A stretch of 64,000 bases of DNA. It comes from a virus. The stretch lies in the IMG/VR virus record IMGVR_UViG_3300028837_000933, positions 1-64,000 of that record. One strand, written 5' to 3'. Both the position numbers and the translations under genes were made by a program. A model generated the notes under the pieces. That model was not told the origin of the DNA. It did no database searches and saw only the letters and a list, made by a program, of their open reading frames with translations. Below, piece after piece: positions 1 through 64,000 of the stretch (its first letter is position 1; every line of letters begins with the position of its first letter).

Positions 1-2
1 AG

Positions 3-323
3 CGCGAGATCGAGTTCAGCAACGAGGAGTTCGCTGGTCTGGCAGCCGTTGCCAACGAGCGAAGTCTAACAGGCCGCGAGATCGAGCGCTGCGTCAAGGC
101 ATCCAAGCGCCGATGCTATAAGACCGACTTTGACCTGTTCGATGCCCTGATCAACGCGCTAAAGCAGATCAAGGGCCTTGCCGCCAGCCGGCCCAAGGAC
201 GTAGAGGCGATCAGGGCCTGGATCGCAGAACACGCCATGGCCGCTTCCAGCGGTGTCGCTCTGAGCGATGACGATGCACCCACCGTGGAAGAGGATGGCG
301 ATCCGGTCGAGTATCTCATGTAG
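3..323 (+). CDS. C-terminal end of Ycf46-like AAA+ ATPase (5' truncated by window)
   Basis: Frame-3 translation by hand: LTGREIERCVKA...ALKQIKGLAASRPKDVEAIRAW...AAS resembles the lid/C-terminus of Ycf46-type AAA ATPases; followed by DUF1257- and DUF2997-like genes as usual for this family. Confidence 0.65.
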   Translation, partial: REIEFSNEEFAGLAAVANERSLTGREIERCVKASKRRCYKTDFDLFDALINALKQIKGLAASRPKDVEAIRAWIAEHAMAASSGVALSDDDAPTVEEDGDPVEYLM

Positions 324-327
324 TCAA

Positions 328-360
328 GGCCAGGGCGGGCAACGCCCGCCCCGGTCTTTA
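328..360 (+). terminator. GC-rich hairpin, possible intrinsic terminator/processing site
   Basis: GGGCGGGC-AAC-GCCCGCCC (333-351) just after the stop codon, followed by a weak T-rich tail. Confidence 0.45.
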
Positions 361-428
361 TCGTTTCGGTCAATCGAAACCGTGTTTTTGCGTTAGATAG
401 ATACCACAGAGAAAGGGAGGGTGAACCA

Positions 429-884
429 ATGTCCGAATACGTTGAGATCAAGGTCAGCTACACCGACCGCCAGATCCTGGCTGATGCTATCGCCAAGGTC
501 TGCGCCGAGATGGGCGTGGCGCTGGAAGTACACGATACGCCCAAGAAACTGGTCGGCTGGAAAGGCCGCCAGCGGTCCCAGACCGCCGAGTTCATCGTTC
601 GCCAGAACCAGCTGAACACATCGAGCAACGACATGGGTTGGGGCTTGCGCGAGGATGGAACCTACGGGGTTCACGTGTCCGCCTATGACCAGTCCGAGAG
701 GATGATCGCCCGCCAGCTGGCCGATGCGGTAGACGTGGAGTACACGACCGCAGAGATCAAGCGACAGATCGCCGCGAACCCTGACGTGTTCTACGGCGCC
801 CAGGTACACGTCGAGGACGTGGCCACGGGCGGGGTGAACATCGTCATCAAGGGTGTCGAGGTCAAAGCAGGGGGAGGGTGGTAG
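429..884 (+). CDS. DUF1257/Ycf35-like protein
   Basis: MSEYVEIKVSYTDRQILADA...LVGWKG...AEFIVR...SNDMGW...DGTY pattern; GGGAGG RBS. Confidence 0.7.
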   Translation: MSEYVEIKVSYTDRQILADAIAKVCAEMGVALEVHDTPKKLVGWKGRQRSQTAEFIVRQNQLNTSSNDMGWGLREDGTYGVHVSAYDQSERMIARQLADAVDVEYTTAEIKRQIAANPDVFYGAQVHVEDVATGGVNIVIKGVEVKAGGGW

Positions 885-886
885 CC

Positions 887-1078
887 ATGGACAAGACAAT
901 CACTATCGAGGTCCGACCGTTCGAGCCAGTCAGTGTTGACTTGGAAGGTTTCCAGGGCCAGGGCTGCAAAGGCGTGGCCGACCTGTTCGCCAAGCTAGGC
1001 GAGGAGACCAAGCGCACCACCAAGCCCGAGTTCTATGGCGTGGGTGAGTCCCACGTGGATACGACCATCGGCCTGTAG
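887..1078 (+). CDS. DUF2997-like small protein
   Basis: ITIEV...VDLEGFQGQGC...LG...KPEFY signature; third member of the triad. Confidence 0.75.
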   Translation: MDKTITIEVRPFEPVSVDLEGFQGQGCKGVADLFAKLGEETKRTTKPEFYGVGESHVDTTIGL

Positions 1079-1173
1079 TACAATCGAGACTGTTGCCCCT
1101 GGCGTCTTTGACGCCGGGGGCTTCAGTGGTTGGGTGGCAGGACGGATCGCCAGCCACGAAACGAGGCGACTTT

Positions 1174-1767
1174 ATGGAAGACGTACACGCCGGAGCCCGT
1201 CTCAAGGCACGAGTGCGCCTTGAGACCGCTAACGTGCCCGCGTCCACGGCCAACAACAAGCCCAGCGAAAAGCTCGACCGAGCTGCCCGATTGCTCGCTG
1301 AGATGCCAGAAACCGCCCCGGTCTTACTGACTGACGTGCCGTTTGTGAGTGCTTTGGTCAGTGGTTTCCTGCACCTGTTTGCTGATGGGTTGCCCAACGC
1401 CTTCGATGGCTGGGAGGGCAAGACGCTACAGGGCATCCGGCTGGAGAAAGACGGCTCCAGAATCGTCCTATTGCCCGTTGACAGAGAAAGCGGCGCCCCT
1501 GGTTATATCCGGTTTTTCAGTTCGGGCCTAGTTGGCATACCCATGAGCACCGTCCCGCAGGAGAATTGGCTCCACCAACCCGTTGCGGGCTACCGCGCAC
1601 TGGCGCAATACGAGGCGGCTTATGTGCCGGCCAAGGGGCCGACCGTTGGCGTGTTCCTGTTCAATGGTCACGCGTTCGTCCCGATGGGCGATGACACGGG
1701 CGGCGGCTTTGCCGTGATGATCGATGATGAGTTTGCTGGCGTCTTACTGGCTGAGGAGGCCGAATGA
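1174..1767 (+). CDS. hypothetical protein
   Basis: ORF with GAGG upstream of ATG 1174; ATGA overlap with next gene. Confidence 0.6.
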   Translation: MEDVHAGARLKARVRLETANVPASTANNKPSEKLDRAARLLAEMPETAPVLLTDVPFVSALVSGFLHLFADGLPNAFDGWEGKTLQGIRLEKDGSRIVLLPVDRESGAPGYIRFFSSGLVGIPMSTVPQENWLHQPVAGYRALAQYEAAYVPAKGPTVGVFLFNGHAFVPMGDDTGGGFAVMIDDEFAGVLLAEEAE

Positions 1768-2138
1768 CAGAAAAGACAGAGCAGTTGCCGTGGTGGAAAG
1801 AGGACTTGATCACGTTGCGCCAGATGGTTGGCCACGCTGGAGACTGGCTACTCGTTCCCGTGGATCTTGCGCTGCTGACGCTTGTGTTCCCTGGTCTCGT
1901 TGCGCTGTCCAAGCGTCTCGACAACAAGCGTTTCAGCCACATCGTGGCGAATATGGTGTTCACATGGACTGTATTCCGCATCGGCTTCGAGACACTCGAA
2001 GAGGCCATGGTGGAAGATGGTGACTTTGTGTTGCTGCGCGTGTATCACGATGACCAGGGCGCCCACCGAGTCTACCAGCACCACGAGGACGGCGGAGAGG
2101 TGACCATCACCGAACGGAGACACAGCCGTTCCCCATAA
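1764..2138 (+). CDS. hypothetical protein
   Basis: GGAGG RBS, coupled to upstream gene. Confidence 0.6.
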   Translation: MTEKTEQLPWWKEDLITLRQMVGHAGDWLLVPVDLALLTLVFPGLVALSKRLDNKRFSHIVANMVFTWTVFRIGFETLEEAMVEDGDFVLLRVYHDDQGAHRVYQHHEDGGEVTITERRHSRSP

Positions 2139-2175
2139 ATTACACCAATGCGAGTTATCCCGCATTTCCGATTTT
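2137..2175. promoter_or_regulatory. bipartite motif copy 1 (AAATTACACC-N17-ATTTCCGATTTT)
   Basis: Same two boxes recur at 15667-15704 with a 16-nt spacer. Confidence 0.55.
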
Positions 2176-2233
2176 AGTCCGAGATAGTCCGACATTTGTC
2201 AGAGGTAATCCGACAGTGACCGAGAGTGGCCGA
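2168..2233. repeat. helically phased CCGA direct repeats
   Basis: CCGA at 2168, 2179, 2189, (CAGA 2200), 2210, 2220, 2230: spacing 10-11 bp. Confidence 0.7.
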
Positions 2234-2234
2234 A

Positions 2235-2564
2235 ATGAACTCAAAAATGTGCTCATACGTTGGGCAGTATCGAATAGCCGATGCAGCGGTGCAAAGGCGT
2301 GTCGACCAATTCACCAATCGCAACATCGGGCGCCATTCCGCCGAGACGGATGGGTTAGGCCAGATTTGCGAACATCCCACGACCTTCCGCAAGCGCGTGA
2401 CTTGCCCTGTCTGCAAGCGCCGCATGAAGGCCGACACCAAGTTTGGACCCGATGCCGTGCTTATGTGGCGCGTCCCGCCCCACAAGCGCAAGGGCTGGTG
2501 GAAACGCAACAGGCACAAGCGCAAGAAAGCTCAATCCCGTTACCATAGGAACCGCAAACAATGA
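2235..2564 (+). CDS. small basic Cys/His protein (start uncertain)
   Basis: CEH...CPVC...H plus basic tail; ATGA overlap with the ParB-like gene. Confidence 0.5.
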   Translation: MNSKMCSYVGQYRIADAAVQRRVDQFTNRNIGRHSAETDGLGQICEHPTTFRKRVTCPVCKRRMKADTKFGPDAVLMWRVPPHKRKGWWKRNRHKRKKAQSRYHRNRKQ

Positions 2565-4564
2565 CAGATGAACTAACAACCATCGACACCACCGCAGAGT
2601 TCTTGCACGTCCATTCTGGACAGATGCGCACGTTCATGGACGAGGCGGAGCTGATCTCACTGGTCTGGAGCATCTACCATCGAGGGCTTACCCCCGACCA
2701 GCCCATCATCGCCGCCCCACGCGATAATGGGACCAGCTACGATTGCATCAGCGGCCACCGCCGCTTCCTGGCCTACTTGCTCGCCGCCCGCCTACGCGAC
2801 TCTCTCGCTGGTGGAGAGACCGACTACGAGGACATCCATGGCCTTGTAGAGCACTACAACGAAAGGCCGGGCGGGCTCATAGCCGCCTACGAGCCCCTCA
2901 AGGAAATGTACGCCGCTCTACCTCTTCGGCTCGTTCTGTTCGAGGGCAATGAGCGCGACCAGCAGCTGGCCATCATCAGCCACAATTTCGGCTCGGAGCA
3001 CCCCGACCTACTCGGCCAGGCGCGAGCCTTCGCCCGTGCTCTCAAACTCGGTTCAACAGTCAAGACGATCAGCCACAACGCAAGCGTCACACCCGCATAC
3101 GTCCGGAGCCTTGTTGCGATCACCGAACTACCCGAAAGCATCCAAACCCTGATCGGTGAGCGCCGTGTGGCCGTGGGAGCGGGCAAGGCAATCACGCAGC
3201 TACGGGCGGACAAGCAAGCTGGCGTGTGCAAGATGATCGAGTACCAGGGCTCCATCACCTTAGAAGTCATCCAGCGTGTCTGCAAGAACCTCAAAGACTG
3301 GGACGGTTTCCCTCTCCCGCTCGAGGCCCCGTCTCCAAAGATGTACCACCTACCTAGGCTGCTCAACGAGATATGGCAAGAGGCAGTGGTAGCCGACTCC
3401 TCTCAAGCCTGGGCCATCGCGGCCAACATCGCCCGCTGGCACGGCTGGAAAACCTCTCTATACGAGACAGATTGGATCGAGGGCCTTCTCACCGAGGACT
3501 ACATCACACAGGACATCTACCGCCGTAAGTCACCCAACTTCAAGCTCCTTCTACCCGAGTACTTGCCCCACATCACGTGCCAGGAATGCCCGCTAGGCAA
3601 ACTCCCCAAGTACCAACTGCATGAGGATCTGCCACCAGCGCAGTTCCCGTGCCGTGCCAAGAAGGAAGGCCCCTGCATCAATGCACCCATGGACGGAGCC
3701 CCGTTCATTGTTGAGGCGCCCCACTCCTGGCAGTCCCTACCCGGCCTCATCGATCAGACCAGCCACCGCGTTGTGATCTCCAGTCCCGAACTAATGGTTC
3801 AGGCTTGGAACGAGCAACACGGCAGGGAAGATGGCGAGCGTGAGCAAGACCTAGGAGTCTACGATGCCGTGGCCACAGGCAAACGGCCCATCGATAAGTT
3901 CCGTGCCGAGATCCGCCATTTCATGCAAAACCACACGGAGCTTTGGACCGAACACCCGCTGGCTACACCTTGCGGCGATTGCGTCCATATTCGCGAGGAT
4001 TCACCCACAAACGACCCAGACCTACCTTTCTGCGAGTGGGCCGCCCGGATGCGCAAAGCCGAGTTCTACGTCCGGAACCCCGAAGGTTTTGGCAAACCCA
4101 TTCCCGTTTGCCGACAGTACCAGCCCATCCCCGATGCCACATGGGAAGCGCTATTGCCGTCAACACCAGCGCCCGATCTCCCGCGGAAATGGATGCTGGA
4201 ACAGATCCGCCGCATGACCTTTCAGCTGAACCAGCAGCATCACCAACACTCGGCATCCGGCCGGCGCACGATGCTGGAGAGCTTCACCGGACGCCCAATG
4301 GTCAAGACCGTAGACCACTCTGGGTGGTTTGTCGAGCAACTTGAGGCGCACGAAGAGGCCCTGACCACGGAGCAACTCTGGACACTCACCCTGTTCGTCA
4401 CCTCTGACTGGCAGGCCATGACGCGCAGCCCAACCGGCGAGCACTACGAGCGCACATCAAGGTATCTGCTACTGGTAGACGGCCAGCCTCTATGGCACAA
4501 GGATGTCCCCTGGTTCGATTGGTGGAAAGCGTTCAAGAAGCAAGAGAAGGAGGATGCAGAATGA
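2561..4564 (+). CDS. ParB/Spo0J-like protein with extended Cys-rich C-terminus
   Basis: GL...QPII...YDCISGHRRFLA ParB motif, then HTH-like region and ELPESIQTLI; CxxC clusters downstream. Confidence 0.8.
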   Translation: MTDELTTIDTTAEFLHVHSGQMRTFMDEAELISLVWSIYHRGLTPDQPIIAAPRDNGTSYDCISGHRRFLAYLLAARLRDSLAGGETDYEDIHGLVEHYNERPGGLIAAYEPLKEMYAALPLRLVLFEGNERDQQLAIISHNFGSEHPDLLGQARAFARALKLGSTVKTISHNASVTPAYVRSLVAITELPESIQTLIGERRVAVGAGKAITQLRADKQAGVCKMIEYQGSITLEVIQRVCKNLKDWDGFPLPLEAPSPKMYHLPRLLNEIWQEAVVADSSQAWAIAANIARWHGWKTSLYETDWIEGLLTEDYITQDIYRRKSPNFKLLLPEYLPHITCQECPLGKLPKYQLHEDLPPAQFPCRAKKEGPCINAPMDGAPFIVEAPHSWQSLPGLIDQTSHRVVISSPELMVQAWNEQHGREDGEREQDLGVYDAVATGKRPIDKFRAEIRHFMQNHTELWTEHPLATPCGDCVHIREDSPTNDPDLPFCEWAARMRKAEFYVRNPEGFGKPIPVCRQYQPIPDATWEALLPSTPAPDLPRKWMLEQIRRMTFQLNQQHHQHSASGRRTMLESFTGRPMVKTVDHSGWFVEQLEAHEEALTTEQLWTLTLFVTSDWQAMTRSPTGEHYERTSRYLLLVDGQPLWHKDVPWFDWWKAFKKQEKEDAE

Positions 4565-4794
4565 AGGTTCGACTGGCAAGCCAAGAGACAACCGCCGCAA
4601 GCGATGTGGGTGGCACGCCACATGCCGTCCGGGCCGGGTTGGACGTTGTCCTAGAGGCCAAGCCGGGATGGGACGGCGTGCAGCTTTCGCTTGCAGACCC
4701 GAACAACGCGCCAGAATACTCGCGGACGTTCACGGTGAATCCGCGTGAACTCTCCGCGGCCGCGGAGATGTTAGAAGTTGTCTGCGCTGACTGA
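4561..4794 (+). CDS. hypothetical protein
   Basis: GGAGG RBS, ATGA overlap. Confidence 0.55.
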   Translation: MKVRLASQETTAASDVGGTPHAVRAGLDVVLEAKPGWDGVQLSLADPNNAPEYSRTFTVNPRELSAAAEMLEVVCAD

Positions 4795-5029
4795 CGACAC
4801 TTCAACGGCAGACGACTGGGCCGAGGCCCAGGTAATGACGATGACCTATGTCGATTGCTCTTGGTGCGGTACGCGGTCTTACTTCGAGGGCGACCCGTGC
4901 GAGGTCATCTGTCCAGATTGCGGAGGTCACTCTTTCCGCGACTCCTCCGGCGAGTGGCCCAAGGGAAACCTACTTGTGGCTACGATCAACGATCACGCCG
5001 CACCGCCCCAAGGCACGAGGACTGAGTAA
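4778..5029 (+). CDS. small zinc-ribbon protein
   Basis: CSWC...CPDC. Confidence 0.5.
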   Translation: MSALTDDTSTADDWAEAQVMTMTYVDCSWCGTRSYFEGDPCEVICPDCGGHSFRDSSGEWPKGNLLVATINDHAAPPQGTRTE

Positions 5030-5030
5030 C

Positions 5031-5276
5031 ATGAGAAAGCTATGGTCTACCATCGATTATAAGTTCCATACGCTCTTGATACGACTCGAACTCTGGTTGC
5101 GTCAGTCCGTTTGCTCTCACTATTGGCACTGCGAGGCAAGGCCAATACCTGTGAGCCACAATCAAGTCGAACTATTCAGGCGGCGGCCCAATCTCACTAC
5201 CTGGTGGTGTGAGAAGTGCGGTAAGCGCATCATCAAAAGCCGGGAGTGGATTCCGCTCAACTACATACACCGATAG
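5031..5276 (+). CDS. hypothetical protein (CxH...CxxC)
   Basis: GAGGA RBS; CSHYW...CEKCGK. Confidence 0.5.
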   Translation: MRKLWSTIDYKFHTLLIRLELWLRQSVCSHYWHCEARPIPVSHNQVELFRRRPNLTTWWCEKCGKRIIKSREWIPLNYIHR

Positions 5277-5277
5277 G

Positions 5278-5523
5278 ATGGCATTCTATACATGGGTGCC
5301 CTACACGTGGGCCTATCAGCAAGCGCAGTTGGACTTCCCGCCGTACAAGCGAAGGCGAGTTCATGTGCTGGACGAGTATCTAAACTGGGGCGAGAGAACC
5401 CTGTGCGGCTTGTTCACTACAGGCGGCGAATGGGGCGACAAGGTTACAGAGATGGACGGTAAGGACTACCAATGCAAGCGGTGCGTAGCGGCGTTGCGGG
5501 AAAGGATGCAGCGTGGAAAATGA
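5278..5523 (+). CDS. hypothetical protein
   Basis: H...TLCG...CKRC motif common in small phage proteins; packs tightly between neighbours. Confidence 0.5.
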   Translation: MAFYTWVPYTWAYQQAQLDFPPYKRRRVHVLDEYLNWGERTLCGLFTTGGEWGDKVTEMDGKDYQCKRCVAALRERMQRGK

Positions 5524-6775
5524 GTTCACGGTCGGCTCTCTCTACTCTGGAATTGGAGGGCTCGACTTAGGCTTAGGACGCGCCGGCATGATCACCATCT
5601 GGCAGGTCGAGCAGGACAAATGGCGTCGACGAGTTCTGGCAAAGCACTGGCCAAACGTAGATCGGAGCATCACGGATGACAGGAAAGCAGGCATCGAAAC
5701 CCTACCAACAGTCGACCTTATTGCCGGAGGCTTCCCTTGCCAATCTCACAGTGTGGCCGGGAAGCAAAGAGGCGCAGACGATGACCGCAACCGCTGGCCA
5801 GAGATGCTCCGTATCATTTCCGAACTCCAGCCCCGGTGGGTTCTTGCCGAGAATGTTCCTGGAATCATCAGTACCGGCTATCTCGAAACGGTGCTATCTG
5901 ACCTGGAGGGCGCGGGATATTGGGCATGGCCGATTGCTGTTCCTGCTGTGGCCTTCAATGCCCAACATCCAAGACTACGGATCTTCATTGTGGCCCACTC
6001 CCAAGAAGGGTGGCGGACGGAACTCGCGACAGGCCATCATAGACAAGAAAGGTGGCGGCAAACACAAATCGAGCTTGGCCTTGGAGCAAGCGGTGGAAGT
6101 GGCGGACGGGATCTTGCCGAGGGAACTGGAAGCGATCGACGAGCTTCCACCGAAGTACAGGGAGATGTTTCCGACTCCGAGGAACTCGCCAGCGATGGTG
6201 TACGGCACCGAGGACCAAGTACGGCGGACGGTGGAGAGGGACGGTTACAAGAGTCGGCTGGAAGAGGCCGTGATGTGGCCACCGACTCAGGATGCGGAAG
6301 GCACAGGGGGCCAAGCGAGGCCGCCAAGAGCGACAGCCGAGCGCCGGGAGGAGTATCTCAAACGAATGGCTCTCTGGCGCACACCCCAGGCGAGGGACTG
6401 GAAGAACGCGAGGAACCCAAAGAAATGGCTGGATGGCAACAGGCAGCCCGGCCTGGGCGACCAAGTGCGCGTGACGATAGAAAACCCGACCACGGTCGCG
6501 GAGAGGAACGGCCAGCTGAACGCCGACTGGGTCGAGGCGCTCATGGGATTCCCGCTCGGTTGGACGGACTTGACTTTGGTGGATGGACAGTCCCCGACCA
6601 CTGGCCAGACTCCTGGGAAGAAGGCATCCCCCGCATCGTCCAGCCAGGCGGCCTCAAGTATCGAAGACAGCGGCTCGAGGCCCTAGGCGATGCAGTCGTG
6701 CCCATTGTGGCGGAATGGATCGGTAGGCACATACTCGCCGCCGACAAGGTGTTACGAAACGTAGGAACTTCTTAG
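5513..6775 (+). CDS. DNA (cytosine-5) methyltransferase, alpha-type polypeptide
   Basis: Motif I SLYSGIGG, IV GGFPCQ, VI ENVPG, VIII RLRIFIV, X RLEALGDAVVP; motif IX not evident in this frame. Confidence 0.9.
   Translation: MENEFTVGSLYSGIGGLDLGLGRAGMITIWQVEQDKWRRRVLAKHWPNVDRSITDDRKAGIETLPTVDLIAGGFPCQSHSVAGKQRGADDDRNRWPEMLRIISELQPRWVLAENVPGIISTGYLETVLSDLEGAGYWAWPIAVPAVAFNAQHPRLRIFIVAHSQEGWRTELATGHHRQERWRQTQIELGLGASGGSGGRDLAEGTGSDRRASTEVQGDVSDSEELASDGVRHRGPSTADGGEGRLQESAGRGRDVATDSGCGRHRGPSEAAKSDSRAPGGVSQTNGSLAHTPGEGLEEREEPKEMAGWQQAARPGRPSARDDRKPDHGRGEERPAERRLGRGAHGIPARLDGLDFGGWTVPDHWPDSWEEGIPRIVQPGGLKYRRQRLEALGDAVVPIVAEWIGRHILAADKVLRNVGTS
5676..6686 (+). CDS. overprinted methyltransferase beta-type polypeptide (M.EcoHK31I beta-like)
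   Basis: 336-aa ORF nested in the +1 frame, with repeated (W/F)xTP units and motif IX-like GQLNADWVEALMGFPLGWT. Confidence 0.75.
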   Translation: MTGKQASKPYQQSTLLPEASLANLTVWPGSKEAQTMTATAGQRCSVSFPNSSPGGFLPRMFLESSVPAISKRCYLTWRARDIGHGRLLFLLWPSMPNIQDYGSSLWPTPKKGGGRNSRQAIIDKKGGGKHKSSLALEQAVEVADGILPRELEAIDELPPKYREMFPTPRNSPAMVYGTEDQVRRTVERDGYKSRLEEAVMWPPTQDAEGTGGQARPPRATAERREEYLKRMALWRTPQARDWKNARNPKKWLDGNRQPGLGDQVRVTIENPTTVAERNGQLNADWVEALMGFPLGWTDLTLVDGQSPTTGQTPGKKASPASSSQAASSIEDSGSRP

Positions 6776-6796
6776 GATTACCATAGGAAACGTAAC
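6751..6796. promoter_or_regulatory. phased TAGGA repeats within GTTACG...CGTAAC inverted repeat
   Basis: TAGGA at 6762, 6773, 6784; TTACCATAGGAA (6778-6789) is also at 2540-2551. Confidence 0.4.
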
Positions 6797-6807
6797 AAGG
6801 AGGAACG

Positions 6808-7101
6808 ATGGACGAGCCACAGGTTGTTGACTTCATTGACCAATTCTGCGAGGCGTTGCGCCAGCAACTCCTAGAGGACGCCGAGCGCCACGGCAGCACT
6901 TGGCTGGAACTGAACCGCAAGGATCAAGTCTTTCGCATTCGCGACCGCCTAGACCAGTACTTCCACGAATGGGTCGTAGGCGGAGGCGTCAACGGTCCAG
7001 ATTATCCCTGGCTCAAAGGCGCTGGCAACATGATGATCGGCTGGATTCGCGACAACTTCCCTGGACTATCTGCGTGCTGGTCCGATGAAGACGTTAGTTG
7101 A
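6808..7101 (+). CDS. small all-alpha protein, possibly MazG/dNTP-pyrophosphatase-related
   Basis: AAGGAGG RBS; only loose resemblance (L..D.ERHG.TW...AGNMMI.W). Confidence 0.4.
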   Translation: MDEPQVVDFIDQFCEALRQQLLEDAERHGSTWLELNRKDQVFRIRDRLDQYFHEWVVGGGVNGPDYPWLKGAGNMMIGWIRDNFPGLSACWSDEDVS

Positions 7102-7147
7102 CGCCCATCTAGCCCACCTAGCGCGGCGAGCGCTGGAAGGAGACAAC

Positions 7148-7399
7148 ATGAAAAGCGGTGAAACGTTCATGGTAAGCGAGGAGTGCGACCAGGCTCTCCA
7201 GGCCACGATCAGCAATCTGGAAGGCGCCTACTCGGCGTTCGAGGTGGCGTCCAAACGAATCGCCCACGAGCGGAAGAACCTATTCAGGATCATCCGCGAG
7301 AACCATCCGGAGCTGGAGGGACACGAGTTCAGCACCGACAGGAAGGATGGAAAGATCGAGGTCACGGTCATGTGGCACGATGACGGGCCAGGATCATGA
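7148..7399 (+). CDS. hypothetical protein
   Basis: AAGGAG RBS; ATGA overlap with next gene. Confidence 0.55.
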   Translation: MKSGETFMVSEECDQALQATISNLEGAYSAFEVASKRIAHERKNLFRIIRENHPELEGHEFSTDRKDGKIEVTVMWHDDGPGS

Positions 7400-8781
7400 G
7401 AGTAGGAGTACACGGCAGAAATGCCACAAACTACGAGGAAGCCGACTTTGAACTCATAGAGCGAGCCAAGATAGACCAGATGGTCGTGATGAGCTTCACT
7501 GAGCCGGCGAACCTCCAGCGTATCCGCACGATCCGCCCGGACTTGGAGTTTCTCATCCGGCTCTATACGGGCGGCTTTGGGCCGGGACATCATCCCGGCG
7601 CTATGCGCTTCTGCTCTGAAGTCATCCCGCAAGTCGCTAGGCTCCAGCCCTTTGCCAAGCGCTTCCAAATCCACAACGAGCCCAACCATGCCCACGGCAC
7701 GGAAGGATGGGACGCAAGCAACGCCTCTGCCAAGGACTTTGCCGCCTGGTACGACACGGCGTTCACAATCTTGAAGTCAGAGTTCCCGCATCTCCAGTTC
7801 GGCTTCCCTGGCTTGGCTGTCCCTGGTTTCGTTCACCGCGACTACCAATGGCTGGATATTTGCGCTAGGCAGATCCAAATGAGCGACTTCCTAGGCGCAC
7901 ACGCGTACTGGCAGGGCGTGGACCAGGAAAATATGTGGTCTGATCAGTGGGGTCTGCGATTCAAGAACTATCACAAGCGATTCCCCAACAAGCGCATCGA
8001 ACTGACCGAGGTCGGCAACAGCACGGAGGGCATCGATCCCGAGGTCGTGGCCTACGAGTATCCCAACTACTACTCCGCCCTTATGCACTATCCGTACCTT
8101 GGCGGCGTCTCGCCGTTCATCGCATCCAGTCCCGATCCTCAGTGGGGAGACTTCACATGGCGCTACGAGAATGGCAACATGAAGCCCGTAGTAGAAGCCG
8201 TGGGCTGGCTTCCCAGGATTTTCCCGCCAACGATACCGGAAATCATCAACGTCCGCAACCAGCTACCAGTCAATCGCAAGGCCAAGCCATACGGCCGGCG
8301 TTCTCTGAACCAGCTCCGGTGGATCGTCTTTCACCACAGCGATGCCCCACCGAGCCATCCTGTAGAGCGCGTTGCCTGGTATCACACACGCGTCCGCAAG
8401 TACCGCCGAATCGCTTACCACTTCTACGTTGGCCTAGACTACGTGGATGGCGTGCCGGTAGTCACAATCTACCAAACCAACCGCGTGCGCACGCGGTCCT
8501 GGCACACGGGCGGGGATGCCAACACGTTCGGTATCGGCGTTTGTATCGCAGGCTCGTTTATGAACGGACGCATCCCACACGAACTACAGATCCAAATGGC
8601 CGAAGCCCTATGCGACTATCTGTACTACAAGTTCCCATCGCTCACCATCGACTGCGTCAAACGCCACAAAGACTTCAGGCAGACCGCTTGCCCAGGCAAG
8701 ACTTCAGATCCGCCCGATTCCTGGTACTTCCAGATGGTTGACAGACTCAAGCTCAAATGGAGTAGACACCCAAATGGCTAG
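7396..8781 (+). CDS. putative endolysin: glycoside-hydrolase-like TIM barrel plus Amidase_2 domain
   Basis: HNEPN acid/base and ELTEVG nucleophile-like motifs; amidase IVFHHS, IAYHFYV, WHTG, H...TACPG. Confidence 0.85.
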   Translation: MRVGVHGRNATNYEEADFELIERAKIDQMVVMSFTEPANLQRIRTIRPDLEFLIRLYTGGFGPGHHPGAMRFCSEVIPQVARLQPFAKRFQIHNEPNHAHGTEGWDASNASAKDFAAWYDTAFTILKSEFPHLQFGFPGLAVPGFVHRDYQWLDICARQIQMSDFLGAHAYWQGVDQENMWSDQWGLRFKNYHKRFPNKRIELTEVGNSTEGIDPEVVAYEYPNYYSALMHYPYLGGVSPFIASSPDPQWGDFTWRYENGNMKPVVEAVGWLPRIFPPTIPEIINVRNQLPVNRKAKPYGRRSLNQLRWIVFHHSDAPPSHPVERVAWYHTRVRKYRRIAYHFYVGLDYVDGVPVVTIYQTNRVRTRSWHTGGDANTFGIGVCIAGSFMNGRIPHELQIQMAEALCDYLYYKFPSLTIDCVKRHKDFRQTACPGKTSDPPDSWYFQMVDRLKLKWSRHPNG

Positions 8782-9160
8782 GAAACCCAGGCCCGATCGA
8801 CCAGTGGTAAGGCTGCCAAGTCTCAAGAGGCTGAGCAGCACGCCGGACAACGTTTCACTCACGGTGGAAAAATCGAAGGAGAAACCCGAAGTGGCCAGGA
8901 AGCGAAAGCCAGATCCGCCCCAGGTTCCTATGCGTACCTGCGCTCTCTGCTCGGAAAATCCAACCGACATGGAGTACTCATCGCCTGTCGAGCACGAGGG
9001 CCGCACCGTGATGCTGATGGACATCCCCATCTGCTTTGATTGCTGGGGTGGAGCCATCGGCGGCGATGAGGAAATCAACGCAAGGCTGCTCGAGATGGCC
9101 AAGCAGCAAGGACTATTCGACCCGCAACAGAAGCCCTTGCTGGATGTGCCTAGTGTGTAA
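8774..9160 (+). CDS. hypothetical protein with CxxC pairs
   Basis: CALC...CFDC; basic N-terminus. Confidence 0.5.
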   Translation: MARKPRPDRPVVRLPSLKRLSSTPDNVSLTVEKSKEKPEVARKRKPDPPQVPMRTCALCSENPTDMEYSSPVEHEGRTVMLMDIPICFDCWGGAIGGDEEINARLLEMAKQQGLFDPQQKPLLDVPSV

Positions 9161-9173
9161 GGGATCTGAAAGC

Positions 9174-9650
9174 ATGACTGATGCTCACTCCGTGAAGGTA
9201 GCGATCGTCACCGATGTCTACGCTGATGGCATCGATGAGGAACGCGCCCAAATACTAGAAGAGTTTGAAGCTCGACTACAAGATGCCAGCCGGGAGCCGG
9301 TTTCTGTGGTCTTGGTGGCTTCAGGCAGAGGCATTCACGAGGTCAAAGACAAGACCTGTGACGTGCTCATCTTCGACTATGGCGCCGCACAGTTTGGCGC
9401 AACGGAAATGGCGCGGTGCCAGGCCAATGACGCCCACAAGTGGGCGGAGGATCACCCATCAAGCGTACTCCTGCTGTGGACATCGTTCACCAAGCAAATC
9501 TACGAAGCGGAATGGGGCGCGTACAGCAACCATGCGAATGTGATCTATCGCTTCGAGTCACCCCCGCTCGAGGCCGATGATGACGACCTATTCGACCATG
9601 TGTTCATAGCGATTGCCAAGTGGCTCGGGCTACTGGAATCGGAGGACTGA
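9174..9650 (+). CDS. possible stand-alone receiver (CheY-like) domain protein
   Basis: VAIVTD, DVLIFDY and LLLWTS strands spaced as in receiver folds; conserved Lys not evident. Confidence 0.4.
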   Translation: MTDAHSVKVAIVTDVYADGIDEERAQILEEFEARLQDASREPVSVVLVASGRGIHEVKDKTCDVLIFDYGAAQFGATEMARCQANDAHKWAEDHPSSVLLLWTSFTKQIYEAEWGAYSNHANVIYRFESPPLEADDDDLFDHVFIAIAKWLGLLESED

Positions 9651-9652
9651 CG

Positions 9653-10510
9653 TTGATCGCGCTATCCTGGGGCTTAGGCAGAAACAGCACATGGCTGCTG
9701 GTCAAAAGCATCCACGAGGGCAACCCGCCCGATGTGGTCTTGTTTCTCGACACGGGGATCGAACACGAATCCACGTACTGCGTAGAGCGCTGGTACGTCA
9801 AGAACGTGATCGGGCCGGCTGGCATCGACTACGTTCGGCTTACGCCCCAGACGCACCCGCAGTACTACGACAAGTACGTTGCGGAGCGCACGCTCTTGCA
9901 GTTCTGCCGCGACAAGCAAGTCGTTCCTTTGGGCGCGGCAAAGTGGTGCAGTTCTGATTGGAAGTCCCGCCCTGGTAACGCCTGGCTGCCTGAGCATGGC
10001 TGCACGGAGAACTGGGTGGGCTTCACTGCGGAAGAGACGAGGCGCGTTATTCGGCGGGGCTGCTGGATGCCCGAGACGGAGGCCGACCGCGTCTCGCAAT
10101 CCAGCTTTGACTTCTTGGCCCAGATCCCCAAAAAGTACAAGCGACCGAGCGAGCGCGGCGTTAGACCTACATGGGTGTTACGTGCGCCATTGTGGGAAGA
10201 GGACGAGACTCTTCAGGACTGCCTGGACGGCTTGGAAGCCCACGATATGCTGGTGCCGGACAAGTCAGGTTGTCGGATTTGCCCGTTTCACGTAGTAGAG
10301 GCGCTGAGGGGCGCACGCGGGGGTGATGAATTGGCCATCGATACCATCGAATTGATGATGACGCTGGAGGATTCGGCCAGTCAGAAGGCCGGGCGCAGGG
10401 TCGGCATCATGGCCACTGGTGAAAGTGTGACGCAACTTTGGACACTCAATCAGCCACTAGATGGCTTGGACATTCCAGCAATCTATCGGCCCTGTGAGTG
10501 CGCCGTCTGA
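9653..10510 (+). CDS. PAPS-reductase/PP-loop superfamily protein
   Basis: ALSWGLGRNS PP-loop variant, FLDTGIE, CSSDWK, VGFTAEE, KSGCRICPF, terminal CEC; GGAGG before TTG. Confidence 0.8.
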   Translation: MIALSWGLGRNSTWLLVKSIHEGNPPDVVLFLDTGIEHESTYCVERWYVKNVIGPAGIDYVRLTPQTHPQYYDKYVAERTLLQFCRDKQVVPLGAAKWCSSDWKSRPGNAWLPEHGCTENWVGFTAEETRRVIRRGCWMPETEADRVSQSSFDFLAQIPKKYKRPSERGVRPTWVLRAPLWEEDETLQDCLDGLEAHDMLVPDKSGCRICPFHVVEALRGARGGDELAIDTIELMMTLEDSASQKAGRRVGIMATGESVTQLWTLNQPLDGLDIPAIYRPCECAV

Positions 10511-10522
10511 GAGACTTCAATC

Positions 10523-10813
10523 ATGGCAGAAGGAGACTACCGAATCGACGCCCACGAACGGGTTTTCATCCTCACGGATGGTTCCGACAATCCGATGATG
10601 GCGGTGTTCCACAACACGAAGAAGCGCTATCTGATGGTGTACCAGGACCCCTTTCTGGCAGCAAAGGATGCGGAAGAGAGAGATGCAGAATTGGTCACGC
10701 TCGAGTTCTATCAGGCGGTGGCCTTTGCAAAGCGGCGCAAGGCGGATAACGTGTGCATCAAGAACAGCGATGAGGACCTAGGGATGCCAGTGCAGGGAGG
10801 ACTTGGTGACTGA
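10523..10813 (+). CDS. hypothetical protein
   Basis: ORF fills the gap on the operon strand. Confidence 0.55.
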   Translation: MAEGDYRIDAHERVFILTDGSDNPMMAVFHNTKKRYLMVYQDPFLAAKDAEERDAELVTLEFYQAVAFAKRRKADNVCIKNSDEDLGMPVQGGLGD

Positions 10814-10820
10814 AGAAACG

Positions 10821-11318
10821 ATGAAGGCCATAACGCTCTGGCAGCCTTGGGCTACACTCGTTGCCATAGGCGCCAAGCAGGTAGAAACTCGGTCCTGGGA
10901 CACGCCACACCGCGGCCCGCTGGCCATCCACGCGGCGCTTACGGACCGCCACATAGACTTCGCGGGCCATCCGAGCTTTTGGACTCCTTTGTCTTCAGCC
11001 GGTTACCGGACTCCATACGATCTCCCACTCGGCAAAGTGGTGGCCGTCTGCAAGCTCACGGACACCTGGAGCACAAACGACCAGGCGAAACTTGGCGAGT
11101 TATCGGAAGAGGAATTGGCGTTCGGGGATTACAGCCCCAACCGATTTGCGTGGGTGTTGGAGGAGATCGAGATGATGAAGGAGCCCTTCCATGCCCGCGG
11201 CAGGCAACGGCTCTGGCGCTTGGAGTTGCCACTACCGACAATGGAAACAGTCAGCGCCACACGCTACATGCCATTACCATCGGAATCCCAAACACAGGAG
11301 GAAGCAAGTGGCAAATGA
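10821..11318 (+). CDS. ASCH domain protein
   Basis: MKAITLWQPWATL...GAKQVETRSW...RGPLAIHA...RFAWVL...ARGRQRLW. Confidence 0.9.
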   Translation: MKAITLWQPWATLVAIGAKQVETRSWDTPHRGPLAIHAALTDRHIDFAGHPSFWTPLSSAGYRTPYDLPLGKVVAVCKLTDTWSTNDQAKLGELSEEELAFGDYSPNRFAWVLEEIEMMKEPFHARGRQRLWRLELPLPTMETVSATRYMPLPSESQTQEEASGK

Positions 11319-11622
11319 TAAGCCCAAGAAGACCAGCGTAGAGGCGCCGCCCCAAGAGTTCAAGGAGTTCAAGCTCCGCATCGCGTTCCGCAAAGTCCTG
11401 ACGCACCCGGACGATCCAACATCGATCGTCAGCGTGACCGTCACCTGGATCACCGTTCACGTGCAATCTATCAGCGTCCAAAAAGCACTGGAAGGCGTAC
11501 ATCGTCACATCAAGACGTTTGGCATGTACGTGGAAGATGAGAAAGACGGCCCGCGTGTCTATGCCGGCGACTCGCTACTCCACATCGAACTCGCTCCAGA
11601 AGAGGAGGCAGGGGAGGACTAG
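11308..11622 (+). CDS. hypothetical protein
   Basis: AGGAGG RBS before GTG. Confidence 0.55.
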   Translation: MANDKPKKTSVEAPPQEFKEFKLRIAFRKVLTHPDDPTSIVSVTVTWITVHVQSISVQKALEGVHRHIKTFGMYVEDEKDGPRVYAGDSLLHIELAPEEEAGED

Positions 11623-12024
11623 ATGAGCGTCCAGTTCGGCTTTTTTCCAGGTGAAGAGATGGTTGTTGCTGGCGATGCGGTCGACCGCATCAAGTGGGTC
11701 TTGGACCATTACCCGCCTACCCGCGACAACAAGAAGCTGTTCATGGCCCTGTATCGTCTTGAGGCTGAAGGCTTGGCCTCTCGCTTCCAGATGGTGGCTT
11801 CGAGGATGGCAGATCAATACAAGCTCACCGCGGCCGAGGAGCAGGAATTGTACCACATGCTCTACGATGAGTTCCGTGCCTGGTACATCCATCATGCCAA
11901 GTCGGCTAAGACGGTTCTCAACAGGCTCATGGAGATCCAGAAGAACCCCAAGTACGAGCCGTCTGACGATGAACGCAAGCGCCGTGACAAGCAATCCAGA
12001 GTGACTGGAGGAAACGTGCGATGA
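11623..12024 (+). CDS. hypothetical phage protein
   Basis: GGAGG RBS; VL..YP.TRD motif. Confidence 0.6.
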   Translation: MSVQFGFFPGEEMVVAGDAVDRIKWVLDHYPPTRDNKKLFMALYRLEAEGLASRFQMVASRMADQYKLTAAEEQELYHMLYDEFRAWYIHHAKSAKTVLNRLMEIQKNPKYEPSDDERKRRDKQSRVTGGNVR

Positions 12025-12689
12025 CACAAGCGTATGCAGGCATCTTGGGTACGAGAAACCACCGGGCGAAGCTCACGGCCGAAGAGGTGCTTGAGATTCG
12101 CCGCAAGTACTGTTCCAAGGAGGCCACCCAGCAAGAACTAGCACGCGAATACCACGTGACGCAGCCCACCATCCACCACATCCTCAACCGCCACACCTGG
12201 CGTCATCTGGAGCCCCTCTCGGAAGAGGCAGAGCTTCCGGAGTGCTTGCACGACTTCGATGTTGGCAACAAGGGCTACTCCAAGCTGTCGCCCGAACAGG
12301 TCACCCAGATCCGCGAGCGTTACGCGAGCGGCGAGAGCGACCAGCGGACTCTCGCTAGAGAGTTTGGGGTCTGCCAAACCCATATCTCAGCTATCGTGCT
12401 GGGCCTTTGCTGGAAGCACCTACCGATGATGCCAAACAACGGGCACGGCACAAGGGGAGAGCGCAACCCGCGCTCAACGTTCACAAATGGTGATGTTCAG
12501 GCCATACGGCGCAAGTACCTCACGGGCTGCATCTCGCAGACCGATCTTGCTTCGGAATACGGCGCACACACGTCAACGATTTCCATGATTCTGCGTCGAC
12601 GGACTTGGTCACATCTTCCCTTGGTACAAGGGGAAGAAAGGATAGGGAGCCTACTGAAACGAGGACGGAGGATACCACAAGGAGACTGA
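12021..12689 (+). CDS. protein with three tandem HNH-associated HTH repeats, no nuclease domain
   Basis: 3x approximate consensus KLT.E.V..IR..Y...Q..LA.E.GV...I..I...W.HL. Confidence 0.75.
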   Translation: MTQAYAGILGTRNHRAKLTAEEVLEIRRKYCSKEATQQELAREYHVTQPTIHHILNRHTWRHLEPLSEEAELPECLHDFDVGNKGYSKLSPEQVTQIRERYASGESDQRTLAREFGVCQTHISAIVLGLCWKHLPMMPNNGHGTRGERNPRSTFTNGDVQAIRRKYLTGCISQTDLASEYGAHTSTISMILRRRTWSHLPLVQGEERIGSLLKRGRRIPQGD

Positions 12690-12690
12690 C

Positions 12691-13620
12691 ATGGCAGAGT
12701 TCACAATGCACTTTTGCGGGCACTATGGAACCGTGTTCGAGGGTGGCGACACACAACGAACACTCTACGAAGCCTGCACCCAAGATGAGCAGCCCGTATG
12801 CCCCTACGGAATAGGGGAAAGCGAGCGCGACCGCTGCGGGTGTTGGGGATGTAGGCTCTATCTCACCGGCTGGCGACGTGGCGATGAGCCGACTAAGGCG
12901 GCCCGCTGGGTGGACGGTCGCAATCTAGCCGCTCAGACACCTGTCTACGGAGGCGGGATCGCAGAGGGCACTTTACAGACCAACCGCATAGCCTGTGGAA
13001 CGAGTGTGCGAGAAGACTTCATCTTCGGGCTTAGCGCCGTCATCCAGGCCATAAGCGCAACGTCCGCGGCATCGGTCTTTGGCGTTGTGTCGCCTATCTC
13101 GGGGAGCATTACTGCGGTTTCCACCACACCCACTTCGAGCATTATCGGCTTCATGTGGCTGTATTCGGCTACAATTGCTGCCGTCTCAACAACGCCCGCT
13201 GCTGTCCTTGGCTTTATCTTCGAGATGGCGGCATCGATGGACATTGCATCGACAACGCCCGACACGCCGGATCTCATCAAGGGACGGCACTTCGATGATG
13301 CGCTGATACTGGCAGCTTCAACAACGCCCGATACCGTGGATCTGCCCGTAGCGAGGAACATGCTGGCTACACTCGCGGCCGCTTGCACCACGCCGGACAC
13401 ACCGATTCTTGCGGTTGAGCGCGAATACGCTGCCACACTGGCCCCAGCTTCCAGCACACCCGACACTGTCGCACTCGACTGCTGGGAACTGTTCTCAGCC
13501 ATACTGGCGGCCGCTTCCACCACGCCGGACACCGTAGCCCTGGCGGTTCAGCGCGAATACGCTGCCGCAATCGATGTCGCTGCCACCACGCCAGACGATG
13601 TGGATCTGACGATCAGCTAG
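12691..13620 (+). CDS. Cys-rich N-terminus plus about 9 STTPD 22-aa repeats
   Basis: Repeats homologous to those of 57747-60731; AAGGAG RBS. Confidence 0.8.
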   Translation: MAEFTMHFCGHYGTVFEGGDTQRTLYEACTQDEQPVCPYGIGESERDRCGCWGCRLYLTGWRRGDEPTKAARWVDGRNLAAQTPVYGGGIAEGTLQTNRIACGTSVREDFIFGLSAVIQAISATSAASVFGVVSPISGSITAVSTTPTSSIIGFMWLYSATIAAVSTTPAAVLGFIFEMAASMDIASTTPDTPDLIKGRHFDDALILAASTTPDTVDLPVARNMLATLAAACTTPDTPILAVEREYAATLAPASSTPDTVALDCWELFSAILAAASTTPDTVALAVQREYAAAIDVAATTPDDVDLTIS

Positions 13621-13629
13621 GAGGCCCGA

Positions 13630-14541
13630 ATGGGATACAAGCATCTAGGAGCACACGTAAACTGGACCGCACAAGACGTTGACCTACTCATCGAAACCTG
13701 GAAGCCGCCGCTCGTTGTGTTGCTCGACCAAAGCGAGGGCTGGAGGCGTGTCAAGCGATCGTGCCCAAACACGATCTTCGTTGGCAGAATCATGCTCGAC
13801 CATCAGCCCGACTTCAACCAGCCTCTCGATGTGCCACAATACGCAGCCGAGTTTGTCGCCACGGTGCGGCCCATGGTGGAGCGGATGATCGATGTCTGGG
13901 ACTACATGCAAACTCTCAACGAGCCGGTGATCAATAGCGTTGAGGCGGCCCAGCGACTTGGTGAGTTCGAGATGATCGTAATGAGCTGGCTCCACGACTT
14001 CACAGGCGGCAGGATCAAGCCGGCCATCTTCTCGTTCGGCGTAGGACATCCCACGGACTTGGGCGCTTTCTGGCCGCCTCTTCTTCACGCGCTCGAAATG
14101 TGCAAGAATCAAGGCGGCGCCCTGGCCAAGCACCAATACGACTGGCCCAATCTGAACCGTGACCCAAAGTGGTACATATTGAGACATAGATTGGACTACG
14201 GCGGCTGTCCAGAACAGGGCTGGCCGGGCTTCCCCGAGCACTTGGCCGATCTTCCGCTGCTTATCACGGAGTGTGGGCTCGATGGCTTGATAGAAGGCGG
14301 AACACCCCGAGGCTGGCGCACACTCTACACAGATCCCGAAACTAGCATAGTCGATCCGGCTCCTTACCTACAAGAACTCACATGGTTCGATGAGCAGCTA
14401 CACCAAGACAAGCAAGTCAAGGGAGCCGCGGTGTACTGTTTCATCGGCGGCGCTGTATGGGAAGCCTACGAGTGTATGCCAGAGATAGGCCACGGCTTGG
14501 CGCAAGAGGCCACGCCGATCTATCGAACGTCTTGTACCTAG
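13630..14541 (+). CDS. glycoside-hydrolase-like TIM barrel protein
   Basis: LNEP, KHQY and LLITECG motifs; AGGAGG RBS. Confidence 0.7.
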   Translation: MGYKHLGAHVNWTAQDVDLLIETWKPPLVVLLDQSEGWRRVKRSCPNTIFVGRIMLDHQPDFNQPLDVPQYAAEFVATVRPMVERMIDVWDYMQTLNEPVINSVEAAQRLGEFEMIVMSWLHDFTGGRIKPAIFSFGVGHPTDLGAFWPPLLHALEMCKNQGGALAKHQYDWPNLNRDPKWYILRHRLDYGGCPEQGWPGFPEHLADLPLLITECGLDGLIEGGTPRGWRTLYTDPETSIVDPAPYLQELTWFDEQLHQDKQVKGAAVYCFIGGAVWEAYECMPEIGHGLAQEATPIYRTSCT

Positions 14542-14547
14542 TGTGTA

Positions 14548-15050
14548 ACGTCCGCATCGTGGCGGGCGTCTAATCGGCCAACGCTCAGAGTGGTGACAGA
14601 ACGCAAGACGAGACCCTTTACCAGAGTCGGTACTAGCCAGTCTTGCTTCTGGAGTAACTGGTTCACCATGCAAATCGCCGCTCTGACGCGGAGAGGGAGG
14701 TGATAGCCTTGACAACGCCTAGCGGCGGTGGCACAGACTAAGTCGATACCATGTGTCGTTTCTACCGGATTACAACTCGTGTTGAATTGGGTGACATGGG
14801 GAGACCTGACACAAGCACCGGGTGTTGTGCGCTGAAAGTCAGAGGTCTTGGCGTAGATCCTCCTTTGCTGGAAAGTGCAAAAGACGTAAGGTATACGCCA
14901 AAAAGACTACTTAGCCTTACCACCAAATCTAGGAGAAAATCGAGGCCGGGAGCGACAGAGCACGCTTCCTTGGCGGCCCCAATGGGACAACCGCCATCTA
15001 ACCAGTAACACATGGGGGGTGTGCAAAACGCTCCCGGCCCTCAATCTCTC
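14548..15050 (+). ncRNA. candidate large structured RNA (family unknown)
   Basis: About 500 nt without a convincing ORF; stems 14585-14596/14675-14686 (G-U pairs favour +), 14603-14609/14640-14646, 14944-14954/15029-15039. Confidence 0.5.
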
Positions 15051-15068
15051 ACCGGAAAGGAGTCCAAC

Positions 15069-15644
15069 GTGGAGTTGAGTACACAACAGCGCCTCTTTCT
15101 CGAAAAGTGGATACAGCACGCGCCATCACATCTGCCTCAGCCGGAGTTTGAGCACCGCTTTGCCAAAGACGACTTCAAACGCCAATGGCGGATTGACGTT
15201 GCGTGGCCCTCTCTCAAAGTCGGCTTTGAGATAGAGGGCGGCGCGTTCGCTCGGCGCAGAGGAAAGCGTTGCCGTACCTGTGGTCAAACGCCACCAGGGC
15301 GCCACACCAGCGGCATCGGCTTCTGGCGTGACTTGCGCAAGTACAACGCCGCCCGCGCCCTCGGTTGGGTTGTACTCCAATTCCCGACAAACCTGTTCCG
15401 CGATTCCCTTGGCATGATTCTCGATGAGATGATCGCGGTCGTTGGGGGCCGCTACATCCGCAAGAGCGGACTTGCCGCACTTGTCGAGGCCCTTGAGGAC
15501 ATCCAGGAAGGCGATCCACACAGCGATGATGAAGCGATCGAAAGCATGATGCAAGTCATCAACCGACTCAACAACGACACGCTCGCGACGCGCGAGAGCT
15601 TTGGTAGAAACCTGTACCCGCAAAAGAAGAGGCGCAGCACGTAA
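15069..15644 (+). CDS. PD-(D/E)XK Vsr/DUF559-like endonuclease
   Basis: EHRF...WRIDVAWP..KVGFEIEGG...GRH...D..KYNAA..LGW.VL; AAGGAG RBS. Confidence 0.8.
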   Translation: MELSTQQRLFLEKWIQHAPSHLPQPEFEHRFAKDDFKRQWRIDVAWPSLKVGFEIEGGAFARRRGKRCRTCGQTPPGRHTSGIGFWRDLRKYNAARALGWVVLQFPTNLFRDSLGMILDEMIAVVGGRYIRKSGLAALVEALEDIQEGDPHSDDEAIESMMQVINRLNNDTLATRESFGRNLYPQKKRRST

Positions 15645-15666
15645 GCCCCCTTTACCCTATCGGCCA

Positions 15667-15704
15667 AAATTACACCGTAAGGGCTGCGGTAGATTTCCGA
15701 TTTT
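15667..15704. promoter_or_regulatory. bipartite motif copy 2 (AAATTACACC-N16-ATTTCCGATTTT)
   Basis: Matches 2137-2175; a TTGACA lies downstream at 15737. Confidence 0.55.
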
Positions 15705-15795
15705 TCGTCTGGCAGTGGAGGCTTGCTACAATCATTTTGACAGAAAGTGCGTTAGATGTAGGAATAGTGTTTGATGTGCCGAGGAGACGAGTGTA

Positions 15796-16101
15796 ATGTC
15801 GCAGACGTTGGCAACAGCCCAGATGGCTCAAGACAAGAACTTTGAGGTCGCCTACCTCATGGGCAGCCGAAGCGCTCATACTATGATGCTTTCCGCGATT
15901 CTCACGGGTCTTGGCTATGACTCTAACGAAGACCCATTGATCACGGTAGGCCGACTCGTTTCGGAGAGGGAAGCAACGGTCGCAATACTTCGCAAGGCGT
16001 GCCTGGAGTTTGGTGACAACGATTGGAGTGACCAGCTGCATCTGCGCGATGTAATCGACAAGCATCTCTTACCCTATCTACACGAGCAGGCGAGTGGCTA
16101 A
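15796..16101 (+). CDS. hypothetical phage protein
   Basis: GAGGAG RBS; ER...LR..C.EFGDNDW...LHL.DVI.KHL. Confidence 0.65.
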   Translation: MSQTLATAQMAQDKNFEVAYLMGSRSAHTMMLSAILTGLGYDSNEDPLITVGRLVSEREATVAILRKACLEFGDNDWSDQLHLRDVIDKHLLPYLHEQASG

Positions 16102-16414
16102 GTTTGATGTTAGGTACGATGGACTCAACCGACCGCTTCCCAGTCCACCGCTCGTCACGCTCGGTGGCGTTGAGTGCATACTCCAAAAGGTCAAACTCCA
16201 CGAACTGGATGAGTGGCAGAACGAACACCAAGTGCGATGGGTTCGCAACACGTTCATGGGCAAGTTCGGTCACGTTTCGGTGTTCCATCCGATAGCATGG
16301 GCCACCTATACCCAGGAGGAAGGAAATGAGAAAAGAGACCAAGTTCCAGGCGATGGCCAAGACAATGGGACAGATCCTTCTGATCGCGGCGATAGCGATC
16401 CTGGCCCTGAATGA
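16094..16414 (+). CDS. hypothetical protein
   Basis: ORF overlapping the upstream stop. Confidence 0.45.
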   Translation: MAKFDVRYDGLNRPLPSPPLVTLGGVECILQKVKLHELDEWQNEHQVRWVRNTFMGKFGHVSVFHPIAWATYTQEEGNEKRDQVPGDGQDNGTDPSDRGDSDPGPE

Positions 16415-16481
16415 GCTTGGCTGGCTCGATGAATATCTGATACCGCCGCAAGTCCGTGCTACTGTTCTCGGTTGGTTCTAG
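16326..16481 (+). CDS. 51-aa single-pass membrane protein (below ORF track cut-off)
   Basis: GGAGGAAGGA upstream; MRKETK...ILLIAAIAILAL...GWF*. Confidence 0.5.
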   Translation: MRKETKFQAMAKTMGQILLIAAIAILALNELGWLDEYLIPPQVRATVLGWF

Positions 16482-16498
16482 GCCCAAGGGAGGCGTGT

Positions 16499-17440
16499 AT
16501 GCCCAAACATGAAACCGGAATCCAGTGGACTCATCGGCCAGGCACGAAAGGTGTGTCCCACAACTTCATAGCTGGCTGCACCAAGGTCAGCCCCGGCTGT
16601 GCCCACTGTTACGCGTTACGTGACAGCTGGCGCATCTTCAACAACCCCAGCCATCCTGAGAGGTACAATGGGGTTGTTGAGAAGGTCAACGGCGTGGTGC
16701 GATGGACCGGACGGGTCAATGTGGATATGGAAGCGCTGCGGAAGCCGCAGAACTGGCGAACGCCCCGCACTGCTTTCGTTTGCTCGATGGCAGACATCAT
16801 GCACGATAACGTACAAGTCGAGGTAATCCACCAGGCACTGGACGTGGTCAAGGACTCACCCGATCATTTCTTCTTGATGCTCAGCAAACGTGCGGAACGC
16901 CTTCGCGGAATTATGAACCGGCCCCGGACCATGCTCAACGGGCGACCTATTCCGAATCTCGCTGTCGGTGTGTCGGCAGAGGATAACGACTGGCTCAAGG
17001 CAAGGGCGCCCCAACTCATTCGCACATCGGCCGCGCTGCGCTATCTCAGTCTCGAGCCGCTACTTGGTCCTATGCCCGATCTCTGGGAGTATCTACAGAT
17101 GCACCGCTGCGCCCATTGCGGCAACGAGTGCTTCCACGATGAGCGCTCATGGGACAGGAAACACAATAAGGTCTGCCCGCTATGTAGATCACCCGACTGT
17201 GCCGATGATGAGCCCCTTCTCATCGATCAAGTTCTGATTGGATGCGAGAGCGGTCCGAACCGCCGATTCTTTCCCATGGAAGCGTTGGAGGCAATCATAG
17301 CCACCTGCGACAAGGCCGGGACAAAGGTGTTCGTCAAGCAGATCCGCGTTCCTGGAGGAAAGGTTAGCCACGACCCCATCGACTGGCATATCAAGTATCG
17401 CCGTCAAGAGTTCCCCGTGTGGACTCCAGGCATTAGCTAA
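16499..17440 (+). CDS. DUF5131 (phage Gp37/Gp68) family protein
   Basis: TGIQWT...[14 protein letters not shown]...FVCSMAD...LSLEPLLG...GCESGP...FVKQ; contains a zinc-ribbon insertion. Confidence 0.9.
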
Positions 17441-17456
17441 CGACAAGGAGACTGAA

Positions 17457-18224
17457 ATGAAGACAAGGCTACTGGTTACGTTCCTCCTCCTGCTCTTGGT
17501 GTTGTTCATCGGCACTGAGGGTCAGGCGCTAACCAACGGCATGAAGATCATCGAAGCCCCCAATGTAGATGACTATGAGTGCGATTCGACAGAGTGGCAC
17601 TTTGTCATCACTCAGGCAGATCCGGCGAGGATGCCAGAATCGATCTTTGTGACTTGGGACTGTGGCGGTCCTATCGAAGTGCCACTGGCAGGCATAAGCG
17701 GCTCCACAGGGCACTACTACTACTATGACAATCTCACGTGTCGTCTCGTCAAGGTTTGGGCTGAAATCTACATAGAGTTCGATGGCAACTTCCGTGTAAG
17801 TCATGGCCCCTGTCTTGAGGAACCAACGCCAACACCTACCAACACGCCAACAGCAACGAATACACCCACACCCACGGACACACCAACCGCAACCCCAACT
17901 CCGACCAACTCACCCACGCCAACGGATACCCCTACAGCTACGCCTACCGCAACACCAACCAACACAGCCACGGCTACCCCTACGCCTACCGATGGACCGA
18001 GCCCCACACCCACCAACACACCCACGGCAAGCAACACGCCCACACCTTCCAAGACGCCCACACTCACACCCACTCCCACAAGCACTAGACGAGTCACACC
18101 TACTCCAACGCCAACCGATGTACCCTTCGTCCCCGAGGCGTCAACAATCGGCTTGATGGTGCCTGCGTTGGCGGCTGGAGCGGCCTACATTGGTCTTCAG
18201 CTACGCAGTCGGCGCCGGAAGTAA
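17457..18224 (+). CDS. secreted Pro/Thr-repeat protein with PEP-CTERM-like sorting signal
   Basis: Signal peptide, small Cys domain, (PT)n stalk, VPEAST + transmembrane segment + RSRRRK. Confidence 0.8.
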
Positions 18225-18234
18225 GGGAGGCCCC

Positions 18235-18873
18235 ATGCAGGTTCAGCTTATCGGTTTCACGGAAGTACCGGAGTTCCTCAAGACATCCGAGCATCCAGGC
18301 GAGCGCCTCTGCGAGAGGGCTGGTCGGTTGTGCTACCGCAGCACACACGAGAAGGGTAAAACGGCCAGCTTCCTCCAGTCCCGCATACAAGAAGGCCACG
18401 AGTCCTTGATCGAACACTTCTCCATGACGTTCGAGATCACCGGTATCTCGCGTGCGTGCAGCCACCAGTTGGTGCGCCACCGCATCGCATCTTACTCCCA
18501 GGAGTCTCAACGATACGTTGACATGGCACGGCCCGAGTTCGTGCTACCCGCCACCATCGCATCGGACGATGAGAGCAGGGCCGTGTGGGACGACTTCATG
18601 CAGCACGTGACGGCTACCTACCGTCATCTACGCCGCCTTGGTATCCCTAAACAGGATGCCCGCTTTGTGCTTCCCAACGCAACGGCAACCAGCATCATCG
18701 TCACGATGAACGCCCGAAGCCTACGCCACTTCTTCGAGGTACGTCTGCACAAGGCGGCGCAATGGGAAATCCGGTGGGTGGCACTCGACATGCTGGCACT
18801 GGCCTACAAAGAGGCGCCGGCGCTCTTTGCAGACATCGCAAGGTTCCTGCCTCTGGATGAGGGGGAGGGCTAA
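18235..18873 (+). CDS. thyX: FAD-dependent thymidylate synthase
   Basis: GHESLIEH, ISRACSHQLVRHR...SQESQRY, ARFVLP, AQWEIR. Confidence 0.95.
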   Translation: MQVQLIGFTEVPEFLKTSEHPGERLCERAGRLCYRSTHEKGKTASFLQSRIQEGHESLIEHFSMTFEITGISRACSHQLVRHRIASYSQESQRYVDMARPEFVLPATIASDDESRAVWDDFMQHVTATYRHLRRLGIPKQDARFVLPNATATSIIVTMNARSLRHFFEVRLHKAAQWEIRWVALDMLALAYKEAPALFADIARFLPLDEGEG

Positions 18874-19097
18874 TGGCTTTTCTTGTTGGACGACTCCAGG
18901 AAGTAGTTCTCGCAGAAGATCCAACCTTCGACAACGTCACTGACGCCCACAACTACGCTCTCTCCCAGGCGCTGGATGACATCCCGCCGTACGGAATATG
19001 GGAGGAGGTCGGTGGTTCTGACTCAGAGGAATGGGAGCTTCAAGCAATCGCATTCCAGCAAGCCATCTACGTCTGGCACTACGGCGTTGACCAGTAA
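18873..19097 (+). CDS. hypothetical protein
   Basis: GGAGG RBS, TAATG overlap. Confidence 0.55.
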   Translation: MAFLVGRLQEVVLAEDPTFDNVTDAHNYALSQALDDIPPYGIWEEVGGSDSEEWELQAIAFQQAIYVWHYGVDQ

Positions 19098-19110
19098 ACG
19101 AGACGTTTCG

Positions 19111-19413
19111 ATGAAAGATGACACCAAGATACCAACCACAGGACATCATACTGACAAGGACACTGGGAAGATCCCGCTCTGCCCTCATTGCGGCGACACG
19201 CGAAACACGTACCGCACAGCCAGGGCCAGCGGCACTGTCGAACTCTACTACGATGAACAAGGAGAGGAAGACTACACCTATTCAGATGATGTATACTTTG
19301 AACCATGGTCGGAGGCCGTTCGCTGTTGCTCGTGTCAAAAGATACGCCGGGATGTTAGTCCGGCTGGCCGTGTTACCGTTCAGGTTGTCCAGGAGAAAAC
19401 CACGGATGGATGA
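19111..19413 (+). CDS. zinc-ribbon protein
   Basis: CPHC...CCSC. Confidence 0.55.
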   Translation: MKDDTKIPTTGHHTDKDTGKIPLCPHCGDTRNTYRTARASGTVELYYDEQGEEDYTYSDDVYFEPWSEAVRCCSCQKIRRDVSPAGRVTVQVVQEKTTDG

Positions 19414-19639
19414 GCCCCTGAAGCCTATCAAACCAGATGAGATCGTAGAGATCGAAAACGTCTGCGGCATAGAGGTCAACGCCTATTTGGGCGGTTTCTC
19501 GCAAAGTGTCCCGGTTGTGGAGGTCTTGGTGCGAAGCGGACGTGTCGCCCTGAACCTAGAGCAAACTGATACCCTGCGCCGCCTACTCTCTCGCGCCCAG
19601 GGCTACTGGGAGTCACAAGGCCATGTCCACAAGGGCTGA
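19406..19639 (+). CDS. hypothetical protein
   Basis: AGGAG RBS. Confidence 0.5.
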   Translation: MDEPLKPIKPDEIVEIENVCGIEVNAYLGGFSQSVPVVEVLVRSGRVALNLEQTDTLRRLLSRAQGYWESQGHVHKG

Positions 19640-19817
19640 ACAGCTTGAACAACTCAAGTCTCTTTCACAGCAAAGCTGCCAGTGTACTTATGAGCAGTTG
19701 GCTGGCCAACTTGTTGGCATCTGCCGTACTTGCGAGGCGATAGATACTCTCGAGAGGATAGAGCGTCTGGTGGATGCACAACTACGGCGCTTCTTTCGAG
19801 AAGGAGAATACGCATGA
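19623..19817 (+). CDS. small Cys-rich protein
   Basis: CQC...CRTC. Confidence 0.5.
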   Translation: MSTRAEQLEQLKSLSQQSCQCTYEQLAGQLVGICRTCEAIDTLERIERLVDAQLRRFFREGEYA

Positions 19818-20149
19818 AGGCATGGTGGGTGACGGTTACTGGCGATCAGTGGGACTACTCGGACATCGTACACGCCGAGACCCCAGGACAGGCCAAGATC
19901 AAGTCTTGGATGTACACCGAGGAAGGCATAGACTTCATTGAGCTTCGCGTGCGCCGCGAGCCCAAGCTCGATGACATGGAACTCACCCAAGAAAACATCC
20001 ACAACGCAGGCTATGCCGTGTACTGCACCGAGTGCGATGACTGGAGTCTTGGAGGCGGCGAGATGGTGTTCAAACACGGGAAGCCCTACCACGAACAATG
20101 CCTTGCCCGTCTGGAGGCCAAGGCCAAGGAGACCAAGTCACATGGTTAG
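19814..20149 (+). CDS. hypothetical phage protein
   Basis: AAGGAG RBS; IVHAETPGQAK...FIELRVRR.P.LD motif. Confidence 0.65.
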   Translation: MKAWWVTVTGDQWDYSDIVHAETPGQAKIKSWMYTEEGIDFIELRVRREPKLDDMELTQENIHNAGYAVYCTECDDWSLGGGEMVFKHGKPYHEQCLARLEAKAKETKSHG

Positions 20150-20438
20150 CGGACTATATGGCGCAACCTTCACCGATGAAGAGTATGATGCAGAAGCCCG
20201 TAAGAACAAAGAGCGCCTCATCCCCAAGCTCACCAGGGAGTTCCTGTCCACGCTGTCCCAGGCTGGACGCACCATCGGTTGGTCGGTCGATTACGTGGAG
20301 GTTCACAGTTTCATTCGGGAATGCTTCGCCTTGGCCGAGGTAGAACCACCAGAAGACATCAAGAAAACCTACATGGTGCTGTGGGAAGAGCAACTCGCAG
20401 CCAAACAGGCCGCCGAGCGAGAGACAGAGAAAGGATAG
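20142..20438 (+). CDS. hypothetical protein
   Basis: AAGGAG RBS. Confidence 0.55.
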   Translation: MVSGLYGATFTDEEYDAEARKNKERLIPKLTREFLSTLSQAGRTIGWSVDYVEVHSFIRECFALAEVEPPEDIKKTYMVLWEEQLAAKQAAERETEKG

Positions 20439-20443
20439 AGACC

Positions 20444-20632
20444 ATGGCAGTACGTCTAGCACATTTCACGAACGATAGTGGAGATGAGTACATCGCCCTC
20501 TTCACCGATGGCCAAGAAGAGCCCGAGGACTTCCTGGAAGACGGCTACGAGTTCAAAGGACTGTTTGAGCTTGAGGTGATTGACGGCTCCGACCACCAGC
20601 TACCAACAGGCAGTCTGCTCAAGGAGTGGTAG
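20444..20632 (+). CDS. small acidic hypothetical protein
   Basis: AAGGA RBS. Confidence 0.5.
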   Translation: MAVRLAHFTNDSGDEYIALFTDGQEEPEDFLEDGYEFKGLFELEVIDGSDHQLPTGSLLKEW

Positions 20633-20634
20633 AG

Positions 20635-21024
20635 ATGTCCACTCCAACGCTAGAGCGTTGCCCATTCTGCGGCAGCCACCAAGTAACGATCCGCAGCTTC
20701 CCGATTAGGCTGGAAGACGGTCCTGTGCTCTCTACCTTCAGAATCATCTGTAACACCTGTGGCTCCGAAGGGCCGCCGATCACGACATCGCCCACGAAGC
20801 GCCTATTCTCAGCCCCACATGAGGCAACCATGCGGTGGAACAAGAGAGACCTTGGCATACCCACCGACCAGCAGATGGCCTGGTTGAGACAGTTCATAAG
20901 CAACGTCAACGCCATTGCCGAAGAGAAAATGATAAAGACCGGGAAGCTGGAAGGCTCTCACTACGCCGCCATGGTCACGGAGGCAGACAGGCTTGGGCTT
21001 CTGCGTAAAGGACAATGGCCCTAG
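20635..21024 (+). CDS. Lar-family (restriction alleviation-like) zinc protein
   Basis: L..CPFCGS...I.C..CG..GP...A...WNKR. Confidence 0.75.
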   Translation: MSTPTLERCPFCGSHQVTIRSFPIRLEDGPVLSTFRIICNTCGSEGPPITTSPTKRLFSAPHEATMRWNKRDLGIPTDQQMAWLRQFISNVNAIAEEKMIKTGKLEGSHYAAMVTEADRLGLLRKGQWP

Positions 21025-21461
21025 AACTCCAACCTATCACCTTGCGGGAGTGCAATCGCTTCATCACTCTACACCACAGCCACCACCTACCACCGCAGGG
21101 AGCCAAGTTCGCAATCGGAGTCAACGATGGCGAAGCAGTAGTCGGCGTGGTCGTAGTCGGACGACCCGTGTCAAGGATGCTCGATGATGGATGGACAGCG
21201 GAGGTCACTCGATGCTGCACGGATGGCACCAAGCACGCCGCCAGCAAGCTCTACGGCGCCGCCTGGCGTGCAGCCCGCTCCATGGGCTACAAGCGCCTCA
21301 TCACCTACACACTGGCCACAGAGAAGGGCACGTCCCTCACCGCAGCCGGCTGGAGGTGCATAGGGGAAGCAGGAGGCGGTTCTTGGTCGCGTCGATCGCG
21401 GCCACGGGTAGACACACATCCGCTCCAGATGAAGATGCAATGGGAGCGGCGGCTAGAATAG
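21015..21461 (+). CDS. XF1762-family protein (GNAT-like)
   Basis: PITL.E.N.FI..HH.H...GV.VVGRPVSR.LDDG.TAEVTR...S.LYGAAWRAAR.MGY.RLITYTL..E.G.SL.AAGW. Confidence 0.85.
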   Translation: MALELQPITLRECNRFITLHHSHHLPPQGAKFAIGVNDGEAVVGVVVVGRPVSRMLDDGWTAEVTRCCTDGTKHAASKLYGAAWRAARSMGYKRLITYTLATEKGTSLTAAGWRCIGEAGGGSWSRRSRPRVDTHPLQMKMQWERRLE

Positions 21462-21469
21462 AGGGAGCC

Positions 21470-21787
21470 ATGAGAGTAAGACCGAACCAAGGGAAGCAGT
21501 TTGCGGGCGTACAGGCAGACACGATGGACGCCCCCGTGTTCAGCGAGGCATTCCTGTACGGTGTAGCGTTCAATGAATGCTATCTCACCAAAGGGGATGC
21601 CCGCTTCATCGATACCATCGGTGAGGAATACGAGACACTCATCCGCTTGCTAGGCGAAGAGACCGTCAACCAACTCCTGGGCTTAGAACCTCCCTGCACG
21701 ATTACCTTTCATGTCGCGTATCCTAGCCAGGACATCAAAACCGAAGCACGGCTGGTAACCCCCCGAAAGGAGGCGAGAGATGGCTAG
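21470..21787 (+). CDS. hypothetical protein
   Basis: GGGAG RBS. Confidence 0.55.
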   Translation: MRVRPNQGKQFAGVQADTMDAPVFSEAFLYGVAFNECYLTKGDARFIDTIGEEYETLIRLLGEETVNQLLGLEPPCTITFHVAYPSQDIKTEARLVTPRKEARDG

Positions 21788-22439
21788 GCCACCGCGCAAC
21801 CTCACATACGAAGGCCGCACCCAAAGCCTAACTGACTGGGCAAACGAGATTGGCCTCAATGTGAGCACGCTCCGCGCCCGCATCGACCACTACGACTGGC
21901 CACTAGACAAGGCACTCACAACCAAGGCTCGCAAACTTGGGCCGCGGCTACTCACATGGGATGGCGTGACCAAGCCCCTGATCGAATGGGCCAAAGAGAC
22001 AGGGCTCTCCGTTTCGACTATCCACAACCGAATCTTCCTTTACAACTGGACGGTCGAGGATGCCCTAACGACTCCAGTAGGGCGGCCAACTCGAGCCGAC
22101 CGACTCATCACCCACAACGGTAAGACGCAAACGATCAGAGACTGGTCTAAGCAGACGGGTATCCCTTCCACCCGCATACTCGCCAGACTTGAAGTACTGT
22201 CCTGGACCCCTGAGAGGGCACTAACCGTCACAGGGGACGGCCGCGTGCAACGCCTTATCACCGCCCAAGGCCGGACGCAAACCCTAGCCCAGTGGGCACG
22301 GGAAACTGGCCTGCACATCACCACCATCAAGAACCGCATCGACATTCTCGGCTGGACGGAAGAGGACGCAGTCACCAAACCGCTCCAACGTCACCGCCAT
22401 TCCCAAGGGAACGGCAAAGGGGACAAGGCCCATGAATAA
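21780..22439 (+). CDS. protein of four tandem HNH-endonuclease-type DNA-binding repeats
   Basis: 4x approximate consensus T..G.TQ.L..WA.E.G...T...RI...W..E.ALT. Confidence 0.75.
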   Translation: MARPPRNLTYEGRTQSLTDWANEIGLNVSTLRARIDHYDWPLDKALTTKARKLGPRLLTWDGVTKPLIEWAKETGLSVSTIHNRIFLYNWTVEDALTTPVGRPTRADRLITHNGKTQTIRDWSKQTGIPSTRILARLEVLSWTPERALTVTGDGRVQRLITAQGRTQTLAQWARETGLHITTIKNRIDILGWTEEDAVTKPLQRHRHSQGNGKGDKAHE

Positions 22440-23037
22440 GAAAGACCGCGAACGCCTAGCCCGCTTCCGCCATTTGAACAGCCGTATTCCGTTCCCCCTA
22501 ATGGAAGGCTGGAGCCCCTCTATCTCGGGCCTTGTCGCATTCGAGCAAGACATGAGGGCCATGCGTCCCTATCTGGACAAGGTTCTGGAGTCGATGCTGT
22601 TAGAGGGACCGGACGTTCTCGAAGAGGGAAGGGACTACGAGCCAATTGACTTGCTTCTCGATGCGCTAGAGGAATGGGTGAAACAGCGGGCACGCGATCT
22701 CTGGAAAGACGCTTCTGCCCTTGGTTTCCAGCGGTTCTACGATGACTTCAAGCGCAAAGCGCAAGAGGCAAGGCAACAAGCCGAAGAGAAGGCCAAACAG
22801 TACACACCAGCCACCGTCAAGGAAGGATGGGAGATGCCAGCCCCCCCGGAAAAGGTATGCTCCCGCTGCAACGGCAAACCCGTTGCCCAGGCTTACCTAG
22901 ACGTAGATGTGTGGTACTTCTTCTGGGATTGCGAAGGAGATTGCCAGCTTCACGAAGAGCCAATCGACACATGGCCCTTTGTGGAAGACAAGGCATGGCC
23001 ACAGGACTTGAAGAAACTAGGCTTCCAGATCGTCTAA
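22432..23037 (+). CDS. hypothetical protein
   Basis: ORF coupled to upstream gene; C-terminal Cys cluster. Confidence 0.6.
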   Translation: MNKKDRERLARFRHLNSRIPFPLMEGWSPSISGLVAFEQDMRAMRPYLDKVLESMLLEGPDVLEEGRDYEPIDLLLDALEEWVKQRARDLWKDASALGFQRFYDDFKRKAQEARQQAEEKAKQYTPATVKEGWEMPAPPEKVCSRCNGKPVAQAYLDVDVWYFFWDCEGDCQLHEEPIDTWPFVEDKAWPQDLKKLGFQIV

Positions 23038-23049
23038 AAAGGGGGGGAC

Positions 23050-23262
23050 ATGAAGTGCGATGAATGCGATCAAATGGATGCGGTACTCGCGTACGTGCAA
23101 CACAGCAAGGCTAGGTCAATGGAGCGGCCGGAGACCAAGATCCATCGGCTGTGTGTGACCCACTACGTGGCACTGGAGAACGATGCGCGGCGCAACCCGC
23201 GCATCAATGTTCACCATGTCGAGGTTCTTGGAAGGGAGGAACCTACAGATGCAGAAGATTGA
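23050..23262 (+). CDS. small Cys/His protein
   Basis: MKCDEC...LC..H. Confidence 0.5.
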   Translation: MKCDECDQMDAVLAYVQHSKARSMERPETKIHRLCVTHYVALENDARRNPRINVHHVEVLGREEPTDAED

Positions 23263-23413
23263 GGACTGGTGGGATAGTCAATACGAGCAGACGCGGCGTG
23301 ACATCCGCTCGTTCGTGCAGTTCATCGTCCTGCCTCTGGCTGTAGCCATCGTTATCATCTGCGTCTCGTTTGTGTGTATGTCGCTGGCATTCGGCAGCCC
23401 TGGCGGCCCGTGA
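23249..23413 (+). CDS. small single-pass membrane protein
   Basis: GGAGG RBS; FIVLPLAVAIVIICVSFV. Confidence 0.5.
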   Translation: MQKIEDWWDSQYEQTRRDIRSFVQFIVLPLAVAIVIICVSFVCMSLAFGSPGGP

Positions 23414-23426
23414 GGGAGGAGACAGT

Positions 23427-24032
23427 ATGCAGGACTGGGAAACCTGGGTGCGCTCAGAAGTAAAGGCGATCGAGGAGCTTCTCGACTCCTTACACATACC
23501 CGCCCACGATGAGCGCGGCACCATCCCGCTCTCCGAGCGGGTACGCCGTGCGCTGTATAGAAATGCCGATAGAAATGAACAACTATCGGCACAATTAGAC
23601 GGCCTCATAGCCCGCAAGACCGATCTCGCAATGCAGGTACAGCTTCTGCGGTGGGCTATTGACGGATTCCTCAAAGAGTGGTTTGACGAACTCTACCCCG
23701 AAACAGTGTTTGACGGAAGCTCGGGAGATCCAGGCCCCATCAAGATAAAGGAACTACGAGCCCGCGCCGGGGTGGCCCTAAAGTTCTCGGAAGCCAAGCC
23801 CGGCGAGTCCGAATCAGTGGCCCGCATGATGCGGCTGATGGGCCTACACGAAGTTCGATACATCCCCATAGACTACATCCGGACGGTCCTGAACCGAGAG
23901 GCGAGTGAGTGTAACAACTGCGCCGCGGGTGGTTGCGATGTCTACGATTGCGAGTGCCAGTGCCACGACACCTACGACAAGGCAAAGACCACCGTGGCTA
24001 CGTGGATAGCGGAGTTGTGTGATGAAAAATGA
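23427..24032 (+). CDS. hypothetical coiled-coil/Cys-rich protein
   Basis: GGAGG RBS. Confidence 0.6.
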   Translation: MQDWETWVRSEVKAIEELLDSLHIPAHDERGTIPLSERVRRALYRNADRNEQLSAQLDGLIARKTDLAMQVQLLRWAIDGFLKEWFDELYPETVFDGSSGDPGPIKIKELRARAGVALKFSEAKPGESESVARMMRLMGLHEVRYIPIDYIRTVLNREASECNNCAAGGCDVYDCECQCHDTYDKAKTTVATWIAELCDEK

Positions 24033-24981
24033 CCTAGGCTTTGGAAAGTGGTTGGAGGACATCGGCAGTAAGCTCTCCTTGCTCAAAAAGGTGGATTACA
24101 CAGCCTACCAGAGCATCAAGGAGACCGCGAGGATGGCATGGCACGACTCTGCCAGAGCCACAGAGTCAAGGCTAAGGGAGCCCCAGCTGTGCGGACATCC
24201 CGCCGCCGCGATAAAGTCAACCGATGAGGGCACCAGCCACTGTGCATGGTGCGAAGAAGTCGGTCGGCTCGAGGACTGGGTCGCGGACTTGCAGGCCGGC
24301 ATGTACGTCAACTGCATCTACTGTGGCCACCGCTACGGACCGGAAGATGACGTGCCGGCCACCATGGCGGATGTTCTCAAAGAACACATCGAGCATTGTC
24401 CAGAACACCCTGCCTCAAAGCTCCGGGTACAGCGCACACGGCTCCAGAAGGTATTGTATGCCTGGATTGAGTTCAAGCGCCGATGGTGGACAAACATCCC
24501 CCTTCCTGGTGGCCAGAGTCAGGGCGAGGCCCAGCGTCAATTGATGGAAGAGACGGTAGCCGTCCTGTCCGAAATCTATGAACCACCACCCTTTCGGCCT
24601 GAGTATTGCCAGGATTGCTACCTATTGGCCTGCGACTTCTACGATGGGGATTGCACAAGACAGACACTGGAGCGACAGATGAGAGACATAGACTGGCTGC
24701 GCCGCCGTGCCGCTGCATGGAAAACTAAGGCGAAGGAGTACCGTAGGCTATTCGTCAAGTTCTTCGATGAAAGCGGCGCTACCTTCAACAGATGGCTGGA
24801 TTCCGCCGCACGTAATGAAGAACTTATAGAACTCCTGGATGATCTGCATGTTGCAGGCGAGGCGTTTCTCGAAGAGCCTACGTCACAGGCAAATCTCGAC
24901 AACTTCACCGATGCAATGGCCAAGGCCCAACCCGCCCTCGAAGCCGCACTCGAGGCCACAAAGAAAGGCAAAAGTGATTAG
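24022..24981 (+). CDS. mosaic hypothetical phage protein
   Basis: DLQAGMYVNC.YCGHRYGP...LKEHIE.C.EHP module. Confidence 0.65.
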   Translation: MKNDLGFGKWLEDIGSKLSLLKKVDYTAYQSIKETARMAWHDSARATESRLREPQLCGHPAAAIKSTDEGTSHCAWCEEVGRLEDWVADLQAGMYVNCIYCGHRYGPEDDVPATMADVLKEHIEHCPEHPASKLRVQRTRLQKVLYAWIEFKRRWWTNIPLPGGQSQGEAQRQLMEETVAVLSEIYEPPPFRPEYCQDCYLLACDFYDGDCTRQTLERQMRDIDWLRRRAAAWKTKAKEYRRLFVKFFDESGATFNRWLDSAARNEELIELLDDLHVAGEAFLEEPTSQANLDNFTDAMAKAQPALEAALEATKKGKSD

Positions 24982-25357
24982 AAAACACCAACACGCCGTG
25001 CCGTCTGACTACAGCAACTGCTCGATCTGCGGTAACTACGCGGACTTGGTTCGTCACGTGTGCCCACCTGTCTGGCACGTCCGGTTCGATGACTACGACC
25101 CAGATGAATCGGAAGAGGTTCGCGCCCCTCTAGCCCACTCGGCAGCTGAAAAGTACATGGAAGATCACTCAGGAGATGGCGAGCAGATTGGCGACTACGA
25201 TGTGTGGGTGCGGGCCGATTCACCAGAAGCCGAATGGAAGAAGTATGAAGTCCAGTGCGAACTGGTTCCCACGTACCGTGCCATCCGACTTCTGAAAGAC
25301 GGAGAGCACATCACCGAGCCCTTTGAGGAGGCAACGGATGATCAAGAAGCTCTATGA
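24974..25357 (+). CDS. hypothetical protein
   Basis: AAAGG upstream of GTG; Cys/His N-terminus. Confidence 0.55.
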   Translation: MIRKHQHAVPSDYSNCSICGNYADLVRHVCPPVWHVRFDDYDPDESEEVRAPLAHSAAEKYMEDHSGDGEQIGDYDVWVRADSPEAEWKKYEVQCELVPTYRAIRLLKDGEHITEPFEEATDDQEAL

Positions 25358-25796
25358 CGCTGGCACCCGCAAGGCTGATGATGTGAACTACTGGCGAACG
25401 TCTACCACGGCCCCGGCCACCTGGCTCGACAGGGCCAAGAAGCTGATTTCCGACTCCGGTGGTGACGTAGAGAGGGAGGGATTCATCAGCGAAAAGCGTG
25501 GCGCCGCCTACATTCTGGCATTCTCCTTTGGCAACGACTACTACAATGTGATCTGGCCAGTGCTGGCACCCAGGGACACGAAGCACATGAGCGCCGCCCG
25601 AATCCAAGCCGCCACCGCCCTCTACCATGAAGTCAAGGCGTGCTGCGTGAAGCTCAAGTTCGTAGGTGCCAGGGCGGCCTTCTTCGCTTACTTGATGATC
25701 AACGGTCGGCCGGCTGCGGAACTGGCTGCGCCAGAACTAGTGAGCGCGGTTCCGGCCTTGCTGTGCTTAGCATCCGATGAAGGAGAGATGACATGA
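25338..25796 (+). CDS. hypothetical protein
   Basis: GGAGG RBS. Confidence 0.65.
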   Translation: MIKKLYDAGTRKADDVNYWRTSTTAPATWLDRAKKLISDSGGDVEREGFISEKRGAAYILAFSFGNDYYNVIWPVLAPRDTKHMSAARIQAATALYHEVKACCVKLKFVGARAAFFAYLMINGRPAAELAAPELVSAVPALLCLASDEGEMT

Positions 25797-26128
25797 TCCG
25801 CAAACGTGTCACACCCGCCCAAGTCGCCGCGTATCTCAACCAGCTGATCATCGCAGATCCCGCAGCTATGAAAGCCCTGGCTCTGCACCGCGTACCCTGC
25901 AACAAAGAATTGGCCGACCACCCCGATGTCCAAGTCCACTCGGACGGAGCGGCCTATTCTGTCGGACTGATCGGCATTCTAAACGGCATGTTCGGAACGT
26001 TTGAGGATGGATGGGGGACTCTCGCCTTCACGTTCCTAGCCCCTCCCCCAGAAGGACAGCTTCTGATGGTCGAACTGCTTCGCGCCGCAGATCACCACAA
26101 GGACAAAGAGGAAAGGAGAGACGGATGA
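25793..26128 (+). CDS. hypothetical phage protein
   Basis: LN....DP.A..AL...RVPCN..LADHP..QV...VGL.G.LNG.FG. Confidence 0.65.
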   Translation: MIRKRVTPAQVAAYLNQLIIADPAAMKALALHRVPCNKELADHPDVQVHSDGAAYSVGLIGILNGMFGTFEDGWGTLAFTFLAPPPEGQLLMVELLRAADHHKDKEERRDG

Positions 26129-26937
26129 TAAAGGCAGACGAGAAAGAAGCAAGCGGCCTCTATAACAAGTATGTTATAGCCAAGGAGAGCGGCGAGCCAC
26201 TCGACCCCGATGCAGAATACTTCGTACTCCGGATTGATTCAGATCCAGCGGCCCGCATGGCCCTACGGTACTTCTGTCTGTACTGTGCCGCAGAACTGGC
26301 GGCCGAGTTGCAGCATCTGCTTGAACGGCTCGACCGAGAACTACCGCTGCCGCCGCCACCGCGCCGTTTCCCGCGAGAACCCGTGGACGATCTCACCATC
26401 GCAGGTGCATGGCCACACGGCATAGTCGAGACGGTTAGCTTGCCACCCGCCCTTGGCGTGTCATCGGGCATTCAAGAAGAAGGCGGCCTTGCCCACGTTG
26501 GCTGGAAGGAACTCAAGGTGGAAGAACAAGAGACCCCGGTTCCCGTATGCCCAACGTGCCTACAGCTGACTCTAGGTGAATATCAAACCCTGCTGATTCA
26601 GTTGCTGTGGTACTACATCGGCCAAGACGATGACGGTGAACTACTCAGCCCGAACCGACGCTCTCTCCAAGAGTGGGCCTGCAAGCTCCTTGTGCGGGAT
26701 GGCTATCTCACGCCCGATGAACACAGACCTCACGGCTTCCGACTACTGTGGACCAAAGAGGAACATCAGCAGGCACTCGAGCAGCATCTCGGTGAAAGCG
26801 AAAGCTGGACCAAGGTCATGGAGAGGCTTGGCGAACTGTACGAAGAGTGGGCCACCGCCACCAGGGAGACCGTCCGCGGCACATTGATGGACCTCGTCTG
26901 GCGCTTGATGAAAGCCTACGATGACTGGCTGGATTAG
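26125..26937 (+). CDS. hypothetical phage protein
   Basis: GLY.KY.I.K..G.P.DP.A.YFVLR.D.DPAAR.AL module; AAGGAG RBS. Confidence 0.65.
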   Translation: MIKADEKEASGLYNKYVIAKESGEPLDPDAEYFVLRIDSDPAARMALRYFCLYCAAELAAELQHLLERLDRELPLPPPPRRFPREPVDDLTIAGAWPHGIVETVSLPPALGVSSGIQEEGGLAHVGWKELKVEEQETPVPVCPTCLQLTLGEYQTLLIQLLWYYIGQDDDGELLSPNRRSLQEWACKLLVRDGYLTPDEHRPHGFRLLWTKEEHQQALEQHLGESESWTKVMERLGELYEEWATATRETVRGTLMDLVWRLMKAYDDWLD

Positions 26938-26945
26938 GGGGTGGC

Positions 26946-27203
26946 ATGAGCAAGAGACGCAAGATTGGAGACAGGGTCTGGCTTAGTCCCGGCGTTGGCT
27001 TTGGCCAAAGCGAGGGCGAGTACGCCACGATCATAGACTGGCCATCAAACCAGCCCGACCAACTGGACCCGTGCATGATAGACTGTGGAGATCCTGATTG
27101 CACGGAGTGGAACGATCTCGCCAATGACGGCAAGAGCTTCTACCATGTCAGTGAATGCGAGATGTTTGACGCACCACCCGATCCAGCAGAGAGTATAATC
27201 TAG
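26946..27203 (+). CDS. hypothetical protein
   Basis: KIGDRV...C..DCGDPDC.EW...YHVSEC.M. Confidence 0.6.
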   Translation: MSKRRKIGDRVWLSPGVGFGQSEGEYATIIDWPSNQPDQLDPCMIDCGDPDCTEWNDLANDGKSFYHVSECEMFDAPPDPAESII

Positions 27204-27211
27204 GAGGTTCC

Positions 27212-27505
27212 ATGCCATTCCCGAGTGATGACGAAGCTACGATACAAGCCTTCCGCGAGCCCGCGGTGGGTGACCGATTTAGTGAGATTATGAACTTCTT
27301 CGTCTACGTTGTTCATCGTGAGGGTGACGAGCAGATCATTACCATGGAAGGCACCGGCCCCTGCACCTTCCCTGATGACGGCGAGGTCCGAGTGCAGACG
27401 CTGGCAGAGTTCCAGCAACGCTTCCGGTATTCATCATCACCCGATGAAGAAAAGTACTGGGTTCGTCTGATCGGCCGCGGCCACAACGTTGACGGATGGG
27501 TCTGA
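27212..27505 (+). CDS. hypothetical protein
   Basis: AGGAGG RBS. Confidence 0.6.
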   Translation: MPFPSDDEATIQAFREPAVGDRFSEIMNFFVYVVHREGDEQIITMEGTGPCTFPDDGEVRVQTLAEFQQRFRYSSSPDEEKYWVRLIGRGHNVDGWV

Positions 27506-27509
27506 GCCC

Positions 27510-27731
27510 CGATATGTCCACGTTTCCCGGTTTTATCGACATATCCGGGCGATATGTCGATGGCATCGACATATTTTCATCCCGTTACTATCGGAACCTC
27601 ATAAAACCCCATGAACCCATGTGAACTATGCGAAACACGTCAAAAACACGCTCTCCTAAAAGCCCGTACAGCTTTTTTCCGCTGGTTTTCACCCTATTTC
27701 CGCCCTTGCTGGCTCTCGTACAGGCGCTTTC
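27510..27731. repeat. non-coding element: four alternating GATATGTC boxes followed by phased A-tracts then T-tracts
   Basis: Boxes at about 27510, 27535, 27550, 27565; AAC every about 10 bp from 27595 to 27647; T-tracts from 27673 to 27730. Confidence 0.7.
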
Positions 27732-27784
27732 TAGTGGTCTGTGTATGAAAACGGACGGATACCGTCCCTTTGGAGGCACGCAAC

Positions 27785-28123
27785 ATGATGAACCGTAGCG
27801 ACCCACCCAACACGTTCCACATTCGGCTGTATTGGATGCTTTCGATAGCTCGCCAGCAGCAGGGCCAACTCGTGGAGGATGATGATCCCGATTACAACGC
27901 CACGTTCTTTGCGCTCCTCATGCAAAAGGTCGGACGGATCGCCCAAGCACTCCATCCCCGTCCTCACCACAAACTCGAGCAGGCGCCGAGCACAGCCTTA
28001 GCCATTGCCATAGTCGAGTGTTGTGCGCTGCTGATGAATTGGCTCAAGTTCTATGTTGGGACAGAGGAGATCCTCGAGATCCTCGCGACCCACTGGGAAG
28101 CAAAGGCTCACGGCGACAGTTGA
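27785..28123 (+). CDS. degenerate MazG-like all-alpha protein
   Basis: Pattern R.QQ...ALLMQKVGRIAQAL...IVECCAL...W resembles MazG-like proteins but lacks the EExxE acids. Confidence 0.45.
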   Translation: MMNRSDPPNTFHIRLYWMLSIARQQQGQLVEDDDPDYNATFFALLMQKVGRIAQALHPRPHHKLEQAPSTALAIAIVECCALLMNWLKFYVGTEEILEILATHWEAKAHGDS

Positions 28124-28160
28124 CAAACCGCTTGCTCTCGGATATACTGAGGTCACTCAG
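28120..28160 (+). promoter_or_regulatory. sigma70-type promoter with overlapping palindrome
   Basis: TTGACA (28120)-17 bp-TATACT (28143); CTGAG-GTCA-CTCAG at 28147-28160. Confidence 0.75.
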
Positions 28161-28170
28161 GAGGTGTCCG

Positions 28171-28401
28171 ATGGCACGAACAAGCAACTGGCGTGATAGG
28201 CTCCGAGATCGACTAGGTGAGGGCGCCTTTGAGCGTTTGGAGGAACACGATCCTGAACTGGCTGCAATTCTTGAGGAAGCCATGGGCCAAGACGCAACCC
28301 CAGAAGAAGTCTACAGATTTTGCTTGCAGCACGACAGCTCCCCCGAACTGGCCCGATGGGCCAGGGCTGCGTGCCAGCACCTAGTATCACATCGCGAGTA
28401 A
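28171..28401 (+). CDS. small helical hypothetical protein
   Basis: AGGAGGTG RBS directly after the promoter. Confidence 0.7.
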   Translation: MARTSNWRDRLRDRLGEGAFERLEEHDPELAAILEEAMGQDATPEEVYRFCLQHDSSPELARWARAACQHLVSHRE

Positions 28402-28436
28402 CAGCACCCAAGCCACATAACTGGAAGGAGGATGCG

Positions 28437-28862
28437 ATGGTTTTGACGACTGTCGTTACCATGACTGCTGTGTTCACAGGTGGAATCACATTCTATCCAG
28501 AAGCCGCATGGGGAGGCCGACCACTCGGCTGCGACTACCCCCAGCACACCTACGTCTGCGATGGCTCGGAATCGGCCTGGATGGCCGCCCCCATCGAGTG
28601 GCTACAGTCCGGCCTGTTCCGCTGCGGAGACCGCGTCAAGATCATATTCAAAAGCGGACGCGAACTCTGGGTTCGCGTCCGCGATGCCTGCGGCGGCTGC
28701 TTGCGTCACAATATCTGGGATACGGGCTCAGCCTTCGTTGCTGACTTGCCCGACTGTTGGCGCGATGGCGAGCCTACCGCCACCGGGCGCATCTTCAACC
28801 TAGACCTACTCCTCCGACTGCGCGAGCGCATGTTCCATCGCTCCCGCTACGGGCCACTCTAA
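28437..28862 (+). CDS. RlpA/expansin-like double-psi beta-barrel protein
   Basis: TFY...GC...AA...CGDRVKI...G....VRVRDACGGC...DL; AAGGAGG RBS. Confidence 0.65.
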   Translation: MVLTTVVTMTAVFTGGITFYPEAAWGGRPLGCDYPQHTYVCDGSESAWMAAPIEWLQSGLFRCGDRVKIIFKSGRELWVRVRDACGGCLRHNIWDTGSAFVADLPDCWRDGEPTATGRIFNLDLLLRLRERMFHRSRYGPL

Positions 28863-28870
28863 GCAAGTCG

Positions 28871-31525
28871 CTACTCTTCGACCAGCGCCTGCGGTGACGC
28901 TGCGTTGAAACTGCCAGGCGTTCCAGTCTTGACAATGTGGACTACGAGCATCAGGTTGGAAGTCGATAAGCTGTCCGAGCGACCAGTGCTTGAAAGCACA
29001 TACCACGTGTCAGCCGAGAGGGCGCTGGTGTTCAAGCTCAGGATCGAGCCTCCAGACTGCCTATTCAGCTGAATAGTGTAGTAGTGGCTCGGCCCATTGT
29101 TGGACACCACCATCACGGCAATGTGGAACTCCTTCAGCGTTAGTGTAGCTGGCACAGTCGCAAGAAATAGGTTAGTCGTAGCGCCGGTGACGCCTGATCC
29201 CACTTGATCAAAAGCCGCAAAAGATAGATACCTCTTCGTGTCGCCGCCTCCACCCCCACCACCAGGCAGACCACCGGCCGAATAGTCAAAGAGCGTGTCT
29301 GTTACGGGAGTCCCTCCTGAGTCAACGCTGGTGATAAGGATGTCGCCGTCATCTCCAGAATCCGTCCCATCGGACAACCACATCACAGCCTGACTATCCT
29401 CCGGCGCGTTCGGATCGGCTGACATAGCGCTGATCGGCAGTCCTGCTCGTAGCCTACCCTCAAAGTCTATGATAAGGTTGCCATCGGGGTCCTGGATGCC
29501 CTCGGGATCGATCAACAAGCCCCTTGCTCCGCTAGGTCCGTACGGCGGTTGGCTCGCAGGCGACCACTCGGTCGGATACCGTCCTTTCTCTAACTGAACA
29601 CGGTCTGCATGGACCACCTGCGGCGCACGCATGTTTCGCACATTGAACTTGACAAGGAGATAATAGCGGTCCCAGTACCCAGGCCACACATCTTCCTCTT
29701 TTATCTGATAAGAGAAGATAACGCGGCGCCAGCCATTGTCACCGTGCTCGACCACCACATTACTGTAGTCGGTCTCAAAAGAGATGCCATAGTAGCCATC
29801 GTAGTCGGTCAAGCCGGTGCAGATGCTCAGTGATAAGTAGCCGTCATTGAAGTTCCCGTCATACCGGATGACATCTTCGTCCTCATCGCTCCAGAAATAG
29901 ACCGAGGCAGTATACCATTCTCCAATCTCTACCCTGATCTTCCGCGATGTCCCTGGGTATGGCCAGAAGCAGTAACGGTCCGTGTCGTAAATCATGTTGA
30001 AACGCAGGCCCTTACTGTTCTCAAACCCGTAGTCCCCCCAAGTCACGCGCCACCCATCATTCAGCCACGGCTCGGGCCAGTTATCACCATCCATGTCTCT
30101 TTCAAAGTCGGAGTTGGTACATAGGTTGTTACCTACTCCAGTCTGCGCTGTCCCCAGCAGCCAAGTCGCCTCTGCAAAATCACTTTCATTGTCCCAGTTG
30201 TCGACCGCCCGTAGGTTGAAGTACCTACTTGTCCCAGGATACATATCGTAGAAGGTCTCGGAGCGAATACCCACCTTCTTCACCAACTCGGAGCCGTTCC
30301 CATACTGATCATCTGCGGCGTAGACCCAAAAGCCGGCGAGATCCGGCACAGCAACGATACCCGGCCCTGTCCAAGTAAGCACAACGCCATTTATGGCATC
30401 GATCACGTCCAGCCCTGTCGGCGCTGTCGGCGGGTCCAAGTCAACCCCCGTGGTGGTGCTTGACCACTCGCTCCAAACGGAGAAGGCACCGTCCGGCCTA
30501 TGAGCCCTGATCCGAAAGTTATAATCGGTGTTCGGAGCAAGGTATCCCACGAGTTCACCGTTGGACATCCCCAGCACGCCCTGTGCGAAGGCATGTGAAG
30601 CCGCAGTTGTACCGCCAGCTCCCCTGGTACAGCCGGAGAAGCAGGCTGAAATCTCATACGTCCCACTCACGGGAGTACCTACAACGAGCAACTCCGTGGC
30701 GGTATTGCTGACTATCAGAAACAGGTCATCGTTGCTGTCGATCAGCACATAGTCTCGCCACTGGTTCGTATCCCAAGCCGCACCAGAATCGGTGAAGTAG
30801 TTACCTGATGCCGTGCCGGTTCCGGAGACGCCTGACACTTGCCCTGCATAGCGAGCATAGTCGATCTTCTCGCTTTCGATTTTGATGCGTCCTTTGTACC
30901 AAGCAAAATGGTTTGAATAAAGCATTCCTCCCGTGCTGCCACAGGGAATGATGGTTTGGCTATCATCAATACCTACGCTGTGGGTCAGCGTTGACGTTGC
31001 CACGTTCCCTATAACCACGAAATCTGGAAACGTGTCGTCCATGTCATTCTCTCGCACGGCAACGGTGTAATTGCAGACGCCCCACTCCAAGCCTAGAGAC
31101 AACCAACTCACATATACCCACGGGAAAATAGCACCACCTGCCACAGCCGGCCGAATGTCGGTGGTCAGGGCTATGTTGGTCGGCACCGGGATTGTGGCCT
31201 CTTCATCGCCGTATGGGTTTGCCGAGATGCTCGCAATACGGCGAATCATCCGCCAGCCGGTGACGGCCTTCCCACCGATGTTCTCTACTTCTAGTACATC
31301 GCCTTCATAGAGCGGCATACCGTGGTCGAAGAGTACGGCCTGATTGGCCACGCCATCGATCGTCGCCTGCACATGCTTGATCCGCTCTTGCGTGTCACGC
31401 ACAACGTTCGACACCGTTGCGTGCGTGGTGTACCGCCTCTCCTGGTAACGTTCATCCAATGCCTGCCAAATCGCTGCTACTGCCCGATCTGTGGCCTCGC
31501 TGGCCATCGCTCCTTCTTCAGACAT
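28871..31525 (-). CDS. tail fibre/host-recognition protein with FN3 and carbohydrate-binding-like domains
   Basis: LAPNTDYNFRIRA, PPTAPTGL, AVDNWDNES, NLCTNSDFE, VQLEKG..PTEW; last gene of the tail module. Confidence 0.75.
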   Translation of the reverse strand: MSEEGAMASEATDRAVAAIWQALDERYQERRYTTHATVSNVVRDTQERIKHVQATIDGVANQAVLFDHGMPLYEGDVLEVENIGGKAVTGWRMIRRIASISANPYGDEEATIPVPTNIALTTDIRPAVAGGAIFPWVYVSWLSLGLEWGVCNYTVAVRENDMDDTFPDFVVIGNVATSTLTHSVGIDDSQTIIPCGSTGGMLYSNHFAWYKGRIKIESEKIDYARYAGQVSGVSGTGTASGNYFTDSGAAWDTNQWRDYVLIDSNDDLFLIVSNTATELLVVGTPVSGTYEISACFSGCTRGAGGTTAASHAFAQGVLGMSNGELVGYLAPNTDYNFRIRAHRPDGAFSVWSEWSSTTTGVDLDPPTAPTGLDVIDAINGVVLTWTGPGIVAVPDLAGFWVYAADDQYGNGSELVKKVGIRSETFYDMYPGTSRYFNLRAVDNWDNESDFAEATWLLGTAQTGVGNNLCTNSDFERDMDGDNWPEPWLNDGWRVTWGDYGFENSKGLRFNMIYDTDRYCFWPYPGTSRKIRVEIGEWYTASVYFWSDEDEDVIRYDGNFNDGYLSLSICTGLTDYDGYYGISFETDYSNVVVEHGDNGWRRVIFSYQIKEEDVWPGYWDRYYLLVKFNVRNMRAPQVVHADRVQLEKGRYPTEWSPASQPPYGPSGARGLLIDPEGIQDPDGNLIIDFEGRLRAGLPISAMSADPNAPEDSQAVMWLSDGTDSGDDGDILITSVDSGGTPVTDTLFDYSAGGLPGGGGGGGDTKRYLSFAAFDQVGSGVTGATTNLFLATVPATLTLKEFHIAVMVVSNNGPSHYYTIQLNRQSGGSILSLNTSALSADTWYVLSSTGRSDSLSTSNLMLVVHIVKTGTPGSFNAASPQALVEE

Positions 31526-31540
31526 TTGTTCCCCTCATCC

Positions 31541-34435
31541 CTAGTAAGTCAATTCCATGCGCCTCATGGCTACGCTTGCCGTCCACGACTTGCCCCTAAC
31601 TCTACCCTCTGTCACCTTCTCAAAGCCGATTGAATAGTTCACGCTGGTTATGCAGAAGTTGGCGCCGTCAAAGTATTCTCCCTCGAGATCCGTGTCCCAG
31701 GTCAGAGTACAACGCATTCCAGGCCGTACCCACTCTGCGAGCCCTACGGGCACCAACGTAACAGTGATCGGACCGCTGTGCTCATCGAACAACAGCTGAG
31801 CCAGCGAGAGGGCCTCCTCACCCGCTCCCACAATCCGGTTTTGCACAACCTTCTCGCTACCGAATGGCAGAGGTGTTGGTGGGTAACTCGTCTTGTAGTG
31901 GTCGCTAGTCATCGGGTCTTCCGATTCCAGCATGATATTGCTGACGTTGTGGCGGAAGGGACGATTGAAGTCCACGCGCCTTGCGTTCGTTCTGTCCCAC
32001 TCAATGTCTATGTCGACTAGACCACCGATGGGATAGAAGGGGTTGAACTTGTGTGTGACTCTCGAATCCAACTCATAGACCAGCCAGCAGCCCGTGCTTT
32101 GCAGCATCTCACGGATTAGGCTCCCCGCCTGCGTCTTCTGGGTGCGGAGTTCCCCCGTGATTTGCCTGCCAAGCGACTCCATGGTGAACTTGTCTTCATC
32201 GAGCCCAAACCGTCGAACCAGGATGTCCTTGATAATGGTGCCGGACATCCCGCCTTCCCACGTGGGGTTATCGGGATCATCCGGGTCTTCAATGTCGCCA
32301 GTGGCCCCCCAAACCTTGAACTCGTTGAGTTTTACCCTTCCACCATCGGTCATCTCCCGGCAAAGCACCAGCACCTTACGCACCCGCAGCGGCGTAAAGG
32401 TCTTGGACCAACGGAAGGTCTTGTTGTTGTGGACGTTGTTGTGCCTAGCCCAATAGTCGACCCATCCTCCCTGGCCAACGCCATCGTCCCATTTAGGATC
32501 ATCGGGCATGACCGGTTGGGTCCAATTGGTGATGTATATCTCAAACCGCCTAATCACGTTAGGCTCGTCAGTGGCGGCGGTCATCACCGCTTTCCGCAAC
32601 ATCTCCCACCCATCCACAAGGTGAGTCTTGTACGGCCATTCATTCTCGAACTGCTCAATGATGCTCCCCTCCGGATGCACATCAGCCGGCGTGCCGTGTC
32701 GTGCCCGAGTTAGGGTAAGCAACTTATTGTTGATGTCGTCCCGTTCCTCATAGGCTATGATCTCGGAGTCTATCTTCACCTCGCCCGATCTGGTCAAGCC
32801 GTACGTGCTAGTCACTACGATTTCATCGACCTCGTCCACTGCGAGTTCTGCGTCAAGTTCGATCCCCATCTCGTCGAGTGTAATGCAGAACCACTCGGGT
32901 TCTCCAGTCATTTGATAGCCGGGCGTTGGCGTTGACTCTGGCCAGAACCAATCACTAGCCCTGTTCGGCTGGCTTGTCTTACCACTTGGGCTTTTTCGGA
33001 ACGTGTGGTTCCGAGGCAGCGTATCCTCATCGGTCGGAATCGTGCCACCCGTCCAATTGTTCCCACCGCCATCTCCATCGTAGCCATACGGCGTGATGTT
33101 CCCAAACCAGACCTCATCCACATGGTCGTAGCCCCAATGCCGTAGCGCCAGGAAGTCGGCATCCGGGTCCATCACCCAGGAGCCGATGATGCAAGAACGC
33201 CAATCAATGAATAGGTCAGCGTCACTCGTTCCATAACGCTCCAGGTGGGCGGCGCCATTGGAGCATATTACGCAAAACGAACCTTCATCACTCCCATCGA
33301 TCTTGCCGTTTCCCACGGCCCACTTCAGCCCCAAGAAGTTTTCCTTCGGCAGCCTCTCATTGATCGGGTCCCAGCCGGACCATTTGAACGTGGTACGCTT
33401 GTTCGATAGATTATAGGAGCCCACCTTGGCACTACCACCGTACACAAAGAGTTCAATCCAGATGTTGTCCTTCCAGGGCAACCACCAATACGGTCGCAGG
33501 CTCACTTCGTTGATCACCAGTCCGCAGCCTACTGGCGTCTCGGGCGTAACGTCTGGTGTGCCGGCGCTGATCCACAATGTACCCATATCCTCGTCAACGA
33601 TGTTATCGCCATCAAGGCTCGGTGTGCCAATGAACTCGCCACTGCCTTGCTCCTCGGCTGGATAGTCTAGGTAGCTCGACACTTCGACTGAAGCGTTTGC
33701 TGCTAGGTTGACTCGCCCGTAGCGCATCCCCGGAACGTCCGTATTGGCCACATATTGGTTCAGCCCAACGACCGCACCATTCCAGGTGCGCTTTTCGTCT
33801 GAGTCATCCCGGATGCGACAATTCTTGAGGTAGCCCAACCATGCCACTTCCCACGGCGTCCACTTACCTAGGTCGCCGCCCTCGCCCGGTCGGAACCTCC
33901 ATTTTGCCAAGATCGACCGGTCATTCTCAAACAAGAATGAATCGTACTGTTGCCCCCGCATGTTCGCAGACCACGCCACTATCCCGCCATTTTCGCTTAC
34001 GTTTAGGTCGCAGTCGGTGATTCGGTCTGTTACCTCGATCCACTCGGTGACCTCGGCACCACTGGTATGATTGTTAGAGAAGTTCGACCATTCATCCTGG
34101 CGTGTCAAGCCCTGAAAGAGTGTGGTTGTCTTTGCTGTCCAGAGTACCAGTTCATCGAACTCGGAAGCGCCATCGCCAGCAATGATGATGCTCCCCAGCT
34201 CAAAGCCCGTCGTGGACACCACTGGAATCTCAGTATCAGTCTCGTCCACATCCGCCGATAGAGTGGTCAACGCATTGACAGTGTAATCCTGGCCCGTCCG
34301 AATGGCTTGTAGGTTCACCATCGCGTGCTTCGGTCCTACAAAGAATCGGAACTCGAAATCAACCCTCGGGGCAGACAGCCGGGTCAATTCATCATCACGT
34401 CGACTAAAACTGTCCAGCAAGATCAGAAGGGTCAT
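31541..34435 (-). CDS. tail tip/hub (Tal-like) protein
   Basis: 964 aa, two genes after the tape measure; discoidin-like inserts; PG....L...F.ITSV.Y C-terminus. Confidence 0.65.
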   Translation of the reverse strand: MTLLILLDSFSRRDDELTRLSAPRVDFEFRFFVGPKHAMVNLQAIRTGQDYTVNALTTLSADVDETDTEIPVVSTTGFELGSIIIAGDGASEFDELVLWTAKTTTLFQGLTRQDEWSNFSNNHTSGAEVTEWIEVTDRITDCDLNVSENGGIVAWSANMRGQQYDSFLFENDRSILAKWRFRPGEGGDLGKWTPWEVAWLGYLKNCRIRDDSDEKRTWNGAVVGLNQYVANTDVPGMRYGRVNLAANASVEVSSYLDYPAEEQGSGEFIGTPSLDGDNIVDEDMGTLWISAGTPDVTPETPVGCGLVINEVSLRPYWWLPWKDNIWIELFVYGGSAKVGSYNLSNKRTTFKWSGWDPINERLPKENFLGLKWAVGNGKIDGSDEGSFCVICSNGAAHLERYGTSDADLFIDWRSCIIGSWVMDPDADFLALRHWGYDHVDEVWFGNITPYGYDGDGGGNNWTGGTIPTDEDTLPRNHTFRKSPSGKTSQPNRASDWFWPESTPTPGYQMTGEPEWFCITLDEMGIELDAELAVDEVDEIVVTSTYGLTRSGEVKIDSEIIAYEERDDINNKLLTLTRARHGTPADVHPEGSIIEQFENEWPYKTHLVDGWEMLRKAVMTAATDEPNVIRRFEIYITNWTQPVMPDDPKWDDGVGQGGWVDYWARHNNVHNNKTFRWSKTFTPLRVRKVLVLCREMTDGGRVKLNEFKVWGATGDIEDPDDPDNPTWEGGMSGTIIKDILVRRFGLDEDKFTMESLGRQITGELRTQKTQAGSLIREMLQSTGCWLVYELDSRVTHKFNPFYPIGGLVDIDIEWDRTNARRVDFNRPFRHNVSNIMLESEDPMTSDHYKTSYPPTPLPFGSEKVVQNRIVGAGEEALSLAQLLFDEHSGPITVTLVPVGLAEWVRPGMRCTLTWDTDLEGEYFDGANFCITSVNYSIGFEKVTEGRVRGKSWTASVAMRRMELTY

Positions 34436-34447
34436 GCGCTGAATCCT

Positions 34448-34828
34448 CTATGTACGAACCAGTCGCGTTATCACGATCTCGAAGTTCACATAGGCGCCAC
34501 CCCAAGTTGTACCCGCATGGTCTGGACGGTGCAAGATACCACTGGTGTAATCCACCCAAGCCGGCCCACCTGGCGTGTGTGGGTCGTAAATCACCAAGTC
34601 GCTCACCACCACTGATAGTTCGCGGCCAACAATATCCAGCCACCACTCGGCAGCCGCTCTGGGCATTGGGCTCCATTTGGTCTCAAACATCTCGTAGCCG
34701 ACCGCACCGCAGGGAGTCCCCTCGCCCGATGAGCCTGTCGCTTCTGGATAGACTAGGCGGGACTTCGGCCCTAGGGGAATCCCGCCAGCTGGCGGCGTTA
34801 GGTTATTTATCTTGAACTGCGATGCCAT
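34448..34828 (-). CDS. distal-tail-like protein
   Basis: Size and position immediately after the tape measure. Confidence 0.5.
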   Translation of the reverse strand: MASQFKINNLTPPAGGIPLGPKSRLVYPEATGSSGEGTPCGAVGYEMFETKWSPMPRAAAEWWLDIVGRELSVVVSDLVIYDPHTPGGPAWVDYTSGILHRPDHAGTTWGGAYVNFEIVITRLVRT

Positions 34829-34833
34829 CTCCT

Positions 34834-37800
34834 CTAGTCCCCTCCCATTCTCTCGGCCAGTTTCTCCATGACTATCATCACGATGAGATCGATTAGATCA
34901 TGCTCCCCGAAGCGCTCCTTTACACCCGTCCAGATAGGAGCGACTAGGCCGCGTCCCACCCGTTTTAGGCCAGCGCCCTTGCTCCTGACGAGGTCCTTTT
35001 CCATCGCTGACGCAAACATTTCGGTCCAGGTATACTCTCCCAGCTTGATCTGTATGTCGTGGGTCATCGTTGAAACCATACTCTCTGCGAGCGGTTCCAA
35101 GGTCTCTCCACCGAATTGGATGGCCGTCATCACTCCCGCGATTTTCTGCGAAAGGGTTTCAGCCACGGTCTCGGGCTCCTGTCCACCAAAAAACATCTGC
35201 TCGAACATCGAGCCGCCCACTGCTGCCGCATCTGTTGATAGCCCCGTTCCTCCCGTGTCTGTCGTCTGCATCTGGGCAGACAAGCCTTCCCAAATCAGGG
35301 CCAGCATGTTCGTACCGATACCCCTGACACTTTCCTGCTTCTCTTCAAGGTCGCCTTGAAGAGTGCTGACGAAGCTCTCGGTCCAGCCCACACCCCCTAT
35401 CACATTCTGGAAGCTCAGAGCACTCGCTTCCAGAAACTCAAGGGCCAAGTCGTCCAAGTCTCCAGGCGCGATTTCCAGCGAGCCAGCAGCATCGATGAAG
35501 GCATCCACGAACCCGGACGCTCCTACATCCACGATCTTCTCCCACAGCGGAGTACCTATGCGCTCGCCCAGCTTTTCAAGATCCGTCTTCTTTTTGTCGA
35601 TACTACCCTGGACCGCGCCCGTGAACATCGGCACCCAATCCACGTCCTCGAGGTCGTCCTTGAACCCCGTGGACACATGGCCGCTCAGTTGACCCGCCAG
35701 CGGGTCCACTGCTTCCTTTTTCACCTGCACGCCACCCAGCGCCTCTTCGATTTTCGGTGCCAGATCCTTCCCGGCCTGTTCTGGTGTAGCCCCTCCAAAG
35801 AATGCGTTCTCGAACTCAGAGGTCAGCCCCAGCGCCTGCATCACGTCCTGGCGCGTGGCGGTGATGCCGCGCTTCTTCAGTTCCTCGATGGCCGTCTTGA
35901 CGAGGTTTTGCTTCCCGATCTTTTCCGCAATCCGCCGCTCAAAGTCTCTGGCAAACGCATCCCAATTGATGTGCTCGGGTAGCATCCCCTGATAGAACTG
36001 ACGGATGCGCTCCTCGCCCCAGGCGTTGATCTCCTTCTGGTCGTTCCGCATCTCCATGTCAGATGGCAGTAGGTGCTTCCACTCGGCGGACCCTTGCATG
36101 GCAGCCCGCAGCTGGCGCACATACTCATCCCACTTGTCTTCGTACGTCCCCATGTCCGTCTTGGCTACATCCTCTGCCGTGACCGATGTGGGCGTTAGGC
36201 CAGCCTCCACTTCGCTTTTGAAGGCGTCCCGGATCTTCTCCTGCATCTTGATGAGCTTGTCATTGTGCTCTTCGGCAAGCCGCTCCCTCTCCCGGACGGC
36301 TTCCTTTTCGCCGCTGATCCAGTCAGACCACCATTGGTCATACTGGGCCTTTCGGAAGTCGATATGACGCTGGTCTTGGCCCTCGACTTCCTGATAGAGA
36401 GTGACCAACCCTTCGAGGTAACGGTTCTGCGCCTCCTCGATCTGGGCGGGGCTCATAATATCGAGCAGTCCGTGGAATTGCGCCAGCCCACCACGGGCAG
36501 CCTCCCCCGCCTGAGTCGCCACCTCGCGAGAACTCGGTATGAACTCCGTCACCATCTTGATGGCTTGCTCGATCTCGGACAGATCCCACTCGCCCAAGAC
36601 CAGCCGTACTGTGCCGACTTCCCGCCCGAATATCCTGAGCTGCTCTATGTTTATGCCGAGAGCTTCGGCCAATGAAAGAAGCGCTTTCTCCTTCTCCCAC
36701 ATCTCGGCTTTGACACCCGCGATTTGGATGCGTTGTTCTCTGAGGCGCCTTGCCTGTTCTTCCAGTAGGTAGTTCTCGTACTCCATGGGGTAGGGGTCTC
36801 GCGCTGGACCCCAATCGACAGCCATCCGGGCTTGGAAAGCCTGTTCCCTTATCGCTCGCCTTGCCTCGTTCTGGGCATAGGCTGCATCGGCTCGCGCCTG
36901 CCGGATGTCGCCACGGGTCTCCTCAGCCGCTTTTTGAGACGCAATCTGTAGTTCTTGGAGCCGATTTTCCAAGGCATCGATCTGCGCTTGGACTTCCACC
37001 CAATCGGATTCGATCAGCTTGGTCGAGATCAGCCACTCACCAGCGCCCTTGCCGGTAAACGCCTTGTACTCGTCTGGCACGTCCTCAAACTCGAGCCCCG
37101 AAGTGTCGCCTTCCCAAATCTTGCGAACAGCGACTACGCCCTTCTCAGCATACGCTTCGAGCGCGAGACGCTCCTCCTTGGCCTTCTCAAGAAGGACCTC
37201 GGCCTCAGTGCGCTCCATCTCGGACGCTTCCTGCTCGGCCTCCAGGACAGCGGCCCACTTCTCTTCCTTGACACTGAATAGGTCGTACAAGTCCTTCTCG
37301 GTCGCCAGCGATGAAATAACGTTCCCGACAATCAAAGCCGTCATTACGGCAATGCCGCCTGCCACCACTGCCCCACCAGCACCGCCACCCTTAGCCGGTC
37401 CTTTGGTGAAGAAGCTCGTGCCACCCATCTTGGTCGCGGCCGCATCCATGCCTTTTGCAGCCAGCAAGTTCTTGTCGGCGGCGATTACCATCGCCCTGGC
37501 GGCCTTCCACATGAGGATGTCAGCCGCCATGGCCACCACTTTACCCAGTGCCGTGACCGTTGCACCGATGGCCAAGATGGCGCCGGCCCCTACCGCCGCG
37601 CCACGCACAAGCTCGGGATGCCGCTCCAGAAGGGCGATCAGTGTTCCGAACTTCTCCACGTATTCACTGATGGCTGGTACGATTACGGTGGCAAGTGACT
37701 TCCCAACCGTATCCACGAACGCTGCCCAGCGTGCCTTTGCCATGTCGGCCTGGCCCGTGAGGCTCTCCGTGTACGCCGTCCACTGCTGGTTCATGGTCTC

Positions 37801-39996
37801 CATGGCAGACTGGGTGTGCATGGCATACCCGGTTTGGGCCTCCCTCATGGACACGTAAGTTCTGGTTCCAGCGTCCTCGAGGCCCTCCAGCAAGTTTATC
37901 TCGGCATCAATGGCATCGATGCCCCGCTCGCGAGCCTGCAACTGCATGTCCATGAGCGGGAGCAGCACACGCAGGGCGTTCTGCGTGGTGATGGTGGCCA
38001 GGAACTCTGTGCGCTGCGCTTCCTCCATCTCGCCCGTAGCCTCGGCCAGCACGCGCACGGCGCCAGCTATACCGATGAACTTACCCTCAGCATCGATGAA
38101 GGCGCCTTCCCCCACAACCGCATCGAGTGCCGCCCTTGCTTTGTCCGATGGCGCGATGAGGTTCTCCAGCACGCGGGCCAAGCCACGTCCAGCCCTGCTG
38201 CCACGCTGGCCATACGCCGCCAGGATATTGAGCACCGCGGCCGTTTCCTCGAACGAGACATTCGCCATGTCAGCGAATCCACCGACCATAGAGAATGCCT
38301 GTCCCAAGTCGTCCACTTCCGCCTTGGACCTTGCGGCAACGGTGATGAGCTTCGCCACGACATCGGTCGTTTCGCTGGTGTGTTTGCCGTACATGGAGAG
38401 GATGTCGGTGGTGATCTCGACAGCTTGAGACTGGTCGATGAAGCCGAGCTTGGTCAGCTGCTGAATGGCCTGGCTGTCCACCAGAATCTGATTTAGGTCG
38501 TCCTGGCTCTTTACCTGCGCACCCGTGGCCGTGGCCCATTTGAACAGCAGATCCGCCTGCTCTTCTGGCTTGAGGGCACTCACACTGCCGGCCATTTGCC
38601 GCAGCGCGTAGTCCAGCGCCTCGGTCTGCTCTCTATTGGCCTCTAGGTTCCGGGCGGCCCTTTCGAGCGGACGATTCAGATCCATGTACTCTTTGGCGGT
38701 CGCGCCTAGCCCTCCCAGTGCGGCACCACCGGCCATCATCATCCCGCGCCCGTAGCCCGCCATTTGATAGCCAAAGCCACGCATACCCCACGCGCGTCGC
38801 TGTGCCGCCTGGATGCCTGCTGAGTACTTTTCAATGCCGCCCATCTTCGCCCACTTCTCGGGCGCAACGGTCAATTGCTCGAAAATCTTCTTCTGCTCTT
38901 TGGCGAGCTTCTTCGCCCTTGTCTGCTCATCTTCGACTAGGTCGAACTGCTTTTGCATCGCCTTGTGATGCCGTGCGATTGCACCCGCGATTGACTTGGG
39001 ATCTCTGGCATCGGGTAGATCCTCGATCGTCACTAGGCCCTTGATCTTGGATTTGTCAACATGAACATCCATGGCGCGGGTGAACCGGATGTTTTGTTCG
39101 GTCGCTTTCTTGAAGATGACGCCCCGCTTCTCGAAATACTGCTTGAGCTGGTCGAGGCTGGCCATCCGCCCGCCAAGCGGCTCACCCTGCTCGCCTCGTG
39201 CGCCAGCTGGAAACCTCATCGTGCGGAAGGCTTTCACCATCTCTTCGCTGAGATGCTTGGCCTCCATGATCATGGGATCAAAGGCGCCTTCCTCGGCCGT
39301 TTTCATCGTGTCGATCCAGTGGATAACACCCTCGACCATGGCGGGAATGTAGGAGCCACCGACTACCTGCGTATGCGCTTGGAGTGCGCTCTCGATCAGC
39401 GGTGCGAACGCATCAGCCAACCCAGCCTGCATCGCCTCGGTGGAGGTCTGGATCTGCGCGACCGTTGATGCGTAGGTAGAGGCAACTGACGTTACATCGC
39501 CAATCCAGTCCTGGAGCGTCATGCTCAGCGATTCCCAGCGAGCAATCTGGGACGTTAGCCTCCGCGACTGTGAAGTGGTTTCCGTTCCCAGTTTCCTTGC
39601 ACCGGCCGCCGCTGCCTCGAAAGAGGACTTCAGAGCCCCGGAGTGCCCAGCTAGTTCACTTGACGACTTGCTTGCCATCTTGGCGGCCTCAGCGTACGCC
39701 ACCAGGGGGGCCTGAATGTTAGCACCAGATCCTAGACCTTTGAACGCGCCCGAGAGCGATGTCTGAATCTGTGAAGCGGCGGCCTGCACGCCTGTTGCGA
39801 GTGCAGGCCCGACTTCAGCAGCCCTTGCCTCCAACTGCTCGAACACCTGATAGATATTCTCTGGCATCTGGAGTTCAGGCAGCTTGATCGACTGCGCCTC
39901 TATGACAGCGGTAACGGCAGACGCCCATTTCTGGGCCTCTGCCTGGGCGCTCGAGTGGTCAATTGTCAGAACGAATGCGTGTTTTGCAGCCGGCAT
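34834..39996 (-). CDS. tail tape measure protein (TP901-like core)
   Basis: 1720 aa, helical, Ala-rich; LGQAFSMVG..A...VSFEETAA.L..LA..G.RGS.AG. Confidence 0.9.
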   Translation of the reverse strand: MPAAKHAFVLTIDHSSAQAEAQKWASAVTAVIEAQSIKLPELQMPENIYQVFEQLEARAAEVGPALATGVQAAASQIQTSLSGAFKGLGSGANIQAPLVAYAEAAKMASKSSSELAGHSGALKSSFEAAAAGARKLGTETTSQSRRLTSQIARWESLSMTLQDWIGDVTSVASTYASTVAQIQTSTEAMQAGLADAFAPLIESALQAHTQVVGGSYIPAMVEGVIHWIDTMKTAEEGAFDPMIMEAKHLSEEMVKAFRTMRFPAGARGEQGEPLGGRMASLDQLKQYFEKRGVIFKKATEQNIRFTRAMDVHVDKSKIKGLVTIEDLPDARDPKSIAGAIARHHKAMQKQFDLVEDEQTRAKKLAKEQKKIFEQLTVAPEKWAKMGGIEKYSAGIQAAQRRAWGMRGFGYQMAGYGRGMMMAGGAALGGLGATAKEYMDLNRPLERAARNLEANREQTEALDYALRQMAGSVSALKPEEQADLLFKWATATGAQVKSQDDLNQILVDSQAIQQLTKLGFIDQSQAVEITTDILSMYGKHTSETTDVVAKLITVAARSKAEVDDLGQAFSMVGGFADMANVSFEETAAVLNILAAYGQRGSRAGRGLARVLENLIAPSDKARAALDAVVGEGAFIDAEGKFIGIAGAVRVLAEATGEMEEAQRTEFLATITTQNALRVLLPLMDMQLQARERGIDAIDAEINLLEGLEDAGTRTYVSMREAQTGYAMHTQSAMETMNQQWTAYTESLTGQADMAKARWAAFVDTVGKSLATVIVPAISEYVEKFGTLIALLERHPELVRGAAVGAGAILAIGATVTALGKVVAMAADILMWKAARAMVIAADKNLLAAKGMDAAATKMGGTSFFTKGPAKGGGAGGAVVAGGIAVMTALIVGNVISSLATEKDLYDLFSVKEEKWAAVLEAEQEASEMERTEAEVLLEKAKEERLALEAYAEKGVVAVRKIWEGDTSGLEFEDVPDEYKAFTGKGAGEWLISTKLIESDWVEVQAQIDALENRLQELQIASQKAAEETRGDIRQARADAAYAQNEARRAIREQAFQARMAVDWGPARDPYPMEYENYLLEEQARRLREQRIQIAGVKAEMWEKEKALLSLAEALGINIEQLRIFGREVGTVRLVLGEWDLSEIEQAIKMVTEFIPSSREVATQAGEAARGGLAQFHGLLDIMSPAQIEEAQNRYLEGLVTLYQEVEGQDQRHIDFRKAQYDQWWSDWISGEKEAVRERERLAEEHNDKLIKMQEKIRDAFKSEVEAGLTPTSVTAEDVAKTDMGTYEDKWDEYVRQLRAAMQGSAEWKHLLPSDMEMRNDQKEINAWGEERIRQFYQGMLPEHINWDAFARDFERRIAEKIGKQNLVKTAIEELKKRGITATRQDVMQALGLTSEFENAFFGGATPEQAGKDLAPKIEEALGGVQVKKEAVDPLAGQLSGHVSTGFKDDLEDVDWVPMFTGAVQGSIDKKKTDLEKLGERIGTPLWEKIVDVGASGFVDAFIDAAGSLEIAPGDLDDLALEFLEASALSFQNVIGGVGWTESFVSTLQGDLEEKQESVRGIGTNMLALIWEGLSAQMQTTDTGGTGLSTDAAAVGGSMFEQMFFGGQEPETVAETLSQKIAGVMTAIQFGGETLEPLAESMVSTMTHDIQIKLGEYTWTEMFASAMEKDLVRSKGAGLKRVGRGLVAPIWTGVKERFGEHDLIDLIVMIVMEKLAERMGGD

Positions 39997-40130
39997 TAGC
40001 CTATCTCCATAACGTTACCTTCGGAACGGCAAGGATTCAGCAGCAAGAAACCGCAAAGGAGAACACAATGCTGAGGGAGCCAAGTCGACCAACATACATC
40101 GGTACTCCTTTGCGGCCTCCTGATGCTGAA

Positions 40131-40628
40131 TCAATCCAGCTTGGCGGCAGCTCTCTCCAACGCTTCAACGATCGCATGATCGATCTGCGCAATGTCTTCG
40201 TCAGCCAACAAGTGCATGGGTCGAGGCGGCAGGCGGAGCAAAGTGCTCCCGGTTGTCAGCAAGTCCACATGCGGATGCTCGCTTCCCACCACCAGGATCG
40301 TGAACCCCGCAAACGTGCCCCAGTCCTCGACATGGTCAGAATGCCCTGGATCGGTCCAGGAGTACATCAGATTGCGCGTTCGCTGCAAGATCGGATGCTC
40401 GCCCGGAAAGCCGGCATCGCGCCTCTCCCGAATCGTTCGCGCTGCCAGTTCTGGCCAGCGCATCGGCGCCGGCCCTTCGCTCTCGAACGTGCGGGAGAAG
40501 CCGAACCTAATCCGGTCGGCAATCTGTTTCTTCTCGTCTGCGCCCAGTCTGTTCGGCACATCCGCATACTCGCGGGCGGCCTCCATCAAGGCCACCTTGT
40601 CGATCGCCAGCGTGCGAACTATGGGCAT
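40131..40628 (-). CDS. virion morphogenesis/tail completion protein (Mu gpG-like)
   Basis: FESEG...W..LA..TI..R...ILQRT..L..S...LP.RP. Confidence 0.75.
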   Translation of the reverse strand: MPIVRTLAIDKVALMEAAREYADVPNRLGADEKKQIADRIRFGFSRTFESEGPAPMRWPELAARTIRERRDAGFPGEHPILQRTRNLMYSWTDPGHSDHVEDWGTFAGFTILVVGSEHPHVDLLTTGSTLLRLPPRPMHLLADEDIAQIDHAIVEALERAAAKLD

Positions 40629-40629
40629 C

Positions 40630-40803
40630 TCATTTCTCCCAGGAGAACGTGTACCTCGGCTCCACGTTGGCCTCGCGGCCCACCAGCTGCACGGCGCCGC
40701 AGCACACCTCTAAAGGACCATCGCTCGTTTGTAGCATTACAACCTTGGGAATCGTCTCCACTTCATCATCCACTTTCCTGCTTTCATCCAAGTTTGGCGT
40801 CAT
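40630..40803 (-). CDS. 57-aa hypothetical protein (below track cut-off)
   Basis: MTPNLDESRK...FSWEK*; overlaps the upstream stop and fills the gap exactly. Confidence 0.45.
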   Translation of the reverse strand: MTPNLDESRKVDDEVETIPKVVMLQTSDGPLEVCCGAVQLVGREANVEPRYTFSWEK

Positions 40804-41186
40804 TGGTTCTCTTTCTTGGCCGCTAGTTCGGCCTGAATCCTTGCCACGCGATCCCTGGCCTTCTCGACAGCCTGCACCTCGCGCTCGAGATGGCGCTTGC
40901 GCTGGTCTATGATGGCTATGTCATGCAACCACCACGCAGCTTGGTCCAGCAGCGCACCACCCCAAGGGAGATGGCGCCAATCCAGGATCTCGCAAAGTCG
41001 ATAGAGTTCTAGGCTGACATCGGGACGAACCATTTTGAGCCGTGTCGTAAGCCAGTCTGACTCATCCTCTTCGTCCTCGCGGTCATATTCTTCGTCAGCG
41101 TCCGTTTGTTCCGACCGCAGCCAGGCTTCCAAGTAGGGATCGATTCGCCCCCACTGTTCCCGAAGCCTGGCGGGACTTAGTTTTTT
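40800..41186 (-). CDS. tail assembly chaperone, frameshifted (GT-type) extension
   Basis: -1 frame entered at CCC AAA AAA C; W..LP..G.LLDQ..W motif. Confidence 0.75.
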   Translation of the reverse strand, partial: KKLSPARLREQWGRIDPYLEAWLRSEQTDADEEYDREDEEDESDWLTTRLKMVRPDVSLELYRLCEILDWRHLPWGGALLDQAAWWLHDIAIIDQRKRHLEREVQAVEKARDRVARIQAELAAKKENQ

Positions 41187-41896
41187 GGGCCGTCCGCCGT
41201 CTCCACCACCACATCGGATGCCAGCCAGTCTGGCGTCCAATCGGGATTGCAGGCGTACGACTGAGAGAGAACAGGCTCTACGATGTAGTTCGGCACGTTG
41301 ACCCAGTCCTGAATCCTTTGCGGCCACTCGAAGTTTTCCACCAGTGGTTCGCCCTCATCATCGCGAGCGACCGCCCCTATGATCGTAGCGGCGGCAGACA
41401 TCGTTGCCCAGGCTTCCGCCTGCGGACTGGTCAGGGCTGCCTTGAGATCGGCATTGAGCGGCAACTCCGGATCATCTGGATCGAGCCCCGCGTTTTCGAG
41501 ACGCTTCCGCCTCGCCCAACGCTGGGCATCAGCCGCGGCCTGAACCTGTCTCATGCGCCCGGCGAACGTTGCGACCTGCACGGTCAGTACGATTCGGCGC
41601 TCCTTCGCCCGTTTCTTTTGCAGTCTCTCGATGCGCCGCAGTTCTTTTTGGGCGTCCTTCAGCCGCTCCTGCGCCTTTTCTATTTTCGCATCGAGTTTCG
41701 GATCGTCCTCCGGTTCCTTCGGTTCGGTCGGTGGTGCATCCCGCTCAGCGATCAGGGCATCGAGCTGCTCCTGACGTTCATCCACCAGAAGCCGCTTTTC
41801 CCTACGGTCCTGGAGTAGTTCCGTCTCCCGGAGCAGCTCGTCCCCGATCAACGGTCGAGATACCTCGACCCGTACGGTCTGAATCAAGTCTTTCAT
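41177..41896 (-). CDS. tail assembly chaperone (G-type)
   Basis: Lies between tail tube and tape measure; ends CCA AAA AAC TAA. Confidence 0.75.
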   Translation of the reverse strand: MKDLIQTVRVEVSRPLIGDELLRETELLQDRREKRLLVDERQEQLDALIAERDAPPTEPKEPEDDPKLDAKIEKAQERLKDAQKELRRIERLQKKRAKERRIVLTVQVATFAGRMRQVQAAADAQRWARRKRLENAGLDPDDPELPLNADLKAALTSPQAEAWATMSAAATIIGAVARDDEGEPLVENFEWPQRIQDWVNVPNYIVEPVLSQSYACNPDWTPDWLASDVVVETADGPKN

Positions 41897-41928
41897 GGCT
41901 CCCTCTCTTTAGTTGTAGGACTTCATCA

Positions 41929-43692
41929 CTAGGCCACGTATTCGTAAGCCTTGAAGTCCATGTTGTTGACCAGACCGATCATCCAGCCCGTGCTGTCCCG
42001 CTCCAACTCACAGGTGAGATCGCCGTGGACGAGGTCCCCAGCGGCCTGCGGCGTGGTGCGGTTCATCAGGTTGGCCTCATCGGCTTCGAGCCGGAACGCA
42101 AACCTCTCCGTGCTACCGGTTTGGCCGGGCACGACCGTACCGCTGGCATAGAAGAGGTCCAACGTCTTTTCAACGGGCGTGGTCGATGGCGAGTTGCCAT
42201 CAATCGCGCCGAAGAAAATCTCCCTGTAAATCTCACCCTCGCGGGCTCCGAGATACACATCGATGGTGACGTTGCACGAGCGCTCGTTCGGCTCGATGTT
42301 GTACGGCTCGCCCTCGCACTGCTGCGGCTCGACCTGCACGTCCCAGGTCATTTCGATGCTCGAAGCCGCGATGCGGAAGGCGGTGCCGTCCAGTTCGGTG
42401 TGGCCGTAGGCATCCAGGGTGTTGGGTGCTACCACACCTGTCTGCTCTGCCGTGACGTTCAGCGTCTCGGCCTCGACCTGTTTCCAGGTCACGGCCTGGC
42501 CGCTGAAGTTGATGGTGAGTTCGGCCTTGTCGGCACCCTCGATGGTTAGGCTGGACAGGCGGCTCGCCTTGTAGATCAAGTCCAGCCAGGCGGCAGGATC
42601 GACCTGGTTGCGGAAGGTGTAGTGCGGGAAGTCGGCGCCCACATCGATCGGCACGAACAGATGCTTGTTCGCCTTGACTTTCGCGTCATCGGCGGTGTAA
42701 GTGGTGGCGCCCGTGTCATCCGCGGTGAAGCCAAGGTCATCGGAGATCGTGCAGGCCGCATCCGTCCAGTCGATGTCAAGACTGACGGAATCGGTCTCGA
42801 TGGTGTACAGGTTGGTGCTGGTGTCGTAGGTGACGGTATACACCCCATCCAGCGTACCTTGGTTATCGAGCACCGCCTTGAGTGCCGCCCCGACAGAGAA
42901 CGGCGACAGCGGGTAGCGGGCTGTGCAGATGGAGCCCGTACCTCCGATGACGCTCACGGTGAACGGCCCGCCACCATTATCGGTGATGACGATGCCATCG
43001 TTGATGCCAGTGCGGAACCAGTGCTTCGCGGTGACATCCCCATCAGAGCGCTCGTCATCGGCCTCGTAGGTGACGCCGCCCGTGTCATCGGCCGAGTGAT
43101 CGTACCCCAGCAGATTGGCCATCATGGGCGTGGTTGTCCAGTGCAGCGACAACGTGGTCCCGGCGTGCGCGATGGTGATCTTGTCATCGGTCACGCTGAC
43201 GGTGTAGGTCTGAGTGAGGGTCGTATCGGCATCGAGCATGAGCTGCAACGCCGCTGCCACCTCAGTCAGAGTGTAGGGGGTGCCTGCCACCAGTGGTGTC
43301 AAGTACCCCGGATCGATGACATCAAGCAAAGAGATCGTGACCGGCCCGCCGCCGTCATCCGTCACGGAAATCTCGTCATTGACGCCAGCCCAGAACTGGA
43401 TGCCACCGCTCCACGGTTGCATCCCGAAAGCTGCCAGCAAGTGCCCTTGATTGCCGGCGCGGAGGCGTCCGTTACCGGTCAGGTCTACCGCGTCAAAGCC
43501 CAGAATCGGCGGTACGGTCCTGTCCAGCTTTTGCTCGCCCATCTCGGCGGCATCATCGCCACGCACGGGATTGGGCGTGTGGTCAAAGTCGTACAACCGG
43601 AACTTGTACAGCGTCTCCGCATAGGTATCCTCATCGAGTTGAGGCCCCATGGAGACTACTGTGGTTTTGCCCGAAGGCGTCTTGTCAGCCAT
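41929..43692 (-). CDS. major tail tube protein with two inserted domains
   Basis: Position, acidic beta-rich composition; duplicated G.ND.I..TD.GGGP.T insert; AGGAGG RBS. Confidence 0.7.
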   Translation of the reverse strand: MADKTPSGKTTVVSMGPQLDEDTYAETLYKFRLYDFDHTPNPVRGDDAAEMGEQKLDRTVPPILGFDAVDLTGNGRLRAGNQGHLLAAFGMQPWSGGIQFWAGVNDEISVTDDGGGPVTISLLDVIDPGYLTPLVAGTPYTLTEVAAALQLMLDADTTLTQTYTVSVTDDKITIAHAGTTLSLHWTTTPMMANLLGYDHSADDTGGVTYEADDERSDGDVTAKHWFRTGINDGIVITDNGGGPFTVSVIGGTGSICTARYPLSPFSVGAALKAVLDNQGTLDGVYTVTYDTSTNLYTIETDSVSLDIDWTDAACTISDDLGFTADDTGATTYTADDAKVKANKHLFVPIDVGADFPHYTFRNQVDPAAWLDLIYKASRLSSLTIEGADKAELTINFSGQAVTWKQVEAETLNVTAEQTGVVAPNTLDAYGHTELDGTAFRIAASSIEMTWDVQVEPQQCEGEPYNIEPNERSCNVTIDVYLGAREGEIYREIFFGAIDGNSPSTTPVEKTLDLFYASGTVVPGQTGSTERFAFRLEADEANLMNRTTPQAAGDLVHGDLTCELERDSTGWMIGLVNNMDFKAYEYVA

Positions 43693-43709
43693 GTTTCATT
43701 CCTCCTGGT

Positions 43710-44141
43710 TTAGAGTTCCTTCGCGTCATTTCGCCAGCCCATGACTCTCTCGTCCGAAACCCCGTAGAGTTCCAGCGCGATCTCATGGCAGCGGTCGTCG
43801 CTCAGGTTTTTCAAGTCATCCACTGTGGCCACACCGAACTCGCGAAGCTGCTGGGCTCTGCCCTCACCGATACCGGGTACATCGGACAACCCGGATGGTT
43901 CAGCGGGCACCACCTCCGCGAATGCGTCTGACCTCTCGGTCGGCTCGACGACCTCTGCGAATGAGCGGCGGATGGGTTCGGCGGGAGTCTCCCATGCAAA
44001 CGCCCCACTTTCGACCAGCTCGTCGGCTAGACCTGCCTCCACATCAACAGCATGTCCGAGCCTCGTGAAGCTGAGCCCGGCTATCCTGGGATGGGTGAAC
44101 GTACCCTCTCCTGCGTAGTAGATCCGTTTCATTGCTGTCAT
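43710..44141 (-). CDS. helix-hairpin-helix domain protein
   Basis: LSDVPGIGEGRAQQLREFGVATVDDL...W...A. Confidence 0.75.
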   Translation of the reverse strand: MTAMKRIYYAGEGTFTHPRIAGLSFTRLGHAVDVEAGLADELVESGAFAWETPAEPIRRSFAEVVEPTERSDAFAEVVPAEPSGLSDVPGIGEGRAQQLREFGVATVDDLKNLSDDRCHEIALELYGVSDERVMGWRNDAKEL

Positions 44142-44154
44142 TTCTATGCTCCTC

Positions 44155-44727
44155 TCACCATTTGAGGTCTTCCGTCCTCATCAGGACTTCCCAGACGATC
44201 TCGCCGCGCCAGGCTAGAGTACCCTCGCGAAACAGCACAAACCTGTGTCTGCCCAGTTCGAGATTACCACTGGCCTCATCCTCATACTGTACAGTCGGCG
44301 CGAACGATCGCATTGCCCTCCCGATACGCTGCTTGAGAACCTCGGTACTGGCGTAGCACGCCTTGTAAAACTCCGCCTCTGTGGGTTCCGCCCCATACCC
44401 CATGCTTTCGGGCGTGTATCGGATAACGGCGAAACAGTTCCAGAGATACTCGTAGTCACCTCCCCGCGTCTGGGTGCCAGGTGGTATGTCCTCACGGAAT
44501 AGGTACTGTATGACATAGGCTGGAACCTCGTCATCGTCCCATTCGGCCTGGGGAATGACTTTGCCCAGCCGGCACGTCTTCAATTGTAGGTACTTAGGGA
44601 CAGCGTAGGCTTCCCCCCCACTCGCACACAGGCGATTGACCTCATCACAGATAGCCTGTTCCACATCTGCCAGGAACGAGCCTGTAATGATCCCGTTTTC
44701 CAACGTGCCGTCAACTGTCTCTACCAC
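44155..44727 (-). CDS. putative tail terminator
   Basis: Size and position upstream of the tail tube. Confidence 0.45.
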   Translation of the reverse strand: MVETVDGTLENGIITGSFLADVEQAICDEVNRLCASGGEAYAVPKYLQLKTCRLGKVIPQAEWDDDEVPAYVIQYLFREDIPPGTQTRGGDYEYLWNCFAVIRYTPESMGYGAEPTEAEFYKACYASTEVLKQRIGRAMRSFAPTVQYEDEASGNLELGRHRFVLFREGTLAWRGEIVWEVLMRTEDLKW

Positions 44728-44738
44728 GGTGCGCTCCT

Positions 44739-45995
44739 CTACCAGTCCCCTGCTTCAAAGGACAACGCCTCGTCCTTTGGCTCTTTGTCTTTCGACTGCC
44801 AACGCTCATAGGCCAGTGCCAGCATGATCAGCAACAGCCACCACCAACTACCGCGGTCGCTCGGAATAAAGCCCGCGTCCGGTTCTGGCGGCGGCACGGT
44901 CGGGATCGGCTCCAAAACTAGCCCCATCTGTTGAGAGTATTGATCCATCTCTGGCCAAGGCTCTTCGCCTAGTTGCCATCTCCGGAACCTTTCCTCGAAC
45001 TCCTCGCGAGTCATCAGTTCCGGCAAGAGAAAGCACATGCACAAGATGTGCAACGGTAGGCTCACCGAGCCAACGGGCAAGACCTCACTCACCCTACTGT
45101 TAGGCCAGCCTACGATTTCCTCGCACTCGCAGTCAATGTCTGGCGGGTGTAGGTCGTGTAGGTAGAGCCTCTCCCCAATCACCCACGGGATTGCTGCGAA
45201 GATCCGTCTTAGCGCCGCCTGATGGGCCAGCTGGATCTCGTTTCTCGCCAGCCGGAGCGCATTGTAGGCCACGCCTTCGCTACCGCACACCTCGCCTTTT
45301 ACGAGGCCGGTCGGGTCACCGGCTGCAATTTCAGCCGGCGTCAGCGCCATTCTTGCTTCCGTCCATCTGGGGCAACGTGACGAAGCGCCCAAGTGGTTCT
45401 CAAGCTCGGCGGCGATCTCATAGACCGTCAGCCCACGGCTGAACCCATTCACGATGACTTGCTGGATGGCGGCTCGCCCACCCTGTTCCAATCTCCAGAT
45501 CCGCCCTGAAAGGGTGAAGCCGTCCGAATAGACGTGGTTCTCAAGCTCCCTCAGTACATCTTCCACCTCCGCCATCCAGGGCAACGCGCCTGCAAACGGC
45601 AGCGTCCCTCCGAACTGCTCAATGAATTGGCCGACCGACTGGCCACGTCTCTCGTCCAATTCTTCGACTCCAAAGGCTTCAACGTGAAGCCTCGCCAGGG
45701 TTGCCAGGCCGATCTCCGCGGCCTCTCGCCGCGCTCTCTCAAAGGTAACTCGCCATTGTGCAAATGCCAGGAGCCAGGCCGAGCCAGCCTTGTCGACCGC
45801 GAAACGGTTGCCGAGCACGGTCAAGCGCTTTTTCTCATCGTAGTATCTCGGATTCGACAACACCACCTTGATCTCTTCGTAGATCCATAGCAGCAGCTGG
45901 TGCGTGATGCCAGTCATCCGCACGTGTAGTTTTTCAAGGGCCATCTGCTGATACACGGCCCATTCCTCAACCGGGACCTCGTAAAAGGGTGCCAC
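44739..45995 (-). CDS. minor head morphogenesis protein (MuF/SPP1 gp7-like)
   Basis: LSGRIW...YNALRLARNE...HP..D.C...PLH..CMC; follows the portal. Confidence 0.8.
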   Translation of the reverse strand: MAPFYEVPVEEWAVYQQMALEKLHVRMTGITHQLLLWIYEEIKVVLSNPRYYDEKKRLTVLGNRFAVDKAGSAWLLAFAQWRVTFERARREAAEIGLATLARLHVEAFGVEELDERRGQSVGQFIEQFGGTLPFAGALPWMAEVEDVLRELENHVYSDGFTLSGRIWRLEQGGRAAIQQVIVNGFSRGLTVYEIAAELENHLGASSRCPRWTEARMALTPAEIAAGDPTGLVKGEVCGSEGVAYNALRLARNEIQLAHQAALRRIFAAIPWVIGERLYLHDLHPPDIDCECEEIVGWPNSRVSEVLPVGSVSLPLHILCMCFLLPELMTREEFEERFRRWQLGEEPWPEMDQYSQQMGLVLEPIPTVPPPEPDAGFIPSDRGSWWWLLLIMLALAYERWQSKDKEPKDEALSFEAGDW

Positions 45996-45997
45996 GC

Positions 45998-47380
45998 TTA
46001 GTCCTCTTCGTCCTCTACGTCCTCGTCATCGTCCTCGGGTTCTTCTGCGGCCCAGCCTACCCGTGGCATCCGGATCGGCTGGTTCAGTCGGCCTATCTCA
46101 TCGGGTAGGCCCACTCCCATCTCAGCGGCTTCCTGCTCGATACGGTCGATCTCCGCAGTTGGATCGAAATCCGGGATGAATCGGGCCAGCACGCGCAAGG
46201 ATGTCTCCAGAGATAGCATATTCTGCGCACGCAGCGTTTGGAGTGCTATACTCACCTCCCGCAACACACGGGCGGAAATGGTCTTCTTCGTGCCCCATTC
46301 CAGTTCGTACGGATAGGACTCGTACCAAATGCCCGAAAGCAGCCACTGCCTTTGGAGCAAGGGCACCACAATCTCAGCGCCCATCCATGAGGACAGCGAC
46401 TCGAGAGCGGAATGATACTCGTCCGTCTGTTCCTGCAAGATGTCACGGTTGAGATCCTCGCCATACGCCATGAGACCCATAGGCACGGGGCTTGACAGCC
46501 ACCATGTCGAGATATGGTGACGGACATCTCCAATCTCGCCTAGGCTGGCATCTCCTTGCACAGCCGTAATAGAGCCCTTGTGTGGAGTGAAGAAGTCAGC
46601 TACGGCAGCAAACGAGTCCTGCAAGATCGATTTGTTCCGCTGGCGGTACTCTTCGATCTGCGTGTCACTGGCGCCCTCCAGTACGTGAAGATAGCGCATC
46701 CCTGCCCGTACCTTCCGTCTGATGGCGATGTCCAGTTCGCCCTCCCGCACTCGCTTCCATGGCCCGGTGGCCGTGGAAAACATCGGCGTACCATAGCGGT
46801 TGCCCTCATCGTGGTTGGCGCGGGCATGGACAATCTGCCAGCTGCTGAACCAGATCGAGTCCTCGTTAGGCCCCAGTGACATCCAGGCATTGGCATCCCA
46901 CCAGTAAGCCATTTCGGGATCGTCAAACTTGTCGAACTCGTTACTGGCTCGGTGCATCTCCAGAGTCGGCTTGCGACTTATCTCCCGGATAAGGTTGTCG
47001 GCAGATACGCCCACTTCAAGGAACGAGTCGCCGTCCCTCTCCGTGAGTCGATACCAGGGCGGCAAGGTAGTATCGAGCTCCAACCTCTCGATGAGGGCTT
47101 GGCCCTCCTCCTCCATTTCGCTGTTGGTTGGCACCGACACTCTAAGCCCGCCCTTTGTGATGTCCCTCGAGACTTTGCGCAGAATCCCCGAGCAACGCGG
47201 GTCTTCATCGTACATCTGCCTACACACGCGAACTGTATTGCTCCGGTCCTGTTCCGCCTGCAAACGCGAATACAGTTCATCGTGCCGCACGGGTTGCGCG
47301 TGGGCATCTATGGTTGTCTCGGGGTCGTCATCCGATTGCCTACGCCGGAAGAAGGCTGCGATTCGGTCCGTTAGCGCCAT
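45998..47380 (-). CDS. portal protein
   Basis: 460 aa; RDGDSFLE...QIVH.R...RYG.P...I.R..RA...VP...; acidic tail; adjacent to the MuF-like gene. Confidence 0.8.
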   Translation of the reverse strand: MALTDRIAAFFRRRQSDDDPETTIDAHAQPVRHDELYSRLQAEQDRSNTVRVCRQMYDEDPRCSGILRKVSRDITKGGLRVSVPTNSEMEEEGQALIERLELDTTLPPWYRLTERDGDSFLEVGVSADNLIREISRKPTLEMHRASNEFDKFDDPEMAYWWDANAWMSLGPNEDSIWFSSWQIVHARANHDEGNRYGTPMFSTATGPWKRVREGELDIAIRRKVRAGMRYLHVLEGASDTQIEEYRQRNKSILQDSFAAVADFFTPHKGSITAVQGDASLGEIGDVRHHISTWWLSSPVPMGLMAYGEDLNRDILQEQTDEYHSALESLSSWMGAEIVVPLLQRQWLLSGIWYESYPYELEWGTKKTISARVLREVSIALQTLRAQNMLSLETSLRVLARFIPDFDPTAEIDRIEQEAAEMGVGLPDEIGRLNQPIRMPRVGWAAEEPEDDDEDVEDEED

Positions 47381-47393
47381 ATCCTAGTCCCTC

Positions 47394-48077
47394 TTAGTAG
47401 AGGCCCTCCAACTCCCACGCTTCAAAGCTGTGGCCGAAGGCTCCTCCGTAACTCGTATCGCTGGTCATGTCCGCCTTGTACCTTTTTGTAAGGTGCTCGA
47501 TCTGTTCTCTCACCACCTTCACTGGGTCAGTGGTGTTCTCGCTGACTCCTTGAATGGTGTGCTTGGTGGCATCGGATGCCATCTGATTGGCGATGATGGT
47601 CAAGGCATACGCCTGGGCCATCTGTGAGAAGATTTCCTCATCAGCATCGGTGAGATTCGCATACACCAGATTGCTGTCAACAGTCGTTAGGACGTGAACA
47701 GACAGATACCTCACTTCCCGTTCACTCCAATCATACACCGGTTCCGGCTGGATGACAAGCGTCTGACCCTGGACCTCGAACCTCTCAGTCCAAGTATCGC
47801 CTATCGGGATTAGGCCCGTCTCGGTGACAAGAACCGTCCGACCCTCAACGAAGAACTCTTGCACCGTAAGCAACTTGAAAAAGTCGCTCGGCATGGCATA
47901 CTCCGCTGTGCCACTCACCACATCGATGGTCGTGGTCTTGAGCATCGGTCGGTCACGGCCATACTTGGCCACTGACCGTTTCACGCACAGTTCGTATTGT
48001 CCCTCATTCGGAACGCGCCCACGCTTCGGCACATCCAGCTTGAGCTGTGCAATCAGCGTTGCAAAATCTAGGCCCAT
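47394..48077 (-). CDS. head-tail adaptor-like protein
   Basis: VSGTAEYAMPSDF...L.I.P.P motif. Confidence 0.65.
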   Translation of the reverse strand: MGLDFATLIAQLKLDVPKRGRVPNEGQYELCVKRSVAKYGRDRPMLKTTTIDVVSGTAEYAMPSDFFKLLTVQEFFVEGRTVLVTETGLIPIGDTWTERFEVQGQTLVIQPEPVYDWSEREVRYLSVHVLTTVDSNLVYANLTDADEEIFSQMAQAYALTIIANQMASDATKHTIQGVSENTTDPVKVVREQIEHLTKRYKADMTSDTSYGGAFGHSFEAWELEGLY

Positions 48078-48092
48078 GCTGCCCTCCCGTCA

Positions 48093-48509
48093 CTATTCGG
48101 ACGAATCCTCAGCCGGCTCGTCCTGCTTCTCTGCCTCTTTCTTTGCCGCCGCCCCTTGCGACCGCGTCGATCGACGTCGAGTGGCCTTCTTCGGCGGCTC
48201 TTCCTTGGTCTCCTCCGCTTCTGGCTCGGGTTCGGGTGGCGGCGTTGCCTTCTTGCGCGGCGCCCGTTTCCGCGGAGCTGGCTTGCGCTTGGGCTTGGGC
48301 TTCGGCGGTGGCTTCCAGCCGGGCGGCTTCTCCACAGGCTGTTCTTCAACGGTGGGCCAGAACCTTTCAAACAAGCCCGGATGGCTCACCGTTAGCCGCG
48401 CCTCTTGTCTCGGCGTGAACTGGTATAGATGGTTCGGATAGCGTAGGTAGCTGTTCACCACCATCGGCATTTGCCCAACGAATCGTACTGTTACCTTTTG
48501 CTCTGGCAT
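48093..48509 (-). CDS. Lys/Pro-rich low-complexity protein
   Basis: AAGGAGG RBS; KPKPKRKPAPRKRAPRKK. Confidence 0.65.
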   Translation of the reverse strand: MPEQKVTVRFVGQMPMVVNSYLRYPNHLYQFTPRQEARLTVSHPGLFERFWPTVEEQPVEKPPGWKPPPKPKPKRKPAPRKRAPRKKATPPPEPEPEAEETKEEPPKKATRRRSTRSQGAAAKKEAEKQDEPAEDSSE

Positions 48510-48522
48510 CGTTTCCTCCTTC

Positions 48523-49776
48523 TCAGAAATCAACCATCGATGCTCGCGATGGCACGTCCCAGGTTTCAACGCGGTGACGGATAGCAATCACCTCTCGCTG
48601 TATCTCCGCTTTCGGGCTGTCCGGTTCATTTGGATCGATCAGCTGCGGCGGGTTGGCTGCGAGCAGCCCCGTCACAGGCTTACCGAAACCGTACTTGTCA
48701 TGGAAGCTCCCCCCAAACCAGCTGTCATCTTCCCAGCCGCCCGTGCCGCCCATCCAGGAGTTCGCCAGCAGCCACGGCGTGAGAGCGAACATCCCGTGGT
48801 CAGTGCCCTCAAACATGGCATAGGTCTTTTCAGCCACCTTGATGGGTGTGGTCTGCGGCCACCTATCATCGATGTCATCCCCTGTGCCCGGCCTGTCCCG
48901 CGGGACCCAGCCGCCTTCCGTCATGCACAACGGGATGTCACAGCCCAGAATCTCCTGGGCATAGTACCTCACATTCCGCCAGGCGCCAAAGCAAGTACTG
49001 TCATCCAGAAACGTCTTGTCCGGGTCGGCTAGGTGCGTGCGATACCTATTCATGCGGTCCAGCGGCACATCGTTGAAGGCTGGGTTGTCGTAGTAGTCGT
49101 CAAGCGCGTCTCTCAGCCCATCCTGAGTCATCGGCCAGCCGTGTAGGCTTACGCCGTCCTCTGGATAGTCTTGCGGGCGAGCCTTCCCGTAGAAATGGCC
49201 CGTGAAGCACGCCAAGCCTTCTTCCCACATCCAGCGCAGATCCCGCATCTCATTGAAGAACCATGGCCACTCACCCAGCGGGTCTGGGAAGCCCGGTATC
49301 CCACCGTGTTTCAGGATCAGTTGCGATGACGCTTTCCAGCGCTCCATGAAGTGCTCGGCGGCATTGTCAGGCGCCGTGTCCTGCCTCCATTCCCGGTCAT
49401 CGAAGATTTCGTTTCCATCGATGACAATCGGCCTCATCTGGTAACGCTTGAAGATCGGCACTACTTCCTGGACGAACGCCTCGTTCCGAAACCATCCATT
49501 CAGCACATCAAAGTCGCGGAAGACGGGCACCATCTGGTTCTGGAGTACCCATTCGGCGGCTGTCAGCCCATCGAACTCTTCGAGCGCTGACATCCCGCTC
49601 GTACCCATCAGTACCCACGTGATGTGCATCGCCCTGAGACGCGGCAGCCACTGGCTCCGCTTCTCTTCGTCTCCCAGCCAGCCCCAGTGATACGGGCTGG
49701 CCAGCAGATGCACGCCGCGGTTGCTGTGTGGCCAAGGCGGCTTGCAGCCTACTGGGTAGAGGATCTCAGATGGCAT
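48523..49776 (-). CDS. glycoside-hydrolase-like TIM barrel protein
   Basis: NRGVH...GNE...EW...H.Y...MTEGGW; GGAGG RBS. Confidence 0.7.
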   Translation of the reverse strand: MPSEILYPVGCKPPWPHSNRGVHLLASPYHWGWLGDEEKRSQWLPRLRAMHITWVLMGTSGMSALEEFDGLTAAEWVLQNQMVPVFRDFDVLNGWFRNEAFVQEVVPIFKRYQMRPIVIDGNEIFDDREWRQDTAPDNAAEHFMERWKASSQLILKHGGIPGFPDPLGEWPWFFNEMRDLRWMWEEGLACFTGHFYGKARPQDYPEDGVSLHGWPMTQDGLRDALDDYYDNPAFNDVPLDRMNRYRTHLADPDKTFLDDSTCFGAWRNVRYYAQEILGCDIPLCMTEGGWVPRDRPGTGDDIDDRWPQTTPIKVAEKTYAMFEGTDHGMFALTPWLLANSWMGGTGGWEDDSWFGGSFHDKYGFGKPVTGLLAANPPQLIDPNEPDSPKAEIQREVIAIRHRVETWDVPSRASMVDF

Positions 49777-49780
49777 ACCC

Positions 49781-51019
49781 TCAGTCCTCCAGCAGTTCGA
49801 TGATGCGATCCAGCCTCGCGAGAATGTCGGTGGTCGCCTGTTCTCCAAGAATCTTGCCGCCCTCGAGCTTGGCTGCAAGGGCCGCCAGCGTTGCCTGCAT
49901 CGCGCCAAAGTCACGCCTCATGGCCTCTATGGCCACCGCGCAGTCGCACTCGCCCGGCTCCGGTTCGGGATCAGGGTCTGGGTCAGGGTCTGGGTCAGCC
50001 TCCCTTTCCACGAAGGCTAGGTTGAACCAGCGGTCGCCAAACTCTTCGCCATCGGCAGCCTCTACCCAACCAGTTACGGCCACATCGGAATGGCCAGACG
50101 GCTCTCTGCGAATCCACACACGCACGGGCGGCTGGCTGCCTAGCGCGTACTTCCAGAGGTCGTCCATTCTAAAGCAGGCCACCCCGGACGGATCGGTTTC
50201 CACCGTCACTTTCTCACCTGTGTTCATGTACTTGGCTCTTACCTGGATACCAGGAATCCCCACGCAGTCCTGGCCCTGAACCAGCACCGTAAGCGGATAC
50301 GGCTTCTGGTGTCCATTCGCCTCCATGGCCAGCACCTCTGACACCTTGAAGCGGCTTTCTGACTGCGGCTCCACTTCAAACCGCCCAAACTGGTCATTCT
50401 GCCACTCGTGCGTTTTCTCCTCGCCGGCAAAGCCAGACACTCGGTAGTCCTGGTACTCTGGCGGGTCGGGATCTGGGTCGGGATCTGGATCTGGCTCGGT
50501 GGTCCATGCGTATCTGATCATAAAGTGCCTGTGGTTGGTATCAACAAGCATCCCAATTCCGTTGATCACCTCGCAACGCACGCCGCACAGCCAGATCGTA
50601 TGCGGTCCATACGCTGGATCATCATCGTCTCGTTCTGGATGGCTTGGACTGTAGTAGTACGAGCCCCCTCCCCACGTGAAGTGACAATGCCCCTCGTGGT
50701 TGGACCCGTCTAGGTCCGCTCGTGGCTCAATCTCGGTTTCGGGCGGGAGCCCATCCAGTGGCAGATGCTCCGGCCCCCGCAGCGGTGCGCCTTCCCAGTA
50801 TTGGGCAGCGGTGATCTCGTTCTCTGCTGCGCCGTCAACGATGACCTCAACCCCGGACCACGAATTGTATCCCGAGTCTTCCAGCGAGATAATGCGGTAG
50901 CCCTCACCGCCTCCAGGGATCGGGAAAATCTCGAACTCTCCGAACACTGACCGGAACTTGGCCTCAGTGACTTCCTGGATTGCCTGGTGGCCGTCATGGC
51001 CCTTCAGCATAAACTTCAT
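49781..51019 (-). CDS. two related beta-domains joined by (DP)n linkers, C-terminal coiled coil
   Basis: FGEFEI/FGRFEV repeat; PDPDPDP linkers; AAGGAGG RBS. Confidence 0.65.
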   Translation of the reverse strand: MKFMLKGHDGHQAIQEVTEAKFRSVFGEFEIFPIPGGGEGYRIISLEDSGYNSWSGVEVIVDGAAENEITAAQYWEGAPLRGPEHLPLDGLPPETEIEPRADLDGSNHEGHCHFTWGGGSYYYSPSHPERDDDDPAYGPHTIWLCGVRCEVINGIGMLVDTNHRHFMIRYAWTTEPDPDPDPDPDPPEYQDYRVSGFAGEEKTHEWQNDQFGRFEVEPQSESRFKVSEVLAMEANGHQKPYPLTVLVQGQDCVGIPGIQVRAKYMNTGEKVTVETDPSGVACFRMDDLWKYALGSQPPVRVWIRREPSGHSDVAVTGWVEAADGEEFGDRWFNLAFVEREADPDPDPDPDPEPEPGECDCAVAIEAMRRDFGAMQATLAALAAKLEGGKILGEQATTDILARLDRIIELLED

Positions 51020-51121
51020 TTCAGCTCCCTCCTTGCCTTTCCCATGGGAAACGCATAAACCCCACGCTGCACGTCCCAACGGTTGGTCTTGTTGTTCTTC
51101 CTCATGGTTCTGTTCCTGTTC

Positions 51122-51454
51122 TTACCCTTGCTGTTCCTCTTGGCCCTGGTCTTGTTGTTCATCGGGCGGCGGGAGCAAGCGGTACGCATCAACTTTCATC
51201 GTTCGCCGGCTGCCCAGCACCTTGATGCTCTTTTTCACCTGCTGTAGCCTATCCTGCTCATCGTACCAGTGAAGTTCCTCCCTTACCCTATCAACGCTCA
51301 TTTCCAGTCTCTTCGAGAGTTCCTTTGTGGTGTAGATTCCATCCTTGTCTGGTTCAGCTGCCCCGGCTCTGCCTACCTCTATCTCATGCCTTCGACGAAT
51401 GTCGCCTAGTAAATCGACTACGGTGAAATCCGGTTCCACAGGGACTGCATCCAC
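51122..51454 (-). CDS. winged-HTH-like small protein
   Basis: YTTKELSKRLEMSVDRVRE.L. Confidence 0.55.
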   Translation of the reverse strand: MDAVPVEPDFTVVDLLGDIRRRHEIEVGRAGAAEPDKDGIYTTKELSKRLEMSVDRVREELHWYDEQDRLQQVKKSIKVLGSRRTMKVDAYRLLPPPDEQQDQGQEEQQG

Positions 51455-52314
51455 TTTTTCCTTCCTTTCGCTGCCTCAGTGTACGTCTCCCTTGCCAGTT
51501 TGGGATGCCGGAAGCGCAGCCAGTGGACATTGAAGGGCTGCCTCATGGTTCCCAATCGGTCGGGTAGCAGTTCGATGAGCACCATCCCCAGCCATTGGGT
51601 TAGGTATCGATTCGGCCACCGACTCGAGCGAGCAAAAGACGTCTGGAGTTGCATCGGAGGCAGAGCCAACGCACACCGTCCATCCACTTCGATGAAGCTA
51701 CCTAGGTGAGCGTGCGCCCGGATGATGATGTGCGGCATCGACTTGAGTTCCGTCACCTGCCACGCGAACCGTATCTCGCGCTCGAGTGGCATGGTGCGGT
51801 TCACGATGGTAACGCTCTGGTGATGCCCTACATCGGCTATGATGCCCTCGATGTTCAATTCCGGCAACCATTCCCAGGTGTGCCGGCCAAACGGATCGGG
51901 CGTGGCGCCTAGCTGCTGAGCTACCCACTCTTCAGCCTCGCCATTGGGGCCAACGTGATACCCTGACCCCCGAAACACATAGACTACATCAGCCATGTTA
52001 GCAAACGGCTCGATGATCTGATACGCCGCTTCGGCCTGATAGGTCGTGTCCCTCTCTATGATGTACTCGCCATCGTCCTTCTTTTGCTTTCCATCCACAG
52101 AGTCGCCCACCACACCGAGAACGTGGAGGGTTCCGCCCGTAATACGACGAACGGCATCCTCAATGATTTTCGTGTTGGCCAGCACGTATTGCTGTCCCTT
52201 GTTGAGATTCAGAGTCACGCCATTGGACCCAACCATTCCGGGAGGCCAGATGGAAAACGCGCTCCCGAGATGTAGGTCAGACATCCATAACGACCACAGC
52301 CTCCTTTCGCTCAT
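51418..52314 (-). CDS. calcineurin-like metallophosphoesterase
   Basis: SDLHLG, GDSVDG, GSGYH, GHH, RAHAH. Confidence 0.8.
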   Translation of the reverse strand: MSERRLWSLWMSDLHLGSAFSIWPPGMVGSNGVTLNLNKGQQYVLANTKIIEDAVRRITGGTLHVLGVVGDSVDGKQKKDDGEYIIERDTTYQAEAAYQIIEPFANMADVVYVFRGSGYHVGPNGEAEEWVAQQLGATPDPFGRHTWEWLPELNIEGIIADVGHHQSVTIVNRTMPLEREIRFAWQVTELKSMPHIIIRAHAHLGSFIEVDGRCALALPPMQLQTSFARSSRWPNRYLTQWLGMVLIELLPDRLGTMRQPFNVHWLRFRHPKLARETYTEAAKGRKKWMQSLWNRISP

Positions 52315-52315
52315 A

Positions 52316-53605
52316 TCAGTCAGCCACCTTTACTGCCGCGTAGTAAAACGGAGCGCTCGATGTAGCGGTAGTGATATAGCAGTTCAAGGTAAATCCATCC
52401 TCATCCATCGACTTGAATGAAAACGCTTGCTGTGAAACACCTGCTGGCGACATTATCTGGAAACATCTGTTAGTATGAGCGATCCTGGAACCAACCGATG
52501 GTCCTATGCCATTACTCCCGGCAGCATTAGTAGCGAATTGATTACCATTCGCATCCATGAATCCGAGGCCCATCTGCCCTTGACCGTTCCAGTGTATATC
52601 ACGAGCACCGTAATGACCTCCGAAGATCACAAAGTCCGGTTGGAATCCGACACCAGTTACTTGCCATGTACTTGGGAAACCACCGCCGGTGGACCAAACG
52701 GCTCCCTTGATATTCGCTGGTCCGCCGTCAAGACAGAGCGCATGATAACCGTAGGCGTAACCAGGGCTTATTGTCTCATTGATGGTAAATCCATCACTGT
52801 CAAGCGTATTGCAGTTGATAAGTGCTCTCGTACCAGGAGCTGGAGTAGGACTGGCCATACACGCAAATGACCATGTGGAATTGCGGCTGTTCCCTCTCGG
52901 ACCCCACGGACTAACCTGGTGATTGTTGCACTCTGAAACAGACCAATGGCCACCGCTACCGGCCTCAAAACCGACTGAAGCGTACATCGTTGTTCGTGTA
53001 CCAGTGGTAGAATTGTAGATGCCACCACCTAGGTTGAGCAGGATGTTTTCTGGCTGGAATCCAACACCCGTGATCCCAAGGGTGCCTACACTCCCGCGGG
53101 ATAGATACTGTTTTATGAATCTCTCTGCTATATCCGAGCTTCTAAACGCTAGGTAGCCAAAGTATTCGTTGTTGCCACTTATAGTGTCCCAAGTGATAGT
53201 GAAACCATTATTATCGAAGGACTTGATCTTGCCGCGGCTACGGTTTGTACCATCCCAGTAGAATGTGTAGAAGCAATAAGTAGCAGTTAGGCCAGCTCGC
53301 GAGTCCGCCGCTCCTATTGCAGCACCATGCTCAAAGGACCATGACTGCCCAGATTGATAGATTGTCTCACTCGTACTACGACAAGCCATGCCTATTGAGT
53401 TGACATGGTGATTCACAGCAGAGCCAAGTGTAGACACGGCGCTACCAATACACAGGATAACCTGCGGTTTGAATCCAAGAGTTGATATGGCCTGGTCGCC
53501 AGTCGAGGACGGTTCCTGGAAGCTACCGACCTCAACCTGCCCGCCGCCAGCAGCTTCTTCCTCGGCGTACAGTAGTGCCCGTCTAGGACCTGTCAGTAGT
53601 GGCAT
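52316..53605 (-). CDS. fibre/adhesin-like protein with three GF.P repeats
   Basis: 3x (I/V)..(L/V)GF.P...DGFT-like units; visibly AT-richer; N-terminus MPLLTGPRRALL. Confidence 0.65.
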   Translation of the reverse strand: MPLLTGPRRALLYAEEEAAGGGQVEVGSFQEPSSTGDQAISTLGFKPQVILCIGSAVSTLGSAVNHHVNSIGMACRSTSETIYQSGQSWSFEHGAAIGAADSRAGLTATYCFYTFYWDGTNRSRGKIKSFDNNGFTITWDTISGNNEYFGYLAFRSSDIAERFIKQYLSRGSVGTLGITGVGFQPENILLNLGGGIYNSTTGTRTTMYASVGFEAGSGGHWSVSECNNHQVSPWGPRGNSRNSTWSFACMASPTPAPGTRALINCNTLDSDGFTINETISPGYAYGYHALCLDGGPANIKGAVWSTGGGFPSTWQVTGVGFQPDFVIFGGHYGARDIHWNGQGQMGLGFMDANGNQFATNAAGSNGIGPSVGSRIAHTNRCFQIMSPAGVSQQAFSFKSMDEDGFTLNCYITTATSSAPFYYAAVKVAD

Positions 53606-53640
53606 CGTTCCTTCGCGTTTCACTCTTCATGTCGCTTTGC

Positions 53641-54975
53641 TCAACCGTGAATCAAGTGCATGGCCAACTCTGGGCCGTAGTTTCCATTGGTCAGCATGTT
53701 CATCTGCGAACCAGCGCTCTGGTACGTCCACGCCTCTATGTACTGGCCCGCTGTCATTTCGTACTGTGTGGCGAGCGCACCATACCCGTAGCCGGCAGGC
53801 GTTGTGTCGAGTTGTGAGATGACAGTAGAGCCCCCGAGCCTTATCTGGTATCGCCGGAGCCCGGTCAGCACATAGGCCCAGTGACCGGAAAAAGTGATGA
53901 TGTACGTGCCATCATAAGGCGCATACATGCGACTGTTGTTGGTGGCTGTATCATGGAAGGGAGCGGCAGCCCAATCCCATCTCTCGCTGTTGAGTTCGAC
54001 AGGTTCCCAAGAATTATGCTGTACGGCCTGCTGTGCATTGTGGTACGCCCTGCATCCAACATTCCCCAGCTTCTCCATCATAAAGGCTGGAGTAGCATAA
54101 CCTATGGACATGACTAGAGGATTGCCGGGGCCAGATGTCTCCATGTTCATCAGTTCCACATAGTCGCCAACACCCAGATAGTAGATCGTGGGCACAGAGA
54201 ATGTGGTGGCATCCCAATAGGCGGCCGGCTGATGGTGTACGGCCAGGAAGGTAGTACCATTCAGCCGAACCCCCAAGTAACGAGATGACCAATAATCGTT
54301 TTGAAACTCCGCATTCCCTATGACTAGGTAGAAGCCTGCCGTTTGCGCTGTCAACCTTGAATTGTTGGTTACTGGATCATGGATACCATCGGTGTCCCAT
54401 TCAGAGACATTGAGGGCAGTCGGTCCCCACACCCCCGCCCCAGCTGCCTGGTTACTTCCGTGCCACGCACCTGCACCGATGCCCCCCACGAGTTTCACGG
54501 CCGCAAACTCAGGCCCCTGCTGAGCCGTAGACTCGAGATCGATGTTCGTTGTAGCGTTCTGGAACACCTGATAATAGGCGTACTCATCTTGGGTGAAGGG
54601 ATAGATACGACTGAACTGCTGGCGTGAACAGTGTGATCCCCCCCTGGTTCGTAGCCTCGCAATCAGGGTAGGGTCGCCAGTTTGGATGTGCGAGTACCTA
54701 GTGTTGCTACTAACTTCCTCCCAGTCGTTGTTAGCCCAAAGGAAGTACCGACCAGTTTCGGGCATGGTCAGTCGGTGATTGTTCGTCACCAGATCGTGCA
54801 TGTTGTACGGATCTGTGCCACGCTCACTGTTGAGTGCAACGGTTGTCATCGTGTTTTTCACGATTTCAACAGTAGTGTCGTGATAGGCGCGGACATGCGG
54901 CACGGGAGGAAAAGCATAGTCCTCTTCCTCGCCGGGATCCAGCAATGCCCGCCTAGGCCCTGTGCGCAATGGCAC
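53641..54975 (-). CDS. fibre/adhesin-like protein with three C1q/TNF-like domains
   Basis: 3x A.H...LN...HD..TNN.R...G.Y; N-terminus MPLRTGPRRALL. Confidence 0.7.
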   Translation of the reverse strand: MPLRTGPRRALLDPGEEEDYAFPPVPHVRAYHDTTVEIVKNTMTTVALNSERGTDPYNMHDLVTNNHRLTMPETGRYFLWANNDWEEVSSNTRYSHIQTGDPTLIARLRTRGGSHCSRQQFSRIYPFTQDEYAYYQVFQNATTNIDLESTAQQGPEFAAVKLVGGIGAGAWHGSNQAAGAGVWGPTALNVSEWDTDGIHDPVTNNSRLTAQTAGFYLVIGNAEFQNDYWSSRYLGVRLNGTTFLAVHHQPAAYWDATTFSVPTIYYLGVGDYVELMNMETSGPGNPLVMSIGYATPAFMMEKLGNVGCRAYHNAQQAVQHNSWEPVELNSERWDWAAAPFHDTATNNSRMYAPYDGTYIITFSGHWAYVLTGLRRYQIRLGGSTVISQLDTTPAGYGYGALATQYEMTAGQYIEAWTYQSAGSQMNMLTNGNYGPELAMHLIHG

Positions 54976-54980
54976 GGTTT

Positions 54981-55634
54981 CTATCCGTGGTCCTGCATGA
55001 AGTAGAGCCGGATAACGAGACCGTCTGCTGCATACGTCTCGGTGCCCTGGCTCACTCCAGCTAGGTAGAGGTTGTCAACGGCGCTGTCTGCCATCATTCC
55101 CATGCCAACGTTGGGCAGTGGAACGTAGGTCTGATCACCGATGTCGATGTAATCGTCCCCTACTATTTGGATGTAATGGAGCACATCGACAGCTTCGGCG
55201 TCACTCATTGATAGGGCAGCATTGGCCGCGCCGACATTGACGTTGCTGGCAAGCAGGATTAGATCAAAGTCGCCACTGACCTTGCCTTTGTCGAGAACAC
55301 TGATGGAATGCAGGGCGGCGGTTCCGCCATTGGCCCTCACAGCATCGGTGAGAGTCACTGTCGCGAACAGGACATCTCCGACTGCATACGCTCCTGTGTC
55401 AAGCGTTGGCGTCATCTCAAACCCTTTGCCGGGCGTGGCGACAGGCACATCGGTCTGGTCGCTGGCGATGACGGTCGGGAGCGAACTGGCCATGGCTGCC
55501 TGGCCTTTGAGTTCGTTGCCGTCACTGTCGACCAGCACAAGGGGCTGGATCATCTTCCCCCCACCGGTTAGGTAGGTAAGAAAATCATCACCCGATGAAT
55601 CGTTAGTTCTGGTTACGTCATCTGCTGCTCCCAT
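54981..55634 (-). CDS. putative virion structural protein
   Basis: AAGGAG RBS; GQ..MA.SLP.VIASDQ, AYAVGDV. Confidence 0.55.
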   Translation of the reverse strand: MGAADDVTRTNDSSGDDFLTYLTGGGKMIQPLVLVDSDGNELKGQAAMASSLPTVIASDQTDVPVATPGKGFEMTPTLDTGAYAVGDVLFATVTLTDAVRANGGTAALHSISVLDKGKVSGDFDLILLASNVNVGAANAALSMSDAEAVDVLHYIQIVGDDYIDIGDQTYVPLPNVGMGMMADSAVDNLYLAGVSQGTETYAADGLVIRLYFMQDHG

Positions 55635-55646
55635 AGCGTCTCCTTA

Positions 55647-56042
55647 TTAGATGCCTGCTACCCAAACATCGACATCGAAAGAAGTGGGCGAGCCCAGCAC
55701 GTTGTCGATATTCACAAAGACATCCCATCCGTTCACGTCTAGATCCCACACATAATCCCCTTCGAGCAGATCGCTACTGCCGTCCCACTCAAGGATCTGC
55801 CACTGGACGATGGGGGTTTGGGCATCCATCGGCTTGAGCCACACGGTGAGGGTACAAGTCGGCGTTGTCCCCCCGGTGAAGTCGATGCTCGCAACAACGC
55901 GACCGACCTTCTGAAAGCCGGGATTTGCCCAGAACGCCGTGTAAACTGGCGTCCCTACATCGGCTGTAGAAATGCTGTCCCGGTGCAACGTTAGTTCTCC
56001 AGGCGTCACACCAACGGCAACGGTTTGTCTTGGCCTTTCCAT
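55647..56042 (-). CDS. putative virion structural protein (beta-rich)
   Basis: AGGAGG RBS. Confidence 0.5.
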   Translation of the reverse strand: MERPRQTVAVGVTPGELTLHRDSISTADVGTPVYTAFWANPGFQKVGRVVASIDFTGGTTPTCTLTVWLKPMDAQTPIVQWQILEWDGSSDLLEGDYVWDLDVNGWDVFVNIDNVLGSPTSFDVDVWVAGI

Positions 56043-56105
56043 GTCACCCTCCTGTTCAATAGCGAGCCCCTACTTACTTCTCGGCTCGGTCCTGCCCCCG
56101 TAATT

Positions 56106-56423
56106 CTAGCCGCCACCGGTTGTTGCGGCCACGAAGATAGCGGGGAGCACGCTCCCCAAAAACTGCAAAATGTCTGGTGCAAGAGCGGCCAGCTTGTCCG
56201 TCAGCTTTTCGGCCTCTTCTTCTCTGTTGTGCTGAATGGCCATGCAAAGCTCCTCGAGCACCCGTGTCTGCGCTGGCGTCTTGGCCATCTTCTTGGCAGT
56301 GCTCCAGGCATCCGCGTACTGTGGCATCGGATATTCCGCCCGGCCTCTGATGTTCAGATCCCGCCCTACAATGTTCCCAGACAAGTCTCCCCCGACATCC
56401 AGTGAATCGATTGTAACGCCCAT
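56106..56423 (-). CDS. small protein: N-terminal DVGGDLSGNIVGRD motif plus helical domain
   Basis: AGGAGG RBS; motif at 56358-56399; LAALAPDILQ helix. Confidence 0.8.
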   Translation of the reverse strand: MGVTIDSLDVGGDLSGNIVGRDLNIRGRAEYPMPQYADAWSTAKKMAKTPAQTRVLEELCMAIQHNREEEAEKLTDKLAALAPDILQFLGSVLPAIFVAATTGGG

Positions 56424-56447
56424 CTTGGCCCCCTCCTGTGTTTTGTG

Positions 56448-56807
56448 TTACTCGGTTACGTCTCTCCCGGCTATGTTTCCGGACAGGTCGCCCTCTACGT
56501 CCATATCGGCCACGTGGGTTCCGCCCACGCTGACTGAGATGTCGCGTGCCTGTGATGCTAGGCTGCTCATCTGCTTCTTGTCGTCATCCGCCAGCGCCGC
56601 TAGGTACTGGGCGATAATCGTCAGTGCCGCCTCGAGCCGCTCGGTGATGGTACATTGTCTGAGTTGTAGTTCAAGTACTTGGTCGAGCATCTCGCGCAAG
56701 ATCCGAAAATCCGCACGGCGTTCGGTCTCCAATTGCACCTTTCGTTCCGTGGCTTGGAGGAGGTCTCTCAGGTCCTGAAACTGGTCCGTGTCTTGGTGCT
56801 CTGTCAT
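56448..56807 (-). CDS. coiled-coil protein with C-terminal DVEGDLSGNIAGRD motif
   Basis: GGAGG RBS before ATG 56807; motif at 56460-56501. Confidence 0.8.
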   Translation of the reverse strand: MTEHQDTDQFQDLRDLLQATERKVQLETERRADFRILREMLDQVLELQLRQCTITERLEAALTIIAQYLAALADDDKKQMSSLASQARDISVSVGGTHVADMDVEGDLSGNIAGRDVTE

Positions 56808-57465
56808 TGGCCTCCACGATCCTTTCGTAGCCATGGGCAACGCCGTTGATTGCCTCCATTCTTACCCTGTTTGCTTCAATGAGCTTTTCAACCATCTGGT
56901 GCATACAAACGTCAGTTAGGTACATCGCCACGGCTACGAAGTAGTAGGTAAGAATCGTGTACAGCAACTGCGCTCCTCCCAAGAACCACTCGGCCAGAAA
57001 GATCAGCACCGTCTGAAACGCCAGTACAGGCAAGATAGCCTTGGGGGGTAGCACTGCGCCAGCCACAATCAACGCGACCATAAAGTAGATCAGATACCTG
57101 CCCGAACTCACAGCCTCCGCATCGTGAAGTACCATTATTGACATGGCCAGTAACGTGGCGAGGAAAATCACCGCGCTAGTAGGATACCGCAGACCACTCA
57201 CCAAAAGGCACACCAACACGATTAGTTGCAGCGCCCCCGCAGCCAGCAAAAGCCTCGCCTCCTGCCACGTCTCAGCGCCACTCCCAAAGCGCACCACGGT
57301 CACGATGAGAATGCCCACCGAGAAGACAACTGACCAATGAACGAGCACTCGCAGGAGCGCGAGTTGGCGACTGGCGTGCGTGCTCACTTCCAAACAGGGC
57401 GGCCCTGAAGGAAGGAACCAATTGCGCAACTTACTCCGGACTAAAACATACTCAGGAGGCATCAT
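56671..57465 (-). CDS. multi-pass membrane protein (about 6 TM)
   Basis: Consecutive hydrophobic segments; 3' tail overlaps the next gene by about 137 nt. Confidence 0.7.
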   Translation of the reverse strand: MMPPEYVLVRSKLRNWFLPSGPPCLEVSTHASRQLALLRVLVHWSVVFSVGILIVTVVRFGSGAETWQEARLLLAAGALQLIVLVCLLVSGLRYPTSAVIFLATLLAMSIMVLHDAEAVSSGRYLIYFMVALIVAGAVLPPKAILPVLAFQTVLIFLAEWFLGGAQLLYTILTYYFVAVAMYLTDVCMHQMVEKLIEANRVRMEAINGVAHGYERIVEANDRAPRHGPVSGPERPPPSHGTKGAIGDRTPCGFSDLARDARPST

Positions 57466-57469
57466 TCCC

Positions 57470-57742
57470 CTACCTCTCTTTACAGTCCACCAAGAACGAG
57501 CGATCGTCTCCACCGCCGCCCGTGAAGGTTACGCGATTGGTCACTCGGTACACCTGCCCAGCTGTCCCACCGCTGATCCAAATCGCGGTCGCCGTATCGC
57601 TGTAGGTCGATGACTCCTCATTCAGACCGGAAGGCATTATCCAGGTGCTTCCACTGAGCGTGTCGCTACCCAGCCAGGTCTCCCAATTGAAACCATAGGG
57701 CAGTTCCGCATCCGGGTCTTTTGGAACAATCGGCAGGGCCAT
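57470..57742 (-). CDS. fibre adaptor-like protein (Gp77-like)
   Basis: KDPDA.L.Y.F.W..WL..DT...STW...W.SGGTAG..Y.VTN.V....DDRSF. Confidence 0.75.
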   Translation of the reverse strand: MALPIVPKDPDAELPYGFNWETWLGSDTLSGSTWIMPSGLNEESSTYSDTATAIWISGGTAGQVYRVTNRVTFTGGGGDDRSFLVDCKER

Positions 57743-57746
57743 GGGT

Positions 57747-60731
57747 CTACCTCACTTCAAACACACGGATCTCAGCCGGCACATCGAAGACGCGAAGTTC
57801 AGCCGGCACAAGGAAATAATCGGCCACGTTCATCAATAAGAGCGGAACAGTATCAGGCGTCACGCTCGCGGCGTGTATCAGGGCTGCAAAGTTTGCCTCC
57901 CCCACGGTGAGAACCACGTCATCGGGCGTGCTCGAGACAGCGCTCAGCACTGCGGCTAGGTTCGTTGCTAGGTCCAGATTAGCTGTCGGCGTGGTCGACT
58001 GAGCGGCAATGATAGCCGCCATGCGGAAGATGATCCCCAGCATGGCAGTATCGGGAGTGATGGACCCCGTGGCTATCGCTGCGACATAGGCTCTAGTAAC
58101 CGCCAGCACTACCGTATCGGGCGTGCTGCTGTCAACACCAACCGCCGCGGCTATCGGCAGCACCAGCCCCAGGATCGCATCGGGCGTTGTCGAAACCGCA
58201 TCCAAGGACGCCGTCATCGCCATGACGGCGGTCATGTCTACTGTGTCGGGCGTAGTCGATGCAGCCTCCAGCGATGCGACCATCTCCCGGCTAACTGCCA
58301 ATGGCACCGTGTCGGGCGTTGTGGTCGCGCTATCCAGAGCCGCCGCGAATGACTTGATGATGTCCAGCGAAATGTTGTCGGGCGTGGTGGATGCGGCCAA
58401 AATCAGCGCATCATCGAAACTCGGTTGTCGGTCGAGCGATGCAGTATCAGGCGTTGTTGAGACTGCGTCCAGGGAAGCCGTCATCTTCATGACGGCAGTC
58501 ATGTCTACGGTGTCGGGCGTGGTGGAAACCGCGGCAATGGTGGCCGCGAAAAGAATATCAGCCTCCACGTCCAGTTCCACGGTGTCGGGCGTGGTGGAAG
58601 CCGTATCGATGGCAGCGGAGTACTTCCTGGACACAGCCAGTTCAAACGTGTCGGGTGTGGTTGACACCGCATCCAGGGACGCGACCATCTCCCGGCTAAC
58701 TGCCAATGGCACCGTGTCCGGCGTGGTCGTGGCCGTGTCGATGGACGCAACCAAGCTCGGTTGTCGGTCGAGCGCAACGGTATCCGGTGTGGTCGATGCG
58801 GCTACCGCTGATGCGGCCAGTTCGCAGAACACATCCAGGACTACGCTGTCCGGTGTCGTGCTGGCGGTGTCGATGGTAGCCGCGTACTCGCGAGTGACGG
58901 CCAGCGGCACCGTGTCGGGCGTGGTTGATACAGCCGCCAGGATCGCATCCAGTTCGCAGAACACATCCAGGACTACAACGTCCGGTGTGGTGCTCGCGGC
59001 AGCGGCCAGGGCCGCGAAGGTCTTTATGATCGTCAGCTCGACCGTGTCGGGCGTGGTGGAAGCCGTATCGATGGAAGCCGCGAGCTTCCTGGACACAGTC
59101 AGTTCAAACGCATCGGGTGTGGTGGATGCGGCCAAAATCAGTGCATCATCGAAACTCGGTTGTCTGTCGAGAGAGACCGTGTCCGGCGTGGTCGTGGCCG
59201 TATCGATGGCGGCCGCGAGTTTCCTTGTAATTGCCAAGGTAACGGCATCGGGAGTGGTGGAAACGGACGCCAGGATCGCATCCATCTCCACGAACACGTC
59301 CAGTTCCACGGTGTCGGGTGTCGTGCTGGCGGTGTCGATGGTAGCCGCGTACTCGCGAGTGACGGCCAGCGGCACCGTATCGGGTGTGGTTGAAACGGCC
59401 GCCAGCGTGGCATCCAGTTCGCAGAACACGTCCAGGACTACAACGTCTGGGGTTGTAGTCGCGGCAGCGGCGAGGGCTGCGAAGGTCTTTATGATCGTCA
59501 GTTCGGCGGTGTCGGGTGTTGTGGATGCGGCCAAAATCACCGCGTCATCGAAACTCGGTTGCCGATCGAGCGATGCGGTATCAGGCGTTGTTGAGACTGC
59601 GTCTAATGAAGCCGCAAACTCAATGGTGGCCGTGAGACCAACGTTATCGGGTGTGGTTGACGCTGCATCCAGTGTAGCGGCCAGTTCGATCACGGCGGTC
59701 AGGGCTACGGTGTCGGGCGTAGTCGATGCAGCCTCCAACGATGCGACCATCTCCCGGCTAACTGCCAATGGCACCGTGTCGGGTGTAGTCGCAGCCGCAT
59801 CGATGGCAGCCACGAACTCCCTAGTGACCGCCAGGGGCACGGTGTCGGGCGTGGTCGAAGCTGCGGTGATGACAGCCACGTACTCGCGCTGCACCGCCAG
59901 GGCTACGGTGGTAGGCGTAGTCGAAACAGCTGCACAGACCGCTGAGAAGTTGACATCCTGCCCAACATCCTCGTACAGCGCAGTGATCGCGCCTACCCAC
60001 TCAGAAGAAGAGGAGATCGTACCCGTGACCGTGTCGCCTGTTAGGGCCGTGGCCAGTCGGTACTCCAGCTGAACGGCCACGTTGGATTCGCCGGCGCCTG
60101 CTGTGCCCGACCCGATCGGTGTCCCTAGGTTGGTGTAATCGGCATCTGCGGAGACCGTGACGTTCGTCTTGTTCTGGATGCCCGTCACGTGCAGCATCAA
60201 GTAGTCGCGCTCGGTTAGACTGCTGATGGTCGTGCTTACACTGGTTCCGCTACCATTGGAGCCAGTATCAGCCTCTTCGGTAACGCTTCCAGCCGTGGAG
60301 AACTCCCAGACGCCGATCGCCCGTGCGTAGCAGCTGTGGTGCGTACCCGTGACGGTATCGCTGGCCGCGGTGGTCAGCGCGGTTGTCAGTTCGCTCATCC
60401 AGAGGCTGACGGTCACGCCATCGTTGGCAGAGCCAGATGACCGCGTCCACTCTACGAGTTTTGTGTAGGCGTTGGACTGGTCATCCTGGACCTGCGTGTG
60501 ATCCGTACTGGCACCGCTGGTGGTTGTGTTGTTGTCGGTGACGAGAACAACGATCGCAAGGTCTCCGACCGCTATGTCTGCTGTTACATCGACAGCAGAA
60601 GTAGTGCCGGTGGACCTAAATCCTGCGCCTCCTCGTTCTCCTTGGTAAGCAAATGCCATTTTCTTCGGTTTCTTGGGCTTCTTCGGTTTTTTAGGCTTTT
60701 TCTCCTCGGTGCGACCGAGTGGCGCCCACAT
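57747..60731 (-). CDS. long fibre protein with about 32 tandem 22-aa STTPD repeats (alternative start 60659)
   Basis: N-terminal beta domain, then A.IDAASTTPDTV.L-type repeats. Confidence 0.8.
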   Translation of the reverse strand: MWAPLGRTEEKKPKKPKKPKKPKKMAFAYQGERGGAGFRSTGTTSAVDVTADIAVGDLAIVVLVTDNNTTTSGASTDHTQVQDDQSNAYTKLVEWTRSSGSANDGVTVSLWMSELTTALTTAASDTVTGTHHSCYARAIGVWEFSTAGSVTEEADTGSNGSGTSVSTTISSLTERDYLMLHVTGIQNKTNVTVSADADYTNLGTPIGSGTAGAGESNVAVQLEYRLATALTGDTVTGTISSSSEWVGAITALYEDVGQDVNFSAVCAAVSTTPTTVALAVQREYVAVITAASTTPDTVPLAVTREFVAAIDAAATTPDTVPLAVSREMVASLEAASTTPDTVALTAVIELAATLDAASTTPDNVGLTATIEFAASLDAVSTTPDTASLDRQPSFDDAVILAASTTPDTAELTIIKTFAALAAAATTTPDVVVLDVFCELDATLAAVSTTPDTVPLAVTREYAATIDTASTTPDTVELDVFVEMDAILASVSTTPDAVTLAITRKLAAAIDTATTTPDTVSLDRQPSFDDALILAASTTPDAFELTVSRKLAASIDTASTTPDTVELTIIKTFAALAAAASTTPDVVVLDVFCELDAILAAVSTTPDTVPLAVTREYAATIDTASTTPDSVVLDVFCELAASAVAASTTPDTVALDRQPSLVASIDTATTTPDTVPLAVSREMVASLDAVSTTPDTFELAVSRKYSAAIDTASTTPDTVELDVEADILFAATIAAVSTTPDTVDMTAVMKMTASLDAVSTTPDTASLDRQPSFDDALILAASTTPDNISLDIIKSFAAALDSATTTPDTVPLAVSREMVASLEAASTTPDTVDMTAVMAMTASLDAVSTTPDAILGLVLPIAAAVGVDSSTPDTVVLAVTRAYVAAIATGSITPDTAMLGIIFRMAAIIAAQSTTPTANLDLATNLAAVLSAVSSTPDDVVLTVGEANFAALIHAASVTPDTVPLLLMNVADYFLVPAELRVFDVPAEIRVFEVR

Positions 60732-60869
60732 GCCTTATAGCCATACCTTTATCCCCCCCAGGAAGGCATGGCGCATCGGCCAGGGCTTACCGCATTGGAA
60801 AACCCTGGCCAGTCCAAGGACTTGCGCCTACCAATTGATGTGTATCCATGCCCAGCCTCCTTGTCGGAA

Positions 60870-61688
60870 CTAGGACATGGTGATGTCGAGATCCCCCGCG
60901 GGGAACTTTGCAGTGTCCCCGTTGTCAACGGCCTGATCGGTCATGCCGTTGTCATAGAAAAGGAGATCCCCGGCCGTCACGGCCGAACAGATGGCCACGG
61001 CTATGATGGTTCCCCAGTTGGCGGTGGCGGTGGTGAAGGTGATGTCATCGTTGTTGTCCACCAATCCAGCAGCGGCATTGTTCCAATCCGGTGCGGCTCC
61101 GCCATTCGGAGTCACTTGCTCCCTGGCGTACGAGCCACCACTGGGCTCGGTGATCGTGGAACCCGTCATACCGTCCGTGACCGGGTTCGTGATGATCAAG
61201 GCCACGTAGGTGTCGGGCGCCGCGTACGCCTGGTTGCGGAACATCAGATCCAGAAGGTCGATGCACAGGCTGTCGGAGATTTCGCCGGCGCTGAAGGTGA
61301 CATCGATCTCGCCGGAGGCGATGGATGGCGTGTTCCCGCTGACGATCGACTTGCCGGACGCGAACTGTCCGTGGGCGAGCATGTTTCCAGTCCCATGCGC
61401 ACTGGCGTCCACAATCGCCCAGTGGGTAACGGTTCCCCAGGAGCCCGTGGCCTCGGGGAACGTCACCGCGCCCGTCTGGTCCACGGCACGGCTGGCCGCA
61501 GCGGCAAACGTAATGGCGGTTCGGGCGTAGGAGCCCGAGTCGGCGCACTCGCTCATCGAGGCGCCCGTACCCGCATCCGTTGGGTCTGCGGTACAGAGCG
61601 CCACATACACTGTGGCAACGGGGCTGTACGCCGCGTTGCACACATGGTCGAGCAACTCAAGTTCTGCGTAGTCTGAAAGGCTTCCCAT
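60870..61688 (-). CDS. fibre-associated structural protein with two Gp80-like domains
   Basis: 2x LLD...YVAL...E...SYAR...TF..AT..WGT...G....G..D(V/I)T. Confidence 0.8.
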   Translation of the reverse strand: MGSLSDYAELELLDHVCNAAYSPVATVYVALCTADPTDAGTGASMSECADSGSYARTAITFAAAASRAVDQTGAVTFPEATGSWGTVTHWAIVDASAHGTGNMLAHGQFASGKSIVSGNTPSIASGEIDVTFSAGEISDSLCIDLLDLMFRNQAYAAPDTYVALIITNPVTDGMTGSTITEPSGGSYAREQVTPNGGAAPDWNNAAAGLVDNNDDITFTTATANWGTIIAVAICSAVTAGDLLFYDNGMTDQAVDNGDTAKFPAGDLDITMS

Positions 61689-61740
61689 TGTCTAGTCCTC
61701 CCTCTTATGATGGAAGCTACCTGAAAATCGCGTTGGAAGC

Positions 61741-61953
61741 TCAGCGCTTCCTCTTGCGTTTGCGTCTCTTGCCAATCTTCCTCATCTTCTTGGCGAAGGA
61801 CGCTCTTTGCCGGGTCTTCCGGCTCCGGCTCTTGAGACCTTTCGCGATGCAGGCGTTGGTCACGCCTCCGTAGCCCTGCCGCTTACAGTACGCCGTGAAG
61901 GCCCCTGGTTTCTTTACGGCACCTTGAATCCACTTCTTCTTTTTCTTGGCCAC
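61741..61953 (-). CDS. very basic small phage protein
   Basis: KWIQ.A.KKPGAF...RQRA.FAK; AGGAGG RBS. Confidence 0.7.
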   Translation of the reverse strand: MAKKKKKWIQGAVKKPGAFTAYCKRQGYGGVTNACIAKGLKSRSRKTRQRASFAKKMRKIGKRRKRKRKR

Positions 61954-61969
61954 CGTGTACCTCCTAGCT

Positions 61970-62268
61970 GAAACAAACGACTGGCTCCCTCGCTAGGCGA
62001 CCAACGCGACAGGGCCGCGTGCCCTATGGCACCCGGCCTATACCTTACAGAGAATGAAAGGATTTTGCACTGGGACGCACTGAAAGGCGGGCTTGTTCGG
62101 CCCGCTTCTCAAGCTCGTCACAGCACTCCAGGGCCATCTATCGACATACCGCACGGTCCCTCCCGATGTGCGAAGTGAGCCGGCGACCGTCTGGACTGCC
62201 TGTGACGGTGTGGTAGTGTGACGACCTTTCGGTCGCCGGCTCGCACTAATTCCCCACTAGGGGAGGAA
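61970..62268 (-). ncRNA. candidate structured RNA/regulatory region
   Basis: 13-bp stem 62177-62189/62230-62242, GAAA hairpin 62221-62236, hairpin 62087-62105. Confidence 0.4.
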
Positions 62269-62697
62269 CTACGTGATAGGCATGGCGTAGATGTAGACGC
62301 GGCCAGCGCCTACGTCATCGCCCGTGTCGTTATCAACGGGCGTAAGGGTCAGGACATCGCCAACATCGACATCCGCATAGGCATCATCGATAGTTCCGGC
62401 TGACACGAGCACATTGTCAGCGCCTGACCAGTCAAACGCATCGGTGATGGCGTTCGCGCCGTTTTTGAGCTGCAACGTATCGGACAGCTCTCCAGCCCCT
62501 CCGGTGTGGATGGCATCGACGCGGAAGATCCGACACTTGAACGCACAAGTCAGGGTCACATCGGCAGCAGCGCCCGATGCTACCTCCATATAGAAGCATA
62601 GCGGCAACTGGCCATCGCCTCTGGCCCCTGACGCCTTTCTTTCTACCTCGCCGGTTTTTGAACCCGCTGGAACATGGACGTGTTTCTTTCGAGCCAT
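62269..62697 (-). CDS. putative capsid decoration protein, paralog 2
   Basis: Highly similar to 62758-63189; AAGGAGG RBS. Confidence 0.65.
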   Translation of the reverse strand: MARKKHVHVPAGSKTGEVERKASGARGDGQLPLCFYMEVASGAAADVTLTCAFKCRIFRVDAIHTGGAGELSDTLQLKNGANAITDAFDWSGADNVLVSAGTIDDAYADVDVGDVLTLTPVDNDTGDDVGAGRVYIYAMPIT

Positions 62698-62757
62698 TAC
62701 ATCTACCTCCTTAGCCTCAAGACAGCTAGACTACCTCACGCCTCATACAAGCGATGC

Positions 62758-63189
62758 TTACGTGAGCGGCATGGCGTAGATGTAGACGCGACCGGCTCCC
62801 AGATCGCTGCCTGTGTCAAAGTCCACCGGGACTAGGGTCAGAACATCACCCACATCGACATCCGCATAGGCGTCATCGATGGTCCCAGCTGACACAACAA
62901 CGTTGTCGGCTCCCGACCAGTCCATGTCATCCGTGATGGCGTTGGTATCGCCGTTCTGGAGTGTCAGGGTATCGGAAGCCTCGCCGGCGCCGCCAGTATG
63001 GATGGCATCGACACGGAACACGCGGGCCTTGAACCGGGAAGTCAGGGTCACATTGGCAGCAACGCCCGCTGCCACCTCCATATAGAAGACGAGGGGAAGC
63101 TGCCCATCGCCCCTGGCCCCCGCGGCCTTTGCTACAACCTCGCCGGTTTTGGAACCGGCTGGTACGTGAACGTGTTTTGTACGAGCCAT
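62758..63189 (-). CDS. putative capsid decoration protein, paralog 1
   Basis: First gene after the capsid gene; AGGAGG RBS. Confidence 0.65.
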   Translation of the reverse strand: MARTKHVHVPAGSKTGEVVAKAAGARGDGQLPLVFYMEVAAGVAANVTLTSRFKARVFRVDAIHTGGAGEASDTLTLQNGDTNAITDDMDWSGADNVVVSAGTIDDAYADVDVGDVLTLVPVDFDTGSDLGAGRVYIYAMPLT

Positions 63190-63215
63190 TGCAATTGCCT
63201 CCTGGTCTCATAAAA

Positions 63216-63466
63216 GCCGGGAAGGGACGGACGCAGATTTGGGGGGGTGATGTGCCCGTTGGTTAGGCGGGCGGTGAGCGATCACCCCAACAAACTTTCG
63301 TTCGTGGGAATAGGAGTTTGACACATGCCCGATAGAGATCCACTAGACCCGGTTCCTCTATCGGCCACCACTGGCTGCTGGAGAACCGAATCCGTACAGG
63401 TCATGCAGGAGACTCCAGCGAGCCAGTGCGGCTATGGGTTTGTATGCCATCCATCCCTATCCCGGC
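63216..63466 (-). ncRNA. candidate multi-branch structured RNA (about 250 nt)
   Basis: 18-bp closing stem with G-U pairs on the - strand enclosing four hairpins. Confidence 0.6.
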
Positions 63467-63478
63467 AACGGTCCGTCA

Positions 63479-64000
63479 CTAGGACAGCACCACGTGGGCA
63501 GCCTTCTCCGGAACCGGGGAATCCGATCCGTTGAACTCTTCCACGTAGTACTGCTCCGCGGCCACCAGCTTCGCATTGGCTGTCGTCCCGTAGGGGCCGA
63601 ACAGCTGCCAGGGCTGCAAGACTCGGTGATGCACGATTTCGCGGTTGCCAACCACGGCATACCCATCGCGCATCTCGGTGGACTGAATGAGCGGCAGGCC
63701 CTTGATCCTGCCGATGAAGCCGTTGGCGTTGAGCATCGCATCGGCGCGAGTGCCAGCGGCGGTGAAGTTGTCCCAGTTGGACGCGACTTCGGCCTGGGTG
63801 GCGGACATGAGGATGAAGGTGGGGTCGTAGTAGCGGTTGATGATGCGGACCTTGGCTGTCCCCAGCCGTTCGATCAGGACATCGATGGTCTCGCTCGAGG
63901 AATCCCAGGCAAGGCCGGCGTTCGCGGGCACCTGGAGGGCGGCCGCGATGGCCATGTCGATCAGTTGCGCGTCGACGTACCTCTGGCACCGGCGGGTCAT
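63479..64000 (-). CDS. major capsid protein, C-terminal part (truncated by window)
   Basis: PTFILMS...GFIGRIKGLPLIQS.EM...AVVG HK97-fold-like pattern. Confidence 0.75.
   Translation of the reverse strand: MTRRCQRYVDAQLIDMAIAAALQVPANAGLAWDSSSETIDVLIERLGTAKVRIINRYYDPTFILMSATQAEVASNWDNFTAAGTRADAMLNANGFIGRIKGLPLIQSTEMRDGYAVVGNREIVHHRVLQPWQLFGPYGTTANAKLVAAEQYYVEEFNGSDSPVPEKAAHVVLS

Follow-up and report, generated by a model that had tools for sequence, protein, structure and literature searches.

Matched terminal tags on two adjacent late gene products of an uncultured phage, possibly the halves of a two-part protein

Two neighboring phage genes, here called 'up' and 'down', encode small proteins that carry closely matching tags at their facing ends, and judging from their codons and from their relatives the match is kept at the protein level. 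The shared tag most likely brings both proteins into one complex. The best explanation, which we hold with somewhat less than even confidence, is that 'up' and 'down' form a two-part phage protein whose halves would be joined by this tag as a strand-forming assembly element.

The stretch of DNA that was analyzed (the window, 64,000 nt) originates from an uncultured marine-sediment phage. The features of the locus are listed in Table 1.

Table 1. Position, strand and description of the gene pair, its tags and the adjoining membrane gene (positions are those of the window)
Feature	Positions	Strand	Description
Membrane neighbor	56671..57465	minus	264 aa, about six spans by hydropathy, upstream of 'up'
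'up', upstream gene	56448..56807	minus	119 aa, helical body and C-terminal tag; stop TAA at 56448-56450
Tag copy 1 (GTHVADMDVEGDLSGNIAGRDVT)	56454..56522	minus	23 residues ending one short of the 'up' C-terminus
Spacer	56424..56447	minus	24 nt between the genes; AGGAGG at 56432-56437, 8 nt before the ATG
'down', downstream gene	56106..56423	minus	105 aa, N-terminal tag and helical bundle with hydrophobic end
Tag copy 2 (GVTIDSLDVGGDLSGNIVGRDLN)	56352..56420	minus	residues 2-24 of 'down'

Protein 'up' (minus strand; ATG at 56807, stop TAA at 56448-56450) ends in ...GTHVADMDVEGDLSGNIAGRDVTE, and 'down' (minus strand; ATG at 56423) starts with MGVTIDSLDVGGDLSGNIVGRDLN... In the tag core, 12 out of 14 residues are identical, differing codons are used at nine of these 12, and the DNA is identical at 29 of 42 positions (38 of 69 over the 23-residue block). 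These figures, which confirm the matched motif and codon pattern described in the first-pass annotation, indicate that both copies are translated and under purifying selection, and they leave recent DNA copying as no explanation of the match. That annotation had likewise placed the match at the protein level, with which both the codon divergence and the conservation in relatives agree. Its remark was that the rest of the two proteins looks unrelated. In a whole-protein BLASTP comparison, the alignment comprises the tag block alone (13 of 23 residues identical, E = 4e-7 for this single comparison).

As a chance control, the last 40 aa of one ORF were aligned locally (BLOSUM62) with the first 40 aa of the next one in a crude ORF set without 'up' and 'down', whose own score was computed separately. 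The facing ends of 'up' and 'down' score 69, compared to a mean of 17.8 (sd 4.0) and a maximum of 34 for 115 same-strand neighbor pairs in the whole genome of 121,820 bp. The control set totals 116 pairs, and its sole outlier (56) stems from spurious ORFs in a region of repeats (75.8-76.6 kb). A six-frame scan of the whole genome places loose forms of the motif at the two tag sites only. Two other samples of the same study provided contigs that are identical to the window over 56242-56491, a range spanning the stop and both tag copies, as well as over 56653-56878, in each case at a depth of about 2, and no variants were found in the sequence from other samples aligned to the locus (depth of about 2). 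Across ten segments of the family, the tag consists of 23% G, 20% V+I, 15.6% D, 2.8% N+Q, 1.6% K and 2% L, with no P, and the tag in 'up' is strongly acidic with a net charge of -5 over 26 residues.

The two genes share one frame, and the sequence from one to the next reads TAA, 10 nt, AGGAGG, 8 nt, ATG; the tag copies are 102 nt (exactly 34 codons) apart. Gene 'down' has a strong Shine-Dalgarno sequence (SD) and ATG of its own, and GC and GC3 of both genes resemble those of their neighbors. The shared frame, the 24-nt gap, the strong SD and the neighbor-like GC and GC3 together make 'up' and 'down' look co-expressed and long resident. The start of 'up' is backed by relatives of 114-116 aa (P0004, P0008, P0010, P0007, and P0009) aligning from the same N-terminus, and that of 'down' by relative P0003, which begins with MGVHIGS. 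In the public annotation of the contig, both genes are called shorter, at 80 aa and 73 aa, and the call of 73 aa removes the tag from the 'down' product.

In both proteins, the tag is predicted to be a disordered extension of a helical body. The AF2 model of 'up' (from an eight-sequence alignment) contains helices at residues 3-49, 56-73 and 77-95, with residues 93-119 at a pLDDT below 50. For 'down', residues 1-32 are disordered in the model and followed by helices at 34-46, 50-64, 68-81, 83-92 and 94-101 (mean pLDDT 66); within residues 78-103 the 19-residue Kyte-Doolittle hydropathy peaks at 1.69. Disordered tags on folded helical bodies are what one would expect if the segment acquires its fold only upon binding. 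Neither protein has a match to a family past any cut-off in Pfam, PADLOC or NCBIfam, in agreement with the earlier statement that there is no NLR at the locus. Foldseek gave no match at E <= 0.001 in the pdb and viral libraries, with a 'down' model of pLDDT only 66, and the best VIA wide match (Z 8.6, for the model with pLDDT 66) is below what the tool itself gives as noise for helical bundles. Sequence searches of the PDB with both family alignments returned coiled-coil-type noise only.

The tag family is very rare. Searches of 1.84 and 5.8 billion proteins resulted in eight relatives in total, metagenomic without exception: six upstream-type proteins with a terminal tag, one downstream-type protein starting with the tag (P0003) and one one-piece protein (P0005). 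A related Gly/Asp/Ile-Val segment occupies the tag position in all six upstream-type relatives and in P0005, and in six out of six upstream-type relatives the tag is 0-5 residues away from the C-terminus. The end position of the tag appears, from these six proteins and P0003, to be a family trait. P0003 is 99 aa long, is 47% identical to 'down' and shares the start MGV. P0005 (194 aa) has an upstream-type body (HMMER E-value 2.4e-13), a single internal tag and a helical tail. Its tag is followed by IRG..LPLP and then a 65-aa tail with a hydrophobic LPT-type stretch at the end, an order of parts that seems to match 'up' followed by 'down'. Hhalign aligned the tag and IRG..P.P of P0005 with 'down' (E = 0.022); the tail of P0005 and the body of 'down' are not significantly similar, the observed score being reached by 649 of 2000 and 557 of 2000 shuffles.

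The bodies are 28-50% identical between orthologues. Locally, the tag of 'up' scores 69 against 'down' and 23-49 against the seven other upstream-type or one-piece proteins, and the tag of 'down' scores 54 against its orthologue P0003, below the within-genome value of 69. Tags that are closer within the genome than between orthologues fit selection for the tags to match, on the evidence of one genome's pair. A single downstream-type protein stands against six upstream-type proteins and P0005, and most upstream-type proteins may thus work without such a partner, or the partners may be too divergent or mis-called. Word-based homologue searches with 'up' and 'down' each alone found nothing but the shorter gene calls of the locus itself. 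No related loci were found in viral contigs ('down', alignment A3, and the 217-aa and 131-aa neighbors as queries) or in metagenome contigs (alignment A3 and P0003), and a tblastn search of 50,697 GenBank phage records was likewise empty at E <= 1 for 'up', 'down', P0005 and the membrane protein. Two further candidates were dropped: P0006 (7,476 aa, repetitive; weak HMMER E-value of 3.4e-4), which on reading is a compositional or helical match, and the Atlas lead TCAD2 (score 0.89), as the genome has no PF19971 match even at E <= 10.

The pair is located in a late virion-gene operon among GP4-type fiber genes, with gp80-like and gp77-like fiber genes beside it, and adjoins a six-span membrane gene, the only ORF of the genome with more than three spans. 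The last 137 nt of the membrane ORF overlap 'up' in a different frame. No Pfam, PHROG, PADLOC or NCBIfam match was found for the membrane protein, and the Atlas leads (MASE/6TM_PilS-type sensor membrane modules, scores 0.85-0.88) are leads only; whether the protein is part of the 'up'/'down' module is uncertain. In the frame of the membrane ORF, the GC3 signal stops at around 56850, where that of the 'up' frame climbs, and because of this change of frame a frameshift fusion of the membrane ORF with 'up' was considered. As a family trait such a fusion is ruled out by the relatives, which are free-standing, 114-116 aa long and have their own starts; the overlap sequence, identical in a contig of another sample, also opposes it. 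Elsewhere in the genome, an Amidase_2 domain is located at 8308-8700, 48 kb away, with no membrane ORF adjoining, five other lysin families have no match, and a three-span ORF of 143 aa (102079-102510) is a further holin candidate. This survey bears neither for nor against a role of 'up', 'down' and the membrane protein in lysis. No tRNA was found.

According to the assembly-tag explanation, the first piece would be a three-helix body followed by a flexible tag of 23 residues in which Gly, Asp and Ile/Val abound, and the second piece would start with the same tag, followed by a small helical bundle with a hydrophobic end. Selection would keep the tag nearly identical in both pieces, with the result that both enter the same complex. 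As the most likely route, the tags would pair directly with each other, forming the short beta-strands of a finite sheet or zipper, comparable to split phage proteins that complement each other by strand addition. Given the late operon among GP4-type fiber genes and the six-span membrane neighbor, the complex would act late in infection, either on the virion or fiber assembly line or at the membrane. Against this explanation, the one-piece P0005 keeps a tag that would be needless for joining alone, and the tag must therefore do more, for example self-association or docking. In addition, the strong acidity of the 'up' tag (net -5) disfavors a simple stacking of like on like.

A precedent for split late proteins in a phage of a related kind is podophage A1002, whose nozzle consists of two proteins that rebuild one fold via added beta-strands (PMC13730344). 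Like 'up' and 'down', nozzle-rope gp39 and nozzle-base gp42 are late phage proteins; they are single elsewhere and split in A1002, as may also be the case for 'up' and 'down' in view of P0005, and they are rejoined by added strands. The chain-like fibers of A1002 and GP4, in which docking is by strand addition, also have the same kind of genomic setting (gp80-like fiber, gp77-like adaptor). The A1002 halves have complementary segments, whereas 'up' and 'down' share a duplicated segment, and no structural or sequence relation was found between the A1002 proteins and 'up' or 'down'.

It is rather unlikely, in our judgment, that the tag is instead a common docking or targeting tag by which each protein docks on the same third component with no mutual binding. 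This component could be a fiber or adaptor protein or the interior of an HK97-type capsid, and both encapsulin targeting peptides and the N-terminal tags of exchangeable receptor-binding proteins would serve as models. In encapsulins, short targeting peptides sit in disordered ends of the cargo (PMC8346489), C-terminal on the main cargo, and the ferredoxin cargo of the same encapsulin operon has an N-terminal ‘TVGSL’ motif; such peptides dock in a pocket on the inside of the HK97-fold shell, and cargo is found inside particles. The phage pair has the same C-end/N-end signature, i.e., a short conserved peptide in the predicted-disordered termini of two proteins of one operon, and as for the encapsulin peptides it lies beside an HK97-type shell gene cluster. 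The tag differs in being longer (about 23 aa) and acidic and in being carried by small helical proteins. The N-ends MGVTIDSL and MGVHIGSI loosely resemble TVGSL, a likeness of five residues only that is too short to count. On the fiber side, short peptide stretches add a strand to fiber dimers in GP4/A1002-type fibers (PMC13730344), and the gp80-like and gp77-like fiber genes of the phage lie beside the pair. The one-piece P0005 with its single tag is exactly what the docking reading predicts. Against it, the analysis turned up neither a partner nor a binding pocket, small helical proteins with a six-span membrane neighbor are atypical of virion parts, and the strong divergence of the tag between relatives would require the docking site to co-diverge.

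The first-pass annotation had read the locus as an amyloid-signaling architecture, with lysis timing or the exclusion of other phages as possible uses. On such a reading, one tag would act as a cross-beta template for the other and switch on a helical, membrane-directed body. The layout, the conservation in relatives and the predicted-disordered tag on a helical body stood up; the reading as prion-like signaling did not fare as well, and we regard it as improbable. Matched C-end and N-end motifs on adjacent genes are known from bacterial amyloid signaling (Dyrka et al. bioRxiv 10.1101/2020.01.06.895854), as are Bab and Agp as a matched-motif amyloid pair (bioRxiv 10.1101/2024.11.07.622273). 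As in the BASS1-10 Bell/NLR pairs and the BASS11 pair Bab/Agp (E. coli ECOR25), a small helical protein here bears the motif at its C-end and the adjacent gene product at its N-end, the genes are collinear and few bases apart (24-nt gap, motif of about 23 residues), and the motif lies outside folded domains, is Gly-rich and has alternating hydrophobic residues (Ile/Val), with no Pro and nearly no Lys. The hydrophobic end, the tighter match of the tags within the genome than between orthologues and the membrane protein encoded directly upstream would also fit. The fungal HET-S/NWD2 pair (HRAM motifs) shares the matched motif on neighbor genes and a small protein with a membrane-directed part; in contrast, the phage pair lacks a STAND NTPase, and neither of its proteins has a two-fold pseudorepeat.

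Several features argue against amyloid signaling. Neither an NLR/STAND, TPR-PIN or other sensor nor a Bell/BB, HeLo, TIR or CHAT domain was recognized in the family and fold searches, and both proteins have a size of only about 110 aa. BASS motifs are about 25 aa long, with Q, N, G, V and I overrepresented and few K, P and L (bioRxiv 10.1101/2020.01.06.895854); in G, V+I, P, K and L the phage tag fits this composition, but with 15.6% Asp, 2.8% Asn+Gln and a net charge of up to -5 it does not, and identical acidic residues would stack on one another. Compared to the BASS pairs, the order is reversed, the N-terminally tagged protein being the one with the hydrophobic end. The genes belong to the late virion-gene operon of a lytic-type phage rather than to a defense island. 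The one-piece P0005 keeps the tag, while in the described ‘all-in-one’ NLR forms the effector is fused directly to the sensor (bioRxiv 10.1101/2020.01.06.895854). A single chain that retains one tag is more in keeping with a role in structure or assembly than with a relay from one protein to another.

Nor was the tag found on host-type proteins in the sequences searched. The pattern G-D-h-x-G-N-[IVM]-x-G-[RS]-D was scanned against DNA, yielding seven stretches in viral contigs, none convincingly terminal, of which two (L003 and L007) are one tail-fiber-like protein with G[DN]Vx tetrapeptide repeats. Genome contigs gave at least 120 stretches, which are chance or antisense matches in all cases inspected. 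Among the 120 genome-contig matches listed, 43 are one recurring sequence, with an ORF of 790-874 aa on the opposite strand at five out of five loci checked; the opposite-strand frame, read at three loci, resembles what we take to be the PLP site of glycogen phosphorylase. Seven more genome-contig matches were inspected, six of which look off-frame or antisense and one a chance internal match. A second pattern, from the conserved L-A-x-Q-A-K-E-I...GG stretch of the tag family, produced a single chance match. The suggested link to signaling proteins of Chloroflexota (the phylum of an Anaerolineae MAG) was not upheld: in 401 genomes of this phylum no convincing match to the tag was found, the four genomes with a match at a per-genome E <= 0.05 being below chance expectation and all four matches internal and unconvincing. 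With no convincing tag-bearing protein among the genome-contig matches inspected and these 401 genomes, the idea of a decoy of host amyloid immunity finds, within the sequences searched, no host motif that a decoy could mimic.

Doubtful, too, is a phage-run self-templating switch, in which the six-span sensor-like protein would trigger the coiled-coil protein late in infection and the tag would template 'down', sending its hydrophobic end into the membrane. If true, the switch would set the lysis time or close the cell to other phages, and it would be the first amyloid relay run by a bacterial virus for its own program and not for host immunity.

The least probable account is a relic or read-through, i.e., a gene broken by a recent 102-nt tandem duplication and a stop, or a TAA that is read through, with a second copy that has no role; both ORFs do share one frame with copies exactly 34 codons apart, and a one-piece relative (P0005) exists, but synonymous sites between the copies are near-saturated (9 of 12) while the protein sequence is kept, so that the duplication must be old and both copies constrained, the split layout recurs in diverged relatives (six ending at the tag, one starting with it), 'down' has its own strong SD and ATG, the TAA is also present in contigs from another sample, and neither the TAA stop nor the ORFs of 994-1720 aa, which table 11 translates normally, hint at stop recoding.

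Since the family is very rare, with eight relatives, the general impact of the tagged pair hinges on whether its principle recurs. Matched motifs at facing ends are now used in genome mining as a signature of amyloid immune signaling. Here, the same signature is found in a phage late virion operon on two tiny proteins without a sensor or known effector, one relative of which is a single chain. If the tag templates, phages would own such switches. If it is a mere assembly or docking tag, the signature alone would not be specific for amyloid signaling.

We found that the minus-strand protein 'up' (119 aa) ends with ...GTHVADMDVEGDLSGNIAGRDVTE, while the next protein 'down' (105 aa) starts with MGVTIDSLDVGGDLSGNIVGRDLN. 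These facing ends carry two copies of a Gly/Asp-rich tag of about 23 residues. A recount of its 14-residue core returned exactly the values of the first-pass annotation: 12 of 14 residues are identical and nine of these 12 use different codons. At the DNA level, 29 of 42 bases are identical. The remainder of both proteins had been described as unrelated in appearance; BLASTP aligned only the tag block (E-value 4e-7). The end-to-start score of the pair is 69, versus a mean of 17.8 (sd 4.0, maximum 34) for the 115 other neighbor pairs of the genome; one pair scoring 56, an artifact of repeated DNA, lies outside these statistics. The tag motif occurs nowhere else in the whole genome. Its core can be read as three G-[DNR]-h-x tetrapeptides, a period also present in a tail-fiber-like protein from the pattern scan (a lead only). 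Both genes share one frame and the tag copies are 34 codons apart, with a TAA stop and then a strong AGGAGG-ATG start between them. The stop, both tag copies and the region overlapping a membrane ORF (the latter in the second-sample contig) are identical in contigs from two other samples.

In homolog searches, 'up' alone and 'down' alone were orphan-like. A HMMER search of 1.84 billion representatives with a profile of both proteins superposed at the tag (A1) gave seven proteins at E ≤ 0.001: the two gene calls of the phage itself, the metagenome proteins P0003, P0004, P0005, and P0007, and a 7,476-aa protein, a weak match that was discounted as a relative. A word search with a six-sequence alignment (A2) listed eight proteins, P0008-P0011 being newly gained. 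All relatives are single-member metagenome clusters on contigs of 2-50 kb. Six are of the upstream type (114-116 aa, except P0011, whose call is shorter) and share a helical body; the five full-length ones are 28-50% identical to 'up', and all six have a related Gly/Asp/Ile-Val segment 0-5 residues from the C-terminal end. P0003 (99 aa) shares 47% identity with 'down'; its first residues are likewise Met-Gly-Val, and the tag segment comes next in a Gly/Ser/Ile-Val version. Judged by sequence comparison, these relatives settle the starts of both 'up' and 'down'; the public gene calls (80 and 73 aa) are therefore too short, the 73-aa call omitting the tag of 'down'. The tag pair is confirmed and extends to a small family.

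The two tags score 69 against each other, whereas either scores 21-54 against other tag-bearing family members, whose bodies are 28-50% identical. Synonymous change between the copies is near-saturated, and the match is thus kept at the protein level and is no recent DNA duplication, as initially proposed. As far as a single pair can indicate, both observations together point to selection that has long kept the two tags similar. A homotypic contact between the tags, or one docking site used by both, would require such selection.

Features of the tag pair, its surroundings, and the lysin domain
Feature	Position	Strand	Remarks
Amidase_2 domain	8308-8700	+	E 1.9e-17; within ORF 7396-8781 (461 aa), early/middle genes
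SU10-type adaptor	47394-48077	-	recognizable virion gene
435-aa protein	52316-53623	-	adjoins 444-aa protein
444-aa protein	53641-54975	-	N-terminus reads MPLRTGPRRALL
'down'	56106-56423	-	N-terminal tag
'up'	56448-56807	-	C-terminal tag
Membrane ORF	56671-57465	-	about six spans; sole ORF with >3 spans in genome
Gp77 fiber-tail adaptor	57470-57742	-	PF23148, E 1.2e-23
994-aa protein	57747-60731	-	between gp80-like and gp77-like genes
Gp80 'fiber I' protein	60870-61688	-	PF23140, E 1.6e-65

The virus contig is linear (121,820 bp, GC 0.586, CheckV completeness 87), with the window as its first 64 kb. The region is present in Logan contigs of three samples from one marine-sediment study; it may derive from two sequencing runs of one sample. 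No close relatives were found among 50,697 GenBank phages or in IMG/VR. Three recognizable virion genes (Gp80, Gp77, SU10-type adaptor) lie in the minus-strand late operon around the pair and place the virion with those of GP4/SU10-type podophages. Two stretches of the gp80-like protein (272 aa) match the Gp80 model (128 positions); the protein resembles two 140-aa GP4 monomers in tandem, possibly a covalent 'dimer.' The 994-aa protein contains 30 [ST]TP[DT]-centered units spaced by 21-24 residues and may serve as the 'rope' of a chain-like fiber as in the podophages GP4 and A1002; its docking units would far outnumber the five and 11 fiber dimers, respectively, described for these phages (PMC13730344). 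Beyond the window (genome ~75600-76600), repeated DNA yields long, repetitive, spurious minus-strand ORFs with TVSHGFSRF-like units.

In the best-supported reading, which we hold tentatively, 'up' and 'down' are halves of a two-part protein; the shared end tag, putatively strand-forming, would hold both in one complex. For 'up', AF2 predicted three helices, with disorder from residue 93 onward (pLDDT 60), and for 'down' a five-helix bundle preceded by 32 disordered N-terminal residues (pLDDT 66); fold and sequence searches gave no meaningful match. The A1002 nozzle is split into two complementing proteins (PMC13730344). In P0005 (194 aa), an upstream-type body is followed by a single internal tag segment, then by IRG..LPLP, and finally by a tail of 65 residues whose end is hydrophobic. 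Because similarity of this tail to 'down' is not significant, P0005 serves only as a hint of a one-piece form; if it is one, its retention of the tag means that joining two halves is not the tag's only task. A serious rival, possible if somewhat improbable, is a common docking or targeting tag. Encapsulin cargo likewise bears the same short peptide at the C- or N-terminal end within one operon (PMC8346489), and in GP4/A1002-type fibers assembly proceeds through strands added to short stretches of peptide (PMC13730344).

A possible membrane or lysis-type role for the pair is kept alive by the six-span ORF next to it, which may act with the pair. The final 137 nt of this ORF (56671-56807, minus strand) overlap 'up' in a different frame; the GC3 signal of its own frame is lost from ~56850, and the overlapping tail is Arg/Pro/Gly-rich. 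Its look-alikes in the Atlas, MASE/PilS-type sensor membrane modules with scores <0.9, are leads only. Amidase_2 is the sole recognizable cell-wall hydrolase domain among six lysin families searched and lies 48 kb from the pair, with no membrane ORF (holin candidate) beside its ORF. A 143-aa ORF beyond the window (genome 102079-102510, minus strand) has three hydrophobic spans and is a possible holin.

We give low odds to an amyloid-type relay through the tag. Of the amyloid-signaling architecture first proposed, the layout stood, agreeing with the pairs described by Dyrka et al. and Ibarlosa et al., but Pfam, PADLOC, and NCBIfam searches recognized in neither protein any domain that defines such systems, and the genes are located in a virion operon. 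The tag is also acidic and without the Asn/Gln enrichment reported for BASS motifs (Dyrka et al., bioRxiv 10.1101/2020.01.06.895854): the ten family tags comprise 23% G, 16% D, 10% each of V, I, and A, 9% R, and 2.8% N+Q, contain no P, and have net charges of -5 to +1. No tag was seen on cellular proteins in the 401 genomes or the inspected genome-contig matches. The suggested Chloroflexota link gained no support: in the phylum to which an Anaerolineae MAG belongs, only four of 401 genomes gave a match at a per-genome E ≤ 0.05 (about 20 expected by chance), none of the four at a protein end. A DNA-pattern scan of genome contigs gave at least 120 matches, and all those inspected were chance or antisense. 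The degenerate pattern G-D-L-L-G-N-[IV]-x-G-R-D, a trap for such scans, matched repeatedly, e.g., at loci L017, L030, and L054, where the longest frame, which runs on the opposite strand, contains ...EQIS.AG.EASGT.NMK..., presumably the glycogen phosphorylase PLP site; L081 and L125 likewise have their long ORF on the opposite strand.

A broken-gene relic or read-through is unlikely because the tag copies are old and constrained, the split layout recurs, and stops are in ordinary use. The probability left by these four readings was assigned to no named one. We regard the pair as a new variation on the 'matched terminal motifs' already known, rather than as a demonstrated member of the amyloid-signaling systems.
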